64,000 nt of DNA, taken from Bacteroidales bacterium (GTDB lineage: Bacteria > Bacteroidota > Bacteroidia > Bacteroidales > UBA4417). Position numbers and translations under genes: made by a program. Every line of letters begins with the position of its first letter. Within the stretch, counting starts at the first letter, position 1. The notes under the pieces are model-generated. The model had not been told where the DNA came from, searched no databases, and worked only from the letters and a program-made list of their open reading frames with translations. Below are positions 1-64,000 of this stretch, one piece after another. The stretch is from positions 13,499-77,498 of the forward strand of contig DAONEP010000005.1 in NCBI GenBank assembly GCA_035403165.1. Direction: 5' to 3'.

Positions 1-82
1 GGGCTTCTCCCGACCATGAACAAAGGTAAGGCTGTTTTGTGCAGTTTTCAGCGCGGGCAGTAATTCATGGATAAACTTCAAT

Positions 83-108
83 AAAAAAAGCCGGGAATAA
101 CCCCGGCT
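83..108 (-). terminator. Rho-independent terminator downstream of the zinc-metallopeptidase gene
   Basis: The minus strand reads AGCCGGG-GTTATT-CCCGGCT followed by a T-run. It lies about 20 nt past the stop codon at 130..132. Confidence 0.6.
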
Positions 109-129
109 CCCTTTGGTTTTCCGTTCTGC

Positions 130-804
130 TTAATCCCTGCGTCCCGTAAAGATCATGATGTAGTATACAAGCGTAGCGAGTGATGAAAGCGCTGCTACAA
201 CATAGGTGTAAGCTGCCCAGCGGAGTGCGTCTTCGGCTTTATCGCGGGTTTCGTAAGTGGTAAGACCGCTGTTGGTGAGCCAGGCAATGGCGCGTTGGCT
301 TGCATTGATCTCAACAGGCAGCGTAATGAAACTGAAGAGGGTGGTTAAAGCAAACAAAGCAATCCCGGCCAACAGCAATTGAGGAAAACTGTTGATGAGC
401 AATATTCCCGCCAGGAGAACCCATTGCACCCAGTTTGAAGCAAAACTAACCACAGGCACCAGCGTTGAACGCATCTGCAGCCAACCGTAACGGGTGGCAT
501 GCTGCACGGCATGGCCGCATTCGTGGGCTGCAACGGCTGCAGCAGAAATACTGTTGCCGTAATAAACGTCGCGGCTCAGGTTCACGGTTTTGGTCTGTGG
601 GTTATAATGGTCGGTAAGCTGTCCTTCAACGGAAACAACTTTAACATCGAATACGCCTTGTTCGCGGAGCATCTTCTCGGCCACGTCGGCTCCCGTCAGA
701 CCCCTGCTTACAGGTATTTTTGAGTACTTTCTGAATTTCGATTTCAATACCTCGCTGATAATAAGGCTCAGGATCATGAAAACGATGAAAATGAGGATGT
801 ACAT
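130..804 (-). CDS. Membrane-anchored neutral zinc metallopeptidase (YugP / Zn_peptidase_2-like)
   Basis: 224-aa ORF with an HExxH site in AAHECGHAVQH, an N-terminal TM helix and C-terminal hydrophobic helices. Confidence 0.85.
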   Translation of the reverse strand: MYILIFIVFMILSLIISEVLKSKFRKYSKIPVSRGLTGADVAEKMLREQGVFDVKVVSVEGQLTDHYNPQTKTVNLSRDVYYGNSISAAAVAAHECGHAVQHATRYGWLQMRSTLVPVVSFASNWVQWVLLAGILLINSFPQLLLAGIALFALTTLFSFITLPVEINASQRAIAWLTNSGLTTYETRDKAEDALRWAAYTYVVAALSSLATLVYYIMIFTGRRD

Positions 805-880
805 GTCGCTATTGGTTTTTGTTTAAGTGCTTTTATTTATATCAAGATTCCTGCCGGAATTTATTTTGTGTCAGAATGTC

Positions 881-1090
881 AGGGAGAAGAGGCTGGGAGC
901 AGGGAGCAGGGAGCAGGGAGCAGGGAGAAAGGGGCAAGGGGCAAAGGTTAAAAGTCAAAAGTCAAAGGGCAAAGGTCAAAGGTCAAAGAGCATGGAGCGA
1001 GGAGCGGGGAGCAGGGAGAACGGAGCAAGGAGTAGGGAGCAGAGAGCTAATGGCTAATGGCTAAAAGCTAAAAGCCAAAGGGCAAAGTTT
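881..1090. repeat. Degenerate heptanucleotide tandem array of about 30 in-phase 7-nt units
   Basis: Cutting from 881 in 7-mers gives GGGAGCA x4, AGGGGCA x2, AAAGTCA x2, AAGGTCA x2, GGGAGCA-type variants, AATGGCT x2, AAAAGCT and AAAAGCC, all in one phase. The + strand is purine-rich and nearly T-free. The array is intergenic between two minus-strand genes. Confidence 0.9.
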
Positions 1091-1189
1091 ACCTGCCTGG
1101 GGCGGGCCTGTGGGAGGACGGCAGGGTTAAAAGTCAGAGGCGGGGAGCAGACCGGTAGGGTAACCGTAAGAGAGTTTCCGGATTACGGT

Positions 1190-1759
1190 CTATACACGGT
1201 CTTCGTTACTTTCATCCTGTCCCTTATACCCGGCCGGAACGATCGAAGGGTCATGCCAGCTCGCATAAAGGGTGTAATTGTCGGATATCCTTTTTACCTG
1301 GCCTTCGAACAGGGAAGTATCGACGGATTTGATTTTTTTTGCCGGAATGCCGGCGTAAACGCTTCCCTGCTCAACCACGGTGCCCTGCGATACCACGGCT
1401 CCTGCAGCAACGATGGAGTTGCTTTCAATCACAACACCATCCATGATAATGGCCCCCATCCCGATAAGCACATTGTCGTGGATTGTACAGCCGTGAACGA
1501 TAGCCCTGTGCGCAATGGAAACATTATTGCCGATTGTCACCGGGTACTTCCGGTAGGTGCAATGTATGACCACCCCGTCCTGGATGTTGACATTATTCCC
1601 GATCCTGATAAAATGAACATCACCCCTTACAACGGCATTAAACCAAACGCTGCAGTCGTTGCCCATTTCAACATCGCCGACGATGGTGGCATTTTCGGCT
1701 ATGAATACATTGGCGCCCAGGCGTGGTGAAATTCCTTTTATGGGATAGATCAGCGGCAT
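1190..1759 (-). CDS. Gamma-carbonic-anhydrase-like / left-handed beta-helix (hexapeptide repeat) protein
   Basis: 189 aa with hexapeptide-repeat periodicity (IGNNVNIQDGVVIH, IGNNVSIAHRAIVH). The N-terminus, with ANVFIAENATIVGDVEMG, is typical of the YrdA/PaaY family. Confidence 0.85.
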   Translation of the reverse strand: MPLIYPIKGISPRLGANVFIAENATIVGDVEMGNDCSVWFNAVVRGDVHFIRIGNNVNIQDGVVIHCTYRKYPVTIGNNVSIAHRAIVHGCTIHDNVLIGMGAIIMDGVVIESNSIVAAGAVVSQGTVVEQGSVYAGIPAKKIKSVDTSLFEGQVKRISDNYTLYASWHDPSIVPAGYKGQDESNEDRV

Positions 1760-1822
1760 AAGCGATGGCTATTTTTTCCGATGTTCAATTCCGTTTTGCG
1801 GATTTATCCCCGCTGCCTTATT

Positions 1823-3427
1823 TTACAATTCGTCTCCGTGGTTGAAAAACATCTCCTCTTTCTCGTTCGATTTGGGATAGTCGATTGAAAAATGGAGCCC
1901 GCGGCTTTCTTTACGCTCCTGCGCCATGCGGATAATCAGCCCGGCTACGGTTATCAGGTTGCGGACCTCGCAAAGTTTTTCGATGATCACCGATTGCTTG
2001 TACAGGGCGTCCGTTTCACGTCTCAGGATGGCAAGCCTGTCGGCGGCACGTTGCAACCGCAGGTTCGACCTGACGATGCCTACGTAATTCGACATAATAG
2101 CCTGCAACTCCTTGATCGTCTGGGTGATCAGCACCATTTCTTCGGTCATGACCGTGCCTTCGGCATCCCAGTCGGGAATTTCGTCTTTAAAAGCGATTGT
2201 CTTGATTTTGGATGATGCATCCGTCACAGCGCGGTGTGAAAACACCAACGCTTCGAGCAGTGAATTGGATGCAAGGCGGTTTGCGCCGTGTAAGCCGGTT
2301 GAGGAACATTCTCCTGCAGCGTAAAGGTTCCGGATAGAGCTCCGCCCGAATTCATCTACTTTAATTCCGCCGCAGATATAATGGGCCGAGGGAACAACCG
2401 GAATCATCTCTTTCGAAATGTCGATGCCCACACTGAGACATTTGGCATAAATGCCGGGGAAATGCGATAGCAGGTCTTCTTTATTGATATGCCGGCAATC
2501 AAGGTAAATGTGATCTTCGCCGCTTATCTTAAGCTCGTTGTCGATGGCGCGGGCCACAATATCGCGGGGGGCCAGCGACATCCGTTTGTCATACTTCTGC
2601 ATGAACTCGTTGCCGTTACGGTCCTTGAGTACAGCGCCGAAGCCGCGTAATGCTTCACTGATAAGGAAAGCGGGTTTTTCGGCCGGATAGTAAAGAGCGG
2701 TAGGATGGAACTGTATGAACTCCATTTTTTCAACTACGCCCTTTGCGCGGTGAACCATTGCAATACCATCGCCGGTAGCAGTCCGGGGATTGGTAGTGTT
2801 GGCATATACGTTGCCGGCCCCGCCGGTAGCCATCAGCGTTGTTTTTGCCAGGATGGTATCAATCCGGTTATTGTTTTTATTCAATACATACGCCCCGTAA
2901 CAGGTAAGGTCGGGGGTGCTGCGGTTCACTTCCATACCAAGGTGGTGCTGGGTGAGCAAATCCACGGTGAAATGGTTTTCGAGTATTTCGATATTGGGAT
3001 TTTCCCGCGCCTGCCTCAGCAGGGTCCTTTCGATCTCAAGCCCGGTCTGGTCTTTGTAATGCAGGACGCGAAATTCGGAATGCCCGCCTTCCCTGGCCAG
3101 GTCATACTTTCCCGACGCTGTTTTATCAAATTCAACGCCCCATTCCACGAGTTCCCTGATACGTTCAGGGGCTTCCGTAATGGTCAGCCGGACGATTTTT
3201 TCATCATTTAACTCATCACCGGCGATAAGCGTATCCTGGATATGCTTTTCGTAAGTATCGGGAGTATAGGTAACGGCGGCAATCCCTCCCTGAGCATATT
3301 TTGTAGCCGTTTCTTCAGCACTATTTTTTGTGATAATGCAAACTGTTCCTTTGCCGGCGGCTTTTAAAGCATAACTTAATCCTGCAATGCCTGATCCGAT
3401 AACCAGGAAATCTACATACTTTCTCAT
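1823..3427 (-). CDS. nadB: L-aspartate oxidase
   Basis: 534 aa with an N-terminal FAD dinucleotide fold (DFLVIGSGIAGLSYAL). The succinate dehydrogenase/fumarate reductase flavoprotein-like core and helical C-terminal domain are typical of NadB. Confidence 0.93.
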   Translation of the reverse strand: MRKYVDFLVIGSGIAGLSYALKAAGKGTVCIITKNSAEETATKYAQGGIAAVTYTPDTYEKHIQDTLIAGDELNDEKIVRLTITEAPERIRELVEWGVEFDKTASGKYDLAREGGHSEFRVLHYKDQTGLEIERTLLRQARENPNIEILENHFTVDLLTQHHLGMEVNRSTPDLTCYGAYVLNKNNNRIDTILAKTTLMATGGAGNVYANTTNPRTATGDGIAMVHRAKGVVEKMEFIQFHPTALYYPAEKPAFLISEALRGFGAVLKDRNGNEFMQKYDKRMSLAPRDIVARAIDNELKISGEDHIYLDCRHINKEDLLSHFPGIYAKCLSVGIDISKEMIPVVPSAHYICGGIKVDEFGRSSIRNLYAAGECSSTGLHGANRLASNSLLEALVFSHRAVTDASSKIKTIAFKDEIPDWDAEGTVMTEEMVLITQTIKELQAIMSNYVGIVRSNLRLQRAADRLAILRRETDALYKQSVIIEKLCEVRNLITVAGLIIRMAQERKESRGLHFSIDYPKSNEKEEMFFNHGDEL

Positions 3428-3576
3428 AGATGCAGTGAAATAAACTCCACAAAAGTACTACAATTTGCAGATACGCCGGATGGTATTACAATTCATCCCC
3501 CTTTTTTAAGATCGGCTGCCGGTTCGCTATATTTATCATGGCATACCGGTTTACTGCCTTTTTGTAATTTTGCGGC

Positions 3577-4332
3577 ATGATGGATACATCGGAATTACTG
3601 ACATCGTGGGCTGACCAGTATTCAGTGCAGTGGAACGATTGCCTTGCTACGGGCTTTGCCAGCCTGGAAGCCATGTGCAACTACTTTCAGGAGTCGGCCT
3701 GGCATCATGCCGACCACCTGGGCTTCGGATTCCAGAAATTGAAAAACACAGACCGCGCATGGGTACTGGCGCGAATTACCATGAAGATTGACCGGTACCC
3801 GGCCTGGAGGGAATCGGTCATCGTTAAAACCTGGCCTACGGGCGTCGAGAAAATTTTCGCCCGACGTGATTTCCTTATCCTGGACACCAACGGTCAGACG
3901 CTTGGAAGCGGGGCTTCCTGGTGGATCATTATTAATCCCCAAACCCGGCAGCCTCAGATTCCCGAAGTTGTCCGCGACCTTATCCTGGAGCCGCCATTGG
4001 ATGAGTATAAACCGGAACGGTTGCGCCTGCCTGAAACCCTGGAGCCTTTGGGCAATCATACTGTTCAGTACCTGGAAACGGACCGCCTCGGGCATGTTAA
4101 CAACACCCGCTACGCTGCATGGATTTTAAATGCCCTGGGACCGGACTGGAATAACAGGTATAAAATTGAAAGTTATCAGATAGAATTCGTCACCGAAGCA
4201 TTCACCGGCGAGAGGATAGGCCTTTTTTCATCGCCGGCCGGCGAATCCCGTTTTTATATAAACGGCAAGCGGGAAAGAGACGGAAAGGAAATTTTCAGGG
4301 CAAGGATTGGGGTGAAGGAGAAAGAAAGTTAG
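3577..4332 (+). CDS. Acyl-ACP thioesterase family protein
   Basis: 251 aa with a double hot-dog layout. The pattern from DQYSVQWND to WVLARITMKIDRYPAW to GHVNNTRY matches acyl-ACP thioesterases. Confidence 0.8.
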   Translation: MMDTSELLTSWADQYSVQWNDCLATGFASLEAMCNYFQESAWHHADHLGFGFQKLKNTDRAWVLARITMKIDRYPAWRESVIVKTWPTGVEKIFARRDFLILDTNGQTLGSGASWWIIINPQTRQPQIPEVVRDLILEPPLDEYKPERLRLPETLEPLGNHTVQYLETDRLGHVNNTRYAAWILNALGPDWNNRYKIESYQIEFVTEAFTGERIGLFSSPAGESRFYINGKRERDGKEIFRARIGVKEKES

Positions 4333-4385
4333 TTGTCAATGCCAGCGTACCGGCATGATTTACCTGTCCTGTGCTACCGGCTGAT

Positions 4386-5108
4386 TTATTTCAGCTTTTT
4401 ATTAATCTGACTGACGATGGCATGCAGCAGGTGAACATCTTTTTCGCCGAGAAGGCCTAATCGCTCTATAAGGTGGATGCGGTTGCTGTTGTCGACGGCG
4501 ATGCCGATTTCGTCAAGCAAGGTTTCTGTTTTGGTTTTCAATGCCTGCAAACCGTCAGTATCAAATCCGGCTTTTTTTGCCTGCAATTTTCTGCCCTTCA
4601 GCGCCGATAGTTCATAAGCATAAACCATAACAGCCTGGGCAAGGTTCAGCGATGGGTATTTTCCGGCCATGGAAACGCTTGTCAGGAGGTGGCAAACGGA
4701 TGCATCGTCGTTGCTTAAACCGCTCTCTTCGCTTCCGAAGACAATTCCTGTGTGTTTAATGGTGTTTCCTTTTTCTGCAATTACCTGTGCCAGCAGGTTT
4801 GAGCGGACATACAGACCTCTTTTTGTCCGGCGGCGGGCTGTGGCGCCGATGATGAAGTCAAGGTCGGCGGCAGCTTCGTGAAGCGACGGAAATACGCCGG
4901 CTTTTTCAAGAATTTCGTTGGATGCATGGGCGAGCATTCTGGCTTCCGGGCACAGGTGGTTGCAGGGATTGACAAGCCTCAGGTCGCTGAAGCCCATGGT
5001 TTTCATGGCCCGTGCGGCAGCGCCTACGTTGGCGGGAACCGCCGGGTTTACCAGGATAAAGGATATTAGCAACGGGACGTTGTTTTTGTCAGAAGGATCT
5101 GAATTCAT
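4386..5108 (-). CDS. trmJ: SpoU/TrmH-class RNA 2'-O-methyltransferase, TrmJ-like
   Basis: The motif LVNPAVPANVGAAARAMKTMGF and the SPOUT C-terminal knot (GSEESGLSN) are present. The track start at 5138 is a TTG; I prefer the in-frame ATG at 5108. Confidence 0.75.
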   Translation of the reverse strand: MNSDPSDKNNVPLLISFILVNPAVPANVGAAARAMKTMGFSDLRLVNPCNHLCPEARMLAHASNEILEKAGVFPSLHEAAADLDFIIGATARRRTKRGLYVRSNLLAQVIAEKGNTIKHTGIVFGSEESGLSNDDASVCHLLTSVSMAGKYPSLNLAQAVMVYAYELSALKGRKLQAKKAGFDTDGLQALKTKTETLLDEIGIAVDNSNRIHLIERLGLLGEKDVHLLHAIVSQINKKLK

Positions 5109-5210
5109 TGTCAAATTTAACAGCCATGATGCTGACAACGGCTATTCGGGTAAGAAAAAAGCCTGTTCGCGATGAACAGGCCCTTTTGTAATTGCTTTAC
5201 CTGGATATGC

Positions 5211-5378
5211 TTATGCAGGATGGATGGCTTCTACGGGGCATACGTCAGCACACGAACCGCATTCGGTGCACATATCGGGATCAATTTTATAAATATCGCC
5301 TTCGGAGATAGCTTCCACGGGGCACTCATCGATACAGGTGCCGCAAGCGGTGCAGTCATCAGAAATTTGGTAAGCCAT
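5211..5378 (-). CDS. 2x[4Fe-4S] ferredoxin, 55 aa, absent from the ORF track
   Basis: Manual minus-strand translation gives MAYQISDDCTACGTCIDECPVEAISEGDIYKIDPDMCTECGSCADVCPVEAIHPA* with two CxxCxxCxxxCP motifs. The listed + ORF 5172..5600 is its antisense shadow. Confidence 0.88.
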   Translation of the reverse strand: MAYQISDDCTACGTCIDECPVEAISEGDIYKIDPDMCTECGSCADVCPVEAIHPA

Positions 5379-5686
5379 TGTTGTAATTTTTTTGGGTTAT
5401 GTGGAACAAAGGTATATACATTTTTTCTTCACGGAGAGATACACCAATATTTTTTATTTGTTCTAAATAATCACCGGATTCCTGATTCCGGTCATGAAAC
5501 GCAGATGGGCTCTAACCTTTTTCACCGCAAGTGTTTCAGCCTGCCGGGCGCAGGCTGTTATTCCCGTCCTGAGCTGATTTTTCAGGCAGATGAAGCGTGA
5601 GTGGCCGATAAATTTAATACCGTAATTCACCTTGATATCCGCATAATAAATCTAACTTTGCTCAAATTTAAAAAATATCGGAAAGC

Positions 5687-7534
5687 ATGAGTCATCATTC
5701 AAATGTTATCGAAAAAGAAGACATTGTAATCAAGTTTGTAGGCGATTCGGGCGATGGTATGCAGCTTTCGGGAACCCTGTTCAGCGATACGGCTGCACTT
5801 CAGGGCCTTGATCTGGCAACATTCCCCGATTACCCTGCCGAAATCCGCGCACCGCAGAATACAACTGCCGGTGTATCGGGATTCCAGGTCCATGTGGGCA
5901 CAAAAAAGATTGACACTACGGGTGACCAGGTTGATATCCTTGTCGCAATGAATCCGGCTTCGCTTCGCTCAAACCTCAAATGGGCCCATCCGGGCGCTAC
6001 GCTTATCCTTGACGCTGACGCCTTTGATGAAGCTTCAGTTAAGAAAGCCGGATATGCGTCCAACCCCCTGGATGATGAAAGCCTGTCAGGTTATAATGTT
6101 GTAAAAGCGCCTGTTTCATCGCTTACCCGCGCAGCATTGAAGCCGCTGAACCTTGACGTTAAATCGGCTGATCGCACCCGTAACATGTTCGCCCTGGGCA
6201 TTTGCTATTTCTTGTTTGGCTGGAAACTCGATTCCACCATCGATTATTTTAAGGTAAAATTCAAAAAGAAACCTGAGATGATCGAAGCCAATAAAATAGT
6301 GCTTGAGGCCGGATACATCTATGCTGACAATATTGAAGCCCTTGCTTCAAAATACCATATTTCAAAAGCGAAGATGAAACCCGGGAAATACCGGAATATC
6401 ACCGGGAATATAGCAACCGCCTGGGGATTGCTGGCAGCCTCCGAACGTTCGGGACGCCCTATTTTCCTGGGGTCGTATCCTATCACTCCCGCCACCGACA
6501 TACTTATTGAGCTGGCAAAGCATAAATCGCTTGGGGCAAGGGTATTCCAGGCTGAAGATGAAATAGCCGGAATTTGTTCGGCCATTGGTGCAAGTTATAC
6601 CGGTTCCATGGCAATAACCACGACCTCGGGCCCTGGATTATCGCTCAAGAGTGAAGCCATTGGTCTGGCAGTAATGACTGAACTGCCGCTGGTTATCGTT
6701 GATGTGCAGCGCGGGGGGCCTTCTACCGGCCTGCCTACCAAGAGTGAACAGAGCGACCTGATGCAGGCCCTGTTTGGACGAAACGGAGAAGCTCCCGTTG
6801 TGGTGCTGGCTTCATCAACTCCGGCCGATTGTTATTTTTATGCCTACATGGCCGCCAAAATTGCCATGGAACACATGACTCCGGTAATTCTGCTCAGCGA
6901 TGGCTCACTGGGAAATGGTTCACAGCTTTTCCGCATTACAAAAGTTTCGGATCTGCCGCCTATCACTCCGCCGATTGCCGAAGCAAACGACGCCACTTAC
7001 AAACCTTACCTCCGCAATCCCGAAACACTGGTGCGCAAATGGGCCCTTCCGGGTACTGCCGGTTTACGTCACAGGGTTGGCGGCCTCGAAAAGGAAAATA
7101 TCACAGGTAACGTGAGTACCGATCCCCTGAACCATGAACTCATGGTGAAACTCCGCGAAGCCAAAGTCCAGAAAGTTGCCGATGTTCTTCCCGAACAGGA
7201 AATTATTGGTGAAAAAGAAGGCGACCTGCTGGTGATAAGCTGGGGCGGAACGCGCGGTACCACCCAGGATGCTGTTGAAGCAATGCAGGCTGCCGGTAAA
7301 AAAGTAAGCCTCGCCCATTTCAACTACATCATGCCGTTACCCAAAAATACCCGCCAGGTACTTTCAGGATTCAGGAAAATTGTGGTTTGCGAACTCAACG
7401 CAGGACAATTTGTGAATTACCTGCGTATGAAAGAACCTGACTTTAGCTATATTCAGTATAATAAATTGCAATCGTTGCCTTTTACGGTTGCCGAGCTTAC
7501 TGCCAAGTTTAACGAAATACTGGAGGAGAAATAA
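5687..7534 (+). CDS. korA: 2-oxoglutarate/2-oxoacid:ferredoxin oxidoreductase, alpha subunit
   Basis: 615 aa with fused gamma-like and alpha (pyrimidine-binding) domains. The next gene starts 2 nt after its stop. Confidence 0.9.
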   Translation: MSHHSNVIEKEDIVIKFVGDSGDGMQLSGTLFSDTAALQGLDLATFPDYPAEIRAPQNTTAGVSGFQVHVGTKKIDTTGDQVDILVAMNPASLRSNLKWAHPGATLILDADAFDEASVKKAGYASNPLDDESLSGYNVVKAPVSSLTRAALKPLNLDVKSADRTRNMFALGICYFLFGWKLDSTIDYFKVKFKKKPEMIEANKIVLEAGYIYADNIEALASKYHISKAKMKPGKYRNITGNIATAWGLLAASERSGRPIFLGSYPITPATDILIELAKHKSLGARVFQAEDEIAGICSAIGASYTGSMAITTTSGPGLSLKSEAIGLAVMTELPLVIVDVQRGGPSTGLPTKSEQSDLMQALFGRNGEAPVVVLASSTPADCYFYAYMAAKIAMEHMTPVILLSDGSLGNGSQLFRITKVSDLPPITPPIAEANDATYKPYLRNPETLVRKWALPGTAGLRHRVGGLEKENITGNVSTDPLNHELMVKLREAKVQKVADVLPEQEIIGEKEGDLLVISWGGTRGTTQDAVEAMQAAGKKVSLAHFNYIMPLPKNTRQVLSGFRKIVVCELNAGQFVNYLRMKEPDFSYIQYNKLQSLPFTVAELTAKFNEILEEK

Positions 7535-7536
7535 TC

Positions 7537-8580
7537 ATGATAGAATTTCCGGAAAAAACTATAGAACGTTCGTCCGTAGAACTGAGCAAAGAAGATTTTG
7601 TTAGCGACCAGATGGTAAAGTGGTGCCCGGGATGCGGTTCCCATGCCATTCTTGCTGCCGTGGCCAACGTGTTCCCCAAAATCGGATACCGTAAAGAAAA
7701 TTTTATGATGGTATCCGGAATCGGTTGCTCATCGCGTTTCCCATATTACGTCAATACATACGGAATTCACGGAATTCACGGACGGGCCAATGCCATCGCC
7801 TCCGGCGTTAAAATTGCCAATCCCCGCCTCAGCGTTTGGATTACTACCGGCGACGGCGATTCCATGGCCATTGGGGGTAACCACTTTATCCACATTATCC
7901 GCCGCAACATCGACGTTAACATCATCCTGTTCAACAACCAGATTTACGGCCTGACCAAGGGACAATATTCGCCAACAACGCCCATGGGCAGCATTACCAA
8001 AACCTCGCCCCAGGGAACCATCGAGCATCCGTTTAACCCGGGTGAACTGGTACTGGGATCGCAGGGGACTTTCTTCGCCCGCGTTGTGGACAATAATGTA
8101 AAAATGATGACCGAGGTGATGTTCGAAGCTGCCAAGCATGACGGTACATCGGTGATTGAAGTATTGCAGAACTGCGTGATCTTCGCCGATAAAACCCATG
8201 CCGCTGTTACCGATAAAGAAATCCGCGATGATGTCCAGCTCCACCTCAAGAACGGAGAACCGATGATTTTCGGCAAAAACCGCGATAAAGGAATCAGGCT
8301 GAAAGGTACACGCCTCGAAGTGGTAACGTTGGGCGAAAACAGCATCACCGAAGACGACCTTCTCGTTCACGACCAGTACCAGCAGGATCCGGGCATCCAC
8401 CTGATGCTGGCAAAAATGGCGCCTCCTCATTTCCCCATGGCATTTGGCGTAATCAGATCAGCCATGTACCCCACATACGACGACCTTGTGGAAGACCAGA
8501 TCAGCACAGCCAAGGCTACTTCCAAAATAAAATGCGTCGACGACCTGCTCAACAGCGGCGAGACCTGGGAGATAAAGTAA
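7537..8580 (+). CDS. korB: 2-oxoglutarate/2-oxoacid:ferredoxin oxidoreductase, beta (TPP-binding) subunit
   Basis: 347 aa with the N-terminal WCPGCG motif and the TPP-binding GDGD..N signature (TTGDGDSMAIGGNH). Confidence 0.9.
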   Translation: MIEFPEKTIERSSVELSKEDFVSDQMVKWCPGCGSHAILAAVANVFPKIGYRKENFMMVSGIGCSSRFPYYVNTYGIHGIHGRANAIASGVKIANPRLSVWITTGDGDSMAIGGNHFIHIIRRNIDVNIILFNNQIYGLTKGQYSPTTPMGSITKTSPQGTIEHPFNPGELVLGSQGTFFARVVDNNVKMMTEVMFEAAKHDGTSVIEVLQNCVIFADKTHAAVTDKEIRDDVQLHLKNGEPMIFGKNRDKGIRLKGTRLEVVTLGENSITEDDLLVHDQYQQDPGIHLMLAKMAPPHFPMAFGVIRSAMYPTYDDLVEDQISTAKATSKIKCVDDLLNSGETWEIK

Positions 8581-8700
8581 AAAAGTGATTATTCGCTTTT
8601 CGTAAAGCCGGAGTTTAGGTGATGGATTCACCGGAATTCCGGCTTTACCTTTATATACTTCCGTCACGGGAAACCAGGGACTGCCCCCGAATGGCTTCCG

Positions 8701-9384
8701 TCAATCCTTCCACAATACCATTCCGATTTTACATCCTAAAGTTAAATGAGGCAGTATGGATCCTCCCTCATATTTATAGCTGTTGTTGAACCCTTCTTCA
8801 AAAAATATATCCTCTTCTTCTGTTTCAGGATTTGTAATATGGCTGTAATTTATCTCGCGGGAAGCGATTCCCAGTCCCCCGTAAAAATCAAAATCAAAGC
8901 GGCTGAAAGAGAGCGTAACCCCTCCTTTGATATGCAAGCCTGCTTTCTGCCTGTTGAAAGTCGCCAGCTCATAACAAATAACGAAGGGCTGGTTTTCCGG
9001 GTGATAGTATCCATCCTTCAGGATGCTGTTGGTTCGGATATAAAACAACTCTGTTGCAACATAAAATGAAGTGATATCGTCGGCTTTGGGAAAATAATAT
9101 TTCAGCTCCGGACGCACTTCAATGAAGGAATAATCATTTTTCCAGACAGTTTCCCTGAGCACCCATCCGTTGAGATCATTGTTGCCAAAGCCACAATCAA
9201 GTACACAGGCAAATCTCTGGGTTATCCGGTACTCTGCCCCAAGCCTGAACCGCGGAGAAAGATCCAACAGGGTAAAAGGCATGGTATGAAATTCAAGGCT
9301 TTTATAATTTTCTTCATTATCCTGGGCGCAGAGTGGCCCTGATAAAACGAAAAGGGATGTCAGGAATAATAGGATATTTCTCAT
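8701..9384 (-). CDS. Putative outer-membrane beta-barrel protein, function unknown
   Basis: 227 aa with a signal peptide (LFVLSGPLCAQ) and alternating aromatic/hydrophobic beta-strand pattern. Confidence 0.5.
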   Translation of the reverse strand: MRNILLFLTSLFVLSGPLCAQDNEENYKSLEFHTMPFTLLDLSPRFRLGAEYRITQRFACVLDCGFGNNDLNGWVLRETVWKNDYSFIEVRPELKYYFPKADDITSFYVATELFYIRTNSILKDGYYHPENQPFVICYELATFNRQKAGLHIKGGVTLSFSRFDFDFYGGLGIASREINYSHITNPETEEEDIFFEEGFNNSYKYEGGSILPHLTLGCKIGMVLWKD

Positions 9385-9609
9385 GCGGGCAGTGTTTTAT
9401 TGAAGAAATTTAATTATTACTGTTTTTGTAAGCATCAGGCAGATAGTTGATTAAAAAAAATCCTCAGGCAATATCAATATGAATCAAACAAATACTTCTT
9501 TAAGATAAAGGTGATTGCGCAACCGGGTTTGATCTTTACCTGTTTCAATGATCCTGTTCCCCGCCTGATGGAAAATCCAACGAATATCTGCTGCAACTCC
9601 TGCCTGTTC

Positions 9610-9942
9610 TTACCCCTTTTTACACCACACCGCTTTCACATCTTCAACCGTGTAAAGCCCTTCATCCAGGACTTCTTCCAGGAAGGGCAGTATCAGGCTT
9701 ATCTTTGAAGGTTTGTCGATGATCTCGATTACCAGCGGCAGATTATTACTGAAATGGGTGACGAGAGAACTGTGCAGGCGACAACTGGAACCATAGCCCA
9801 TAAACCCGTGAATAACAGTAGCGCCGGCCATGTTTAGCTCCCTGGCTTTCAGCACGATGGTTTCACAGAGGGTGATATCGCCCTGCATATCCCTTTCACC
9901 AATATAAATCGTAAGCCGTTGTCCGTTCTCTGCAATTTTCAT
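9610..9942 (-). CDS. DUF190 (UPF0166, PII-like fold) protein
   Basis: 110 aa. The stretch LTIYIGERD..ARELNMAGATVIHGFMGYG is characteristic of DUF190. No crcB gene lies nearby. Confidence 0.7.
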   Translation of the reverse strand: MKIAENGQRLTIYIGERDMQGDITLCETIVLKARELNMAGATVIHGFMGYGSSCRLHSSLVTHFSNNLPLVIEIIDKPSKISLILPFLEEVLDEGLYTVEDVKAVWCKKG

Positions 9943-10103
9943 GTCAGCCGTTGTTCAGGTTTGCATATTTGATTACAAACCTACGGAATTATTTGACAAT
10001 TTAACGCTGCAATTTTTATGGTACAGTAATTGGCAGACTAAATAATTAAGATTTTAATGGATTATCGTATTGCCCAAATAGAATAATATGTACTTTTGAC
10101 AAT

Positions 10104-11447
10104 ATGTTCAAGCGTTTTTTACATTTCATCGAAGCTGAATCCCTCTTCAATGCTAAAGATAATATCCTGCTTGCCGTAAGCGGGGGGATCGACTCCATGG
10201 TGTTGTGCCGGCTCATGTTTGAGGCTGGCTTCAAATTCGGAATTGCCCATTGCAATTTCAACCTCAGGGGTGATGAGTCTGATGCCGATGAAAAATTTGT
10301 GGAAACCGCCGCCGCCGGTTACAAGGTCCCTTTTTTTGCAATACGTTTCGATACAAAACAGGTTGCACACAGTCAGGGAATTTCCATTCAGATGGCTGCC
10401 AGGGACTTGCGTTATGCCTGGTTCGAAGAAATATGCCGTGAAAAGGGATACGATTATATCGCCACAGCCCATCACCTGAATGATCAGGCCGAAACTTTCT
10501 TTATCAATCTTGTCCGGGGAACAGGCATTGCTGGCCTGCACGGCATTTTGCCGCTGCAGGGCAGGACGGTGCGTCCTCTGTTGTTTGCTACCCGCGGCGA
10601 GATCCTGGATTTCGCTCATTCGCAGAACATCGTATGGCGTGAAGATTCTTCAAATGCAAGCACCAAGTATCTTCGGAATCAGGTAAGGTGGGAACTCCTT
10701 CCGGTATTCGAAAAATTAAACCCCGGGTTTGTTCAGAACCTGGATGATACCATCCGGAGATTGAGGGGGTCGGAATCGGTATATAAACAAAAGCTGGCGG
10801 AAGGCATTTCTTCCCTTGTGGAACATGAGAAAGACCGCGACCGGATCCCCATCGGCAGCCTCCGAAAACTTGAACCTGCTGAAACCTGGCTGTTTGAAGC
10901 ATTACGTCCTTACGGATTCTCGGAAACCGTAACGAAGGAAATCGCCCGTTCGCTGGGGGGAACAGAAAGAAAGGCCTTTTTTTCGCCGGTTTACCGCCTG
11001 ACGGTTGAACGCGATTTTCTTGTGATTGAAGAAACAGCGAAAATTGCCGATATGGGTGATATCGAATTCCCGGTTGAACAGCATGGCAATGAATTTATTT
11101 CAACGGCTCCTGTTCCTGTTGACTTCACCTGTGCAAAAGCTGAAGGGTTTAAACTGCCTCATGACAAGGAAATCGCCTGTTTTGATTATGACAGGCTCGA
11201 ATTCCCGCTCACACTCCGGCATTGGCGCGAGGGCGACCGTATGGTCCCTTTCGGGATGAAAGGAACCAAAAAACTCAGCGACCTGTTTATCGACATGAAA
11301 CTGCCACAATCGGACAAAAGTAAACGGTGGCTTTTATGTTCGGGAAGCAACATTATCTGGGTCCTGGGGGTGCGTACCGACGATCGTTTCAAAATCACCA
11401 AACGCACGCAAAACATTTTTATCGCTGTAATAAACGACCAATCCTGA
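10104..11447 (+). CDS. tilS: tRNA(Ile)-lysidine synthetase
   Basis: 447 aa with the PP-loop SGGIDS near the N-terminus and a TilS substrate-binding C-terminal domain. Confidence 0.92.
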   Translation: MFKRFLHFIEAESLFNAKDNILLAVSGGIDSMVLCRLMFEAGFKFGIAHCNFNLRGDESDADEKFVETAAAGYKVPFFAIRFDTKQVAHSQGISIQMAARDLRYAWFEEICREKGYDYIATAHHLNDQAETFFINLVRGTGIAGLHGILPLQGRTVRPLLFATRGEILDFAHSQNIVWREDSSNASTKYLRNQVRWELLPVFEKLNPGFVQNLDDTIRRLRGSESVYKQKLAEGISSLVEHEKDRDRIPIGSLRKLEPAETWLFEALRPYGFSETVTKEIARSLGGTERKAFFSPVYRLTVERDFLVIEETAKIADMGDIEFPVEQHGNEFISTAPVPVDFTCAKAEGFKLPHDKEIACFDYDRLEFPLTLRHWREGDRMVPFGMKGTKKLSDLFIDMKLPQSDKSKRWLLCSGSNIIWVLGVRTDDRFKITKRTQNIFIAVINDQS

Positions 11448-11540
11448 ACCTCTCACATGTGCAGCCGGTAGGCCTGAAGAATCCCTATGTTTATACAAAC
11501 AACACATAATAAGTACGTTACAAATTAATACACCTGTTAA

Positions 11541-13643
11541 ATGTCTCGAATGTCTAAACTAACCTTACAAGCAGTAGTCGCGGTGCTCTTCCTGGCCGTT
11601 ACGGCGGGAATAAAACCGGTAACAGCGCAGATCCTGGAACCGGTGAAGTGGACTTATAAAACCAACAGGGTCAATGATACCATTGCCGAGCTGAATTTCG
11701 TTGCAACGATTGAACCGGGATGGCACCTGTATTCTCAAAAAAAGTATCCTGTAGGAGAAGGCCCTTTGCCAACCGAATTTAAATTTGAAAAGAAAACAGG
11801 CGCCGTGTTGCAGGGGAGTGTTAAAGAACCCAAAGGGCACGAGATATATGACGAAATGTTCGGTCAAAAGATCCGTTCCTATGATATGAAGGCTGTTTTT
11901 ACGCAACGGGTGAAAATCACCGGCAATAAACCTGCAGCCATCAGCGGTATTCTGTATTACCAGACGTGCGACGACAAGCAATGCATCTCTGATGAAAAGA
12001 CTTTTTCTTTCACGCTCGAAGGCGCCAAAAATGCAAAAGCAGGTTCGGACCAGGCTGTTGAAACAACAACCGCCTTGCCCGATACATCGGCAAAGCAGAC
12101 GGTTGCAGCCGCTCCCGATTCGGTGGCAAAGGCAGATGCTGCTGCCGGGCCCAACAGTGATGAGTTTACCGGGAAGAACCGTTCGCTGTGGTGGTTTTTT
12201 ATCCAGGCTTTTGCCTGGGGGCTGCTGGCAATTCTGACGCCCTGTGTTTTCCCGATGATCCCTATGACGGTATCCTACTTTATGAAAAGCGGCTCAAAAG
12301 GAAAAGTACAGGCGGTTGTCTATGGCCTTTCTATCATCGCCATCTATGTGATATTCGGGGTGCTTATTTCAATACTTTTTGGCGCTGATTTCGGCAATTG
12401 GCTGAGTACACACTGGATACCCAATGTGCTGTTTTTCATCATCTTTGTGGTATTTGCGGCTTCCTTCTTCGGTTATTTCGACATTACCATGCCCAGTTGG
12501 ATGGTAAATAAGAGCGTGCAGAACGAAGAAAAAGGCGGCGTGGTTGGAACCATATTTATGGCTCTTACCCTGGTGCTGGTTTCCTTTTCATGTACAGGAC
12601 CAATTGTTGGAACGGTTGTAGTACAGGCAGTTGGCGGGGAGGTGTTAAAGCCCGTCATAGGCATGCTTGGGTTTTCGCTGGCATTTGCCATACCCTTCAC
12701 CCTGTTTGCCTTTTTCCCGCAATGGCTTAATAAGATGCCTAAATCGGGCGGGTGGCTGAATTCGGTAAAAGTCGTCCTCGGCTTTATTGAACTTGCCTTT
12801 GCGCTGAAATTCCTCAATGTCCCTGATCAAACCTACCATTGGGGCATCCTTGACCGCGAGGTTTACCTCGGGCTCTGGATTGTAATCTTTGCCATGCTGG
12901 GCTTCTATTTGCTCGGAAAAATCCGATTTCCGCACGACAGCGACTATCCTGTGGTAAAATCATTCCCGCGGCTTGTCCTCATTATTGCCACATTTGCCTT
13001 CGTCGTTTATCTGATCCCCGGTTTATGGGGAGCCCCTCTCAAAGGCATTTCCGGCTGGCTTCCTCCTATGGATACGCAGGATTTTGATGTAACAGCCATT
13101 GTGCGTGATAATTCAGGAACCGGCGGCGGTGGATCGGTTGCTGCCGGCAATCTTGCCGAAACCTCCAAGTATGCAAATACTGAGCTGAAACTGCCGCATG
13201 GTTTGAAAGGCTATTTCGATTATGACGAGGCGCTAAAGGTTTCGAAAGAATTAAAGAAACCGGTCTTTGTCGATTTTACAGGCCATGGCTGTACCAATTG
13301 CCGTGAGATGGAAAACCGCGTGTGGAGCGATCCGCAGGTTTTAAAGAGGCTTCGCGAAAACTTTGTACTGGTGGCGCTGTATGTCGACGATAAAGTGATC
13401 GAAATGCCGAAGGAAGACTGGTACAAAAACAAAGAAGGCACTGAAGTAAAGCTTCTGGGGAGGAAAAATACTGAAATCCAGCGCGAAAGGTTCGGCACCA
13501 ATTCTCAGCCCTACTATGTAATTCTCGATGGCGATGGCAATATGCTGGTGTCGCCCCGGGCCTATGATCTGGATATCAATGAGTTTATCAAATTCCTGGA
13601 TAACGGCGTAGAAGCATACAACAAGAAAGCAGCCGGAAAATAA
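11541..13643 (+). CDS. DsbD-family protein-disulfide reductase (N-terminal domain, CcdA-like TM core, C-terminal thioredoxin)
   Basis: 700 aa. It has TM cysteines in LTPCVFPMIP and FSCTGPIVG, a C-terminal thioredoxin CxxC (GHGCTNC), and N-terminal-domain cysteines in YYQTCDDKQC. Confidence 0.88.
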   Translation: MSRMSKLTLQAVVAVLFLAVTAGIKPVTAQILEPVKWTYKTNRVNDTIAELNFVATIEPGWHLYSQKKYPVGEGPLPTEFKFEKKTGAVLQGSVKEPKGHEIYDEMFGQKIRSYDMKAVFTQRVKITGNKPAAISGILYYQTCDDKQCISDEKTFSFTLEGAKNAKAGSDQAVETTTALPDTSAKQTVAAAPDSVAKADAAAGPNSDEFTGKNRSLWWFFIQAFAWGLLAILTPCVFPMIPMTVSYFMKSGSKGKVQAVVYGLSIIAIYVIFGVLISILFGADFGNWLSTHWIPNVLFFIIFVVFAASFFGYFDITMPSWMVNKSVQNEEKGGVVGTIFMALTLVLVSFSCTGPIVGTVVVQAVGGEVLKPVIGMLGFSLAFAIPFTLFAFFPQWLNKMPKSGGWLNSVKVVLGFIELAFALKFLNVPDQTYHWGILDREVYLGLWIVIFAMLGFYLLGKIRFPHDSDYPVVKSFPRLVLIIATFAFVVYLIPGLWGAPLKGISGWLPPMDTQDFDVTAIVRDNSGTGGGGSVAAGNLAETSKYANTELKLPHGLKGYFDYDEALKVSKELKKPVFVDFTGHGCTNCREMENRVWSDPQVLKRLRENFVLVALYVDDKVIEMPKEDWYKNKEGTEVKLLGRKNTEIQRERFGTNSQPYYVILDGDGNMLVSPRAYDLDINEFIKFLDNGVEAYNKKAAGK

Positions 13644-13669
13644 CCGGTTTGAGATTTCCTGTTCAAAGA

Positions 13670-13704
13670 TTCCCGGTAGTTGGTAAAACTGCCGGGAATT
13701 TTTT
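13670..13704 (+). terminator. Rho-independent terminator after the dsbD-like gene
   Basis: TTCCCGGTAG - 9-nt loop - CTGCCGGGAA, with one G-T wobble, followed by TTTTTT. Confidence 0.7.
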
Positions 13705-13773
13705 GTAACGATATTTCTCATAAATTCGTCTTATTCAGGAATATAAATGATGCTGAAAGCGAAATAAACTATA

Positions 13774-13789
13774 GAAATAAATTTATTTC
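13774..13789. promoter_or_regulatory. Perfect 16-bp palindrome GAAATAAATTTATTTC, a possible operator
   Basis: Seen directly, with a further GAAATAAA copy at 13761..13768. It lies about 107 nt upstream of the ATG at 13897. AT-rich palindromes can arise by chance. Confidence 0.2.
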
Positions 13790-13896
13790 GTTAAAAAATT
13801 CATTTCTGGCACGCCTGTTGCTTCTGTCTAAATAAACAAGCCGGTAAGGCAATAACAAACAAAAAATCAGAAATTAACACCCTAAAACCTAAAGCC

Positions 13897-15228
13897 ATGA
13901 AAAAGCTGATCTTTGCCCTGATGTTGATGATGGCTGCAACCCTGAGCGTCGAAGCTCACAGATATTATCCGACTCATGTAACCATCTCCTTTCAAACTTT
14001 TTATGATGAACTTTCGCCCTATGGCGAGTGGATCTATGCGCCCGACTACGGTTATGTGTGGCGCCCATACTTCGATCGTCCTGATGCTTTCAGGCCTTAC
14101 TCTTCAGGAGGGAACTGGGCTTTGACCGAATACGGCTGGACCTGGATTTCCGACTACCGCTGGGGATGGGCAACTTTCCATTACGGAAGATGGTATTTCG
14201 ATGATTTCCTTGGCTGGATGTGGATACCCGGTTTCGAATGGGCCCCTGCATGGGTAACCTGGGGATCATACAATGATTATTACGGCTGGGCGCCAATGGG
14301 TCCCGACATTTACGTGAGCGTAAACTTCAACTGGTTTGCCCCTGATCCCTGGTGGACCTTTGTACCCCGCCGCCATTTCTGCTCGCATCACTGGCGCAAT
14401 TACATCTATGACCGCCCGGTTCAGATAAACCATATCACCCATATCACCAATGTTTACTACACCGATAACCCGGGAATGCACCGCAACGACAACTGGTTCT
14501 ATGGCCCGCGGGTCAGCGATGTGGAAAGGTACGGAAATACCAGGGTGAGGACGATGAGAGTTGTTGATACCGACAGACCGGACAACCTGCGGACCCGCGA
14601 CGGCCAGGTTGATATGTACCGCCCCAGCGTCGACCGCAACCGTGGAGAAAGCCGCCCGGGTGAGTACCGCAATGCAGAGAATCTCCGCAGCGGAACGCGT
14701 ATCACGCCGCAGAATCCCCGTACCAACGATCCCGGCGTTAACCACAGAAGGGAAGCCGGAGCAGAACCACAGGGGGCAACCAACAGCAAACGCAACTATG
14801 ACGCCATTCAGACACGTCCCGGCAGGGTGGAACCCGGCAACAATGTTAAGAACGAACAAAAGCGCAATGCACAGCCGGTGAATAGTGAAAGAGGGAAAGA
14901 ATCAACAGATCGCAAAAGAACTGAAAAGGCGTCCAATGATAACGGCCCGTCGGCAGCCGGAAACCGTGAGCCCGCAATTAAGTCGGACAATAAACGGAGC
15001 AGCGAACCTTCAAGGGAAGCCGTGAAACGCGAATCATCTGACCGCCGGAACGCAGAAGTGAAACGTTCGGCTTCAGAAGAAAGAAGTAAAGAGAAAGCCG
15101 GCCGTTCCACGGAATCGTCAAAAGTTGAACGCAAGCAGGCAAAAAGCGACACAGGTAACAAATCCGAAAGGAGCCGTTCCTCTGACAAAACATCGAGCCG
15201 TTCATCGCGCAGCAGCAGAAACCGGTAA
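13897..15228 (+). CDS. Secreted W/Y-rich repeat protein (YxWGxW / DUF6600-like N-domain) with a long basic Ser/Arg-rich disordered tail
   Basis: 443 aa with a signal peptide. The N-domain carries YGYVWRP..WISDYRWGWATFHYGRW..WIPGFEWAPAWVTWG. The C-terminal ~200 aa are low-complexity R/S/E/K/N. Confidence 0.6.
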   Translation: MKKLIFALMLMMAATLSVEAHRYYPTHVTISFQTFYDELSPYGEWIYAPDYGYVWRPYFDRPDAFRPYSSGGNWALTEYGWTWISDYRWGWATFHYGRWYFDDFLGWMWIPGFEWAPAWVTWGSYNDYYGWAPMGPDIYVSVNFNWFAPDPWWTFVPRRHFCSHHWRNYIYDRPVQINHITHITNVYYTDNPGMHRNDNWFYGPRVSDVERYGNTRVRTMRVVDTDRPDNLRTRDGQVDMYRPSVDRNRGESRPGEYRNAENLRSGTRITPQNPRTNDPGVNHRREAGAEPQGATNSKRNYDAIQTRPGRVEPGNNVKNEQKRNAQPVNSERGKESTDRKRTEKASNDNGPSAAGNREPAIKSDNKRSSEPSREAVKRESSDRRNAEVKRSASEERSKEKAGRSTESSKVERKQAKSDTGNKSERSRSSDKTSSRSSRSSRNR

Positions 15229-15250
15229 TCATCCCTTTTAAAAAAGGCAT

Positions 15251-15285
15251 GCGGGTGCGGGGTTTTCCCCGCACCCGCTTTTTTT
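15251..15285 (+). terminator. Rho-independent terminator
   Basis: GCGGGTGCGGGG-TTTT-CCCCGCACCCGC followed by TTTTTTT, 23 nt after the stop at 15228. Confidence 0.85.
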
Positions 15286-15383
15286 ATCGGGTACAACTGC
15301 CGCACCCAGAGGTATTCCTGATGAATTGTTTACAACATTTTATTACTTTTGGAACCTTCCGATCACAGCAACTACAATTCCTC

Positions 15384-17117
15384 ATGACGATAAAAACATC
15401 ATTCCTGTCAGCTCTTTTGCTACTGGCGTTCACCGGCGTATCCTATGGCCAATCGTTCACAGCCGTGTCCGACGGATTTATCAATGTTGGCCGCAGTTCG
15501 TTGGCCTGGGGCGATTATGATAACGACGGCGACCTTGACCTCCTTCTTTCCGGTGACCCGGTAAACGGATCGTACACCATGAAAATTTACCGCAACGATG
15601 CCGGGACTTTTACCGATATCAATGCCAACCTCACGGGGGTATACAACAGCGCCGTATCCTGGGGCGACTTTGATGGCGACGGCGACCTCGATATCCTGGC
15701 AACGGGACGCAGCGCTTCCAATTCGAATACATGGCTGTTTCGCAACAAATCCGGTGAATTTGTCCCCGTTAATGCCGGTTTCCCGGCTGTAGGGAGTGAT
15801 GGGGCTGTTGCCTGGGGCGACTATGACGGCGATGGAGATCTTGACGCCCTGATAGCAGGCAATTTCAGTTGCCGCTTATTCAATAACAATGGCGGAGTAT
15901 TTACCGATGTTAACGCAGAATTGCCGCCCATCAATAACGGCTGGGTTGATTGGGGCGATTTCGACAATGACGGCGACCTCGACATCTTTGTAATGGGCGA
16001 TCTGGGAGGTGTTCTTGTTTCGGATATTTACCGTAACGATGAAGACTTCTTTACTGCAATGGGAACAGGAATTATGCCGCTTTCCGGAGGAACCGCCTCG
16101 TGGTGCGACGTTGATAACGATCACGACCTTGACTTACTGGTAAACGGATTTGATGAATACCTTGAACCGAAGACCCTCATCTATCAAAATTTGGGAGGGA
16201 TGCAGTTTTTTTGTATGATACCGGGAATGGTAAATTCATCATTGGGGACTGTTGCCTGGGGCGACTATGATAACGACGGGGATGCTGATGCGCTGATTAC
16301 CGGCCAGAACCCTGCCTGCGGAAGCCTTTCATCGGTAATATACCGCAATGACGGGGGGTATATGTTCACCAATATTTCAGCGGGACTGGCGGGCGTTGAG
16401 CGTGGCTGTTCCACCTGGGGCGATTACGACAACGACGGCGACCTCGATATTGTCCTTTCCGGAAGTTCTGAATCCGGCTCGCCGATCACTGCGCTCTACC
16501 GGAATAATGCAGGCAGTAATGTTTTCCAGGAAAATACCCCGCCGCTGGCTCCTGCCGGACTAACATCAACAGTTTCAGGACACCAGGTGCTTCTGGCCTG
16601 GAACCAGGCAACGGATGATCATACCCCCACGCAGGCGCTGACCTACAATCTGCGGATCGGAACCACTCCCGGTGGCAACGAAATAATTGCCTGCATGGCT
16701 AACAGCGCCGACGGACACCGGCTGATTTCCCAACCCGGCAACGTTTCAAATGATACTTCCTGGGTCGTGAACCTGCCCGACGGGAATTATTACTGGAGCA
16801 TCCAGGCGCTTGACCAGGCTTTTCTTGGTTCGCAATTTGCAGGAGAACAGCAGTTTACGGTACTGAATGCCGGAATCCTGAAAAATGAAAATCCGGCTGT
16901 CTGTCACTTTCAAAATCCTTTTTCCGATCAACTCTCCATCCGGAGTGAGGGTAAATTCAGGATACAAATCAGGGATTCCTTCGGGCGGATAGTTTATACC
17001 GGGGATGAACCGGAATTTCATCATGAAATTGAAACCGCATGTTGGCCTTCAGGGGTATACCTATTGAACATCAGCGGTGAGAAAGGCAATTATATGATGA
17101 AAGCCATCCGGAAATAG
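15384..17117 (+). CDS. FG-GAP/VCBS-repeat protein with a T9SS C-terminal sorting domain
   Basis: It has about 8 repeats of WGDYDNDGDLD-type calcium-binding FG-GAP motifs. The signal peptide starts at the ATG at 15384 (MTIKTSFLSALLLLAF). The C-terminal ~80 aa are Por_Secre_tail-like (NPFSDQLSI...GVYLLNI). The track start at 15249 runs through the upstream terminator. Confidence 0.8.
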   Translation: MTIKTSFLSALLLLAFTGVSYGQSFTAVSDGFINVGRSSLAWGDYDNDGDLDLLLSGDPVNGSYTMKIYRNDAGTFTDINANLTGVYNSAVSWGDFDGDGDLDILATGRSASNSNTWLFRNKSGEFVPVNAGFPAVGSDGAVAWGDYDGDGDLDALIAGNFSCRLFNNNGGVFTDVNAELPPINNGWVDWGDFDNDGDLDIFVMGDLGGVLVSDIYRNDEDFFTAMGTGIMPLSGGTASWCDVDNDHDLDLLVNGFDEYLEPKTLIYQNLGGMQFFCMIPGMVNSSLGTVAWGDYDNDGDADALITGQNPACGSLSSVIYRNDGGYMFTNISAGLAGVERGCSTWGDYDNDGDLDIVLSGSSESGSPITALYRNNAGSNVFQENTPPLAPAGLTSTVSGHQVLLAWNQATDDHTPTQALTYNLRIGTTPGGNEIIACMANSADGHRLISQPGNVSNDTSWVVNLPDGNYYWSIQALDQAFLGSQFAGEQQFTVLNAGILKNENPAVCHFQNPFSDQLSIRSEGKFRIQIRDSFGRIVYTGDEPEFHHEIETACWPSGVYLLNISGEKGNYMMKAIRK

Positions 17118-17164
17118 ATGGCTTTCCTATTCGCTTCGGTTATAATTCTGGAGCGTCCGGACTG

Positions 17165-18547
17165 TTATTCAATCTCTTGTTTCAGGTCGCCGGCAAAATA
17201 GCGGTAAAACCAGGTGATGGTTTCAATGCCTTTATAGAAACACTCGAGCTGAAAGTTTTCATTGGGCGAGTGTGCGGCATCGGTATCGAGCCCGAATCCC
17301 ATCAGTATGCTCTTGATCCCGAGTGTTTTCTCGAAGGTGGTAATGATGGGAATGCTTCCGCCGCTGCGTACAGGCACGGGTTTCACGCCGAAGGTGGTTT
17401 CATAGGCTTTGCTTGCTGCGCGGTAAGCCCGCGTTGACGTTGGCGATACATAGGGGAAACCGCCGTGATCTTCCTTTACTCTTATTTTAACACTGGGCGG
17501 GGCGATCCTCTCGAAGTGACGGGCAAACAATTGGGCAATTTTGTGGGGATCCTGATTGGGGACCAGGCGCATGCTGATTTTAGCCGAAGCTTTGGCCGGC
17601 AGCACGGTTTTTGAGCCTTCTCCGGTGTATCCGCCCCAGATTCCGTTTACATCAAGCGTAGGCCTGATGCCGGTGCATTCCTGTATTGTATATCCCTTTT
17701 CACACAGGGGCTCGCTGATATCAATTTTCCGTTTATACTCTTCAAGGTTGAAAGGGGCCCGGGCCAGGTCGTTGCGATCTTCGGCTGAAAGTTCTGTTAC
17801 GTCGTCGTAAAAACCGGGAATGGTAATATGGTGGTTTTCGTCGTGCAGCGAAGCAATGAGGCTGGCAAGGACGTTGGCCGGATTGGCCACAGCCCCGCCG
17901 TACAAACCGGAATGCAGGTCTTTATCAGGGCCTGTGACTTCCACTTCCATGTAGGCCAGCCCGCGCAGCCCCACGGTGATGCTGGGGATATCAAGGGCGA
18001 TCATGCTGGTATCGCTCACCAGGATCAGATCGGCAGCCAGCATTTCCTTGTTTTCGGGCAGCCATTTTGCCAGGGCCGGAGAGCCCATCTCTTCTTCGCC
18101 TTCGAGCATGAATTTTACATTGCAGGGCAATTGTCCTGTTTTTACAAGGTATTCAAACGCTTTCACCTGCATGAAAAGCTGACCTTTATCATCAACAGCG
18201 CCACGCGCAAAGATTTTTCCATCGGCGATAACCGGTTCAAAGGGAGGAGTTTTCCAAAGTTCAACCGGATCAACCGGCATCACATCATAGTGGCCGTAAA
18301 CGAGGATGGTCGGTTTGGCGGGATCGGTGATTTTTTCCCCGTAAACCACAGGATGCCCGGTGGTGGGATAAACCCCGGCTTTATCGGCTCCGGCTTTCAG
18401 CAGCGATTCCGTAATATACTCTGCTGCCAGTTTCATGTCATTTTTATGTTCGCTTTCGGAACTGATAGACGGAATTCGGATAAGGTCGAAAAGTTCCTGC
18501 AGGAACCTGGCTTTGTTGGCTTCAAGGTAAGATTTAATAGTATCCAT
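17165..18547 (-). CDS. M20-family metallo-dipeptidase
   Basis: 460 aa. The pattern GHYDVMP..ARGAVDDKGQ..EGEEEMGS..H near the C-terminus matches M20 (ArgE/DapE/ACY1/DUG1-like) metal ligands. Confidence 0.85.
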   Translation of the reverse strand: MDTIKSYLEANKARFLQELFDLIRIPSISSESEHKNDMKLAAEYITESLLKAGADKAGVYPTTGHPVVYGEKITDPAKPTILVYGHYDVMPVDPVELWKTPPFEPVIADGKIFARGAVDDKGQLFMQVKAFEYLVKTGQLPCNVKFMLEGEEEMGSPALAKWLPENKEMLAADLILVSDTSMIALDIPSITVGLRGLAYMEVEVTGPDKDLHSGLYGGAVANPANVLASLIASLHDENHHITIPGFYDDVTELSAEDRNDLARAPFNLEEYKRKIDISEPLCEKGYTIQECTGIRPTLDVNGIWGGYTGEGSKTVLPAKASAKISMRLVPNQDPHKIAQLFARHFERIAPPSVKIRVKEDHGGFPYVSPTSTRAYRAASKAYETTFGVKPVPVRSGGSIPIITTFEKTLGIKSILMGFGLDTDAAHSPNENFQLECFYKGIETITWFYRYFAGDLKQEIE

Positions 18548-18620
18548 CAGGTGTAGTTTTTAGTCTTTTCAAAGGTAATCAAAGATGTTGAACAGGGGGA
18601 TGGGAATTGATGCAGGCCAT

Positions 18621-18655
18621 AAAAAGAGAAGCTCCCGGTGTTCACGGGAGCTCTC
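18621..18655 (-). terminator. Rho-independent terminator for the lipoprotein gene at 18682..19194
   Basis: The minus strand reads GAGAGCTCCCG-TGAACAC-CGGGAGCTTCTC, with one bulge, followed by TTTTT. Confidence 0.7.
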
Positions 18656-18681
18656 ATAAAGTTACAAAACGAAAGGGCTTT

Positions 18682-19194
18682 CTATTCTTTGATACCGTAT
18701 TTTGTGCATACTTCGTGGTACGTCATTTTCCGGAGTTCGTCTGCCGTAACGTTTGTTCCGGATGATGTTTTCAGGAAATTACTTGCCGGGATAAGGATGA
18801 ACCTGAAGTAATAATCGGAAGTTCCGGGTACATAAAGGGCGTCGGAGGTAAACTCGATCTGTCCGTAGTCCGGTATCAGGAAATCCCAGTTTGCGCCAAT
18901 GGCATAGCAGGGCATGGGCCTAACCGGCGCATCGTAAATATCGCCGGGAAGGCTGCAGTATGCAAGAATAACGCCTGATTCTACAATGTCTTCCGTTATT
19001 TCGTTGCACGAAATATCAAAGTACCAGTCGCCGGTTTTACCGGCCCAGGTTGCCGGCTTATACCATTGGGAAGCTATGACATTGGCGTTGCCGTCGATGC
19101 CGTCTTTGCCTGCCGGGCCTTCTTTTCCGCATCCGGACCAGGTTATGGATGCTGCAACTGCCAGGAAGATAAACAAATAAAGGTTGGTTTTCAT
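18682..19194 (-). CDS. Lipoprotein of unknown function with a short collagen-like G-x-y stretch
   Basis: There is a lipobox at ITWSGC after MKTNLYLFIFLAVAA, then GPAGKDGIDG. I chose the ATG at 19194 over the track start at 19275. Confidence 0.55.
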   Translation of the reverse strand: MKTNLYLFIFLAVAASITWSGCGKEGPAGKDGIDGNANVIASQWYKPATWAGKTGDWYFDISCNEITEDIVESGVILAYCSLPGDIYDAPVRPMPCYAIGANWDFLIPDYGQIEFTSDALYVPGTSDYYFRFILIPASNFLKTSSGTNVTADELRKMTYHEVCTKYGIKE

Positions 19195-19385
19195 ATTTGA
19201 ATGTTTAGGGTGAATGGTTGTCAGGGGCTGTCTCTGATGCATTGCAATGATACCAATTACTGTGCCATAAAACAATGCTTTGATAAATAAGATTGGACCA
19301 TTACTTTTTTTTTGACAGGCAATCCGTGCTGTTGGAAGCCGGAATTGAGGATCACAGGGTATGGCATGATCTATAAGGCGGCGGC

Positions 19386-20210
19386 TTACCTGTAATCAGG
19401 AAGCCCGGGGCGTGCGGTATCCGGTATGCTGTTGTCTGAACGGGGACAGTACTGTTTCATTTCAACCGTTTCACCGTCAAAACGGGCGTAGGTGAATTTC
19501 GACACCCAATCGCCGAGGATAACGGCCTGGGCTTTCGGGGATATACTGACCACATCCGGGAAATGAACATGCCCGAAGATGAAATAATCGATTGAAGGAT
19601 CTTTTTGTGCCATTTCCCTGCTGAAAATGATCATAGGTTCCTTTTCCACAGGTACCTTTCTTTTGATGTCGCCTTCGCCTTTCAGCATTTTCGTAAGGCG
19701 GCTGCGACGCGAAAAATAAGCGCCGAGCCGGGTGCCGATATCCGGATGTATCCAGCGGTACAGCCATTGGTTGAATCGGCATTCGAACACCATCTTTAAA
19801 AATTTGTAACTGTGATCGCCGGGGCCTAACCCGTCGCCATGGGCCAGGAAAAACTTTTTATTTCCGAGTTGCACGATCATCGGGGCGCGATGCAGGAGAA
19901 TTCCCAATTCATCCTCCAGGTACCGGAACGCCCAGAGGTCATGGTTGCCTCGGAACAGGTGAACTTCGATGCCGGCATCGGTCATTTCACCCAACTTGCC
20001 AAGCATACGGATGTACCCTTTAGGAACCACAGTCCTGAATTCATACCAAAAGTCAAACAAGTCTCCCATCAGGTAAATGGCTGAAGCGTCTTTTTTTACC
20101 TCGTCGAGCCATTGAATAAACTTCCGCTCACGTATTAAACTTCCGCGGCGGTCGGGAATGCCGAAATGAAAATCGCTGGCGAAATAAATTGCTTTGTTGC
20201 TGTCGGTCAT
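19386..20210 (-). CDS. lpxH: UDP-2,3-diacylglucosamine diphosphatase (LpxH-type metallophosphoesterase)
   Basis: Calcineurin-like motifs are present: SDFHFG, GDLFDFW, GNHD, GH..H. The size and motif order are typical of LpxH. The ATG at 20210 is preferred to the TTG at 20228. Confidence 0.75.
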   Translation of the reverse strand: MTDSNKAIYFASDFHFGIPDRRGSLIRERKFIQWLDEVKKDASAIYLMGDLFDFWYEFRTVVPKGYIRMLGKLGEMTDAGIEVHLFRGNHDLWAFRYLEDELGILLHRAPMIVQLGNKKFFLAHGDGLGPGDHSYKFLKMVFECRFNQWLYRWIHPDIGTRLGAYFSRRSRLTKMLKGEGDIKRKVPVEKEPMIIFSREMAQKDPSIDYFIFGHVHFPDVVSISPKAQAVILGDWVSKFTYARFDGETVEMKQYCPRSDNSIPDTARPGLPDYR

Positions 20211-20246
20211 CGGTCGTGCCAGTTTCAACAGGAGTTAAAGGGATTT

Positions 20247-21422
20247 TTATTTGTAAAAAGTCATTAACCAGGTTTTCAGTTCATCGGGCTGAATATTCCG
20301 CGCTTTGACGAGGCCGTCGGCCCCGATCAGAATCGCTGCCGGGATGCCGGTGATGCCGCATGCCCTGGCAGCAGGCGAATCCAACCCTTTCATGTCGTTC
20401 ACATGAATCCATGTGGCCTTATCCAGGCGACAGGCTTTGAGCCAGGGTTCCTTCTGCGTATCCAACGCTATGGCATAAATCTCGAATCCTTTTTTCCGGA
20501 ACTCATTATAAATGGGTATGAGCCCGGCGTTCATCTTACGGCTTGGCGCATTCCACGAACCCCAGAAATATATAAGGTGCGGTTTGCCTGATAAAGACGT
20601 CAAACGGATGATGTTTCCCGAAGCATCCGGCAGGCCAAGGTCTGGCTCCGGGCTCCCGGGAAGCATGGCCTTATTCCGGAGACTCGTCCCGGAAACCTGC
20701 GCCCTGTATGCTTCCAGCGTCCTATGAAAAGAAGCGGCATGCTTGTTCCCCGGATAATTCGCCGATAACAGGCTGTCAATCCGGATAAAAAGGGGGAGGT
20801 CGGTGGCAGGGGTAACCACTTCATTAGGACCAAACCGGCGGTTGATAACCAGCAGGGAAACCAGGTTCCCGGCATTTGCCTCAAGGAAATTCCTTACCCG
20901 CTGTTGCTGTTCACCAAAGATGCCATAATAAGCCGAATCAAGCTGCTCCTTTATTTCTCCGAAATCAGCCTTCGGCCGGCTCGTTATGAAAATTTCCCCC
21001 AGCGAATCGGTCTTCGATTGGTTCCGGTTGGTGAACATCAGGAAATCATGATACAGGATGCTTCCTGCCGATCCGGAAACCGAATATTCATGCTGCAGGT
21101 TATTGCCGTCGCCCGACAGTTTGATCGTTTCTCCCGGCCCGGATGACAGGGTTATAAAGTTCCTGTCATCGAGTTTCAGCAGGTAAAAACCTGCATCGCC
21201 CGATTTTATCCTGAATCTGAATTCGCCGTCTTCCCCGGTAGCAGCAGAGTCAAGGATACAAAGGCTGTCGGGGAACAACTCATAAAGAACAATCCGTTTG
21301 CCCGGAACACCGGTAAACTGTCCCTGAATGACCATCGACTTGCGGCTCATATTGTTGCACGAAAAGCCCAACGCCATTATTGCAACAAGCACAACAGGCA
21401 GAAATTTTCGTAAGGCAGCCAT
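20247..21422 (-). CDS. TlpA/ResA-like thioredoxin-fold lipoprotein with a DUF4369-like N-domain, lacking the CxxC active site
   Basis: 391 aa. The thioredoxin-fold block LIYFWGSWNAPSRKMN aligns to the canonical FWASWCGPCR, with both Cys replaced by N and S. The signal/lipobox is LGFSC. Confidence 0.75.
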   Translation of the reverse strand: MAALRKFLPVVLVAIMALGFSCNNMSRKSMVIQGQFTGVPGKRIVLYELFPDSLCILDSAATGEDGEFRFRIKSGDAGFYLLKLDDRNFITLSSGPGETIKLSGDGNNLQHEYSVSGSAGSILYHDFLMFTNRNQSKTDSLGEIFITSRPKADFGEIKEQLDSAYYGIFGEQQQRVRNFLEANAGNLVSLLVINRRFGPNEVVTPATDLPLFIRIDSLLSANYPGNKHAASFHRTLEAYRAQVSGTSLRNKAMLPGSPEPDLGLPDASGNIIRLTSLSGKPHLIYFWGSWNAPSRKMNAGLIPIYNEFRKKGFEIYAIALDTQKEPWLKACRLDKATWIHVNDMKGLDSPAARACGITGIPAAILIGADGLVKARNIQPDELKTWLMTFYK

Positions 21423-21536
21423 AGATCAGATATGAGGAAAATTAACGATCACAAAGATCGTAAAATCATTGAAAGAGGCTATTCAATTATCTTAACGTTT
21501 ATAGGAACGCCATAGTATATTTTAATATGCAGGCAG

Positions 21537-21566
21537 AAAAAACCTGCCCCCTGAAAAGAGGGCAGG
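21537..21566 (-). terminator. Rho-independent terminator downstream of the interrupted lipoprotein gene
   Basis: The minus strand reads CCTGCCCT-CTTTTCAG-GGGGCAGG followed by TTTTTT. Confidence 0.6.
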
Positions 21567-21643
21567 CGCTTTTAGCCAGGAATTCACGAAAGTACAGGCA
21601 GCATCAGGTATCTCCATCCTGGCGTTTCATCATGGGAATCATC

Positions 21644-22456
21644 TCAATAATAATCCGGGTAAGTCACCTTTACATAGTTGTGATAAGCTTTGCCGACATT
21701 ACCGGATGATGTGAAGCCCAGGACAAGGTGCTTGCCCTGAAGCTGTTGGCTGCTGATCTTATCTCCGGGAGACCAGATCAGGACGTCGTCGATGTAAAAA
21801 CGAACGAAGTGATCCTGGGTGATCATGATTTTGATCTTATGCCAGGAATTGGTATAGCTGTCGGCAACCATAGCATATTCACCGGTTGTGGTAGCTTTTC
21901 CGGAACTGTTGTTATAGCCGGCCTGTATCCAGGCGTGGCCCCTGCATCTCTCGGGTACCCAGGTGGCCTGAGTCCCGGCATACATAATGCGGAAATACGT
22001 TCCGAGGGGGATATCCTACCAAAGTACCAACGGCTGATAATCTTTGAGGGTGATTCCCAGGCCCGGGCAAACGCAGTATCCGTTAGCATCGGTAATTTTA
22101 AGGTAAACTTCAGCTTCGATGACGACCGGGCCTCCGTTGCCGATGGGGACTTTTGAGATCCCATATCCTGCCGTTGGCGAAGTGGCATTGTTGTCGAACA
22201 ATCCCTGACGGCCGCATGCCTCGTCAACCCAAACGGGCGCCGGGCTGCCGACAAGATAAAAGGATTGAAGCAGACTTGCTTCCGTATTGAAATTGTTGCT
22301 CCAACTTATGCCTGGTAAAGGCTGTGAAGATTCGTTGAATGCTGATTCAGCCTTGTTTTGATTCACAGGAATCAGGTCATCCGTCTCTTTCTGACAACCG
22401 GAAAAAGCAATTATCCCTGTTGCCAGCATTAATAAAATTCTAATTGGCTTTTTCAT
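21644..22456 (-). pseudogene. Lipoprotein with a concanavalin/LamG-like jelly-roll, interrupted by a single in-frame TAG at 22016..22018
   Basis: Track ORFs 22016..22801 and 21644..21985 are in the same frame (offset 33 nt) and the 10 codons between them contain no other stop. The lipoprotein start MKKPIRILLMLATGIIAFSGC is at 22456. The predicted beta-sandwich spans the stop. Confidence 0.65.
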
Positions 22457-22954
22457 GGTCCTGAATTTAAATGGTTGTCTGTCTGTATTAACTAAGGCAC
22501 TTCTGCCGCTGCCTGTACCGGGGAATGAGCAATAGAGAATACCGGGAATGTTAGTTGATTTTCTGGAAAATTTGTATGAATTTACAACCTGTATAACGCA
22601 AAGCAAAAAAGATAAATAAAAGGATATATGGCGGCTGTAATAATATCTGCAAAAATCAGGGGATAGCCTGCATCCTGTTGCTAAAATCATTTCATGGCTG
22701 AACAAACCGGTCAGTGTTCCGAAGATATTACTGCCGGGCGTAAAAACTATCCTGATAAATGGCGAAAATTGCCGGTTATTCAGGGCTGCAGCGGCTATCA
22801 CCCTTAATAAAAACTACTTTTCGAATGCCGGAATTCCGCTTTTTGCATCCGGGGCAAAATTGTAGTAATTTTATTGTATGCTGGTATTATGATTACTTCC
22901 CCCGCTCCCCCTCAGGCTCTGATTTGCATCATCACAATTCAAGGAAAGGCAGAG

Positions 22955-23962
22955 ATGAACCAGGTGATTTCGACCCAGTTAATGTTTTTCGATGTATTGA
23001 AGAAGCGGCTTCCCGCAAATCTGTCGCTGGTCCATGAATTGTCTGAATTGTTGGGGATCAGCTACGACAGCGCATATCGTCGTCTGAGGGGTGAAAAGGA
23101 CTTATCTATCGAAGAATTGCGAAGACTATGCATCCACTACGACATTTCATTCGATTCCCTTATCAACATTGATCACCGGCATAAGGTATTTAACTCTATT
23201 GATTTACAGGGCGACAGTTTTAATTATTATACCAAGTTGTCTGCCATAGTTAAAGACGTTTCTAAAAAGGTACTTGACTGCCAGTATAAGGATGTGATTT
23301 TTTGTACCAAGGAAATATCACTGTTCCATTTTATTCCGTTCCCGGAATTGCTGGCATTCAAGCTGTTCTTCTGGAGCCGCATTCAATACCGTTTATCGGA
23401 GCGCCAGGACAGGCGTTTCTCAACAGCCGATGATTATAGCGGTCTGCTCGGTTTAAATCAGGAAATATACGCTTATTACCTCCATATTCCGAAATATGAA
23501 ATCTGGTGCAACGAAACGCTTCAGTGCACCCTGAGGCAAATTTCCTATTGCTGGGAATCGGGCTTTTTTGCCGATGTGAGGGATGCTATATATCTCTGCG
23601 AACTGCTGGAGCAGCTCTATAGCCATCTCAAAATCCAGGCAGAGGCCGGGTATAATTTCCCTTATGGAAGCGAGCACTCCGGAATTGATAATTCCTTCAG
23701 CGTTTACTACAACGATGTTTTCCTGGTCGACAGTACCATCCTCATCAATACCGATCACAGGATGACGGCCTATCTTACTTACAACGGGCTTAATTTACTG
23801 GCAACACAGGATGCGGAAATCTGCCTGCAGATAGAGCAATCGTTGCGGAACACCATGCAATCCGGCGTGCTCATCAGCGGTACTTCGGCAAAGGAACGTA
23901 ACCATCTGTTTAAGGGCCTCATTGATGACATCAGGGCTTTAAAAGAATCCCTCCGGGGCTGA
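22955..23962 (+). CDS. Helix-turn-helix transcriptional regulator-like protein
   Basis: The N-terminal HTH reads LVHELSELLGISYDSAYRRLRGEKDLSIEEL. The C-terminal ~250 aa have no recognisable domain. I chose the ATG at 22955. Confidence 0.55.
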   Translation: MNQVISTQLMFFDVLKKRLPANLSLVHELSELLGISYDSAYRRLRGEKDLSIEELRRLCIHYDISFDSLINIDHRHKVFNSIDLQGDSFNYYTKLSAIVKDVSKKVLDCQYKDVIFCTKEISLFHFIPFPELLAFKLFFWSRIQYRLSERQDRRFSTADDYSGLLGLNQEIYAYYLHIPKYEIWCNETLQCTLRQISYCWESGFFADVRDAIYLCELLEQLYSHLKIQAEAGYNFPYGSEHSGIDNSFSVYYNDVFLVDSTILINTDHRMTAYLTYNGLNLLATQDAEICLQIEQSLRNTMQSGVLISGTSAKERNHLFKGLIDDIRALKESLRG

Positions 23963-24278
23963 TGGGAATGAACCCGTAAACCTGACAAATGCAGGAACGA
24001 ACTTTTCCTCCCAACTTACAAATGCTATAAAAATGCGGGAGAGGCCCTGTGGGGCAGGAGTAATTTATGCTACAATTCATAAACCTGTTCCGCCGGTCGC
24101 TAATGATTCATTATCTTTGTTATGGGTAATGCCGGTTGAAACGCCATAACCTGCGGTCTTAAACCTGGCAGGCCGGTAGTCGCGCGGCGCCGGCTCCGGC
24201 GGTTTTTGCACCGGAGTATTTTCCGGTATTTATAACTTGTTTTATAGACCCAGGTTGGTATTTATAAATCATCCCGAA

Positions 24279-24794
24279 ATGAAAAAACTTGTCATCTGCT
24301 TTTCGTTAGCCCTGGTTTTCATCGGATTGCCATCTTCAGCCCAGATAACCCTGCTTCTCGAAAAGCCGGGCACGGTTACCTATTACATGTATCAGAAGCA
24401 CGATTTCATTTCCATCCGGTATAAGACAAAACCCGAGGGCTTTTTTGATGCGGGTGTGATTACGGAAATTACGGATTCCACAGTACAGATCAACGGGAAT
24501 AACCGTTACAGGTTTAGTGATATTACGGCGGTTTTTCGCGGACGGCCCCTTGTGCGGATTTTCTCCAATGTGGCCATAATTTGCGGCGCCGGTTTCCTGG
24601 GACTTACACTGGTTAACGGGGTAATCGGTTCGGGAGGGCCGGCCCTGGGGCCGGACGTCGTTTCTGCCGCCGGGTCTGTGATTTTTGCCGGCTTGGTGGC
24701 GTCAGCATTTAAAAACCGGAGGTTCATCCTGGGCGAAAACTGGCGGCTGCGGACCGTTGACCTGAGCATCCTGAAACCTGACGGGCAACAATAA
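24279..24794 (+). CDS. Membrane protein of unknown function
   Basis: It has a signal peptide (MKKLVICFSLALVFIGLPSSAQ) and two Gly-rich C-terminal TM helices. Confidence 0.45.
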   Translation: MKKLVICFSLALVFIGLPSSAQITLLLEKPGTVTYYMYQKHDFISIRYKTKPEGFFDAGVITEITDSTVQINGNNRYRFSDITAVFRGRPLVRIFSNVAIICGAGFLGLTLVNGVIGSGGPALGPDVVSAAGSVIFAGLVASAFKNRRFILGENWRLRTVDLSILKPDGQQ

Positions 24795-24952
24795 CCGCCC
24801 AGGCATGCGACATTGCATAAAGTTACTGCCGGAAAGGGATCCTCATTGCATCCTTTCTCCCATTAATAATGGGTATTGCTTCAATTGCAGGGGACAGCCT
24901 GCCCGCCTCCGGATGCCGGCCTTTCAGCGGATGGCGGAAATAGCCGGTTACA

Positions 24953-25552
24953 TCAGGGTTCCGTATAGCGGATGGTATAAGCATAATCCCGGATCACCAG
25001 GGCATGCGGAGGCTCCTTGGAATGAAACAGGCTGATCCAGCAATAGGAAGTATCGGTTCCCGTGATCAGTTTTACGCCGGCAAAAGCGTGCCGGATAGTA
25101 TCCCACTGGCCTGTAGACCAATGATGCCCGGGATCCCAGCCTTCATAGAACATGAACGCACTACCCTCATGCCAGTAACTGTTCCTGCCGATGGTATCAC
25201 CGGCATTCAGGGGCCGCAGGTAGTAGTCGAGCTGGGGGGTGCGTACAATCTGATTAGGGTAAACCGGCCGCAGGCTGGCGGAATAGTAGCCGGATACGGA
25301 ATCGGGATAATCGGTCATGCTGAAAACAAGGTCATCGTTGCCGTCACGGTTCAGGTCATAGAATACCTCTTGCGATGCCAGCCCGGCAAAGTAAAAGGAA
25401 TCGTCGGGCTGAGGGTTTGTATAAACGATTCCGTTGCCGCTCGTCTGACCGGCAACGATACTTTCAGGAATCCGGACTTTTTCTTCGGGTTCTTCGGTGC
25501 AGGATGCCCAGAAGAGCAGTATAACCGGCAGCATAACAAGACGGAAATGCAT
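24953..25552 (-). CDS. Lipoprotein of unknown function
   Basis: 199 aa with a signal/lipobox LLFWASC. No domain recognised. Confidence 0.45.
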   Translation of the reverse strand: MHFRLVMLPVILLFWASCTEEPEEKVRIPESIVAGQTSGNGIVYTNPQPDDSFYFAGLASQEVFYDLNRDGNDDLVFSMTDYPDSVSGYYSASLRPVYPNQIVRTPQLDYYLRPLNAGDTIGRNSYWHEGSAFMFYEGWDPGHHWSTGQWDTIRHAFAGVKLITGTDTSYCWISLFHSKEPPHALVIRDYAYTIRYTEP

Positions 25553-25673
25553 AGGCGGCAGGATTTGAGGGTAAGAACAAAGTTAACCAAAGCATAAAAT
25601 TATACCAGCCTGACTTAAAAAACAACCGGTATAGCTGATAAAATGCGCCCCGCCTGGAGAAATGCAACCTGCC

Positions 25674-25746
25674 CGCCGGAGGCAGGCCCAGCCGGGAGTG
25701 ATCGACGGGATCCCTTTCCGGGACAGAATTTGATAATGGTTCAAAA
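25674..25746. repeat. Junction repeat, copy 1
   Basis: It shares GGCAGGC(C/T)CAGCCGGGAGTGATCG...GATCCCT...TGAT(A)ATGGTTCAAAA with copy 3, and the core CAGCCGGGAGTGATCGAC with copy 2. Confidence 0.8.
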
Positions 25747-25748
25747 TT

Positions 25749-26084
25749 CTATTTATCTGGGAATGAATATCTGCTGTAAATCACAACACCGACCCTGTCA
25801 ATATGCTCAACAAGCGCTTTTTCTTTAATATCATTGTAAATCAGAATATCAAACTTGTAGGGAAAATCAAATTCGTCCAGTTTTATTGATAAATCCAGAA
25901 CGTCGTTCAGCAATAAATCTCTTCCGCTTATTGAAATGTCAATATCAGAGCCGGTAGAGTAATTTCCTATTGCTCTCGACCCAAATAAAACTACTTTATC
26001 AATTTTAGCATTTTCTTTAAAGACGGATATTATATTTTCTAATTCAATCTCATTTAGACCGTATTTATCTGTGACCGTCATCAT
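25749..26084 (-). CDS. Minimal nucleotidyltransferase (MNT), antitoxin-type partner of the HEPN protein
   Basis: 111 aa with the GS...DxD signature LFGSRAIGNYSTGSDIDISI. Its ATG overlaps the HEPN stop (ATGA at 26081..26084). Confidence 0.85.
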   Translation of the reverse strand: MMTVTDKYGLNEIELENIISVFKENAKIDKVVLFGSRAIGNYSTGSDIDISISGRDLLLNDVLDLSIKLDEFDFPYKFDILIYNDIKEKALVEHIDRVGVVIYSRYSFPDK

Positions 26085-26395
26085 TGTATTTTTTTTAATT
26101 CGTCTTCAAGCGCTCCTTTCAGATCCTTTAATAAAAGAAAATACTCATATCTGATATTCCTGATTATTTCTTCAGCGGTTTCTTCATCATAAGTGTGGCT
26201 TGTCAGATTACGGCTTTTGTGCATTCTCATCCAGCCATTTCCATCAGTAATATAACCGTCCTGAAAACTTTGTTCAATAACAGGTTTCGGCCCGATGATA
26301 CCATAATAACCTTTTTCTTTCAGTAAATCCTGAAGCGTTTCCCAGCCTAACTCAAATGTATACTCAAAGGCTTTAATGAGGCCCAGTTTTTCCAA
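26081..26395 (-). CDS. HEPN-domain protein, HI0074-type 'nucleotidyltransferase substrate-binding protein'; 5' end uncertain
   Basis: It has the Rx4H motif RNLTSHTY and the family block FEYTFELGWETL. The listed start is a TTG. Conserved family residues (DIRWTQRF...) are encoded in-frame upstream with no ATG, GTG or TTG. Confidence 0.8.
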   Translation of the reverse strand: MEKLGLIKAFEYTFELGWETLQDLLKEKGYYGIIGPKPVIEQSFQDGYITDGNGWMRMHKSRNLTSHTYDEETAEEIIRNIRYEYFLLLKDLKGALEDELKKIQ

Positions 26396-26530
26396 CTCGT
26401 TAAACTTATCAACATCAACAAAGCGTTCGAGTTGGCTAAAAGCTTTTATATAATTAATGAAACGCTGTGTCCATCGTATATCCGGATGCTCCTTTTTACA
26501 TCTTTTAACAAGGATAAGATTTGTTTTGTC

Positions 26531-26590
26531 GGACTGGCTCAGCCGGGAGTGATCGACGATTTTTTGATGAACGGGGAAGGGCTTGCAGAT
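26531..26590. repeat. Junction repeat, copy 2
   Basis: GGCTCAGCCGGGAGTGATCGAC followed by ..GATGAACGGGGAAGGGCTTGC, which parallels ATGAACGGGGTAGGGATTGC in copy 3. Confidence 0.75.
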
Positions 26591-26687
26591 CGGTCATGCC
26601 AACTGCCGGATGTCAAGCCGAAAAACGGCCTGAGCCGAAAGATGCCCACCGAAAACCACTGCCGCCGCCATTGACGGGTAGCTGATA

Positions 26688-28292
26688 TTACAGGGCGTTT
26701 TCAATTTCTTTGATCGCACGTTCCAGCGCTGCATCTCTATTCTTCATGTAATCGTCGATCGTTTCTTTCACTTCAATATCCGGCTTAACGCCGCTATTTA
26801 CAAATCTTTTTTCACTGATCGGGTAGCAGATGCGTCTTGTACAAATTCTGGCATATCCTCCCCCCGGTAATCCCTGTACCACCAAAGGGGAACCGGTTGA
26901 GCCGCCGGTTTCTTCACCAATCAGTATTGGCCTCTCCGGTGTTTCATATATGTTAACCAGGAAATCTTCGGCCGCAGAAAAAGTAAACCGTCCGATTAAT
27001 ATAACCGTCGGACAAGTGATCCTTTTTAGTGTATCTGATACAAATACAGAATCAGGCCTCTCGAAACGATATGCACGATTTAAAAAGTAATCTTTATATT
27101 GTTCCTGCCAGTTCCCGTTTGCTTTTCTTACTCCGTCATTTATTCTTGTCTCCGAGGCAAAGTTGAGAAAATAATTCCCCTTTGTCAGGTATTTTTGCAA
27201 ATGCCAGGCTACATTGGTGGTTCCGCCGCCGTTTTTACGAAGGTCAATTATTACCCCTTTTGCTTTTGATAACTTGTCAACTACATTGTCAAATTCTTTG
27301 ATCGCTTCCTCTTCCGGCCAAAATCGATTGAAACTTACCAATGCAATATCCTTATCCAGCCATTTCAGATCAACAATATCTTGCGGGTAATTTATTGCCG
27401 GCCCCCAAGATTGATCATGATCGGTGCGGGTAGCCTCGCCGTTGTGCTGAAGCTCAATATTAACAATACCGCCATCGGTTTTTCTGATTTTCCCTTTGAA
27501 CGGCTGATCTTTGAAGCCATTCGGCAGCTTAACCATTCCCTGCATCCATAAATGTTGTTCGGTAGAAGCGGATATGTATGGAAATATATTTGTTTCGAGA
27601 TACTCTAATGTAGGAATATTCTCAATTTCAATGACCTCGGCGCCAACCCAGGTTGAATCAAGTTCGGGTATTTTACGCACAGAGGTTATATAGACTTTGT
27701 TATTAAAGTTTTGCAAAGAGACCGGGATATAATCGGTATAAGGACGAAATTGTCCATTATCGGATACCTCGCTGTGACCATCGTGTAAATTTGCCATGAA
27801 CTTTTTCAATACCTGATAGTATTCATAGTCGTTTTTGGTTGCCAGCGCCAGAGGGATAAAAGTCCTGTAAAGGCTATCCGGATCAGGTTTAAGCCGGTCA
27901 ATGTTTACAAAATTGTACTTCGTTTCTGACCAGATCTGGCTCAGCCAGTACAACTTTTCATCGGCGGGAATTTTGTCCGGCAAATCCTTGATTCCGACAA
28001 TCTCAGTATGCGCAGTGTCCTGATGGTTAAGAATGATATTGAATTTTATGGTGTCGTTTTTGGAAACATAAAATAAAGCGGTGTCAATATTGGTTTGAAA
28101 TATCACCGTATTCTTCTCATGGGAACAATAAACTTTCAGCCTGTCCGGATTATCTTCCGGTGAAATACGCCACTCCTGCACGGCGCCGTTAACACTAAAT
28201 TTTATCTTTTTCTTATCCGATCGAATGTTCTTTTGTCCGTAAACAACAGAAAACGAACAAATTATAAATAAAAGTAAAAAGGTTCTTTTCAT
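26688..28292 (-). CDS. S41-family serine peptidase (tail-specific-protease-like), secreted
   Basis: Blocks VIIDLRKNGGG and GRFTFSAAEDF (Ser nucleophile region) are present, plus IGEETGGSTGSP. The signal peptide MKRTFLLLFIICSFSVVYGQ starts at 28292. The track start at 28427 reads through the junction repeat. Confidence 0.8.
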   Translation of the reverse strand: MKRTFLLLFIICSFSVVYGQKNIRSDKKKIKFSVNGAVQEWRISPEDNPDRLKVYCSHEKNTVIFQTNIDTALFYVSKNDTIKFNIILNHQDTAHTEIVGIKDLPDKIPADEKLYWLSQIWSETKYNFVNIDRLKPDPDSLYRTFIPLALATKNDYEYYQVLKKFMANLHDGHSEVSDNGQFRPYTDYIPVSLQNFNNKVYITSVRKIPELDSTWVGAEVIEIENIPTLEYLETNIFPYISASTEQHLWMQGMVKLPNGFKDQPFKGKIRKTDGGIVNIELQHNGEATRTDHDQSWGPAINYPQDIVDLKWLDKDIALVSFNRFWPEEEAIKEFDNVVDKLSKAKGVIIDLRKNGGGTTNVAWHLQKYLTKGNYFLNFASETRINDGVRKANGNWQEQYKDYFLNRAYRFERPDSVFVSDTLKRITCPTVILIGRFTFSAAEDFLVNIYETPERPILIGEETGGSTGSPLVVQGLPGGGYARICTRRICYPISEKRFVNSGVKPDIEVKETIDDYMKNRDAALERAIKEIENAL

Positions 28293-28331
28293 AAGCTGGT
28301 TATATCTCGCCGGGATGAAAGTAACCGACTG

Positions 28332-28403
28332 GCCGGCGGCAGGCTCAGCCGGGAGTGATCGGATCCCTATGAACGGGGTAGGGATTGCTGATGGTTCAAA
28401 AAA
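28332..28403. repeat. Junction repeat, copy 3
   Basis: GGCCGGCGGCAGGCTCAGCCGGGAGTGATCGGATCCCTATGAACGGGGTAGGGATTGCTGATGGTTCAAAAA. It contains an internal hairpin ATCCCTA-N9-TAGGGAT. Confidence 0.8.
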
Positions 28404-28431
28404 CTGTTTTTTATGCGATCGCCTCATTTGT

Positions 28432-29343
28432 TTATAAATTCTTTAAAAAGTCATCTTCTGATATTATTTCAAGAGTCGAACCTTTTTCAATAAGTTTAAC
28501 TGCCTTTTCCTGTTTATTACTCATACCATCTTCGCCAACGACTCTGTAATCTTGCTGCCCAACTACTAAAAAATCCGTATCTTTTGTAACACTATTTCCA
28601 TTTATGCCACCAATGTCTGCTATTATTTGCTGAGCTTCGGTTCTTATCATTGAAGATAAAGTTCCTGTAAAAACGACTGTTCTGCCATAAAAGATACTGC
28701 CTGCATTGTGTTTTGCTGGGTCGCCAACTATTTTCGATAAATCTTTTGCCTTATTTATTCTCTTTGTCTCAGATGGACTGTATCCACCGTGATAGAGCTG
28801 TCCAATTGTGGTTTTTAATTTCTCAGGGAAATCATCTAGTGAAATAACACCCGCAATTTCAAAAGCCTTTAATGCTAATTCTGCAGTTGCTCTGCTGTCA
28901 GCGCCAGCTCTGTGGTGTACCAGAGGGATGTCGTTTACTCTACATAAAGTCTTTAAGTCATATGCAGGAAGTCCTTCCCAAACTTTTTTTGAGAAAATAT
29001 AGCTACAACAATAGTGTAATGATGGGAAAGGAAGTTTGTAAAGTTCAAGAGTTCTGCGTAAAACGCTTATATCAAAACCGGCATTGTGCGCAATGAGGAA
29101 CTGATTTTCAATTAGTGGTCTTAGTTCAGTCCATATGATATTGAACTCAGGCTTGTCTGCTGTATCTTTTGGAGTAATGCCGTGAATAAAAATATTGAAT
29201 CCATCATATTCATTATTAATCGGTTTAATCAACCAAGTTTTCGTCTCAACAATCTGACTATTTTTAATGAAAGTCAATCCAATCTCACAAGGACTGTGTC
29301 TCTGCGAAGTAGCTGTTTCAAAATCTAATGTTATAAAATCCAT
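28432..29343 (-). CDS. DnaQ-like DEDDh 3'-5' exonuclease fused to a C-terminal BRCT domain
   Basis: Exo I is LDFETA, Exo II is AHNAGFD, Exo III is HHRAGADSRATAEL. The BRCT block is GRTVVFTGTLSSMIRTEAQQIIADIGGINGNSVTKDTDFLVVG. The ATG at 29343 is preferred over the TTG at 29370. Confidence 0.85.
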   Translation of the reverse strand: MDFITLDFETATSQRHSPCEIGLTFIKNSQIVETKTWLIKPINNEYDGFNIFIHGITPKDTADKPEFNIIWTELRPLIENQFLIAHNAGFDISVLRRTLELYKLPFPSLHYCCSYIFSKKVWEGLPAYDLKTLCRVNDIPLVHHRAGADSRATAELALKAFEIAGVISLDDFPEKLKTTIGQLYHGGYSPSETKRINKAKDLSKIVGDPAKHNAGSIFYGRTVVFTGTLSSMIRTEAQQIIADIGGINGNSVTKDTDFLVVGQQDYRVVGEDGMSNKQEKAVKLIEKGSTLEIISEDDFLKNL

Positions 29344-29524
29344 TTCATTTTGGTTTATTTTGGCATTCAAGCCTTTTTAAGCGGCTGCATAACGTTGGTT
29401 GTATTGAAAGTTACAATTTGCGTAGCGATTTTCTAGCAAGATAAATTGAACATAATGCGGGTTAACGCACTTGAATTACAATCTGTTACGGTAAATTTTT
29501 ATACCATATGTGAACAGAAGCTTT

Positions 29525-30151
29525 TCAAGTTAGTTCTATTAGTCTCTTTATATCTTTACTTTGTTTTACCTTTTCAACCAGTTTCCGAATCTCATTAATT
29601 CCATTACTCCAACTTTTAAAAAAGATATAATAATCAGTTTTGAGATTACTAAGTTCCTTATCGCAAGCATCTTCTAACCATTTGTCTGTCATACTATGTC
29701 CATAGTTATTACGAAGTCTATTTAAAATTTGCGCTTGCTTTAGTATTTGTGCTTTACCTTTGAATTCAATTGTATATTTAAAATATTCATTAATAGATCC
29801 GAATTGGCTCTCATTCTCGAAGTTATTAACTTGAATCACTGTTGGATATAGTGAGACTTGGATATAATAATTAATATATTTTATTAGCATCTTCATTTGT
29901 TCAATCATCAACTGATGATAGATAAAAAGAGCTGCGATTTTACCTTCTGGGAAAGTACGATCAAAGAAATCGTCGGCATTTCCATTTAATTGACTCAATT
30001 TGTTTGTATCCGGCCACCAAAGATGTCCATCAATGTTCTCAAATTTTTGCTTTATGTCGTCTTTATATGTCATTTTGCTATTGTATACAACGGCCAGAGC
30101 TATATGAAATTGACGAATGCGGGCGGTTTTTCTGTCGAGCCGCAAGGCCAT
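29525..30151 (-). CDS. Orphan alpha-helical protein with an Rx4H (HEPN-like) motif
   Basis: 208 aa, or 182 aa from the alternative ATG at 30073. The composition predicts an all-helical protein. LNRLRNNYGH lies in the C-terminal third. No family recognised by eye. The gene is AT-rich. Confidence 0.5.
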   Translation of the reverse strand: MALRLDRKTARIRQFHIALAVVYNSKMTYKDDIKQKFENIDGHLWWPDTNKLSQLNGNADDFFDRTFPEGKIAALFIYHQLMIEQMKMLIKYINYYIQVSLYPTVIQVNNFENESQFGSINEYFKYTIEFKGKAQILKQAQILNRLRNNYGHSMTDKWLEDACDKELSNLKTDYYIFFKSWSNGINEIRKLVEKVKQSKDIKRLIELT

Positions 30152-30227
30152 CGTTATAGGCTACTTACTTTGTTTTCTGCACCGAAACGCCAATTGATTT
30201 GTAAAATTTGTTAATGACATGCATTTT

Positions 30228-31076
30228 TTATAACTCTTTCAATGAATTCACAATATCGCCAATACTATGAATGGATGTGTTCAAAGCCATCTTGTCTGCT
30301 AATGTTGGACTAAACTTCAATACTTCATCTTTCGTAATTTTGTGCCAAATAGGCAATATCACTTTGTGTCCATTCATTTCTTTGGCTACCATACCATTTA
30401 ATTCATACTCTGGCCACTTCTTTTTCAAAAACGAAGGTGAGATAATTACAATTCCGTATTTGGATTTTGCCAAACCATTATCAATCTTTTTCCTTAAGCT
30501 ATCTCCTATCTTTAACTCAAATTCGTCATACCATACTTTAAAGCCATTATTCTTCAAAGCATCAACTAAATCCCTTACTATCTCATCTTTATCATCAGAA
30601 GCGTGCGATATAAAAAAATCGTACTCCTTATCGTCTAAATCATTAAAGTTCTCTGTCTTTGATGAGTAATTTTGATTTATTAGAAAATTCAATTGAGATT
30701 TCTGCTGTTCTACATCTTGCTGTAATTTACGCTGAAAGTCTAATTGATCTTTTTGCTGCTTTTTTTGTTCGGCTTCTTCGGCATTTCTTAAATCTTGCTT
30801 TTTCCTACCAATTTCAACTGATTTATTAGCTATCTGTTTCTGATATTCCGCAATTTTCTTTTTACAATTATAAATATCGTTTTGATAACCTCGAATCTGT
30901 CTTAGTTTGCTTTGCAACGAAGACTCTGACGTGTATTTATTAATTGACTTGTTTACTGAGTCAATCTGACGGTTTTTGTCATTCTCTTTTCTGCTTTCGT
31001 CTGCTATCTTCTTTTGAAAGTCTGCAACATCTTTTTCAAGTCTATTGACTTGGTCTTGATAATGGGATAAATTCAT
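30228..31076 (-). CDS. Coiled-coil plus TIR-domain protein (bacterial Tcp/AbTir-like architecture)
   Basis: 282 aa. Residues 1-150 are heptad-rich in K/Q/E. The TIR blocks are YDFFISHASDDKD, VWYDEFELKIGDSL and GIVIISPSFLKKKWPEYELNG, the last containing the conserved catalytic-type Glu. Confidence 0.9.
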   Translation of the reverse strand: MNLSHYQDQVNRLEKDVADFQKKIADESRKENDKNRQIDSVNKSINKYTSESSLQSKLRQIRGYQNDIYNCKKKIAEYQKQIANKSVEIGRKKQDLRNAEEAEQKKQQKDQLDFQRKLQQDVEQQKSQLNFLINQNYSSKTENFNDLDDKEYDFFISHASDDKDEIVRDLVDALKNNGFKVWYDEFELKIGDSLRKKIDNGLAKSKYGIVIISPSFLKKKWPEYELNGMVAKEMNGHKVILPIWHKITKDEVLKFSPTLADKMALNTSIHSIGDIVNSLKEL

Positions 31077-31432
31077 TGCAGTATCATTTTAGGCTTGCCG
31101 TTTAATATCACATATCACCTCACTCTTCCCACTTTTAATCAAGCCGATTGGTTACGTTCCTTGTCCCAGTATGCGTTCTCAATGTTCTGCGGGAGTCCTG
31201 TATATCAGCCAACTAAAATAGGCGATATATCTTTCTGTTATAGATATTTCTTAAAAAAGTTATGAACAATTAGTGAAACAATAGGGATTTCCGGATTTTG
31301 TCTAACCTGAATAAACGGAATATTTCTTTACGGCAGATTCCCGGCTGCCCGTAATGCAGGGGCGGAGGACACGCTGAGGGGGAAAGACGTTTTACTAACT
31401 TCGTTTTTGCTGTTTTATAAATCAGTGTAGAA

Positions 31433-32245
31433 TTATTTCAACAGTTTACGGTTTCCGGCATCCTGCAAAACACTCATTTGCTGGATGGCGCTCCGGTTTA
31501 GTTTTATCAAGCGCTCTTTTTGCGGCATCTGCTCGTTGATAAACACCGCGTTCAGGTTCTCCATGTTGGATAAACAAATCAATTCGTTGATGGTGGCATA
31601 GTCGCGGATATTCCCCTTTAATCCGGGATTCGCATCCCGCCATTGCCTGGCTGTAATACCAAACAGGGCAACATTCAGCACATCGGCTTCATTTGCATAA
31701 ACAGTGGAAATTTGGGCCGGCGAAAGTTCCTGTGGTATCAGATTATGCCGGATGGCATCGGTGTGGATATGATAATTTAACCTGGTAAGTTCCCGTTTTG
31801 CCGACCAGCCAAACTGCTTTTGTTCTTCTTCTTTAAGCCGCTGAAATTCATTGATCAGATACAATTTAAAAGGGACACTAATGGCCGAACCAAATTCAAA
31901 TGCGATGTCTTTATGGGCAAAGGTGCCGCCATACCTGCCTTTTTTTACAATGATTCCGATAGAATTGGTTTTTTCAATCCACTCCGAAACACTTAATACA
32001 AAGTTGGGTAAACCGGCCTGTGATTTAAAGTGGTCAAATTCGACCACTTTAAAATAAGGGTTATTGATCTGTTCCCAGGTTCCCAGAAATTCAAGAGTAT
32101 AACGGCTTCTTAACCAGTTTTTAATAATATCGGCTGCACGGCTTTCGCTTTCTTTAGCATTTGCCATGTCGGTAATCGAAATGTAATCTTTTTCATCAAC
32201 GGAGATGATGGTAATTTCAGTATTTTTTACAATAATCTTTGCCAT
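31433..32245 (-). CDS. KilA-N domain-containing protein
   Basis: 270 aa. The N-terminus is IISVDEKDYISITDMANAK...IIKNWLRSRYTLEFLGTWEQINNP and the block GGTFAHKDIAFEFGSAISVPFKLYL follows. Both are typical of Bacteroidota KilA-N proteins. Confidence 0.75.
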   Translation of the reverse strand: MAKIIVKNTEITIISVDEKDYISITDMANAKESESRAADIIKNWLRSRYTLEFLGTWEQINNPYFKVVEFDHFKSQAGLPNFVLSVSEWIEKTNSIGIIVKKGRYGGTFAHKDIAFEFGSAISVPFKLYLINEFQRLKEEEQKQFGWSAKRELTRLNYHIHTDAIRHNLIPQELSPAQISTVYANEADVLNVALFGITARQWRDANPGLKGNIRDYATINELICLSNMENLNAVFINEQMPQKERLIKLNRSAIQQMSVLQDAGNRKLLK

Positions 32246-32356
32246 AATACATTCTTACAGAAGTTGTTATGCATGTTTGCACTTACGGACGCGTGGGATT
32301 AACTTCTTTTTCCCATTTCAGAATCCGTTAACCGTCATTCTTCCTCTGTTATTCTT

Positions 32357-33895
32357 TCATCCGCCCCATGTCTCCCGGTCGAGGCTGCGGTAGTGGATGG
32401 CTTCGGCCAGGTGCTCGGTCCGGATGTCGGGGCTTTCGGCAAGGTCGGCAATGGTGCGGGCCACTTTCAGGATGCGGTCGTAAGCCCTGGCCGAAAGGCT
32501 CAGTTTGTCCATCGCATTCTTCAGCAATACCTGTCCTTCCTCGGTGATCTGGCAAATCTGCCGGAGCTGTTTGCTCGACATCTGTGCGTTGCAGTAAATG
32601 CCTTTCGATTCCCGGAACCGCTCTTCCTGCACCCTGCGGGCTTTCACCACGCGTTCGCGGACGGCCTCGCTCTTTTCCGAGACTCTTTCACTGTTCAATT
32701 CACGGAAAGGGACCGGCACAACTTCCACATGAATATCAATGCGGTCGAGCAGCGGCCCTGAAATCTTATTGAGATATTTCTGTACAACGCCCGGGCCGCA
32801 CACGCAGTCCTTCTCCGGGTGGTTGTAATATCCGCAGGGGCACGGGTTCATGGATGCCACCAGCATAAAACTGGCCGGGTACGTCACCGTGGATTTTGCC
32901 CTCGAAATGGTTACCATACGGTCTTCGAGGGGCTGACGCAGTACTTCCAGGACCGTTCGTTTAAACTCGGGCAGTTCATCGAGAAAGAGGACCCCGTTGT
33001 GGGCCAGCGATATTTCACCGGGTTGGGGATTGCTGCCACCGCCAATGAGGGCAATATCAGATATGGTGTGATGGGGGCTGCGGAAAGGCCTGACGGAGAT
33101 CAGTGAGGCATTGCGGCCCATTTTGCCGGCCACTGAATGGATTTTGGTGGTTTCCAGCGCTTCGTGAAGGTTAAGGGGAGGCATGATGGAAGGCATGCGC
33201 TTGGCCAGCATGGTTTTTCCGGCGCCGGGAGGGCCTATCAGGATCACATTGTGCCCGCCTGCTGCGGCAATTTCGAGGGAACGCTTGATGTTCTCCTGGC
33301 CTTTTACATCGGCGAAGTCGAATTCATATTCGTTTAAGTGGTTGTAAAATTCTTCGCGGGTGTTTACTTCTACCGGCGTCTGTTTCAGGCTTCCTTCCAG
33401 GAAGCCGATTACATCGTTAAGGCTCTCAAGCCCGTAAACCTCCAGGTCGTTGACAATGGCGGCTTCGCGGGCGTTCTCCAGGGGCAGTATAAAACCTTTG
33501 AACCCCTTATCCCGCGCTTCAATGGCGATAGGCAACGCTCCTGTTATGGGTTGCAGGCTGCCGTCGAGCGACAGTTCCCCCATGATCACGTACCTGTCCA
33601 GGTCATCAACCAGAAGTTGCTCGCTGGCGGCAAGAATGCCGATGGCAATGGTCAGGTCGTACGACGACCCTTCCTTGCGGATATCGGCCGGCGCCATGTT
33701 GATGGTCACCTTTTTGTGCGGGAACTTATAGCCGATATTGACCAGCGCCGCTTCAATACGCTGATGGCTTTCTTTTACGGCATTATCGGGCAAACCGACC
33801 ATTGCAAACTGAATCCCCTGATCGACATTAACCTCAACTGTAATCGTTGTGGCATTGATCCCCTGGGTAGCGCATCCGAAAGTTTTAACAAGCAT
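32357..33895 (-). CDS. comM: YifB/ComM-family Mg-chelatase-like AAA+ ATPase
   Basis: 512 aa with an N-terminal Lon-protease-like domain, Walker A GPPGAGKT, the LFLDELPEF Walker B region and a C-terminal ChlI-like domain. Confidence 0.92.
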
Positions 33896-33981
33896 AAAAA
33901 ACCGAATTGAAAATTATTCCTGATAATATTAAAGACAAATCACTCCTTTCCCGGCGATAACCTGAACAAATATAAGGGATT

Positions 33982-34215
33982 ATGGTTTTATTTGGTAAAC
34001 GAGGCAGTAAAATGGACCGGAATCAGCAAAATAAACTACAGCAGGTAAAATCCCCGTGCAGGAATGTCTGCACGCTTGACCACCACGGGCGGTGTACCGG
34101 CTGCTACAGGAATATTGAAGAAATTGCCAACTGGAGCGTTTACCCGGATGAGCAAAAGCGGTACATCCTGTCAATACTTCCGCTGCGGATGCAGTTGCCT
34201 GAAATTTTCGGCTGA
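33982..34215 (+). CDS. DUF1289 (Cys-rich, putative Fe-S) small protein
   Basis: SPCRNVCTLDHHGRCTGCYRNIEEIANW matches the DUF1289 pattern. There is an alternative ATG at 34012. Confidence 0.7.
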   Translation: MVLFGKRGSKMDRNQQNKLQQVKSPCRNVCTLDHHGRCTGCYRNIEEIANWSVYPDEQKRYILSILPLRMQLPEIFG

Positions 34216-34307
34216 TGAATTGCCGGCTATCCGGGCTTGTCAGGAAGTGAGAATTATTAGGTTGCGTTTCGCCTGAAAATGGGGCATCAAGGGCATGGAT
34301 GTTCAAG

Positions 34308-34690
34308 GAGAAAATATATGACTCTCAGTGTTTCTTCGTGTTCCGTGGCTCCGTGGTAAAAAAGAACCACTAAGACACTTAGGGCACTGAGGTTCACTGA
34401 GAAAATATGCAACACTCGGTGTTTTTTCGTGTCCTCCATGGCTCCGTGGTAAAATAACCTTAGTGCCCTGAGTGTTCTGAGTGTCTAAGTGGTATTTTGC
34501 GTTCTCCGTAGCCCGTGGTAAAAAAGAACCACTAAGACACTTAGGGCGCTGAGGTTCACTGAGAAAATATGCAACACTCGGTGTTTTTTCGTGTCCTCCA
34601 TGGCTCCGTGGTAAAATAACCTAAGTGCCTCTGCGTGTGCTGAGTGTCTAGGTGGTATTTTGCGTTCTCCGTAGCCCGTGGTTTAAAAAA
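34308..34690. repeat. Composite tandem/inverted repeat: 162-bp unit, two full copies plus a partial one
   Basis: GAGAAAATATGCAACACTCGGTG recurs at 34399 and 34561 (offset 162). Each unit has two related halves of about 80 bp ending in CCGTGGTAAAA. It contains inverted CACTAAG/CTTAGTG-rich arms. The region lies between convergent genes. Confidence 0.9.
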
Positions 34691-34730
34691 AGAAACCCTT
34701 TAGTTTGCAGGGCTTGCCCGGGAGGGAAGA

Positions 34731-35735
34731 TCATCTTCCCGGCTTGTACTCTGAAGCTTCCAGGATGGCTTGTGAGCCGGTGGCTTCCATAATCTGCTTC
34801 AGCGACAGTTTCTTGTTGTTGGCGGCGTATGCGCGGACAATCTGCCAGCCCATCCATACCCCCAGCCGTCCGGGTGATTCCTGGGCGAAACCTGAAGTAA
34901 ACGGGCCGTCGGCCAGAAGCTTGGATGCCGCCGCCGGGTCGGAATTAAATAACAACTGATTTCCTATCAGGAATTTCCAGATGTTTTCTTCATTGGTTTT
35001 ACACCACTCCAGTTGTCCGGGAGTATAACCGATTTTAAGGTTATCGGCCATTTCGGGGAACATCGCATCGAGAAAATAACAGATTTTGCCTGCCGTGATC
35101 ATTTGATTGAGTAACGTCTGGTCGCCCGGGTCGGTTCGAAGCACATTGCCGGCTATTGCTTTCATGCATTCGGGAAGGATGTATTCCGGCATCATCCGGG
35201 CAATTTTGTACTCGGGGATTCCTGCTTCCCGGTAAATGACCTGATCGTTGCCGAGAAACAGATCGAGGCCAATGGCCATTGCCGAGTCGGTAAACAGCAC
35301 CGGCATTTCCACGTTAAGTCCCGAAATATACGTGTAAACGAGAGGACATGGTTTTTCGGGGTAATAGGAGCGGTAGCGGGCAATTGCTCCGGAAAGGTCT
35401 TTTTTAAGGGCGGAAAGGTTCCCGTATTTTTGCATCGCGATCTCATACAACTTCCTGATGTTGGGGTCGTTGACGAATTGCGACAGGTTCATCAGATTGA
35501 TCGTGTCACTCCAGTCGGAGCCCAGAAAGAAATAATAACGCCCGGCAAGGGGAACCAGGCTTTCCTTCAGATTCTGGCTGTTGATCGAAAAAAGGGCGCT
35601 GTCGTATCGCATTATCTGAACCGGCTGCGATGGGACTTTAGCGACCGGGCCGGGGATGAAGACTTGCTTGTTGCGATGGCACGATCCGAAGAGAATAACG
35701 GAAGCAAACAACAATAAAAAGAAAAATCTGCGCAT
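34731..35735 (-). CDS. gldB: Gliding-motility lipoprotein GldB
   Basis: The lipobox is ILFGSC. The C-terminal blocks IGYTPGQLEWCKTNEENIWKF, ESPGRLGVWMGWQIVRAY and EYKPGR closely match Flavobacterium GldB as I recall it. ATG at 35735. Confidence 0.85.
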   Translation of the reverse strand: MRRFFFLLLFASVILFGSCHRNKQVFIPGPVAKVPSQPVQIMRYDSALFSINSQNLKESLVPLAGRYYFFLGSDWSDTINLMNLSQFVNDPNIRKLYEIAMQKYGNLSALKKDLSGAIARYRSYYPEKPCPLVYTYISGLNVEMPVLFTDSAMAIGLDLFLGNDQVIYREAGIPEYKIARMMPEYILPECMKAIAGNVLRTDPGDQTLLNQMITAGKICYFLDAMFPEMADNLKIGYTPGQLEWCKTNEENIWKFLIGNQLLFNSDPAAASKLLADGPFTSGFAQESPGRLGVWMGWQIVRAYAANNKKLSLKQIMEATGSQAILEASEYKPGR

Positions 35736-35824
35736 GGATTTAAAAGAGATGTCTGTTTGGGAACCCATGATCATGGATTCCGGTTTTAAAGAAAATTTTT
35801 AAGGGTTAATGTTGCCGCGATCTG

Positions 35825-36436
35825 TCAGAGGAATTTCACGCCTACACTCACATTAAACAGGTTGTTGCGGACTTTGAGGTTTTCGTCGCCGGTGTAAATA
35901 TTGCTGATGCCTACCTCGTAACGGGCATCAAAGGTGAGAATCCAGAAATCGATGCCGCCGCCAACCTGAAATGACCAGAGCATTTTATCGATGTCATCGG
36001 TTGAGTGTATCGGCCATGAGCTTAGCAGTTCGAGCGGTTTAACATGCTTTTCGGAAATATAGGAAAGGGTAGGCCCTGCCATCAGACGGATGTTGAAGGA
36101 TCCTTCGGAAACCGGCCTGACTCCGAGCAGGAGCGGGATAGTGATACTCTTAAGCTCAATTTCCTGGCTGCGGTCTTCACCATCGAGAACGTCGTTGATA
36201 ATTCCGCCTTTCACAATATAATTCACTTCCGGCTGGAAGTATACTTTTTGTCCGAAACGCATGAAAGCGCCGATCTGGAAAGCCCCTTCGGGCGTAGAAG
36301 TCACCGAATCGAGATTGGTAACAAGGCGGTTTGAATTATAACCAACTTTCGGCCCTATCGAAAATCCCGGAATTTGGGCTGTTGCGAAGGAAACGGCAAC
36401 ACTCAGGAGAAAGGCGACGAAGAGAACACGTTTCAT
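35825..36436 (-). CDS. Small outer-membrane beta-barrel protein (PorT/OmpW-like class)
   Basis: 203 aa with a signal peptide, alternating beta-strand pattern and a C-terminal aromatic residue (VGVKFL). Confidence 0.6.
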   Translation of the reverse strand: MKRVLFVAFLLSVAVSFATAQIPGFSIGPKVGYNSNRLVTNLDSVTSTPEGAFQIGAFMRFGQKVYFQPEVNYIVKGGIINDVLDGEDRSQEIELKSITIPLLLGVRPVSEGSFNIRLMAGPTLSYISEKHVKPLELLSSWPIHSTDDIDKMLWSFQVGGGIDFWILTFDARYEVGISNIYTGDENLKVRNNLFNVSVGVKFL

Positions 36437-36619
36437 AAAACGGTGAGTTTGATCGGTTGATAACGTAAAAATAGTAAGTTATGGTATACTTTTTACAAAA
36501 GCGTCCGGTCGATCTTCAAAAACCAGGCTGAATTTTTGTGGTATATGTTTTCAGTGATGTTATCTTTTTCATGTTTTTGAGCGATATTTGCGGGAAGTTT
36601 TATCATTAAGATCAAAGTT

Positions 36620-37291
36620 ATGAATAAAAAGCTCCTCCTGCTGTCATTAATCCTTGTGATAGGATTCACGGCCAACGCGCAATACAAAAAATTCAAATTC
36701 GGGTTGAAAGCTGCTCCGCAAATAAGCTGGATGCGTACCAATGTAGAGGGCTATTCAAACGACGGGGCGAAACTCGGCTTCGGCTGGGGGTTTGTCACCG
36801 AAATGAATTTCACCGAGAACCACTCCTTCGCCACCGGATTCAACGTCCTGTTTAACGGAGGGAAACTCCAGTATCCCGATATATCGGGAACAAATGCCGG
36901 AACCATGAAACGTACCTATAAGCTTAAGGCGATTGAACTGCCGCTTACCTTAAAAATGCGGACCAACCCCATCGGCGATTTTCAGTATTTCGGGCAGATT
37001 GGTTTAGGGACCAGTTTTCAACTGGATGCCAAAAGCGAGGATGAATTTACTTACAACAGCACGGTTGTGACCAAGGAAGGGAATATCAGCAACATCGCCT
37101 TTCTTCGTGAATCGCTGATTATCGGATTAGGCGCTGAGTATACCCTGGATGCCGGGACTACTTTCGGGGCAGGATTAACCTTCAACAACGGTTTTACCGA
37201 TATGCTGACCGGTAAGAATAAGGTTGACGGCAGCCTGAAAGAAAAAGGATACATCAATTTTCTTGAGCTGAATGCCTTTGTCCTCTTTTAA
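36620..37291 (+). CDS. Small outer-membrane beta-barrel protein (PorT-like class)
   Basis: 223 aa. It has the signal peptide MNKKLLLLSLILVIGFTANAQ and ends in FVLF. It is divergent from a similar barrel gene. Confidence 0.6.
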   Translation: MNKKLLLLSLILVIGFTANAQYKKFKFGLKAAPQISWMRTNVEGYSNDGAKLGFGWGFVTEMNFTENHSFATGFNVLFNGGKLQYPDISGTNAGTMKRTYKLKAIELPLTLKMRTNPIGDFQYFGQIGLGTSFQLDAKSEDEFTYNSTVVTKEGNISNIAFLRESLIIGLGAEYTLDAGTTFGAGLTFNNGFTDMLTGKNKVDGSLKEKGYINFLELNAFVLF

Positions 37292-37370
37292 TTGTTGAAA
37301 GAAATCGTTTGGAAAAGCCCGGAAATAGCGCCGGGCTTTTTACTTTTACAGCGAATTTATACCTGAGATC

Positions 37371-39023
37371 ATGCGTATAGCCCTGGCTCAACTCAATTAT
37401 GTAATCGGCGATTTTGAAGGTAACCTGGCAAAAATCACAAATGCCATCCGGGAAAGCCGCAGACAAAAGGCCGACCTTGTAGTTTTCGCCGAATTGTCAC
37501 TTTGCGGGTACCCGCCGCGTGATTTTCTCGAATTTGATGATTTTATAAACCGGTGCGGACTGGCCATCGAAAAAATTGCCGCTGAATGCATCGGGATTGC
37601 TGCCATCATCGGGGCGCCCGCCCGAAATCCTGATTTAAAAGGTAAGGACCTCTTTAATGCCGCCTGGCTGCTCGCCGACGGGGAAGTGAAAGGAACGGCT
37701 TTTAAAACGTTGCTTCCCAATTACGATATCTTTGATGAGTACCGTTATTTTGAACCCAACAGGCAATTTAATGTGCTGGAATATAACGGGATAAAGATCG
37801 CCCTGACCATTTGTGAAGATATCTGGAACATCGGCCCCGACCCGTTATATGTGGCTACCCCGATGGATGAGATGATCGGATTAAAACCGGATCTGATCAT
37901 TAATATTGCCGCTTCTCCCTTCAACTACGACCAGGAAAACGAAAGGGGGGAGGTGCTGGCCAAAAATGCCGGTCGTTACGGGCTGCCGCTGGTGTATGTA
38001 AACCATGTGGGAGCGCAGACGGAGTTGCTGTTCGACGGTTTGTCCCGGGTGCTTGATGCCAGCGGGGATGTGGCGGCGATGCTTCCGGCTTTCGAAGAGG
38101 GCCTTGAATTCGTGGATTTTAAATTTGTTGAAGGTAAACTGACGCCGGAACCAGTCGTTCATCCCTCTCATCAAACTTCATCGAAAACAGGACTCATCCA
38201 CGACGCGCTGGTGATGGGGATCGGCGATTATTTCCGGAAGATGGGTTTCAAAAAGGCCATATTAGGGCTTTCGGGCGGTATCGATTCGGCTGTAACGCTG
38301 GCGCTTGCAGCCCGGGCGCTGGGACCTGAAAATGTCATGGCGGTATTGCTTCCTTCGGAATTCTCATCGCAGCATTCGGTTGACGATGCGCGGCAATTGG
38401 CTGAAAACCTGGGCGTCCGTTACGAACTGATCGGCATCCGCAAAGGGTATGACAGCGTGCTGGAAACCCTGCAGCCTTATTTTAAAGGGTTGCCGTTTAA
38501 TGTAACCGAAGAAAATATTCAGGCCCGCTTAAGGGCTGTCATTCTCATGGCAATGGCTAATAAATTCGGGTATATATTGCTGAATACTTCCAATAAAAGT
38601 GAAGCGGCCGTGGGATACGGAACCCTGTACGGCGATATGTGCGGAGGATTATCGGTGCTCGGCGATGTTTATAAAACCGAAGTTTATGATCTGGCAGGTT
38701 ATATCAATGCCGAAAAAGAAATCATCCCGCTGAACAGTATCACCAAGCCGCCTTCGGCCGAGCTTCGTCCCGGGCAGAAGGACAGCGACTCGCTGCCGGA
38801 TTATTCCATCCTCGATAAAATCCTTTATCAGTATATCGAAAAGCGGATCGGGCCGTTGGAGATCATCGCCATGGGATTCGATGAAGCTATAGTAAGACGG
38901 GTGCTTAAAATGGTGAACACCAATGAATGGAAAAGGTATCAAACCGCGCCTATCCTCCGTGTTTCTCCCAAAGCGTTCGGCAGCGGCAGGCGTATGCCTA
39001 TCGTGGGGAAATACCTTTCGTGA
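37371..39023 (+). CDS. nadE: Glutamine-dependent NAD+ synthetase
   Basis: 550 aa with an N-terminal nitrilase-like CN hydrolase domain (FAELSLCGY) and a C-terminal NAD synthetase PP-loop (SGGIDS). Confidence 0.93.
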   Translation: MRIALAQLNYVIGDFEGNLAKITNAIRESRRQKADLVVFAELSLCGYPPRDFLEFDDFINRCGLAIEKIAAECIGIAAIIGAPARNPDLKGKDLFNAAWLLADGEVKGTAFKTLLPNYDIFDEYRYFEPNRQFNVLEYNGIKIALTICEDIWNIGPDPLYVATPMDEMIGLKPDLIINIAASPFNYDQENERGEVLAKNAGRYGLPLVYVNHVGAQTELLFDGLSRVLDASGDVAAMLPAFEEGLEFVDFKFVEGKLTPEPVVHPSHQTSSKTGLIHDALVMGIGDYFRKMGFKKAILGLSGGIDSAVTLALAARALGPENVMAVLLPSEFSSQHSVDDARQLAENLGVRYELIGIRKGYDSVLETLQPYFKGLPFNVTEENIQARLRAVILMAMANKFGYILLNTSNKSEAAVGYGTLYGDMCGGLSVLGDVYKTEVYDLAGYINAEKEIIPLNSITKPPSAELRPGQKDSDSLPDYSILDKILYQYIEKRIGPLEIIAMGFDEAIVRRVLKMVNTNEWKRYQTAPILRVSPKAFGSGRRMPIVGKYLS

Positions 39024-39062
39024 TTTACTGCCTGATAAAACAATAGATTTTGTTGAAAGAAG

Positions 39063-39084
39063 CCCCTCTCCTTGAGGAGAGGGG
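39063..39084 (+). repeat. REP-like GC-rich palindrome (CCCCTCTCC-TTGA-GGAGAGGGG); may also terminate nadE
   Basis: A perfect 9-bp stem 40 nt after the nadE stop, followed by TTTGGGGTGAGGTG. It belongs to the 'GEG..GVR'-translating palindromic element type. Only a 3-nt T-run follows. Confidence 0.5.
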
Positions 39085-39145
39085 TTTGGGGTGAGGTGAT
39101 TTTTGTGCTTCAATGAATAAACTCGTCCAGCCGGTAAGTAATGAT

Positions 39146-39181
39146 AAAAAAAAGCAGCTTCCGAAAGAGAAACTGCTTTTA
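39146..39181. terminator. Bidirectional rho-independent terminator (A8 - hairpin - T4)
   Basis: AAAAAAAA-GCAGCTTC-CGAAAGA-GAAACTGC-TTTTATT. On the minus strand it follows the NifU-like gene stop at 39202. Confidence 0.65.
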
Positions 39182-39201
39182 TTCCGGCATAGAAACAGTG
39201 A

Positions 39202-39465
39202 CTAAATGTTCACGGCCTCAACCGATTTTACTTCGGGAAGTGCGCGTTTTACGGCTTCTTCAACGCCGTTTTTGAGGGTCATTCGACTGAATGGGCACGA
39301 TCCGCAGGAACCCTGAAGTTCGACATTTACCACGTTTTCATCAGTAAGTTCCAGGAACCTGATATCGCCGCCGTCAGCCTGCAGGTAAGGCCTGATCTGG
39401 TCTATGACATTTTTTACTTTGCTTTCTAATTCTGCGTTCATTGTTAGGGAGTTATTGTTGATCAA
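39202..39465 (-). CDS. NifU-like Fe-S cluster assembly domain protein (Nfu C-terminal domain type)
   Basis: 87 aa. The stretch IRPYLQADGGDIRFLEL...LQGSCGSCPFS carries the CxxC motif. Confidence 0.88.
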   Translation of the reverse strand: MINNNSLTMNAELESKVKNVIDQIRPYLQADGGDIRFLELTDENVVNVELQGSCGSCPFSRMTLKNGVEEAVKRALPEVKSVEAVNI

Positions 39466-39495
39466 AAAGGTTTGGATTCTTTGTTAAGGATTGTG

Positions 39496-40596
39496 TTACG
39501 ATTTCATTTCAACCACTTTGGTGGCTTCCAGGGTTGCATTGCGGATGGCGACCTGCCGGGCTATGGTTTCGGCCAGGTCGCGGAATGCAACGGCAACGGG
39601 GGATGAATCGTTTATTGCGATGGGGCTTCCATTATCGCCCGATTCACAGATGCCTTGCACCAGCGGTATTTGTCCGAGCAACGGGATGCCCATTTCATCG
39701 GCATAACGCTTTCCGCCTTCCCGTCCGAAAATGTAATAACGGTTACCGGGCAACTCTTCGGGGGTAAACCAGGCCATGTTTTCGATGATTCCGAGCACCG
39801 GGACCTTGATGCCTTCGGCAGCGAACATCCCGTATGCTTTCCGGGCGTCAGCCAGGGCAACTTCCTGAGGCGTGGTGACGATGGCAATGCCGGTCACAGG
39901 AACGTTCTGAACCAGGGTAAGATGTATATCGCCGGTTCCCGGAGGCGTATCAATAACCAGGTAGTCGAGTTCGCCCCAACTGCTGCCGGTGAGCAATTGG
40001 CTGAGGTAATTAGAAGCCAAGGGACCGCGCCAGACCAGGGCTTTGTCAGGATCGACAAAAAAACCGATGGAAAGAAGTTTTATCCCGTATTTTTCGATGG
40101 GCCTGATGATAGCCTGCCCGTTTTCTTCAATTACTTCAGGGCGGGCATCCATGAGGTCAAACATCAGGGGGACCGACGGCCCGTATATGTCGGCATCAAG
40201 TAACCCGACCTTAGCCCCCAGGCGGGCCAGCGAGACGGCAAGGTTGGCTGCCACGGTTGATTTTCCCACTCCTCCTTTGCCTGATACAACCGCAATGATA
40301 TTCTTAACGTCTTTGAGCATATTTTCACCGGCTTTGCGGCGCGAGGTTGTGCGCGATATCAACTCAACATTCACCTCCGCATCAGGATCAACGACCGAGT
40401 GGATGGCCTCGATACAGTCATTCTTCATTTTCCCCTTCATCGGGCAGGCAGGAGTGGTGAGCACGAGTTTGAAATTTATCCGCTTTCCCTCTATGACAAT
40501 GTCTTCAACCATGCCCAATGTGACGATGTCCTTTCGTAAGTCAGGATCCTGAACATTCCGTAAGGCATTTAAAATCAAATCTTTCGATACTTCCAT
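39496..40596 (-). CDS. apbC: Mrp/NBP35/ApbC-family Fe-S cluster carrier ATPase
   Basis: 366 aa with an N-terminal DUF59-like domain, the deviant Walker A SGKGGVGKST and the CxxC-type motif near GICESG. Confidence 0.9.
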   Translation of the reverse strand: MEVSKDLILNALRNVQDPDLRKDIVTLGMVEDIVIEGKRINFKLVLTTPACPMKGKMKNDCIEAIHSVVDPDAEVNVELISRTTSRRKAGENMLKDVKNIIAVVSGKGGVGKSTVAANLAVSLARLGAKVGLLDADIYGPSVPLMFDLMDARPEVIEENGQAIIRPIEKYGIKLLSIGFFVDPDKALVWRGPLASNYLSQLLTGSSWGELDYLVIDTPPGTGDIHLTLVQNVPVTGIAIVTTPQEVALADARKAYGMFAAEGIKVPVLGIIENMAWFTPEELPGNRYYIFGREGGKRYADEMGIPLLGQIPLVQGICESGDNGSPIAINDSSPVAVAFRDLAETIARQVAIRNATLEATKVVEMKS

Positions 40597-40745
40597 GCTT
40601 TATCAGATTATTTTTATTTAGACAGCGTAAAGATAGATAAAATTCCTGATATGAAATTCAATTTTGTCGTGACAGATAATTGAGGCTTAAGTTGTAAATT
40701 GTATCTTCTTTTTGAATGAAGCCTGACATCCTGATATCAGAGATT

Positions 40746-41789
40746 ATGAAACAGTTTAAACCGGCCGGAATCCTTTTAATCCTGGCGCTTTTATCCCCGG
40801 GGTGCGCCCGGCAGGTAATGCAAACGGCAAATCCGGCATTAAAGGATGGCCGTTACGACAGTGAGTTTCCCTATCGCAATTGTGCCAACGAACTGGAAGA
40901 AATTACCCGTTCGGTGAAAAAAGTTAACAGTTATGCAACCTACCGGACTTATGTTTTCGGCGAAAATTCAGAGATAACCTTACGGGATCTTTCAGGATCT
41001 GATTTATTCGAAAAAGCCAAAGCCAGGATAGAAAACAATGAATCGGTCAGCGGGACGGCGTTGGTAATCTCTTACAGCGGTGATAAACTGGCTTTGCTCA
41101 CCTGTGCCCATGTCGCCGTTTTTCCCGATACAATCATTCACTGGTCGGAACACAGCGACCTGCAGTCGAACAGATTTATCCACAGTATATCGCTAAAGAC
41201 CAATCAGCAACTGTATATCAGGGATATTCCGGAAGGCGGCCGGATACAGGTGCTGGCGAGTGATTCGAAAAACGACATTGCAATCCTGGGAAGAACTGTA
41301 AATCAGCCTGCTTTGCCGGTAAAAGTATTCAGCTATCCGGTCGGCTATTCTGACCAACTGGAATGGGGCAGCTTTATTTACCTGGTAGGCTATCCGTTGG
41401 GCCAACTCATGGTAACCAAAGGCATCGTCAGCAAGCCTGCCGAAAAAAACGGGAATTTCATGACCGATGCTTCATTCAACGAAGGCTTTAGTGGAGGCAT
41501 CGTCATGGCTGTGCGCGATGGCGTTCCTAACTTTGAACTGGTCGGGATCGGGAGGGCGGTTTCGGCCAGGACCGGTTATTCGCTCAAGCCGGAGAAACAG
41601 ATACATGAATATGCTTACAATCCTGCCATTCCTTACAACGGCAACATATTTGTTCATGAAGAAAAGGAAATAAACTACGGGATAACCTTTGTGATACCGG
41701 TCAATAAAGTACGTCAGTTCTATATGGATAACCGGGGCCGGATACTCGGGCAGGGCTATAATCTGGATCCCTTTTTCAGTGAAAAGTGA
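40746..41789 (+). CDS. Trypsin-like (S1, Trypsin_2-type) serine protease lipoprotein
   Basis: The lipobox is LLSPGC. Triad candidates are TCAHV (His), NDIAIL (Asp) and GFSGG (Ser). Confidence 0.7.
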   Translation: MKQFKPAGILLILALLSPGCARQVMQTANPALKDGRYDSEFPYRNCANELEEITRSVKKVNSYATYRTYVFGENSEITLRDLSGSDLFEKAKARIENNESVSGTALVISYSGDKLALLTCAHVAVFPDTIIHWSEHSDLQSNRFIHSISLKTNQQLYIRDIPEGGRIQVLASDSKNDIAILGRTVNQPALPVKVFSYPVGYSDQLEWGSFIYLVGYPLGQLMVTKGIVSKPAEKNGNFMTDASFNEGFSGGIVMAVRDGVPNFELVGIGRAVSARTGYSLKPEKQIHEYAYNPAIPYNGNIFVHEEKEINYGITFVIPVNKVRQFYMDNRGRILGQGYNLDPFFSEK

Positions 41790-41809
41790 TGATCCGGATA
41801 ATCAGGTTG

Positions 41810-42145
41810 CTATTCCAGTTCCTTTGCAGGGTCCCAAAACAATTCTTTAAAATTTAAAATCAAATCGTCCTGAATGATAGCTCCTTCATTTTCAAGAAGC
41901 TGCTGCATGATCTTGTTCCCGCCAAAAAAATGTTTGCCGGTAAGCAGGCCGTTCCGGTTAACCACCCTGTGAGCCGGAACCGGCATCGGGCAGGTAGGCG
42001 AGGCATTCATGGCCCAGCCAACCATCCGGGCCGATCGTCCGGTGCCCAGATATCTTGCAATAGCGCCGTAAGAAGTAACCCTGCCGGCAGGTATTTGCAT
42101 GACGACGGTATAAACCTTTTCGAAAAACGATTCATCCTGCATCAT
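41810..42145 (-). CDS. Alkyltransferase-like (ATL) protein: MGMT DNA-binding domain without the acceptor cysteine
   Basis: 111 aa with VTSYGAIARYLG...SARMVGWAM and then PAHRVVN where methyltransferases have PCHRV. Confidence 0.8.
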   Translation of the reverse strand: MMQDESFFEKVYTVVMQIPAGRVTSYGAIARYLGTGRSARMVGWAMNASPTCPMPVPAHRVVNRNGLLTGKHFFGGNKIMQQLLENEGAIIQDDLILNFKELFWDPAKELE

Positions 42146-42160
42146 TCAAACGGCAGGCAT

Positions 42161-42835
42161 TTAATTGATTGTGAAACAAAGGTATTTTATCGGAATTCCC
42201 TGTGAAAGCCACATTTGTTCATAGAACGTTTGAACGGCAACTACATCCCTTACCATTTCATCCGATGAGTTGCTGTACAGATCGCTGGTGGAGTATAGCA
42301 GCCTGTGTTTGCCGGCTTTGATGATGTCATGGGTATATTCAAAAACCAGGTCGCTGTCGGTTTTCAGGTGTATGATTCCTTCCGGTTTTAAGATCTGACG
42401 GTACCTTTCAATAAACTGGGGGGAGGTAAACCGTTTTTTCGTCCGGGGACTGTTGGGATGAGGTTCGGGGAAAGTAATCCATATTTCATCGACTTCTCCG
42501 GGGGCAAATACATCGGCAATTCCCTCTATCTGCATTCTGACAAAAGCGACATTGGGAAGTTGTTTTTCGGCGGTGGTCTTAGCGCCGCGCCACATCCGGG
42601 CTCCCTTTTTATCAATGCCGATATAATTCTTATCAGGGTAGTGCGTTGCCAGGCCTACGGTATATTCGCCTTTGCCGCACCCCAACTCCAGGATCAGGGG
42701 ATTTTCGTTCCGGAAATAATCGTTGCGCCATCTCCCTCTCAGCCCGAACCCGGCCTGCAGGTCGTCCCACATTAATTGAAACATATGCGGGAAGGTCGCA
42801 TTTTCTGCAAAACGTTCCAGTTTTCGCTTAGCCAA
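42161..42835 (-). CDS. trmB: tRNA (guanine46-N7)-methyltransferase
   Basis: 224 aa with the SAM motif LELGCGKGEYT and FPEPHP(N). Size and order are typical of TrmB. Confidence 0.9.
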   Translation of the reverse strand: MAKRKLERFAENATFPHMFQLMWDDLQAGFGLRGRWRNDYFRNENPLILELGCGKGEYTVGLATHYPDKNYIGIDKKGARMWRGAKTTAEKQLPNVAFVRMQIEGIADVFAPGEVDEIWITFPEPHPNSPRTKKRFTSPQFIERYRQILKPEGIIHLKTDSDLVFEYTHDIIKAGKHRLLYSTSDLYSNSSDEMVRDVVAVQTFYEQMWLSQGIPIKYLCFTIN

Positions 42836-42970
42836 AATACAATGAAATCAGGATTGAATACTAAGTTGATTATCGGGAATGACATACAGGGCTTATGATA
42901 ACTCTGCCCCTGGCAATGGAAACACTGATTTGGGCCTGCATGTCAGCGGCCTGCGACAGGCAGGCAATCT

Positions 42971-44023
42971 CTAATTTTTTGCTTTCAATACCCATGCCGA
43001 AGGATGACCGCTCTCCCTTATAGTTTTTAGCTGCCTGAAAGCTTCTTCTCTATCCGAAAACGACCGGATGCTTACCACGTATAATCCCTTATGCGTCGTA
43101 TCGGCGATAGTGGCGGGATACCCCTGTTGTTGCAACGCTTTTACGAGCCGGCCTGCATTTTTAACTTCTCGGAATGCTCCGCCAACAATAAAATAAGAAG
43201 GCTTTTCGGCATTGCTCTTCGTGTCCGCATCAGTGCAAGGTTCCGTGATCGTAAGGCCGCGGGAATGCATTGCTTCGTAAGGAATTGATGCCGGGGATAT
43301 CAGGCACGCTTCAGGGCCGAGTATCTCAGCCGGTGAAGTGATATCGGCGGTAACAGGCGGCCTGGCAGCCTGGTTCCCGGTGATGACCGACGTCTTGCCC
43401 GGGGTTGTATTCGACCAGGCGAAAATACCGGACTGGTTGTTCACAAAATTCCCGATAGAAGGGGTGTTTACCGATCCCCAGATGAAGAAACCGATGAGCG
43501 GCGCCAGCACAGCAGCCCATTTCAGGGTAGAGGGAACAATGTTGCGGATGCTTTCTTTTACTTTGCGGGCTGACGCTGACTCTTGAATTACCTGAACAGG
43601 CATATTCAATGCCGGTTTTGTGAAAAAGGGCAGTCCGTATGATTCATCAAGATAATTGGCCTCTGCATCCGGTTCAAAGTGTATGTTGCCGGCAGTGTTA
43701 AGACTGAGCTTGCCGACATGGCCGATCTCAACGGCATTGCCTCTTCTGAGAGACTGTAAAATGCTGTATGACCAGTCTTTAACCCTCGTCAGGGCTTCAG
43801 TGTAGGAAATATTGTTCTTACAGGCAAGGTGGTACGCCAGTATCCCGTCGTTGTTGGAGAGGCTGGCATTAAAAGCAACCGATTTTCGGGGAGGCATGAA
43901 CTGACCGGTAGTTTCATCAATGCATGCCGATGCATGGGAGGTAAGAAATCCTCCCAGCCCGGGGACAATTACGCATTCATGTCCCCTTAATAATTCGCTG
44001 ATGGCTGGCCCTATCATGGTCAT
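42971..44023 (-). CDS. HU/CCDC81-like N-domain plus C-terminal SPOR domain protein
   Basis: The N-terminus is ECVIVPGLGGFLT, there is a mid TM helix, and the C-terminal SPOR-like block is YFIVGGAFREVKNAGRLVKALQQQGYPA...LYVVSIRSF. Confidence 0.7.
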   Translation of the reverse strand: MTMIGPAISELLRGHECVIVPGLGGFLTSHASACIDETTGQFMPPRKSVAFNASLSNNDGILAYHLACKNNISYTEALTRVKDWSYSILQSLRRGNAVEIGHVGKLSLNTAGNIHFEPDAEANYLDESYGLPFFTKPALNMPVQVIQESASARKVKESIRNIVPSTLKWAAVLAPLIGFFIWGSVNTPSIGNFVNNQSGIFAWSNTTPGKTSVITGNQAARPPVTADITSPAEILGPEACLISPASIPYEAMHSRGLTITEPCTDADTKSNAEKPSYFIVGGAFREVKNAGRLVKALQQQGYPATIADTTHKGLYVVSIRSFSDREEAFRQLKTIRESGHPSAWVLKAKN

Positions 44024-44070
44024 TTGAATTATTCTGAACCGGCTAATTTACGGAGTGAATCCGGGAAATG

Positions 44071-44823
44071 CTATAAGATGTTAGTAAGTTTTGATAAATC
44101 TTCGGGCGTATCAATGGCAACCGATTCAAAATCAGTAATTGCGGTATTTATTGAAAAACCATTTTCTATCCACCGAAGCTGTTCCAGCGATTCGGCTTTC
44201 TCAAGCGGGGAACCTGTAAGGCGGACAATCAGTTCAAGTATCTGTGTTTTAAATGCATAAATGCCGATATGCTTAAAATATCCATGATGCTGAAGCCATT
44301 CTGCGGGTTCAACTCCCCGGAGAAATGGAATAGGTTGCCTGCTGAAGTAGAGTGCGTTACCGTTTTTATTGATGACCACTTTAACGACATTGGGATTGAA
44401 AAGCTCCTTGCTGTCACTGATCGGTTTGATAAGCGTGGCAATTTCGGCATTGGAATCCTTAAAACAACCGATTGTTTTTACGATCTGGTCCGGCGAAATC
44501 AGGGGCTCATCACCCTGAATATTCACAACCAGGTCGAAATGATCGGAGGGATTTTCGTCTTTCAGTATCTGCAATACTTCTCCGATACGTTCAGTTCCCG
44601 AGCGGTGTTTGTCGGATGTGAGGAAAACGTTGCCCCCAAACTCTTTCACATGATCTGCTATGCGCTGGTCGTCGGTGGCCACAGCGACTTCATTCAGCAA
44701 CCGGCATTGGGTACATTGTTCATATACCCTGTTGATCATGCTTTTTCCGGCAATCATGGTCAACGGTTTCCCCGGAAAACGGGTGGATGCATATCGTGCC
44801 GGAATTACGCCAAGAACCTTCAC
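44071..44823 (-). CDS. kdsB: 3-deoxy-manno-octulosonate cytidylyltransferase (CMP-KDO synthetase)
   Basis: 250 aa with VIPARYASTRFPGKPL at the N-terminus and the IQGDEP motif. Confidence 0.93.
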   Translation of the reverse strand: MKVLGVIPARYASTRFPGKPLTMIAGKSMINRVYEQCTQCRLLNEVAVATDDQRIADHVKEFGGNVFLTSDKHRSGTERIGEVLQILKDENPSDHFDLVVNIQGDEPLISPDQIVKTIGCFKDSNAEIATLIKPISDSKELFNPNVVKVVINKNGNALYFSRQPIPFLRGVEPAEWLQHHGYFKHIGIYAFKTQILELIVRLTGSPLEKAESLEQLRWIENGFSINTAITDFESVAIDTPEDLSKLTNIL

Positions 44824-44899
44824 GTGACTGAAAATTAGGAGTTTGAGATAATATTCGCCTGCCGGCAGCTATTAAACCGCCGGAGTATGAATGATCAGA

Positions 44900-46375
44900 T
44901 TAGTAGGCCCTTGCAAAAATCACCCGTTGTGTTGATGGTTTGCCGGTATAGATGCATTTTCCTGCTTCCTGTTTATTATTTAAAGGAATAAGGCGGATGG
45001 TGGCTTTTGTTTCGTCCTTGATTTTCTGCTCGGTTTCGGGCGTACCGTCCCAATGGGCCGAAATGAATCCGCCCTTGTTGTCGAGTATGTCGATGAACTC
45101 TTCCCAGGTGTCGGCCTGGTAAGTGTTATCTTCCCTGAAAACCAGCGCTTTTCTGTAGAGATTATCCTGGATGTTTTCGAGGAGGTGTTCGATTTTAGTC
45201 TCAAGATCGGTGATCTGGTATACTGATTTTTCGAGGGTGTCGCGGCGGGCAACCTCAACCGTGCCGTTTTCAAGATCGCGGGGGCCGATGGCAATGCGCA
45301 CCGGCACGCCTTTGAATTCATGTTCGTTGAATTTCCATCCCGGTTTGAATGTGTCTCGGTCATCGTATTTTACGCTGATCCCTTTCGACCGGAGGGCTTT
45401 CATGATTTCCTGCGCTTTCTCCGATATAACCGCCAGTTGATCGTCGGTTTTATAGATAGGGACTATCACCACCTGCGTGGGGGCAAGCCTTGGTGGAATT
45501 ACTAGGCCATGATCATCGGAATGGGTCATGATCAGCGCTCCCATCAGGCGTGTTGAAACGCCCCAGGAAGTAGCCCATACATAATCGAGCTGGTTATCCT
45601 TGTTCAGATACTGAACATCAAATGCTTTGGCAAAATTCTGTCCCAGGAAGTGGGATGTTCCAGCCTGAAGGGCTTTCCCATCCTGCATCAGCGCTTCGAT
45701 GCAATATGTTTCCACTGCGCCGGCAAACCGTTCATTTGGCGATTTAAAACCTTTGAGGACAGGAATAGCCATCCATTTTTCGGCAAATTCGGCGTAGATA
45801 TTCAGCATTTTTTCAGTTTCCGCAATGGCTTCTTCCCGGGTTGCATGGGCTGTGTGGCCTTCCTGCCACAGAAATTCAGCCGTACGCAGGAACAGGCGGG
45901 TGCGCATTTCCCATCTTACTACATTGGCCCACTGGTTTACGAGTATGGGTAAATCGCGATATGATTGAATCCAGCTCCGGTAGGTGTCCCAAATGATGGT
46001 TTCGGAGGTGGGGCGAACGATCAGCTCTTCCTCTAGTTTTGCTTCCGGGTCGACGACGACGCCTTTGCCGTCGGGCGAATTTTTTAACCGGTAATGGGTA
46101 ACAACGGCACACTCTTTGGCGAATCCTTCAACATGGCTGGCTTCGCGGCTGAAAAAGGATTTGGGTATAAAGAGCGGAAAGTATGCATTGACATGACCGG
46201 ATTCCTTGAACATTTTATCGAGTTGGGCCTGCATTTTTTCCCAGATAGCATAACCATTGGGTTTTATCACCATGCAACCCCTTACCGCCGAGTTATCGGC
46301 AAGATCGGCCTTGATTACGAGATCGTTATACCATTGTGAGTAATTCTCTTCACGCGTTGTTAAATCTTTTGCCAT
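44900..46375 (-). CDS. proS: Proline--tRNA ligase (archaeal/eukaryote-like type)
   Basis: Class II aaRS motifs are present. The N-terminus is [21 protein letters not shown] chose the ATG at 46375, because the track start at 46513 adds a non-conserved 46-aa extension. Confidence 0.92.
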
Positions 46376-46502
46376 AATGATTGGATATGGTACAATTTTT
46401 GCAATATTTTTGATGTCGGAATACCGGCAAAAGTACAAAAAATATGGCGAATGCCTCATATCAACTCTAGCCGCCTTAAAGAAGCCTAAATAATTCAAGG
46501 AG

Positions 46503-48158
46503 ATGTCAATCATGAAAAACTACATTGCTTTGGTCGCTGTAAGCCTGATATTTATTACGGGATGTACTACGCAATACCAGGCAAGAAACTACGATGATGT
46601 GTATTATTCATCGAAAAATAAGCCGTTGGAAATCCGTACGGTAGTTGAGCCGCAACAGGTTCAGCCAGCCGAACCTCAGGCCGCGAATGCTGAAACAGCT
46701 CAGGGGTATGCTGAGCCGGCAAACAGCGATACCGCCAATTATTCTGCCGGCGAAGGGGATACCTATATTAACAATAATTTCTATTCCGACGATTATTATG
46801 ATTATGCCTATGCCGCCAGGCTGAGGCGTTTTCATAATCCCTATTGCTTTAACAGTTACTACTCCGACTATTATACCAATATGTACTGGTACGACTATGA
46901 TCCCTTTAACTGGGGAACCAGTATTTATCTTGGGTATAACTTCTGGTATCCTTCCTACTATTACTATCCTTCATACTATCGTCACGGCTGGTACGACTGG
47001 TACTATCCAAATTATGGCTGGTATGATCCGTACCCGTGGTATGGCGGAAGCGGATTTTATTCAGGATATAACCTCGGATACTGGAACGGTTTTTATGATG
47101 GCTACTGGTTTGGCTATCATGATAATTATTACAACAGCTTCGACCATAACTCCTCATATTATGGCCCTCGCAATGGCGGAGGATCTTCGGGATCTCTTGG
47201 CCGGAATAACCATTACCGTACCTTCGGCGAGCGTTATGAAGCAGGCCTTGCTTCGAGCCGTACACGGAGTGCCGTTGAAACCCGGCGTGACGGTGGAGGT
47301 TCCGGCACTATCAGCCCATCGCGCAACAACAGCGGAGCAAGCCGTGATATTACTGCTCAGCCCGCAGCCGGTTCGCGCAACGCAACCGTTATCGATAATA
47401 ACTCCCGGAATTCGGGCATTGGAAGCGGAACCCCGGCAACCGGCGATCGTCAGCCCCGTAATGCAGAGATGCAACGCACCGCAACCGGTTCGAATGAACC
47501 GGCAGCCCGCACCCCGCAGTACCGGTATGTAAACCCGGGCGCTGCCAATGCCAGCCGCGAAGTACCGAAGGCTAATGCTGCTGAGGGCGACCGGAATAGT
47601 TCACAACAACCTGAAATCATTCAGCAACGTCAGCAGCGCTATGCAAACCCGTCGTCACGCAATGCTGCTTCTCCCGGTACGCAAGGCGTACAACGCGGCA
47701 CCAATGTGCAGCCATACAGCCCTCCTGCCTATGCAAAACCCAGATCATCACAGGAATACACAACGCCCAAGTACCGTAACCCCCGCGAAACTGACGTAAC
47801 TCCTTCACAGCGTAATAACCAGGGCTCTGGTGCTCCTCAAAACCGCTCTTATTCTCAGCCTTCAAGGCCGGCATACAACCAGCAGGCGGCGCCTCGCCAG
47901 AATAAAGTTTACCAGGCTCCGGCTCCCAGAAATGATAATTATTCAGCGCCTTCACGCAATAATTCATCTTCGACCCCTTCGCGCAGCAGCGGCACATACT
48001 CCGCACCTTCGCGCAGCAGCAGTACCTATTCTGCACCTTCGCGCAGCAGCGGAAGCTATTCATCCCCGTCGCATTCCGGCAGCAGCAGTTCTTCAGGATC
48101 TTCCCGGAGCAGCAGTTCCTCATCGTCGGGTTCTTCAAGCTCCGGACACAGGAGATAA
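46503..48158 (+). CDS. Lipoprotein with a Y/W-rich domain and a very long Ser/Arg/Pro/Asn-rich disordered tail
   Basis: 551 aa. The lipobox is FITGC. The aromatic block is [31 protein letters not shown]. The C-terminal ~330 aa are low complexity and end in poly-Ser. Confidence 0.6.
47976..48065 (+). repeat. 3 x 30-bp in-frame tandem repeat encoding (P)SRSS(G/S)(T/S)YSA
   Basis: CCTTCGCGCAGCAGC starts at 47976, 48006 and 48036. Confidence 0.85.
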
Positions 48159-48267
48159 TCCGGACGTAAGTGCTGATTCTTAAAGAAATCAATGTGATGC
48201 ATGTCGGTAAGATTCAGCCATCATACAGGAGTATGCAGTTTACCGATTGAACAAGATAATAATTTCA

Positions 48268-49746
48268 ATGAGCATGAAAAAGATATTAATACTGGTAATT
48301 TTTGCCGCTGCTGCTTTAAGCGGAATTGCGCAAAATGAGAATGACGCCCTGAGATATTCCAGGTTATCCTATGGCGGGACGGCACGTTTTCTGGGATTGG
48401 GAGGAGCCTTTGGGGCAGTGGGCGCGGATTTCTCCACACTCAGCCAAAACCCGGCAGGACTTGGCCTTTACCGTAAATCGGAATTCACCATCACCCCGCA
48501 ATTAAATACAACCTCAACGGAAGCTGATTTCTTCGGGGAGAAAAACAGCGACAACAAGTACAGCTTTAACCTCGGTAACGTGGGCCTGGTGATGAACTGG
48601 AACATCGGAGGCAACCGGGAATCAAGCATTCTGAAGTATCTCAACTTCGGCTTTGGTATGAACCGTCTGGCAAATTTCAACAACAGGATGATCATCAGTG
48701 GTTTCAATAATCAAAGTTCCCTGCTGACGCAATATATGTACGAAGCAAATAATGACGGCAACCCGCTTGATTACGATCACCTCAACCCATTCGGAAGCCA
48801 ACTGGCCTATAATACAGATGTTCTGGTATATGATTCTGCCAGCCAGGATTACTGGATTGATGCCCCGGAGGGCGGAATCGACCAGCGGAAAACGGTGGAG
48901 AGCTGGGGAACGGTTAATGAAATGGTCCTCAGTACCGGGGCGAATTTCAGCGATAAGCTTTACCTCGGGGCTACCATCGGATTTCCTTATATCCGTTATG
49001 AAGAGGATAGCAGGCTGACCGAGACCGATACAAAAGGCAATATTGATTATTTCAAGTCATTTACAAAACACGACCATTTTGAAACCCGCGGAACGGGCGT
49101 GAATTTTAAAGCTGGCATCATCTACCGGCCCCTTGATTTCTTACGCATTGGCTTTGCTGTACATACCCCTACCTATTATAATGACATGACCGATGAATAT
49201 TATTCCGAGATGACATCGGAATTCGATCAGGCTACTGGGCTTTCAGCAACCTCGCCAAACGGAAGTTATAACTATAAAATAAACACGCCGATGCGGCTGA
49301 TGGGTAATGTTGCCTTTATCATCGGACAAAGCGGACTGATCAGCGCTGATTATGAATACCTGGATTATTCAACGGCGCGCCTGCGTAATACCTCCGGTGC
49401 TGATAATGACGATTTTTACTATGTGAATGAAGCTATCCGGACCAAACTGGCGCCTGCTCATAATTTCAGGATAGGCGGTGAATGGAGATATGAAATTGTG
49501 ACCCTGAGGGGCGGATTCGGTTATTACGGTTCACCTTATGTGAAAGACCTCAATAAAAATGACGGCTCGAAAAAAACCTTGTCATGCGGCATCGGCATTC
49601 ATGATCAGGGATATTTTGTCGATTTCGCCTATACCCATGCCTGGATGAGCGACGATTATTACCTGTATGATATTTCACTGGTTCCTGCCGCAAGCACTGC
49701 CGTGCAACAGAATTACTTTTCCGTGACTTTGGGATTCCGGTATTAG
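48268..49746 (+). CDS. Outer-membrane beta-barrel protein, FadL/TodX-like class (assignment tentative)
   Basis: It has a signal peptide, then NDALRYS...GTARFLGLGGAFGAVGADFSTLSQNPAGLG, and a C-terminal LGFRY. ATG at 48268. Confidence 0.5.
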   Translation: MSMKKILILVIFAAAALSGIAQNENDALRYSRLSYGGTARFLGLGGAFGAVGADFSTLSQNPAGLGLYRKSEFTITPQLNTTSTEADFFGEKNSDNKYSFNLGNVGLVMNWNIGGNRESSILKYLNFGFGMNRLANFNNRMIISGFNNQSSLLTQYMYEANNDGNPLDYDHLNPFGSQLAYNTDVLVYDSASQDYWIDAPEGGIDQRKTVESWGTVNEMVLSTGANFSDKLYLGATIGFPYIRYEEDSRLTETDTKGNIDYFKSFTKHDHFETRGTGVNFKAGIIYRPLDFLRIGFAVHTPTYYNDMTDEYYSEMTSEFDQATGLSATSPNGSYNYKINTPMRLMGNVAFIIGQSGLISADYEYLDYSTARLRNTSGADNDDFYYVNEAIRTKLAPAHNFRIGGEWRYEIVTLRGGFGYYGSPYVKDLNKNDGSKKTLSCGIGIHDQGYFVDFAYTHAWMSDDYYLYDISLVPAASTAVQQNYFSVTLGFRY

Positions 49747-49769
49747 ATTCCGGGAAAGCTTGTTTGTCG

Positions 49770-49804
49770 CCTCAGATGGCCGGATTGCCGTCTGAGGTTT
49801 TTTA
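49770..49804 (+). terminator. Rho-independent terminator
   Basis: CCTCAGATGG-CCGGATTG-CCGTCTGAGG, with one wobble, followed by TTTTTTAT. The T-run overlaps the stop of the convergent gene. Confidence 0.75.
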
Positions 49805-51310
49805 TTTATTGTCTAAACGGTTCAACCCGGCTTTTGCCTTGTGGGTTATACTGAAATGATACTCCTCGAAATTGAGGCTAAGGCATTTATTGAAATAATA
49901 CCGCGCCATTTTTTCATCATGCCGGTTTTCATAGATCATGCCGAGTTGCAATGAAGCGTTGGCGGCGTAATACCAGGGCTGGTTGTTTCCCAGGTTAATG
50001 ACGGATTGATAGGCCGGAATGGCCAGGTCGTCTTTGCCCCATTCGTCATAAATACGGCCTTTACGGTATGTGCACTCGACGATTTCACGCTGTGGGGTAT
50101 TTCCGGCTCTTGCCTCAAAATTCTGAATTTCAGACATTGCCCTTTCGTAGTATCCGCCGTCAAACAGAAGCCTGGCTTTCAGGAGGTGGATATTTTGTTC
50201 TGCTTTTTTTTCAGCAAAACGCATGGCTTCGCGGTCATTGTCAACCTGTACATTTCCCCTGAGGGGAATGCGGTTTACATAAAGCCGGTATTTTGTCATA
50301 TCACCGTTGATGAAGTAATACCAGGCTATATGCTGGTATGCCGATTTTATATAGTTCAGCCCCTTGAAGTTTGCCACGAAGGTAAGCAGCGGAATATTGG
50401 CATCCTTATCCAGGCGGTTGAGCTTTGCCACTCCGAGGATATAATCCTGGTAGTAAAAAGGATAAATTCCTTTTCCCTGTACGCGTCCTTTCAACAGGGA
50501 GATTGCTTTATCGTTCTCGCCTGTTTTCAGGTAAACATTAGCGAGCGCATAACACATGAGGGGGCTGTCGTGAATCCATTGCTGCAAAGGCTGCTTACCG
50601 GCTTCGGCAATAAAGCCGGCGGTTGCGTCATGATTTCCGGCCAGGTTGATCGAAGTAAACGCAAGCAGGAAAGCGCTTTCGGGGTAAAGAAAACTGAATT
50701 CCGGATTCCTGGCCGATTGGTGGAAGGCTGTCTGCAACTCGCTGAGACCCTGCCTGATAGTTCCCCTGAATTTTAAAGTCCGCACTGCCCAGCGATAGTT
50801 GTCGGGGACAGTGCCAATAAGGGAATGCAGCAATCCGAGGCATACTTTATCAGGCAGGAATTCCGGGAAACGGCGGTTGTTTTCTTCCAGCAATTTATAA
50901 GCCTGGTTCAGCTCTACGCCGGCAGTTACGAAGTCGCGGAATTTTACCCGGGCAAAACCGCATTGCATATATACCATTGCCTGGCTGTAACGGTACCAGG
51001 GTGACGAGGCATCGCCTGAAGCCAGTTTTGCCAACCGCCTGTTGCGCTGTTGTTTCAGCCGGGCATAATCTTCTTCCTGTTCTCCGATCATCACGGTAAG
51101 GAAATCGATATAATTTTCAAGAAGGTATGGCTGTGTGTTTTCAGGATTCTGCTTTATTTCCTCCCGGATCAGAGTTTGAGCTTCCTCAAAACGGAGGCAT
51201 AGTATATTTGCATGCGCTTTCTGGCACCGGGAGGAATACCCTGTCGTTGCCTGGCTGGTAAAAGATAACAGTATTATAATGGCGGCTGAGAGGTATCGGA
51301 AAGTTTGCAT
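49802..51310 (-). CDS. Secreted TPR-like helical-repeat protein
   Basis: The signal peptide starts at the ATG at 51310 (MQTFRYLSAAIIILLSFTSQA). Repeated A/Y/L-rich helical pairs occur, for example WYYAANASLQLGMIYENRHDEKMARYYFNKCL. Confidence 0.5.
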   Translation of the reverse strand: MQTFRYLSAAIIILLSFTSQATTGYSSRCQKAHANILCLRFEEAQTLIREEIKQNPENTQPYLLENYIDFLTVMIGEQEEDYARLKQQRNRRLAKLASGDASSPWYRYSQAMVYMQCGFARVKFRDFVTAGVELNQAYKLLEENNRRFPEFLPDKVCLGLLHSLIGTVPDNYRWAVRTLKFRGTIRQGLSELQTAFHQSARNPEFSFLYPESAFLLAFTSINLAGNHDATAGFIAEAGKQPLQQWIHDSPLMCYALANVYLKTGENDKAISLLKGRVQGKGIYPFYYQDYILGVAKLNRLDKDANIPLLTFVANFKGLNYIKSAYQHIAWYYFINGDMTKYRLYVNRIPLRGNVQVDNDREAMRFAEKKAEQNIHLLKARLLFDGGYYERAMSEIQNFEARAGNTPQREIVECTYRKGRIYDEWGKDDLAIPAYQSVINLGNNQPWYYAANASLQLGMIYENRHDEKMARYYFNKCLSLNFEEYHFSITHKAKAGLNRLDNK

Positions 51311-51377
51311 GAAGCGAAAATAAAAAAAAGAGGGCTCTAAAACCCTCATTTGTTTTTTTACAGGATGGATGATAACC

Positions 51378-52244
51378 TTACTCTTTTACTGAGTTGGCTA
51401 GTTCTTTGTCAACCAGGATGCGTCCGCAATATTCGCAAACAATGATTTTGCGGTGCATGCGGATATCGAGCTGGCGCTGAGGGGGGATAGCGCTGAAACA
51501 ACCGCCGCAGGCGTCGCGTTCTACGGTTACGACAGCCAGGCCGTTACGTGCATTTTTCCGGATACGTTTGTATGCAAGCAGGAGACGGTCTTCAATAAAT
51601 TTTTGCTGTGCTTCCGATTTGCGAAGGAGTTCTTTCTCTTCGTTTTCGGTCTCGGTAACGATGTCGGAGAGCTCGCTGCGTTTTACTTCAAGGTCGTTGC
51701 GGCGGTCTTCCAAAACTGACTGTGCATGTTCAATCTCATCAGCATATTGATCATGCTGCAGGTTAAATTCACGGATGCGCTTTTCGGCGAGTTGGATTTC
51801 GAGGGATTGAAATTCAATTTCTTTGGTCAGAGCGTCGTACTCGCGGTTGTTGCGGACATTATTCTGCTGTTCCTCATATCTTTTGATGAGGTTCTGACTT
51901 TCACGGATGGCAATCTGTTTGTCGCCAATCTGTTTTTCGAGCGACTGAATTTCCTGGATGTGATTGTCGATACGGGTTTCGAGGCCGGCAATTTCATCTT
52001 CCAGGTCTTCAACCTCGAGTGGCAATTCCCCCCTGATGATGCGGATGCGGTCTATCTGGGAATCAATTTGCTGCAAGCTGTGAAGCGCAACCAATTTTTT
52101 CTCCACTGAAATTTCCAACTCATCCAGTTCGTTCTCAACGGGCGTGTTGTTAGCTGTTTCCATTGATTCGGTTACCGGGGTTTCAGGTGTCTTCCGGGTA
52201 GCATCGGCTGATGATCCGCCTGATTTAGCAACTGATTTTGCCAT
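51378..52244 (-). CDS. Coiled-coil plus C4 zinc-ribbon protein (COG1579/DUF164-type), the usual partner of Nif3
   Basis: 288 aa with a long coiled coil. The C-terminus has CGGC...CEYCGRIL. It lies directly downstream of the Nif3-like gene. Confidence 0.75.
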   Translation of the reverse strand: MAKSVAKSGGSSADATRKTPETPVTESMETANNTPVENELDELEISVEKKLVALHSLQQIDSQIDRIRIIRGELPLEVEDLEDEIAGLETRIDNHIQEIQSLEKQIGDKQIAIRESQNLIKRYEEQQNNVRNNREYDALTKEIEFQSLEIQLAEKRIREFNLQHDQYADEIEHAQSVLEDRRNDLEVKRSELSDIVTETENEEKELLRKSEAQQKFIEDRLLLAYKRIRKNARNGLAVVTVERDACGGCFSAIPPQRQLDIRMHRKIIVCEYCGRILVDKELANSVKE

Positions 52245-52272
52245 AGCTATATTGCGAGTGTTATATGTTTAA

Positions 52273-53370
52273 TTACAGGTAGTTAACAGGATTTGTCGGG
52301 GTTTCCGAAATAAAGTGTGCAAAGGTAGGAAATTTTTTCTTTAACAGGGTGCTTATCAGTTCTTTTGTGAATTGTTCACTTTCATAGTGCCCGATATCGG
52401 CCAGCAACATAGAGTTTTCCGGCACGAAAAAGTCATGGTAACGGATGTCGCCGGTAAGGAAAATGTCGGCGCCGGAAGCCAGCGCATCAGGTATCAGAAA
52501 ACTTCCTGCTCCGCCACAAACGGCAACTTTCCTGACCTTTTTTCCGGTGAATGGGGTGTGCCGGATACAACCCAGGCCCAGCGTCATTTTTACTTTTTCC
52601 AGAAACTCACGCGGGTCGGTATCAGCAGTCAGATCGCCCGTCATGCCTGCTCCCGCGCCGGCATAAGTGTTGTCAAGGTTATAAATATCATAGGCAACTT
52701 CTTCGTAAGGATGAGACCTTATCATGGCTGAAACTACCTTTGACCGGAGATAGGAAGGGAAAACCGTTTCGATACGCACTTCATTCTCAAAATGCAACGC
52801 TCCGGTTTCTCCCACATAAGGGTTTGTTCCTTCACCGGCCCTGAAAGTTCCTTCTCCGGCGGCATTGAAGCTGCAACAATCGTAATGTCCGATAAAACCG
52901 GCACCGGCTGCGAAAACAGCATTCCGTACTTCCGCCGCTTTCTCAACCGGACAAAAGGTCACCAACTTTTGCAGCAAACCTTTCAGCGGTTTCAATACCT
53001 GCCTGTTGATGATTCCCAGTTTGTCGCAAAGGATATTGTTTACTCCTCCGGCAATATTGTCAAGGTTTGTATGCAGGGCATAAACCGCTATGTCGTACTG
53101 GACGGCTTTTCGTATCATTTTGCCCGTGGATGTGCCCGATGTTACTGTTTTTAGGTTCCCGAAAATCAACGGGTGATGGGAAATTACAAGGTTGCAGCCT
53201 TTGCTGATGGCTTCGTCGAGCACGGCTTCGGTAACATCGAGTGCAATGAGCGCCGATTGAATCTCAGCTTCCTCATCGCCTATCAACAGACCCGAATTAT
53301 CATAACTCTCCTGCAACGATAATGGGGCAAAGTCTTCAAAAGCCTTCTTGATTTCTTTCAGACGTATCAT
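52273..53370 (-). CDS. Nif3-like dinuclear metal-centre protein (GTP cyclohydrolase 1 type 2 homologue)
   Basis: 365 aa. Blocks SYDNSGL, ISHHPLIF, LHTNLD and GHYESE are in the Nif3 family order, with an inserted PII-like domain. Confidence 0.88.
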   Translation of the reverse strand: MIRLKEIKKAFEDFAPLSLQESYDNSGLLIGDEEAEIQSALIALDVTEAVLDEAISKGCNLVISHHPLIFGNLKTVTSGTSTGKMIRKAVQYDIAVYALHTNLDNIAGGVNNILCDKLGIINRQVLKPLKGLLQKLVTFCPVEKAAEVRNAVFAAGAGFIGHYDCCSFNAAGEGTFRAGEGTNPYVGETGALHFENEVRIETVFPSYLRSKVVSAMIRSHPYEEVAYDIYNLDNTYAGAGAGMTGDLTADTDPREFLEKVKMTLGLGCIRHTPFTGKKVRKVAVCGGAGSFLIPDALASGADIFLTGDIRYHDFFVPENSMLLADIGHYESEQFTKELISTLLKKKFPTFAHFISETPTNPVNYL

Positions 53371-53475
53371 CTAAAGTTTGGGTTCTAATTTACAGATTAG
53401 GGCGTGAGCGCTCACATTTTCAGCAAATATACCATACAACAGGGCATCAGTTGTATAATTTTGTAATTTTAAATC

Positions 53476-54591
53476 ATGGAATTGATCAGGATATTACTAT
53501 TTCCTCTGGCGGTCCTGTATGGGCTGGTTGCCCGTATCCGCAATGCATTCTTCAACTGGGGCATCTTCAGACAGGTTTCTTTCAGCCTTCCCGTGATTTC
53601 CGTCGGAAATCTCTGTGCCGGCGGAAGCGGCAAGACTCCCATGGTGGAATACCTTATAAGGTTGCTGAATCAGCATTATCGTATCGCTACGCTGAGCCGG
53701 GGCTACAAACGGAAAACCAATGGCTTTCTGATGGCTGATGAGACAAGTACAAGTTCGCAGATCGGGGATGAACCGCTGCAGTATTTCCGGAAATTTAAAA
53801 ATATCATGGTTGCCGTAGATGAAAACAGGAGAAGAGGAATACGCAGCCTGTTGAATATGGGAAATCCTCCCGGGGTTATACTGCTGGATGATGCTTTTCA
53901 GCATCGCCGGGTAAAGCCCGGCTTATCAATTTTAGTGACGGACTACTTTAAAACCTACGTCCATGACCAGATGTTGCCGGTGGGGAGATTACGTGAACCG
54001 ATCGCCGGCGCTTCAAGGGCGCAGATTATAATTGTCACCAAATCGCCCCGCATATTCTCACCCATCTTGCGCAGACAGATTACCGAAGAGCTTAAGCCGG
54101 CCCCCCATCAGCAATTGTTCTTTTCCTACGTGAAGTATCTCGGACTTGAACCGGTATATGCTGAGTTGCCACCGTTTTCGCTGAAAGAACAACGGCCTTC
54201 GACCATCATGATGGTAACAGGTATTGCGAACCCTTCGCCTATGGAGGAATACCTCCGGTCGGCCTGCAACGAACTGGTAATGATCCCGTTTCCGGATCAT
54301 CATCGCTTTGAGCCCCACGATCTTGCCATGATCCGGCAGCGGTTCGATGAACTGCATTCGAGGCTGAAGATCATTGTTACTACCGAAAAAGATGCCATGC
54401 GGTTGCGGGACGGCCAATCGGAAACCATATTAAAAAACCTTCCGGTCTATTATCTTAGCATGCAGCATGAGTTTCATGAGGAGGATAAAAGAAAATTTGA
54501 CGCCTTTATCCTTGATTACCTGTCGGGTTATCAAAAAGAACCAGGGGCGCCCGAAACCGGATCAGATGAGAATCCCGGCAATACCGAATGA
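53476..54591 (+). CDS. lpxK: Tetraacyldisaccharide 4'-kinase
   Basis: 371 aa with the P-loop VGNLCAGGSGKTP, then SRGYKRK and DDAFQHR. Confidence 0.92.
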   Translation: MELIRILLFPLAVLYGLVARIRNAFFNWGIFRQVSFSLPVISVGNLCAGGSGKTPMVEYLIRLLNQHYRIATLSRGYKRKTNGFLMADETSTSSQIGDEPLQYFRKFKNIMVAVDENRRRGIRSLLNMGNPPGVILLDDAFQHRRVKPGLSILVTDYFKTYVHDQMLPVGRLREPIAGASRAQIIIVTKSPRIFSPILRRQITEELKPAPHQQLFFSYVKYLGLEPVYAELPPFSLKEQRPSTIMMVTGIANPSPMEEYLRSACNELVMIPFPDHHRFEPHDLAMIRQRFDELHSRLKIIVTTEKDAMRLRDGQSETILKNLPVYYLSMQHEFHEEDKRKFDAFILDYLSGYQKEPGAPETGSDENPGNTE

Positions 54592-55437
54592 AGCATAGAG
54601 GATGCTGGCAAACCCGTTGAGCGTAAAGAAAGCCACATTCACTCTCCTCAGATCGTCTGCTTTGACGATGAAGTGCTGGTATGCAAGCATGATAATGAAA
54701 ACTGAATAACCGGTCCAGTAAAGAAATCCATAGTTGTTGCGAATGCCGAGAATAAAAAGCAGGATGGCCGTGATGGCGTGTAACAGGATCGAAAGTATCA
54801 GCGCCCTTTGTCTCCCCAACTGAACGGGAATCGATTTCAACCGGTTCTCGCGGTCGAAATCATCGTCCTGGAGCGCATAAATAATATCAAATCCTGAAAC
54901 CCAGCAAAGGACTGCAGCCGAGAGTATTACAGGCGGCCAGGCAAATTGCCCGGTAACGGCCAGGAATGCTCCCGTCGGGGCCAGGGAAAGGCCAAGGCCC
55001 AAAACGAAGTGTGAGAAATAAGTAAACCGTTTGGTGAAACTGTAACCGAGAATTACCAGCAGCGCAACCGGTGAAAGGTAAAAACAGAGCCGGTTGATAA
55101 ACCATGTGGTGGCGATGAAAAACAGTGCGTTGAGCAGGCAAAAGGCCAGGGCCGATTCAGGCCTGATGATTTCGGCAGGAATTTCACGGATGGCAGTCCG
55201 GGGGTTTTTTTTATCAAACTCACGGTCAGCCCACCGGTTAAAACTCATGGCCGCGTTACGGGCAAAAAACATACATAAAATAACAAAGAATAAAAGCAGC
55301 CAGTCGGATGTGTGACCGGGATGTTCCATGGCCATGAAAAAACCAAAGAGCGCAAAAGGCATGGCAAAAATGGTATGGGCAAATTTAACCATCGACAGAT
55401 AGTTCCCTATTTTTGTCATTTGTTTACGAAAGTACAT
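54562..55437 (-). CDS. UbiA-family aromatic prenyltransferase
   Basis: 291 aa with about 8 TM helices, an Asp-rich motif NRWADREFDKKNPRT and a second motif YALQDDDFD. Confidence 0.85.
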   Translation of the reverse strand: MYFRKQMTKIGNYLSMVKFAHTIFAMPFALFGFFMAMEHPGHTSDWLLLFFVILCMFFARNAAMSFNRWADREFDKKNPRTAIREIPAEIIRPESALAFCLLNALFFIATTWFINRLCFYLSPVALLVILGYSFTKRFTYFSHFVLGLGLSLAPTGAFLAVTGQFAWPPVILSAAVLCWVSGFDIIYALQDDDFDRENRLKSIPVQLGRQRALILSILLHAITAILLFILGIRNNYGFLYWTGYSVFIIMLAYQHFIVKADDLRRVNVAFFTLNGFASILYASFGIAGILI

Positions 55438-55526
55438 GCCGTTTGTTTTACATTGTCGGCAAAAATAGCGAACGGAATGGCTGCCTGTTTATCTTGCAGC
55501 AAGGAAATCAATAAAATTTTCAGACC

Positions 55527-56330
55527 ATGATCAGGTGTTTGAGGTTAGTGACCGGGTATTTAAAGTATTTTGTCAAGTCTAAAACAAAGTATAAGATACA
55601 TTCCCCGTTCGTTTATTCACTTATAACCGAAGTTTTTGAAAAAAAAGCTGAAACTCCTGAAATATTAGCAATTCGTGATATATACGCCCGGTTAAGGCGG
55701 AGCCGCCGCGTTCTCGAAGTTACCGATTTCGGCGCCGGTAAAGGCAAAAAATCCTACATCCTGCGTTTCAGAAGCGTCGGGCAGATAATCAGGAAATCAT
55801 CGGTGACGCCCGAGCCCGGAGGACTACTGTACAAGCTGGCAGCCCGGTTTCAGCCTGCCGTCATTCTTGAACTTGGAACATCGCTGGGTATAAGCACTTT
55901 GTATCTATCAAAAGGCGCACCCGGAGCCAGGGTGATAACCATTGAAGGATGCAGCACTACTTCGGAAATAGCGCGTGAAAACTTTTCCGAAGCCGGCATT
56001 TCGAATGTTGAAATGCATACCGGACGTTTTGAAGATATTCTGCCGGGGACGCTGAATGATTGCGGGAAGGTGGATTTTGTCTTTATCGACGGCCATCATG
56101 AATACGGGCCTACCAGGATGTATGTTGAAATGATCCTTGGGAAAGCCCGGGATGAAACCGTGATTGTGATAGATGATATTCACTGGTCGAAAGGCATGGA
56201 AAAGGCCTGGGAGGAACTCTGCAATTTTCCGGCTGTAACGGTTTCCATCGATATTTACCGTTTTGGAATCCTGTTTCTCCGGAAAGGCTTATCAAAACAG
56301 CATTTCATCATCCGGTACCGGAAACCCTGA
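55527..56330 (+). CDS. Class I SAM-dependent (O-)methyltransferase
   Basis: The SAM motif is ILELGTSLGISTLYL, followed by FIDGHH and VIDDI, a Methyltransf_24-like order. Confidence 0.7.
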   Translation: MIRCLRLVTGYLKYFVKSKTKYKIHSPFVYSLITEVFEKKAETPEILAIRDIYARLRRSRRVLEVTDFGAGKGKKSYILRFRSVGQIIRKSSVTPEPGGLLYKLAARFQPAVILELGTSLGISTLYLSKGAPGARVITIEGCSTTSEIARENFSEAGISNVEMHTGRFEDILPGTLNDCGKVDFVFIDGHHEYGPTRMYVEMILGKARDETVIVIDDIHWSKGMEKAWEELCNFPAVTVSIDIYRFGILFLRKGLSKQHFIIRYRKP

Positions 56331-56420
56331 AAAATGATGAACGCCAGAAATCAACAGTGTATATGTTTCGCATGCTTATTCGGATTATTTTTGTGAACAG
56401 TAAATGCAAAACTTATTCTT

Positions 56421-57149
56421 ATGGATGGTGAAGTAATTCGTCTTGTTGACATTACCCGCAATTATAAGGTTGGCACCGAGATAGTAAGGGCGCTTCGCTC
56501 GGTCTCGCTGACGATAAGGAAAAATGAATTCGTTGCGCTCATGGGTCCGTCGGGTTCAGGAAAATCAACATTGATGAACCTGCTGGGTTGTCTGGATACA
56601 CCCACCAGCGGCCAGTATTTCCTTAACGGGAAGGATGTCAGCAAGCTCAACGACCTTGAATTGGCGGAAATCAGGAACAAGGAGATCGGATTCGTGTTTC
56701 AGACATTCAACCTGTTGCCCAGGATTACGGCCATCGAAAACGTGGCGCTGCCCCAGGTTTATGCCGGCATTACTAAGGCGAAAAGGATGGAACGCGCCCG
56801 CGAAGTCATTGAAGAGGTGGGGCTTACCGACCGCCTGCATCACAAACCCAATGAAATGTCGGGCGGGCAACGCCAGCGCGTAGCTATTGCCAGGGCTATG
56901 GTTAATAACCCGAGTATCATTCTGGCTGATGAACCTACCGGAAACCTCGATTCGGTGACAAGCCATGAGATTATGGCCCTGCTGGAGAAAATTCATAAGG
57001 ACGGAAATACCATTGTCCTGGTTACCCATGAAGAAGACATTGCCCGCCATGCCCACCGGATTATCCGCCTGATGGACGGACAGATTGCCGATGATTATCT
57101 GAATGCCGAAATTTACAGTTCGCTGAAAAAAGCCACGGTGACAGTTTAG
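56421..57149 (+). CDS. ABC transporter ATP-binding protein (MacB/LolD/FtsE-like clade)
   Basis: Walker A is GPSGSGKST, the signature is MSGGQRQR and Walker B is [11 protein letters not shown]. Confidence 0.9.
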
Positions 57150-57194
57150 CGCCGCCCGGGCACATTCATGACATCATTTTCATACCTGCCGTTC

Positions 57195-57758
57195 ATGGAG
57201 AAAAATTTCAGGATATATACCAAAACAGGCGATAAAGGCGAAACTTCGCTGATCGGCGGGAAACGGGTCCCAAAGTATCACAGCCGCATCGAAGCATACG
57301 GTACGCTCGATGAATTAAATTCTTTCATCGGGTACCTCCGCGACCAGCTCGATCATGAACCGATGAAATCCCTTTTGCTCGAAGTGCAGGACAGGCTTTT
57401 CGTCGCCGAATCGCTGCTTGCTGCTGATCCGGATGCCGCCATCACAAAGCCGCTGCCCGCTTTGCATGACGACGATGTGGCGATGCTGGAACGGGAAATC
57501 GACAGGATGAACGAATCGTTGCCGCCATTGTCAACTTTTCTGCTGCCGGGCGGACATCCGCTGGTATCGCTGAGCCACGTCTGCCGTACCGTTTGCCGGA
57601 GAGCGGAACGGTTGTGCATTAAATTGAATACCGAATCTCCCGTTGATGAAATCGTGATCCGTTACCTCAACCGTCTTTCAGACTTTCTTTTTGTCCTGGC
57701 AAGATATGTTGCTTTTTTAATAAATGTTCCCGATTTGCCGTGGAATCCGGAGACGTAA
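57195..57758 (+). CDS. PduO-type ATP:cob(I)alamin adenosyltransferase
   Basis: IYTKTGDKGETSL lies at the N-terminus in a four-helix-bundle family layout. I chose the ATG at 57195. Confidence 0.88.
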   Translation: MEKNFRIYTKTGDKGETSLIGGKRVPKYHSRIEAYGTLDELNSFIGYLRDQLDHEPMKSLLLEVQDRLFVAESLLAADPDAAITKPLPALHDDDVAMLEREIDRMNESLPPLSTFLLPGGHPLVSLSHVCRTVCRRAERLCIKLNTESPVDEIVIRYLNRLSDFLFVLARYVAFLINVPDLPWNPET

Positions 57759-57765
57759 ATAAAAT

Positions 57766-57800
57766 GCCGGCCTGAAACTTTTCAGGCCCTGCCGGTTTTG
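57766..57800. terminator. Hairpin between convergent genes, a possible bidirectional terminator
   Basis: GGCCTGAAA-CT-TTTCAGGCC is flanked by GCCGG/CCGG and TTTT. The T-runs are not immediately adjacent to the stem. Confidence 0.4.
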
Positions 57801-57815
57801 GGTTTCCGTGAGGAC

Positions 57816-58244
57816 TTAGTAATACTGCATTTCAACCCTGATATAGCTATTGTTTTGGGTTAGTTCAAAATCAAAGTCATCGAACCTTGGCTTTTTTATT
57901 CCTTTATGCCTGTAGTTTGAGAACCCGCATCCTTCGGCAGGCAGCATAAATCGGTAATCCATCTTCCCGTTGCTGTTTTCATCATCAAGAAAAGCAATGG
58001 CATACTGTCCCGCCGGCAGGTCCCTGATGAGAACGGCAATTTTCCCGTCTTTTATCTTGTCCTTGGGCACCACCAGACTTCGATACGGATGATCGGTATT
58101 GAACTGGCGGCTGTTGTTGTAAATGCCGATACAGATATCTCCTTTCCGGCTACGGATGCCTGAAATGCTGATCGTCAGGTTTTGGGTAAACGAAGACGCT
58201 GCGATAAATAAAGCCAGAATGGAAGCCGGAATGAAAGGTTTCAT
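57816..58244 (-). CDS. DUF2141 domain protein (secreted)
   Basis: 142 aa with a signal peptide. The pattern GDICIGIYNN...YAIAFLDDENSNGKMD...PAEGCGFSN is characteristic of DUF2141. Confidence 0.75.
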   Translation of the reverse strand: MKPFIPASILALFIAASSFTQNLTISISGIRSRKGDICIGIYNNSRQFNTDHPYRSLVVPKDKIKDGKIAVLIRDLPAGQYAIAFLDDENSNGKMDYRFMLPAEGCGFSNYRHKGIKKPRFDDFDFELTQNNSYIRVEMQYY

Positions 58245-58253
58245 GGTTGCGCT

Positions 58254-59027
58254 TTATTCGCCAAGGTTATTCGCCGAAAATGCCGGTTCCTTCAGTGCTG
58301 ATCCTGGCTGGTATTTATTGATCACAATTTCAGACTTGCGGTTGTTCTGCAAATTCTGCATGTTCATCCGGAAGGCGAAATACTTGCCGTTACTTTGTTT
58401 CCGGTAGTCGGAGAGTGTTTCCGCTTTGAGGAGAATGCCGTTTGCGTCGTAAAACTCCACTTTATACGTGAGGCAGGTACCCTTATCAATCCAGGCGATC
58501 TTCCGGCTGTAGCCATTGTCTTGTTCCACACCGGCGTCTTTACATTTGGACTCCACTTTCCAGCAATCTTTACCGTTAAACGTTTCAGCGCCTTTCAAAA
58601 CATACGTAAAATCGTCCATAGTGGGTTTGCTCATATCGGCATTGCTGAATTCCGAGCCCATAAAACTTTTTCCTTTCTCGCTGCTCACGATCCGCCTTGT
58701 CTTCCTGAGCGACGGCAAATAAATCCACATATCGTCGTCCTTATTTTCGTAATCGTAGATAAGGATGGTCGTTCCTTTGACATCGGCAGGGGAGAGGAAT
58801 CTGATCAGTGTTTTTGTCGTTTCGCCGAATTTCGCCGTTGCATTGGTAACTTCACGTACCCGCACGTTTCCTTTGTTGTCAAAAATTTTCAGCGTGGAGG
58901 TCATTTCCATTGATCCCGGGTTGATGATATCCGATGCTTTTTCGGCTATCTGGCGGGCATCCTGGGCTTCCATCCGGCAGGGAACCAGCATGATGAAAGC
59001 CGCCATGAACAAATTGTTTGTTTTCAT
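58254..59027 (-). CDS. LolA-like outer-membrane lipoprotein-sorting protein
   Basis: 257 aa with a signal peptide. It overlaps the stop of the upstream MMPL gene by 4 nt. Family blocks are TLIRFLSPADVKGTTIL and MGSEFSNADM. Confidence 0.7.
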   Translation of the reverse strand: MKTNNLFMAAFIMLVPCRMEAQDARQIAEKASDIINPGSMEMTSTLKIFDNKGNVRVREVTNATAKFGETTKTLIRFLSPADVKGTTILIYDYENKDDDMWIYLPSLRKTRRIVSSEKGKSFMGSEFSNADMSKPTMDDFTYVLKGAETFNGKDCWKVESKCKDAGVEQDNGYSRKIAWIDKGTCLTYKVEFYDANGILLKAETLSDYRKQSNGKYFAFRMNMQNLQNNRKSEIVINKYQPGSALKEPAFSANNLGE

Positions 59028-61315
59028 AGTCCGTTGATGCGATTAAAATTCTGTATGGGTGATTTTTCGAGAAATGCCGGCCGCAATTGCAGACAGATGG
59101 CAGGAATCAGCAGTATAGCGCATAACAGGCAAAGCAGCAGGGAAAAGATGATGAGAAACCCGAAAGCTTTCAGGATTGTAAGCCCTGAAAGCAAAAGGAC
59201 GGCAAATCCGGTCATCACCGAAAATGCATTGATGGATATGCCTCGCCCGGTGGTTTTCAGGGTTTTACGAATGGCTTCATGGTATTCAACGCCATCCGAC
59301 AATTCCGTTTTCAGACGCCAGAACAGGTGAATGGTGTAGTCTACCCCGATGCCGATAGCAACAGAAGAAAGAAGCGAAGTAGCAATATCGAGTTCAAAAC
59401 CCAGCCATCCCATTAACCCGAAATTGCACATGATGCAGAACACCAGCGGTATGGAACCCATCAGGCCGGCCTTCAGCGACCTGAAGATCCACCAGAGGAG
59501 AAGGATAATGGCCCCGAACGCGAATACCAGCGAGTAGTTCTGCCCTTTCACGATGGCTTCGGCCATCTCCTTTTCCACGATGCAGTGTCCGGCTTTCAAC
59601 CTGCAATAGGGAGCAGAGGCCATCAGTTTGTCGATGGCGCTTTCCACTTTTCTGAATTCCCTGATGCCGGTTGCCCTGAATTGTATATTCATCACCGCTT
59701 TGGTGTAGTCAAAATCAACCAGTTGTTCGAAATCATCCGGATCGCCGCTCAGGTTGTAGAATTCGATGTATTGGGCAATGGCATCGCGGCTGTCGGGAAT
59801 CTTATCGTACATCGGGTCTCCGGGATCATTCATTGCCCGGCTGATCGTCCGGATCACCGTTGCCAGAGATGTTACGCTTCCTGTTTCGGGCAGTTTTTTC
59901 AATTCTGTTTCAAAACGGTCCATGGTTTTCAGTAAAACCGGGTCCTTGATATCACCTTCAAACATCAGCGAAATAATCTTTGTCCCGCCCAAATGATCGT
60001 TGGCAATTTTGGTGGAGATCTGTAAAGGATGCGAAGCCGGCATCATATTCTCGTTATTGAAGCTGACCTTCAGCCGGTATATACCGGCGCCGGTCAGAAG
60101 CAACACGATGGCAAAGACCGCGATGACTCTTTTAGGCGAAGCAGTGGCGACCTTGCCCGACCACGTCAGGAATTTGTCGACAGCGGTGTGCTTTTCCACG
60201 ATAAAACTCTTGTTTGGTTTGCCTGTTTTTAGAAACGACATTACCGCAGGAACGTAGTACAAACTGAGCAACAGGGCGAAGGTGATACCGGCGGCGCTTA
60301 CAATGCCCATTTGTTTGGCCGGCAGCATGATATGTGTCACCATGCCCAGGATTCCCACGATGGTTGTCAGCGCGGTAAGCAGAATCGGATTGCTGAGGTA
60401 GTACAATGCTTCGTCGAGTATGGTGTTCATGGAACGGGAGCGATAACGTGCATTTAATTCCTGATAGCGGGTTATGATATGCACGCCGTAGTTGTTGGCG
60501 ATGGCAATCATCAGAATGGGGACCAGGACGGCAATGAGGCTCAGGTCATATCCCAGCAGGGGCATCAGCCCCATGGCCAGCACAATGGACATTACAACTA
60601 CTGAGAGCGGTACAAGGACGCCTTTGATTTCACGGAATGAAAAGTACAGAAACCCGATCATAATGAGCAATCCCAGCGGCATAAGGATGGCCAGGTCGCG
60701 AATGGCTTTTTTCTGGATCTCGTCGCGCAGATATGGCATCCCGTTGACATAGGTTTTTTCGGGCCCCGGATTTTCTTTCAGTAACCGGTTGATGGTTTTA
60801 AAGAGTTCATCATCCGAAACGCCCTGCGCCGGATTAAGCATGATCAGCGTGTATCTGAAATCGCCGGATACTACAAGCTTATAAGCCAACGGATTATCCC
60901 TGATTTCGGCACGCAGCTTTTCACGTTCGGCCCGGTTAGCGGGAAAGTTTTTTACTACCGGATCAACTACCATGCTGCCCTCTTCCGACCGGATGTATTT
61001 CGTTGTAAAAAGTGAAACTACATCCCTGAACTGCGGCATTTTTTCCAGGGAATCGTTCATGGCTTTGATTCTCTTCAGTGTGGACCCATTCAGTACATCA
61101 TCCGTTTCAAAAATCAGTATGACGGGATCGGTCTTACCGAAGACGCTTTCAAGCTTTTCAAGGTTAACCTTCGAAGGCATTTTTTCGGGCAGGTAGGCGT
61201 TCAGGTCGGTGTTTATCCTTGAATTTGGAACCGGTATCGCCACAAGAACGGTTATCAGCGCGGCGAGCGCGATGAATAACCAGCGATAGCGGATAGACAG
61301 GATATCGTTATTCAT
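59024..61315 (-). CDS. MMPL/RND-superfamily exporter (12-TM, two periplasmic loops)
   Basis: 763 aa with a duplicated 6-TM topology and large loops after TM1 and TM7. SSD-like segments are present. Confidence 0.85.
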   Translation of the reverse strand: MNNDILSIRYRWLFIALAALITVLVAIPVPNSRINTDLNAYLPEKMPSKVNLEKLESVFGKTDPVILIFETDDVLNGSTLKRIKAMNDSLEKMPQFRDVVSLFTTKYIRSEEGSMVVDPVVKNFPANRAEREKLRAEIRDNPLAYKLVVSGDFRYTLIMLNPAQGVSDDELFKTINRLLKENPGPEKTYVNGMPYLRDEIQKKAIRDLAILMPLGLLIMIGFLYFSFREIKGVLVPLSVVVMSIVLAMGLMPLLGYDLSLIAVLVPILMIAIANNYGVHIITRYQELNARYRSRSMNTILDEALYYLSNPILLTALTTIVGILGMVTHIMLPAKQMGIVSAAGITFALLLSLYYVPAVMSFLKTGKPNKSFIVEKHTAVDKFLTWSGKVATASPKRVIAVFAIVLLLTGAGIYRLKVSFNNENMMPASHPLQISTKIANDHLGGTKIISLMFEGDIKDPVLLKTMDRFETELKKLPETGSVTSLATVIRTISRAMNDPGDPMYDKIPDSRDAIAQYIEFYNLSGDPDDFEQLVDFDYTKAVMNIQFRATGIREFRKVESAIDKLMASAPYCRLKAGHCIVEKEMAEAIVKGQNYSLVFAFGAIILLLWWIFRSLKAGLMGSIPLVFCIMCNFGLMGWLGFELDIATSLLSSVAIGIGVDYTIHLFWRLKTELSDGVEYHEAIRKTLKTTGRGISINAFSVMTGFAVLLLSGLTILKAFGFLIIFSLLLCLLCAILLIPAICLQLRPAFLEKSPIQNFNRINGL

Positions 61316-61473
61316 GGCTGTTGTTTGAAGGCTTGCCCGGCAGCGTCAGAAGGCAGGTCCGAAAGTTCCGGGCCTGTCTGGCGAAAGCTTGTCCGGGACC
61401 GTCAGGTGTCAGAGCTGCCGGTTTGTCATTTCGTAATACTGACAGTTTCATATTCATCATTTCACCTGCTCTT

Positions 61474-62823
61474 TTAAAATGATGCCGTTAATCCGGCAAA
61501 GGCGCCGTTCAGGACTTTTCCTGCTTTCGAGAATAAGGAATCGTCGGGCCCCTTCATAATACCTGCGCCCAGATTAGCGGCGAGGGCGTCGGTAATTTTC
61601 CATTTGAGCGTTGGCCGGATAAAATATTCCTCGGAGGTGATGTTGTAATAACCCGACAGTTCTGCATTCAGCACTTCATGGGCAATGGACCTGCTGACCG
61701 ACAAAAACAGCGCGTGATTGGTTTCTTCCTGCTGGTTGAAAATTTTCCGGTTGAAGAGTTTCGATTCGTATCGTATCAGATCCAGTGCATACTGCATCTG
61801 AGCCTGCGGGTTGTAAGGATCGGCCAGGACCGGTTTGGTAAGCGGGGTAAAATCAAGGGTGTATTTCCCGATGTACTGAAGAATGGCGGTAAAGCCTCCG
61901 ATAGTGCGTTCCGCTCCAAGAACGAAGGAAAGATCGGGATTGGGAATCTCCATTTCCTCCCTGTAATTTTTGGTAAGGTTCAGGGCGGCTTCACCCCTGA
62001 ATATCCACTGAGAAACAGGAACGGCAAAATCGGCGCCGACGGTGTTTTTCCGGTAAACCTGAGGGCTGTAATCAACAAAGGGTTCAGGCCGGAATGAGAC
62101 GGTATCAACCTTAAAGCCATAAAAAGGGTCGTAACCGTGGAAGTATGAAACCGAAAATCCTGCCGATGGTAATTCAACGTTGAAACGCCCGGCCAGGCTT
62201 GCATTTTTTAAGCCGGCAACCGGCAAAAGGACCCGGGCAAAGGAGGCATTGCCCATGTCAAACAGGTCATAACGGTAAACAGATGGTTTAAAGACCGGTA
62301 TCACGACAATTTCCAGTTCTGTTTTGCCGGTAATCCTGATCTTTGGCCTCAGCATAAAATTGCCCAGCTTCTGGTCGTCAGGATCGGGCGTGAGGAGGAA
62401 ATAGTCGTTGGGCGTCAGGTTGTTGGTCGGGTTGAAGCCGTCGGTGCGTCCCCAACAGATGATCTGGTTCCCAAGGAAGAGATCGAACCTTTCACCGGTA
62501 TATCCGGCATACGCTTCTTTCAGCTCAAATTCCGACTTGCGCCTGCCGAAAAAAATACCTTCACGAAGGCGTGCGTCGCCGAAGAAGTAAGTCTTTCCAG
62601 CCGATAATCCGGCTTTCAGGGCAAATTCCCCGGAAAGGTTTGAGAAATCTGTATATTCGGAGCCGCCGTATGCTACGCCCCTTACGAAACCATTCATATC
62701 GAATGATTTCTCATGAGGACCGGTCGCTGAAGAGTCGGCCAGCGAACTTTCGAACAAACCCTGTGCATGGCTGGCCAGGGCGAATCCGAAAACAAGATAG
62801 AAAGTGAGCGCTTTACACGGCAT
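61474..62823 (-). CDS. Outer-membrane beta-barrel protein, first gene of the exporter operon
   Basis: 449 aa with a signal peptide (ALASHAQ), alternating strand pattern and a terminal Phe (GLTASF). Confidence 0.55.
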   Translation of the reverse strand: MPCKALTFYLVFGFALASHAQGLFESSLADSSATGPHEKSFDMNGFVRGVAYGGSEYTDFSNLSGEFALKAGLSAGKTYFFGDARLREGIFFGRRKSEFELKEAYAGYTGERFDLFLGNQIICWGRTDGFNPTNNLTPNDYFLLTPDPDDQKLGNFMLRPKIRITGKTELEIVVIPVFKPSVYRYDLFDMGNASFARVLLPVAGLKNASLAGRFNVELPSAGFSVSYFHGYDPFYGFKVDTVSFRPEPFVDYSPQVYRKNTVGADFAVPVSQWIFRGEAALNLTKNYREEMEIPNPDLSFVLGAERTIGGFTAILQYIGKYTLDFTPLTKPVLADPYNPQAQMQYALDLIRYESKLFNRKIFNQQEETNHALFLSVSRSIAHEVLNAELSGYYNITSEEYFIRPTLKWKITDALAANLGAGIMKGPDDSLFSKAGKVLNGAFAGLTASF

Positions 62824-63020
62824 AGGAGACCTGTTTGGGATGAAAAATCATACAAACTTACCCATGGCCGGAAGGCATCCTGTCCCGGTTTTAAAAGACG
62901 GAGTGCTAATTGTGGTTCGGATTTTGAAAATTTAAAATCCGGACTATAAATATGATAAAGAACTGGTGAAAACCGTTTTAATAAATGCGGCCATTTTTTA
63001 ATTATATTGATTTTACACAT

Positions 63021-63028
63021 TATATTTG
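63021..63028 (+). promoter_or_regulatory. Candidate Bacteroidota -7 promoter box TATATTTG (TAnnTTTG)
   Basis: An exact match to the consensus about 87 nt upstream of the ATG at 63115. AT-rich context, so chance matches are likely. Confidence 0.3.
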
Positions 63029-63114
63029 TATCTTCATAAAGCCATAATCGGAATTGTTTATAGGCCCTGGTAAGAGAAATTTATATTGTTCAATTATTTT
63101 AAAATCAATTTAAT

Positions 63115-64000
63115 ATGAAGAAGATTACTCTTTTTATGCTGTTCCTGCTTGTATTGGGAACAACGGTTTCCAAAGGACAGATTGTTTTATCGTCCTGCAC
63201 TGCCCCTGACAGTATTGTGGCAAAATATACCGATGATGCCGACAGGCTTGCCTTAGGAAGGTTTTACAGGAACGCTTTGCCTTACGCCGACAGTGTTTCA
63301 ATCCCTCAGGCCTATTCCGATACGGCGCTGAAAGCTTTGCTCGCCGTTTATAATGCAACTGAATTACCTGAAAGAGATACGGTGGTTGAGTTATATGACA
63401 TTCATACCTGTATGTATGCTTTAAGGAGATTTGCCGTGATTGCCGATTCAAATCAATCATGGATGCAGCAGTTGAGAAATGGAGTTATCCCGACAGGCGA
63501 ACCGGCGGTAGATAGCCTGATGCAATTATTTAATCTTAGCGTAGAAAGTTATAGTTCAGTGAGTTATCAGGGTAACCATACCGTTCATTTCACTAGTGAT
63601 AAGAATTATAATATCCTGGCTTTAGTTGGTTTGTGGAATTCCGTTCCCGGATTTTATTCCTGTCTTCCACATGGTTTCATGTGCCCTTCAATGAGTTTAA
63701 AGGATTCAATATATTCCGATCATGTTGAACTGACCTATTCTCATGGATGGGGCGATTGTTCGGCTGGTTGCCTGCATCGTTACTGGAAATTCAATGTTTA
63801 CTTCGATTGCAGCGTTGGGTTTGCAGGCAGCTATGGCGTTCCGGTTCCGATTGGAATGGAGGATCATTTCAGCAATGAGGTTTCTGTATTGCCGAATCCT
63901 TTCAGCCAGGGAATATCTGTCAATGGAATTACGCCTCCTTTCTTGTATTCAATCCGTGATATGTCAGGCAAGGTGATAATTTCAGAAGAATGCACCGGGA
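63115..64000 (+). CDS. Secreted protein with the beginning of a T9SS C-terminal sorting domain; 3' end runs off the window and it is absent from the ORF track
   Basis: Manual translation from the ATG at 63115 is open to the window end. It reads MKKITLFMLFLLVLGTTVSKGQ... and ends ...VLPNPFSQGISVNGITPPFLYSIRDMSGKVI. Confidence 0.65.
   Translation, partial: MKKITLFMLFLLVLGTTVSKGQIVLSSCTAPDSIVAKYTDDADRLALGRFYRNALPYADSVSIPQAYSDTALKALLAVYNATELPERDTVVELYDIHTCMYALRRFAVIADSNQSWMQQLRNGVIPTGEPAVDSLMQLFNLSVESYSSVSYQGNHTVHFTSDKNYNILALVGLWNSVPGFYSCLPHGFMCPSMSLKDSIYSDHVELTYSHGWGDCSAGCLHRYWKFNVYFDCSVGFAGSYGVPVPIGMEDHFSNEVSVLPNPFSQGISVNGITPPFLYSIRDMSGKVIISEECTG

Follow-up and report, generated by a model that had tools for sequence, protein, structure and literature searches.

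A mosaic heptanucleotide array with an in-register 38-nucleotide insertion in a gene spacer of a Bacteroidales genome

Results

A purine-rich heptamer array occupies a gene spacer

The tract at positions 881–1149 of our window (the whole stretch of DNA analyzed, 64,000 nt) is probably non-coding, fast-turnover filler repeat DNA, most likely with no function at this locus. It is periodic at 7 nt, belongs to a genome-wide family of intergenic arrays that differ by whole units between strains, lies in a spacer that has turned over between species, and harbors a 38-nt insertion that leaves the repeat register intact. The features of the region are as follows.

130–804, − strand: putative neutral zinc metallopeptidase, 224 aa (Pfam PF04298, E 1.4e-87), the downstream gene
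841–882, − strand: conserved promoter-like block between the array and the ATG, from an alignment across Bacteroidales
881–1087, purine-rich on the + strand: main heptamer array, 29.6 units, supported by lag-7 identity
895–918, + strand: predicted G-quadruplex motif (GGGAGCA)x4, four G3 tracts with 4-nt loops
1088–1125, + strand: 38-nt insertion element, TTTA plus a 34-nt core, non-repeat, interrupting the array
1126–1149, no strand assigned: continuation of the array beyond the 38-nt element, 3.4 units, register unchanged
1190–1759, − strand: gamma-carbonic-anhydrase-like hexapeptide-repeat protein, 189 aa (NCBIfam NF050158, E 2.4e-44, under the curated cut-off), the upstream gene

Autocorrelation over the 210 nt at 881–1090 gave an identity of 0.764 at lag 7, followed by 0.653, 0.619, and 0.571 at lags 14, 21, and 28; the other lags gave only 0.23–0.38. 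Shuffled versions of the same segment (n = 2000) had a mean lag-7 identity of 0.333 (sd 0.031) and a maximum of 0.43, placing the array at a z of about 14, and Tandem Repeats Finder returned six overlapping period-7 rows covering 880–1079. The initial annotation, made from the sequence alone, had described about 30 heptamer units in phase from position 881. The autocorrelation check that it proposed supports this description, and cutting the tract into 7-mers from 881 keeps all sub-families in phase across the 210 nt. Its account of a purine-rich + strand agrees with the base count of 881–1090 (G 87, A 79, C 26, and T 18, or 79% purine).

The main array is a mosaic. It opens with two degenerate units, four copies of GGGAGCA, one GGGAGAA, and two AGGGGCA, continues with six AAAGTCA/AAGGTCA-type units, one AAGAGCA, and eight xGGAGCx units, and closes with two AATGGCT, AAAAGCT/AAAAGCC, AAAGGGC, and a final AAAG. 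This AAAG (1084–1087) is completed to AAAGGTT by the GTT at 1126–1128, on the far side of the 38-nt element, after which AAAAGTC, AGAGGCG, and GGGAGCA follow. The tract thus ends at about 1149 and comprises about 35 heptamer units in total. Blocks of identical units adjoin single-base variants, and the units belong to the 25 commonest array units of the genome. An Rfam search of 700–1300 returned no match at E values up to 1.

The array lies outside a conserved promoter-like block

The array spacer measures 385 nt and separates two − strand genes, being 3′ of one and 5′ of the other. A 7-bp inverted repeat (1163–1169/1183–1189) follows the stop codon of the gamma-carbonic-anhydrase-like gene. 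The distances initially given for the array were correct, with 76–77 nt between its start and the zinc-peptidase ATG at 804 (−) and about 99 nt between position 1090 and the stop of the upstream gene at 1190; its end had been placed at 1090, short of the actual end near 1149.

Upstream of the peptidase start codon, the promoter-like block reads CTGACATTCTGACAC, then CGGCAGG-N4-TTGAT, with sigma54-type −24/−12 spacing. Its consensus across the Bacteroidales alignment is CTGnCATTnTGACA...TTTGGCAG...TTTTGA, and its conservation spans Lentimicrobiaceae to Bacteroides, Parabacteroides, and Prevotellaceae. On the strength of this alignment, we infer that the block may be a sigma54-like promoter; a simple consensus scan found no sigma70-type promoter. 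The array starts right where the block ends on its upstream side, without overlapping the conserved signal. The earlier term “promoter-proximal” holds only with a qualification: the array adjoins the block but is not part of it. In other genomes, unrelated arrays lie either upstream (L002, L041) or downstream (L023, L053) of the block. The array appears to fill free space outside the conserved signal.

Heptamer arrays form a genome-wide family

The genome is a 3.29-Mb metagenome-assembled genome (MAG) of an uncultured Lentimicrobiaceae bacterium, 96% complete and in 147 contigs, and the nearest named records to its peptidase are Lentimicrobiaceae MAGs with protein identities of 90% and 88%. 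As the initial annotation had suggested, we looked for further arrays throughout the MAG. A sliding lag test, with which Tandem Repeats Finder agrees, detected 123 period-7 arrays totaling 10.9 kb at about 68 loci, compared with 0–5 arrays for each of the periods 3–6 and 9–13 and 29 for period 8. The arrays occupy 0.33% of the genome and are present in 43 of 2123 internal spacers, which amounts to 10% of the spacers of at least 300 nt; the 692-nt gap between rlmH and rdgB is another example. Thirty-six of them overlap crude ORFs, all of which are either short ORFs made of the repeats or genes with over-extended starts, so that the arrays are effectively all intergenic. An array is found at 23 of the 294 contig ends of the MAG, several of which are bridged by metagenome contigs of the same species; breaks at such arrays explain the fragmentation of the assembly.

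Nearly every locus with more than one array has a single strand polarity (29 of 30; chance under independence ∼3e-16), as local amplification predicts, and 65 of the 68 array loci are unipolar. Polarity is weakly tied to gene strand (p = 0.04). It shows no link with local GC skew (p = 0.28), on which ground we rejected the idea that it is set by replication. Together with the blocks of identical units beside single-base variants and the whole-unit indels described below, this polarity upholds the earlier suggestion of repeated unit-wise amplification and divergence.

Period-7 arrays recur in the phylum and turn over between species and strains

An array of this kind had been called unusual for Bacteroidota, and this did not stand. 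In 80 loci (624 kb) of diverse Bacteroidota, fetched via the peptidase gene, period 7 was the commonest, with 15 arrays in 13 loci compared with 0–8 for the other periods within 4–12, and several of these arrays adjoin the peptidase gene too. Family relatives share the same unit types, such as a TTTGCCC/TTTACCC run of about 300 nt in relative G028. Long heptamer arrays have been reported in several Bacteroidetes (MacGregor 2015, PMC4679880), and heptanucleotides are the most abundant class of long SSRs in most surveyed prokaryotic genomes, according to the account of Mrazek 2007 given in the same article.

The closest species (90% protein identity) has the same two genes adjacent to one another, and the orthologous spacer between them has no array. 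In the next species (88%), an unrelated array of six CTTACTC units is at the same place. The spacers of other relatives contain nothing of the kind, four ATAGAAG units, or short hairpins of 6–7-nt repeats.

Within the species, the 385-nt spacer is identical base for base in four independent assemblies from other samples, found by an exact-protein look-up. These four identical spacers rule out an assembly artifact, the outcome that would have undone the original observation. The flanks of one of the four assemblies differ at 42 of 3184 sites (∼1.3%), a rate that predicts about 5 substitutions for its spacer; the identity is thus unlike a hypermutable tract and speaks against the tract being mere filler. 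It could reflect constraint, recent recombination, or a strain-mixed consensus assembly.

Array length was also compared between strains, as had been proposed. One Logan contig, in which 3 of the 675 sites of the peptidase gene differ, carries a remodeled promoter-proximal array end: three units (21 nt) are missing, and several bases are substituted within 60 nt. Other arrays of the species differ between assemblies by 14- and 21-nt indels and by 14- and 7-nt indels. One more array has a 14-nt indel with 1 substitution in 2457 flanking nt, and another, whose 2051 flanking nt show no substitution, has lost a higher-order module of 217 nt. Overall, the coding flanks of indel-bearing arrays differ by 0–1.3%. 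Length change by whole units of 7, 14, or 21 nt is therefore a property of the array family and, in one case, of the array in the window.

From these data, we propose as the most likely course that a short A/G-rich 7-nt unit would have been amplified locally, in a 7-nt register, by slipped-strand mispairing or unequal exchange, either of which would cause the whole-unit length changes. Units would then have mutated and their variants been re-amplified, giving blocks of GGGAGCA, AAAGGTC, xGGAGCx, and AAAAGCT, and the tract would occupy the unconstrained DNA that extends from the stop of the upstream gene to the conserved promoter-like block of the peptidase. A species-confined 38-nt element, found only within such arrays, would have inserted later at 1088–1125 with the register undisturbed. 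The slippage potential claimed at the outset fits the whole-unit indels between strains and is retained here as the presumed generator.

A 38-nt element interrupts arrays in register

The 34-nt core of the element has 6-nt inverted termini, CCTGCC (1092–1097) and GGCAGG (1120–1125), and a purine-rich interior. The element has at least 60 copies in the MAG. With the TTTA prefix, it matches 60 sites here, and 43 of the 44 other family genomes have none; a looser core pattern has 64 matches here compared with 0–3 in 300 genomes of the order. A single scan of 241 million metagenome records yielded 10 contigs from two samples, and the nine of them that align over at least 800 nt are 98.7–100% identical to the MAG. 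By this distribution, the element is species-specific.

The copies listed all lie within 7-nt repeats or, in one sub-family, within 8-nt (GTTTCAGN) repeats. For 37 non-nested copies, we excised TTTA...GGCAGG and scored the best offset of the right flank. Offset 0, by which the right flank continues the register of the left, was best in 33 of the 37 copies, not all of which are independent, as some have spread with their flanks as 72–73-nt tandem modules. None of the 37 copies fits a register in which the element itself is counted. Its length is 37, 38, 39, or 41 nt, none a multiple of 7, and the left flank ends in AAAG, ACAG, AAAC, or GAAC. Given the matching register of the flanks in these 33 copies, the element is best read as a discrete insertion into pre-existing arrays. 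Judging by the flanks, either there would be no target duplication, or a 7-nt duplication would be masked by the heptamer array. A search of about 100 kb of contigs from the same species, and of three more spacers, turned up no empty site.

Copies occur singly, as direct tandems, or nested, never as inverted doublets (REPINs), and their orientation relative to neighboring genes is unbiased (10 versus 7 spacers). The element does not fold better than its shuffles (z −0.3 to −1.9). Its pairing is limited to the 6-bp termini, by which the copies were collected, around an interior of 21–25 nt.

We also searched for an enzyme that might mobilize the element. The 96%-complete MAG has no match to the reverse transcriptase family PF00078. 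It has five Y1-transposase genes, two of which exceed the NCBIfam RAYT cut-off, and none of the five is flanked by the element. A RAYT was rejected as the mobilizer, these genes not being flanked by the element and one of them carrying its own, different REP array. An IS200-like gene with short CCTGCC hairpins upstream was rejected as well, as it has orthologues of 89–92% identity in genomes without the element. After the reverse-transcriptase, RAYT, and IS200-like checks, no candidate mobilizing enzyme was left.

Heptamer arms accompany PF05635 genes

Genes of the family PF05635 (“IVP” genes), which encode the 23S rRNA intervening-sequence protein, an Avd-like four-helix bundle, are associated with period-7 arrays. 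This genome has six such genes. Three have stringent arrays within 200 nt, compared with 3.6% of all genes, and a fourth has short inverted arrays. In 10 relatives, period-7 arrays lie within 300 nt of 14 of 27 PF05635 loci, with arrays on both sides at 8, mostly with the purine-rich arm first and the pyrimidine-rich one second. Control zinc-peptidase loci have such arrays at 4 of 55, with none on both sides. Other periods at the same PF05635 loci gave 0 arrays for period 6, 0 for period 9, and 5 for period 8. The arms around PF05635 genes are 72–84% complementary over 25–65 nt. A similarity match of the window array in relative G028 leads to inverted AAAGGGC/AAAAGTC-type arms, and the ORF between them is PF05635 (E 1.2e-12).

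The association of heptamer arms with PF05635 is real and reproducible, and its strength counts against a reading of the arrays as filler; the cassettes may make the arrays, capture them, or merely share a cause with them. Because of this association, the arrays may have an origin other than plain polymerase slippage. It also recasts the question “why seven?” as one that can be tested on a specific protein family and its hairpin cassette.

The array contains a predicted G-quadruplex motif

The four G3 tracts at 895–918 are followed by further G3–4 tracts up to position 943, and, relative to both flanking genes, the motif is on the antisense strand. Eight of the 45 canonical G-quadruplex motifs of the genome lie inside arrays, which make up 0.33% of it. 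The longest unbroken purine run of the array is 13 nt, so its potential for triplex (H-DNA) formation is weak. We therefore set aside the triplex potential proposed in the initial annotation; the predicted G-quadruplex motif is the better founded of the two. One weak terminator-like site was found on the − strand at 1097–1081, made of the element end and T-rich units. Its hairpin is short, and the count of such sites is within shuffle expectation.

Discussion

Our preferred reading of the array as filler was weighed against several alternatives. The array might be an isolated arm or a remnant of an “IVP cassette”, a selfish hairpin with inverted heptamer arms and a PF05635 gene in its loop; arrays lacking the gene would then be leftovers after loss of the loop and the other arm, or arms that grew independently. 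The excess of arrays at PF05635 genes here and in relatives, the complementarity of the arms, and the G028 match all point that way, as do the variable-number heptameric repeats beside the S23p ORF in the Coxiella 23S IVS (PMC4990558). On the other hand, the window spacer has no PF05635 ORF, and the array has no inverted partner (no inverted repeats of at least 8 nt in 780–1200); array loci are overwhelmingly unipolar, PF05635 genes are without arrays in about half of the cases, causation could run either way, and no route is apparent by which a cassette would make or spread arrays. We regard this origin as possible but rather unlikely. A broader version, in which the arrays of Bacteroidota would be arms or relics of PF05635 cassettes and also the landing pad of a site-specific mobile element of 37–41 nt that would insert after AAA(G/C) within a unit, exclusively in arrays, is speculative to a similar degree. 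If true, it would mean that gene spacers harbor a layered community of tiny selfish DNAs.

It is more doubtful still that the array acts in cis to tune transcription or read-through, whether as a template-strand tract that forms a G-quadruplex or binds protein, or by insulating or spacing the end of the gamma-carbonic-anhydrase-like gene from the putative sigma54-like promoter of the peptidase gene. Such a role would fit the motif at 895–918 and the enrichment of such motifs in arrays, the placement shared with the GGGNATC repeats of Xanthomonas and Nostoc (PMC4692102), the spacer invariant in four assemblies, including the strain that is ∼1.3% diverged, and the terminator-like site at 1097–1081. 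It fits poorly with the spacers of the nearest species, which have no array or another one even though the promoter block is kept, with the fact that only one of six sub-blocks is G4-competent, with an orientation to genes that is not fixed genome-wide, and with a terminator-like hairpin that is short and no more frequent than in shuffles. We consider it very improbable that the array is a contingency (phase-variation) locus whose copy number switches the peptidase promoter on or off. Whole-unit indels do occur in arrays of this species, and one strain has lost 21 nt from the promoter-proximal end of this very array; however, the position of the array, upstream of the conserved block, places it neither among promoter elements nor inside an ORF, its length is identical in four assemblies against one divergent variant, and how steps of 7 nt at such a distance would work as a switch is not evident. 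Moreover, peptidases of the housekeeping type are not typically phase-variable. Practically no weight is left for an assembly artifact or a real small protein-coding gene (+ strand ORFs 819–1064 and 827–1057). Short-read contigs often break within the array (L114–L116, L120, and L121), arrays are at MAG contig ends, and a 76-aa ORF has been annotated here by JGI gene callers. The artifact was refuted by the four assemblies that cover the entire spacer with an identical sequence. The coding reading was rejected, since no Pfam hit is recorded for the 76-aa ORF, a reading frame cannot be maintained over units of 7 nt, and most arrays contain comparable short ORFs.

As filler, the window array is an ordinary member of a known, still unexplained LSSR/STRR-like class of heptanucleotide repeats. 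With LSSRs, as Mrazek 2007 is summarized in PMC4679880, it shares tandem 7-nt units beyond chance, dispersed and non-coding, the heptamer as the dominant unit length, and slippage as the proposed generator. For a class of 1–11-nt units in tracts longer than chance, the lag-7 identity of 0.764 against 0.333 ± 0.031 in shuffles is the relevant figure; for a predominance of heptamers in mostly non-coding DNA, it is the 123 effectively all intergenic arrays. The arrays described here differ in being mosaics of many unit types per locus, in their one polarity per locus, and in being the exclusive context of the 38-nt element, and Lentimicrobiaceae fall outside that survey as it is summarized there.

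The initial annotation had also likened the array to STRRs. The STRRs that Mazel et al. described in 1990 are reportedly intergenic tandem heptamers of several unit families, present at many loci of heterocystous cyanobacteria. Intergenic tandem heptamers dispersed at many loci (68 here) are common to both, but the phylum is different, the host here being no heterocystous cyanobacterium (its nearest records are Lentimicrobiaceae/Bacteroidales MAGs). The likeness does not extend to the units: the genome has no tandem triplet of the STRR1–3 units CCCCAGT, TTGGTCA, or CAACAGT, and none of its 60 exact-doublet unit types equals STRR1–3, TAACTGA, or GGGAATC.

For the 38-nt element, the closest published analogue would be the small dispersed repeats (SDR) of Nostoc. 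These repeats, described by Elhai et al. in 2008, are reported to be 21–27 nt long, lineage-restricted, and often embedded in tandem heptamers, with some nested in their own copies and no encoded protein. Both would thus be tiny, multi-copy, lineage-restricted, and heptamer-embedded; the element here is distinguished by its 37–41 nt, its 6-nt inverted termini, and its Bacteroidota host. REP/REPIN-RAYT systems (PMC3116915) are likewise short, extragenic, multi-copy, and lineage-specific with inverted ends, and RAYT-type proteins are encoded here too, but the present element forms no inverted doublets and flanks no RAYT/IS200-type gene.

GGGNATC heptamers of Xanthomonas and Nostoc have been proposed as functional G-quadruplex elements (PMC4692102), and G-rich heptamers so similarly placed speak against reading the window array as filler. 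In both cases, a G-rich heptamer is repeated about four times in the gap between two ORFs of the same direction and lies on the antisense strand, 5′ of an ORF. Here, however, the unit is GGGAGCA, which forms only one block of a 35-unit mosaic with a predicted G4 motif, and that motif is about 90–120 nt from the start codon rather than <50 nt; tandem GGGAATC is absent from the genome. The 23S IVS with an S23p/IVP ORF (Coxiella, Leptospira; PMC4990558) and the non-rRNA PF05635 cassettes share variable heptamers beside PF05635. In the cassettes found here and in relatives, the gene lies between inverted arms, whereas the window array has neither partner arm nor gene and lies outside rRNA.

Taken alone, the array carries little weight, being one more abundant bacterial heptamer repeat. 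What is new here is the 38-nt element, by its distribution species-specific, within the array and the link between heptamer repeats and “IVP” genes. Lying inside arrays with the 7-nt register kept, the element may provide a clean, datable marker of the invasion of repeats by small elements.

Heptamer arrays at contig ends

Heptamer repeats are among the main reasons why the Lentimicrobiaceae MAG (G000) is fragmented; 23 of its 294 contig ends carry heptamer arrays. Three metagenome contigs (L123, L127, and L129) bridge contigs C69-C121-C97, C67-C114, and C76-C8 of this assembly across gaps of ~320–1080 nt, and arrays are present at two of the bridged ends, those of C69 and C114.

Variation between strains and flanking elements of the array spacer

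We compared the 385-nt repeat spacer of the window (805–1189) with its counterpart in another assembly of the same species (L119:2071–2455). No differences were found where ~5 would be expected, whereas the flanking sequence carries 42 differences over 3184 positions. Constraint, recent recombination, or a mixed-strain consensus assembly could each account for this identity.

Within the spacer, an alignment of zinc-peptidase upstream regions across Bacteroidales (A1) revealed a conserved block 5′ of the gene:

Window 841–882, − strand: conserved promoter-like block (alignment A1)

Its Bacteroidales-wide consensus reads CTGnCATTnTGACA, then TTTGGCAG...TTTTGA, with the −24/−12 spacing of a sigma54-type promoter, suggesting from sequence that RpoN dependence of the peptidase may be widespread.

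At the other end of the spacer, immediately past the upstream gene's stop codon and outside the heptamer tract, lies a 7-bp inverted repeat (ACCGTAA/TTACGGT, 13-nt loop, window 1163–1189); sequence inspection found no T-tract there.

Elsewhere in the genome, the DHQ synthase–EPSP synthase spacer (G000:C76:3758–4385) is also array-rich. In one strain it holds a 388-nt insertion (L184:3283–3670), which is mostly AT-rich and at whose end ~110 nt of the adjoining spacer is repeated.

Related and unrelated repeat families

The 38-nt element has a sub-family of the form CCTGCCTGCC...GGCAGG, without the TTTA prefix, whose host arrays consist of 8-nt GTTTCAGN units. Its copies are often arranged head-to-tail with other copies through GGCAGGCCTGCC junctions, representing nested or tandem elements. 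The sub-family and two further repeat loci were located as follows:

G000:C54:11416–11611, C3:30–425, and C24:38400–38473: element sub-family in 8-nt arrays
Window 34342–34682: 162-nt unit, 2.1 tandem copies
G000:C21:34270–35230 (locus L104): RAYT-type gene (NF047646, 88 bits) with its own REP array

The 162-nt unit, with at least 30 related copies scattered through the genome, is a second hairpin family with short-repeat arms, its inverted arms being made from 8–9-nt repeats of the CACTAAGA/CACTGAGG type. The RAYT-type gene and its flanking repeats are a textbook REP/RAYT pair and have no relation to the 38-nt element. The REP motif (~48 nt, containing CGCGCGAATCCTTTCGCG) occurs in ~5 tandem copies on one side of the gene, while the copies on the opposite side are inverted.

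Follow-up and report, generated by a model that had tools for sequence, protein, structure and literature searches.

BtTir of Bacteroides thetaiotaomicron and AbTir of Acinetobacter baumannii are TIR proteins that make 2'cADPR, and their activity requires self-association (bioRxiv 10.1101/2022.05.07.491051). The crystal structure 7UXR comprises the BtTir TIR domain, residues 156-287 of WP_048697596, in which E230 is the catalytic residue; in AbTir, the E208A substitution gives an inactive protein, and G174A and S176A leave no or very low activity (bioRxiv 10.1101/2022.05.07.491051). Full-length AbTir is a dimer whose activity is initially suppressed and rises disproportionately with concentration. 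Its coiled-coil and TIR domains each self-associate, as does the coiled-coil domain of TcpB (bioRxiv 10.1101/2022.05.07.491051). In the AbTir and BtTir crystals the catalytic Glu is surface-exposed, and an active pocket exists only in the assembled filament (bioRxiv 10.1101/2022.05.07.491051); the Glu lies outside the pocket in the crystals because these show the inactive conformation. In vitro, Bacteroides TIR proteins of the BtTir type form a variant cADPR isomer, which has also been found in vivo, in colonised mice (PMC9092222).

Single-protein TIR defence is also described outside this group. In SpbK, encoded on the Bacillus subtilis element ICEBs1, one polypeptide carries both a sensor and a TIR NADase domain, and the protein defends against phage (PMC12847820). 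The PDC set of PADLOC lists 145 phage-defence candidates, among them the single-gene candidate PDC-S66. Here we describe a PDC-S66 gene from an uncultured Bacteroidales lineage, found in a 64-kb window (the whole stretch of DNA that was analyzed), and compare its product, which we call CC-TIR, with these systems.

A full-length orthologue of BtTir

The CC-TIR gene (30228..31076, minus strand) is an ATG-initiated open reading frame of 282 aa plus a stop codon, and all 31 aligned orthologues share its start Met. Among PDB sequences, the TIR domain is closest to BtTir (7UXR; E=6e-71; 81-82% identity). Identity is 63% to AbTir (7UWG and 8G83; 7UXU is another AbTir structure) and about 52-57% to TcpB/BtpA of Brucella (4LZP, 4LQC, and 4C7M) and PdTIR of Paracoccus (3H16). 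These proteins account for the top seven matches, with E values from 6e-71 to 3e-42, and the next-best match beyond that group has an E value of 1.6e-7.

The N-terminal part of BtTir was examined with two further sequences. The first, encoded on a contig from a human faecal virome (MT836525, locus L116), is a 287-aa protein that contains the crystallised sequence exactly at residues 156-287 and has Glu at position 230, and we therefore take it to be BtTir. CC-TIR aligns with this full-length BtTir from end to end (282 versus 287 aa), with 64% identity over residues 1-136, 29% in the linker, and 82% in the TIR domain; the sole indel, of five residues, falls inside the linker. The second sequence, P0277, is 95% identical to BtTir across the TIR domain and aligns with CC-TIR from residue 64 at 68% identity, an alignment that takes in CC-TIR residues 64-149. 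P0277 and the L116 protein replaced P0275, which was dropped as a source of the BtTir N terminus because this fragment has an unrelated N terminus and probably stems from a short contig that is miscalled or chimeric.

BtTir and CC-TIR share the coiled coil-linker-TIR layout, the catalytic Glu, the BB loop, and the Trp residues; they differ in the linker, in the neighboring genes, and at P222 of CC-TIR, where BtTir has T. AbTir likewise has an N-terminal self-associating coiled coil; the sequence comparison with AbTir covers the TIR domain, which is similar. The earlier note on this DNA had proposed an AbTir/Tcp-like coiled-coil architecture, which the PDB sequence matches, the predicted fold, and the end-to-end BtTir alignment all support; its statement that such proteins are NAD+ hydrolases and producers of cADPR isomers agrees with what is published for BtTir and AbTir. 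Homology identifies CC-TIR as a full-length orthologue of a characterised enzyme and hence as a putative NAD+ glycohydrolase/cyclase of the BtTir/AbTir type, and its enzymatic activity and product isomer are predicted from the same relationship.

Coiled coil, linker, and TIR domain

CC-TIR is, by sequence, a member of the TIR superfamily, with matches far beyond chance that exceed the curated gathering scores. Pfam TIR_2 (PF13676) covers residues 154-248 (E=1.2e-21; 77.8 bits against a cutoff of 28), and Pfam TIR (PF01582) covers residues 152-263 (E=7e-14; 52.4 bits against a cutoff of 21.3). Together with the PDB and Foldseek matches, these place the TIR domain, a predicted NADase, at residues 151-282 (30231..30626, minus strand). 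A coiled coil over about residues 1-150 ahead of a TIR domain at 151-282 had been proposed, and Pfam, hydrophobic periodicity, and the AlphaFold2 model agree with this division. The description of the coiled coil as K/Q/E-rich stood only in part: the region is a coiled coil, but its composition is K/Q/N/D-rich instead (K, 14.7%; Q, 14%; N, 10%; D, 9.3%; E, 7.3%), with no Pro and two Gly in residues 1-150.

The hydrophobic periodicity of 3.5 residues seen over residues 1-60 was reached by 0 of 2000 shuffled sequences, and the 3-4-3-4 spacing of core hydrophobic residues extends to about residue 96. An AlphaFold2 model built from the alignment of 31 orthologues shows two long helices, both with pLDDT of >90. 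Helix 1 (residues 3-44; 30945..31070, minus strand) has heptad periodicity and a mean pairwise identity of 73% among the 31 orthologues, and helix 2 (residues 51-139; 30660..30926, minus strand) carries the a/d pattern to about residue 96. Helix 1 and the first half of helix 2 probably form a hairpin, and the remainder of helix 2 probably projects toward the TIR domain. The variable linker that follows (residues 140-150; 30627..30659, minus strand) is predicted to be disordered, with pLDDT of <50 at residues 137-147, and is the least conserved part of the protein.

Confidence in the modeled TIR domain is moderate (pLDDT, 42-80); the uncertainty around helix alpha-C may arise because filament assembly is needed to form the active pocket. 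A Foldseek search with the model returned the same group of structures, BtTir, AbTir, TcpB/BtpA, and PdTIR, at target-normalised TM scores of 0.8-0.86.

Residues 66-263 also match the NCBIfam model Retron_TIR (E=1e-30), scoring 106.7 bits against a cutoff of 600. Membership in retron type XII (RT-TIR) was considered and rejected: Pfam finds no reverse transcriptase domain in CC-TIR, the score lies below the cutoff, and there is no Rfam match in the 24-35 kb section of the window. The C-terminal module of the RT-TIR proteins matches the stalk and TIR domain of CC-TIR from residue 66 onward, and the retron-TIR effectors offer a functional analogy to CC-TIR.

Conserved catalytic and assembly residues

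The three motif blocks that the earlier note had picked out fall at residues 155-164, 182-194, and 213-228 and read as quoted there, and the second Glu of WPEYEL is indeed residue 225 (codon 30402..30404, minus strand). This residue aligns without gaps with AbTir E208 and BtTir E230 and is invariant in the family, in agreement with the assignment of Glu225 to the catalytic position. We mapped onto CC-TIR the AbTir residues implicated by mutagenesis or by the cryo-EM filament, namely, S143, G174-L177, D182, K202, W204, T205, E208, W227, A243, and K245. All but one of these 13 residues are identical in CC-TIR (S160, G191-L194, D199, K219, W221, E225, W244, A260, and K262) and essentially invariant in the 31 orthologues. 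The exception is AbTir T205, which corresponds to P222; Pro also occupies this position in TcpB/BtpA, and TcpB is an active NADase. The BB-loop residues G191-D192-S193-L194 (30495..30506, minus strand), equivalent to AbTir G174-L177, are the same in AbTir, BtTir, and TcpB and do not vary among the 31 orthologues. Since 12 of the 13 AbTir residues, the catalytic Glu included, are conserved, an acidic residue does stand at the predicted catalytic position of CC-TIR, and the refuting condition of the earlier note that concerns the lack of such a residue does not hold.

A large and already catalogued family

CC-TIR has more than 7,900 homologues at E values of ≤1e-20. The best 120 of these matches are all full-length proteins of about 283 aa with 70-89% identity; Flavobacterium, Pedobacter, Sphingobacterium, Chryseobacterium, and metagenomes are their main sources; the family is also found in free-living Algoriphagus and Psychroflexus. 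Among Bacteroidota orthologues (n=31), mean pairwise identity is 71% in the coiled coil, 37% in the linker, and 86% in the TIR domain. In distant full-length homologues, proteobacterial ones included, identity is 19-35% in the N-terminal region and 57-67% in the TIR domain.

Two profile collections already hold this protein. Residues 1-282 match positions 1-279 of the 282-position PADLOC profile PDC-S66 (E=1.6e-109), and PHROG 15646 matches over the full length (E=2.6e-88). Both are catalogue entries only, and the PHROG annotation reads "unknown function." In the literature we found PDC-S66 mentioned in two papers, both genome surveys, and our search found no phage-challenge paper on PDC-S66 or on a protein of the BtTir/AbTir type; the label PDC-S66 does not appear in the supplements of the preprint from which the PDC set derives. 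The protein type is thus already known, with an enzymatically and structurally characterised orthologue and entries in PADLOC and PHROGs.

A low-GC island among housekeeping genes

The CC-TIR gene has a GC content of 0.324, whereas the value for the window as a whole is 0.473; a GC content as low occurs in fewer than 1% of segments of equal size. The flanks have values of 0.50-0.55 (ComM, 0.55; p199, 0.53). Downstream of CC-TIR lie orf182 (29525..30073, minus strand; GC, 0.302) and a further low-GC block (25749..29370, minus strand; GC, 0.33-0.42), identified by Pfam and PADLOC as a DEDDh exonuclease-BRCT gene (28432-29370; GC, 0.358), an S41 peptidase gene (26688-28427; GC, 0.42), and an MNT/HEPN toxin-antitoxin-like pair (25749-26395; GC, 0.33 for MNT and 0.365 for its HEPN partner). 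Upstream, a KilA-N domain gene (31433..32245, minus strand; GC, 0.417) matches Pfam KilA-N (E=1.8e-19), PHROG 2657, and, over its full length, another PADLOC candidate, PDC-S22 (E=2.6e-128); it was not found beside other TIR homologues at 25 loci. CC-TIR sits in a small horizontally acquired island.

Gene content across essentially the whole 64 kb was taken from precomputed Pfam calls on metagenome contigs of the same species, and the neighbors of CC-TIR were searched with PADLOC and Pfam. According to the precomputed calls, the window carries ordinary housekeeping genes. No SIR2, SLOG, Macro, STING, SAVED, or CARF gene turned up in the 64-kb window. The earlier note had described an accessory island with no recognisable signal receptor near the TIR gene, and both parts of that description hold, the first on GC content and the second on the Pfam and PADLOC scans.

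Island borders were also sought by synteny. The nearest relatives of the host's ComM are only about 75% identical, so synteny could not set the borders: among 80 ComM loci, all with ≤75% identity, GldB-ComM was the only shared arrangement, in a single case. The window contains no tRNA gene, its gene calls include no integrase-type Pfam family, and no flanking att-like repeat was found around the island; the genome collection contains no match to the 20-mer core of a local repeat. Promoter and terminator scans, which are ill-suited to Bacteroidota promoters, gave no excess over shuffled sequences.

Homologous loci lack a conserved partner

We compared 12 proteins of the window with 25 TIR-homologue loci by tblastn, and no window neighbor recurs. 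All-versus-all clustering of 766 neighboring open reading frames likewise yielded no neighbor family common to the full-length homologues; the only recurrent clusters were antisense reading frames within the TIR gene itself and the synteny of three related Chloroflexota metagenome-assembled genomes. No SIR2, SLOG, or Macro gene was found within about 4.5 kb on either side of the gene at 17 homologous loci. Among the 132 neighboring open reading frames at these 17 loci are restriction-modification genes of types I and III, SoFic, PDC-S04, PDC-S24, PDC-S71, mad5, RhuM, and Nmad2. This is a qualitative tally of defence-type neighbors, and many other neighbors are housekeeping genes.

Several full-length homologues lie on mobile DNA. 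In the temperate phage phiOH2, the lysogeny module consists of an XRE repressor, an ImmA-like protease, the TIR homologue, and an integrase, in that order. A Klebsiella phage carries a homologue as an opposite-strand insert in its tail-gene module, and further full-length homologues are found on Bacillales plasmids. On the BtTir contig, the adjoining mobile-element genes encode a resolvase-type HTH protein and a primase-like protein of the BT4734/VirE type, and no Thoeris partner was found there. Since 25 loci show no conserved neighbor, phages and plasmids carry the gene, and BtTir itself has no partner on its contig, we conclude that being an orphan on mobile DNA is the rule in this family.

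Proposed role and alternative readings

The reading we favor, with a probability of about 0.65, is that CC-TIR is a standalone NADase/cyclase of the BtTir/AbTir type that becomes active on clustering, has no dedicated receptor, and serves an anti-phage role of the abortive-infection type; the anti-phage part is probable from the genomic context. The N-terminal helical hairpin and stalk would keep CC-TIR as a dimer of low activity. Because the AbTir dimer is suppressed, its domains self-associate, and its activity depends on concentration, the coiled coil would hold an autoinhibited oligomer; its conservation may reflect a module for oligomerisation or for sensing a trigger. Once copies cluster, the BB loop (G191-L194) could mediate head-to-tail stacking of the TIR domains, giving two-stranded assemblies like the AbTir filament. 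Such an assembly would complete a composite site for catalysis around W221 and E225, in which NAD+ would be consumed to give nicotinamide, ADPR, and 2'cADPR, as in the characterised relatives. The gene itself would be a self-contained, horizontally transferred cassette encoding a standalone anti-phage NADase that matches the candidate PDC-S66. SpbK offers an analogy, as it too is a single polypeptide of a mobile element with a noncatalytic N terminus and a TIR NADase activated by clustering; CC-TIR is not a member of that group, since the SpbK N terminus is a four-helix bundle and its products are ADPR and N1-cADPR.

For this protein type the enzymology is well established, as the structure and synthesis of 2'cADPR were defined with BtTir and AbTir, and the locus adds a further example of the usual pattern of a lone gene on mobile low-GC DNA with defence-type neighbors. 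Its practical value lies in a correct annotation and in a data point for PDC-S66 behaving as a standalone defence cassette. Why producers of 2'cADPR should lack a known receptor is a family-wide question, and CC-TIR makes it no sharper than BtTir does.

Other roles would use the same predicted activity differently. CC-TIR could be a Thoeris-like signal generator acting in trans, with infection leading to 2'cADPR and the signal read by a receptor or effector encoded outside the window. ThsB, the TIR enzyme of Thoeris, makes cADPR isomers, as CC-TIR is predicted to do, and the PADLOC ThsB model PDLC00417 matches residues 114-281 (E=1e-47), but the ThsB models cover only the TIR part of the protein and not the coiled coil, a likeness at the level of the TIR domain rather than to ThsB as a whole. 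One report (PMC13232231) names both 2'cADPR and 3'cADPR as Thoeris signals. Some ThsA proteins are activated by 2'cADPR at high concentration; however, ThsA binds 3'cADPR with nanomolar affinity, and binding of 2'cADPR was not detected by ITC (bioRxiv 10.1101/2022.05.07.491051). Thoeris genes normally adjoin one another, and Thoeris of types I and II needs an adjacent ThsA, of either the SIR2-SLOG type or the Macro type with transmembrane segments. No such gene occurs in the 64-kb window or beside 25 homologues, and we regard this reading as unlikely. There is a slim chance that the main role lies not in immunity but in decapping of NAD-capped RNA or in tuning of the NAD+ pool: bacterial TIR proteins, AbTir included, strip nicotinamide from NAD-capped RNA (PMC10937652), and Bacteroides TIR genes of the BtTir type are expressed in the gut without deliberate phage challenge (PMC9092222). 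The low-GC island, the patchy distribution, and the carriage on prophages and plasmids form an accessory rather than a housekeeping pattern. TcpB/BtpA and TcpC were first proposed to interfere with animal TLR/MyD88 signaling, and the TIR domain of CC-TIR is close to that of TcpB/BtpA, which was deposited as an "immunosuppressor." A host-directed virulence role of this Tcp type is nevertheless hardly credible for CC-TIR. TcpB comes from an intracellular pathogen and is studied as an effector directed at the host, whereas CC-TIR shows no sign of secretion or of an animal host; it has no N-terminal hydrophobic signal sequence, its helices have polar heptads from residue 3, the Pfam calls for the window include no secretion-system genes nearby, and its family occurs widely, in free-living Flavobacterium, Pedobacter, Algoriphagus, and Psychroflexus and in many metagenomes.

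The neighboring orf182 raises one more alternative, a two-gene module in which the TIR product, perhaps 2'cADPR, or direct contact with an assembled TIR filament would activate a minimal HEPN RNase. If true, this immune module would be new, and orf182 would be the first dedicated effector for orphan 2'cADPR-producing TIR proteins. The two genes lie on the same strand, 76-154 bp apart, with GC contents of 0.32 and 0.30; an Rx4H motif is the sole invariant feature of the orf182 family, some members of which weakly match HEPN models. However, orf182 is missing beside 25 of 25 TIR homologues, and its homologue at L026, the only one with usable context, has no TIR gene upstream. Its product is modeled as a compact, single, all-helical domain (pLDDT, 95) with no recognisable ligand-binding domain and no significant HEPN fold match. 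We consider the module very improbable and retain the standalone, clustering-activated NADase/cyclase as the reading of CC-TIR.

The downstream gene orf182

We read orf182 as a rare, divergent HEPN-like protein, a separate passenger of the island with no family link to CC-TIR. Searches of Pfam, NCBIfam, PADLOC, and PDB sequences gave no match to the protein itself. A Foldseek search with the model gave no hit at an E value of <0.1, and an HEPN-MNT chain ranked only 36th (TM score, 0.47). Further orf182 loci were sought in genomes and metagenomes, and none turned up. Only four close homologues were found in 5.8 billion proteins, and the profile search collected 151 representatives. Across 60 diverse members, invariance is confined to R121 and H126, which lie within the consensus LNxxRNxxxHxL, and three of the 60 weakly match HEPN Pfam models (E=3.9e-6, 0.003, and 0.007). 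The mechanical open reading frame begins at 30151, and the start codon of orf182 is probably that of the Met of MTYKDD at 30073.

A HEPN-like family encoded directly downstream of the TIR gene

The TIR gene (30228-31076, minus strand) is followed on the same strand by orf182 (29525-30073), which belongs to a small family of all-helical proteins of about 180 amino acids. Only two residues, R121 and H126, are invariant in this family, and the consensus around them, LNxxRNxxxHxL, is a HEPN-like signature. The AlphaFold2 model of orf182 has a pLDDT of 95. The window protein had no match in Pfam, NCBIfam, PADLOC, or the PDB, and the family is described by none of the libraries searched. At the locus L026, which carries an orf182 homologue, the gene upstream of that homologue (positions 3-731) encodes a putative RES-type product; its sequence, with the pieces ...YGRANG...SVLYGT...ALSEM..., reads like that of a RES-domain protein, i.e., an NAD+-targeting toxin.

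Other genes and a repeat element of the low-GC block

Upstream of the TIR gene lies a KilA-N domain gene (31433-32245, minus strand), whose product matches the PADLOC single-gene defence candidate PDC-S22 over its full length (E = 2.6e-128) and also the phage protein family PHROG 2657, which carries the annotation of a transcriptional regulator. A DEDDh (RNase T/DnaQ-like) exonuclease-BRCT fusion is encoded at 28432-29370 (minus strand); this protein gives partial matches to PADLOC PDC-S48 and to a CRISPR-associated DEDDh model, matches PHROG 192 as well, and scores below the NCBIfam cutoff for the epsilon subunit. At the edge of the block, a nucleotidyltransferase gene and a nucleotidyltransferase-substrate-binding (HEPN-type) gene overlap by 4 bp (25749-26395, minus strand), the classic arrangement of an MNT/HEPN toxin-antitoxin pair.

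A GC-rich repeat of ∼60 to 100 nt occurs in three copies (25651-25754, 26536-26596, and 28308-28409), which within the window are confined to the low-GC block. The three copies share the core GGCYCAGCCGGGAGTGATCG without a mismatch, where chance would predict none, and this core had no match in the genome collection searched. All copies are intergenic and jointly flank the MNT/HEPN pair and the S41 peptidase gene, placed like cassette boundaries. The mechanically called S41 open reading frame (26688-28427, minus strand) is probably called with a start that lies too far upstream: at residue 46 (nucleotide 28292) a typical signal peptide begins (MKRTFLLLFIICSF...), and the stretch that precedes it overlaps one of the repeat copies.

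Surroundings of the island

Two metagenome contigs of the same species, L027 and L028, differ in gene content past the flanking p199 gene (window positions about 22000-25000), L027 carrying an additional gene for a protein of 501 amino acids and others there, next to the island; because of this difference, we regard the region beyond p199 as a strain-variable hotspot. On the other side, a glutamine-dependent NAD+ synthetase gene with CN_hydrolase and NAD_synthase domains (37371-39023, plus strand) lies 6 kb from the TIR gene, within DNA of core GC content, and its closeness to a gene for an NAD+-consuming TIR protein is probably coincidental.

Relatives of the TIR protein on other elements

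BtTir itself is encoded on MT836525 (1589-2452; 287 amino acids, identical over the crystallised domain), a human faecal contig labelled "Bacteriophage sp." and marked as unverified. The genes beside it encode an HTH protein of the resolvase type and a BT4734/VirE-PriCT protein that is primase-like. A plasmid search with the window TIR protein matched 388 plasmid records in all. Many Enterobacteriaceae plasmids, mostly conjugative, encode DUF1883 proteins that contain a TIR domain with about 49% identity to the window TIR, and this annotation indicates that the same TIR subtype is also found joined to another kind of N-terminal module.
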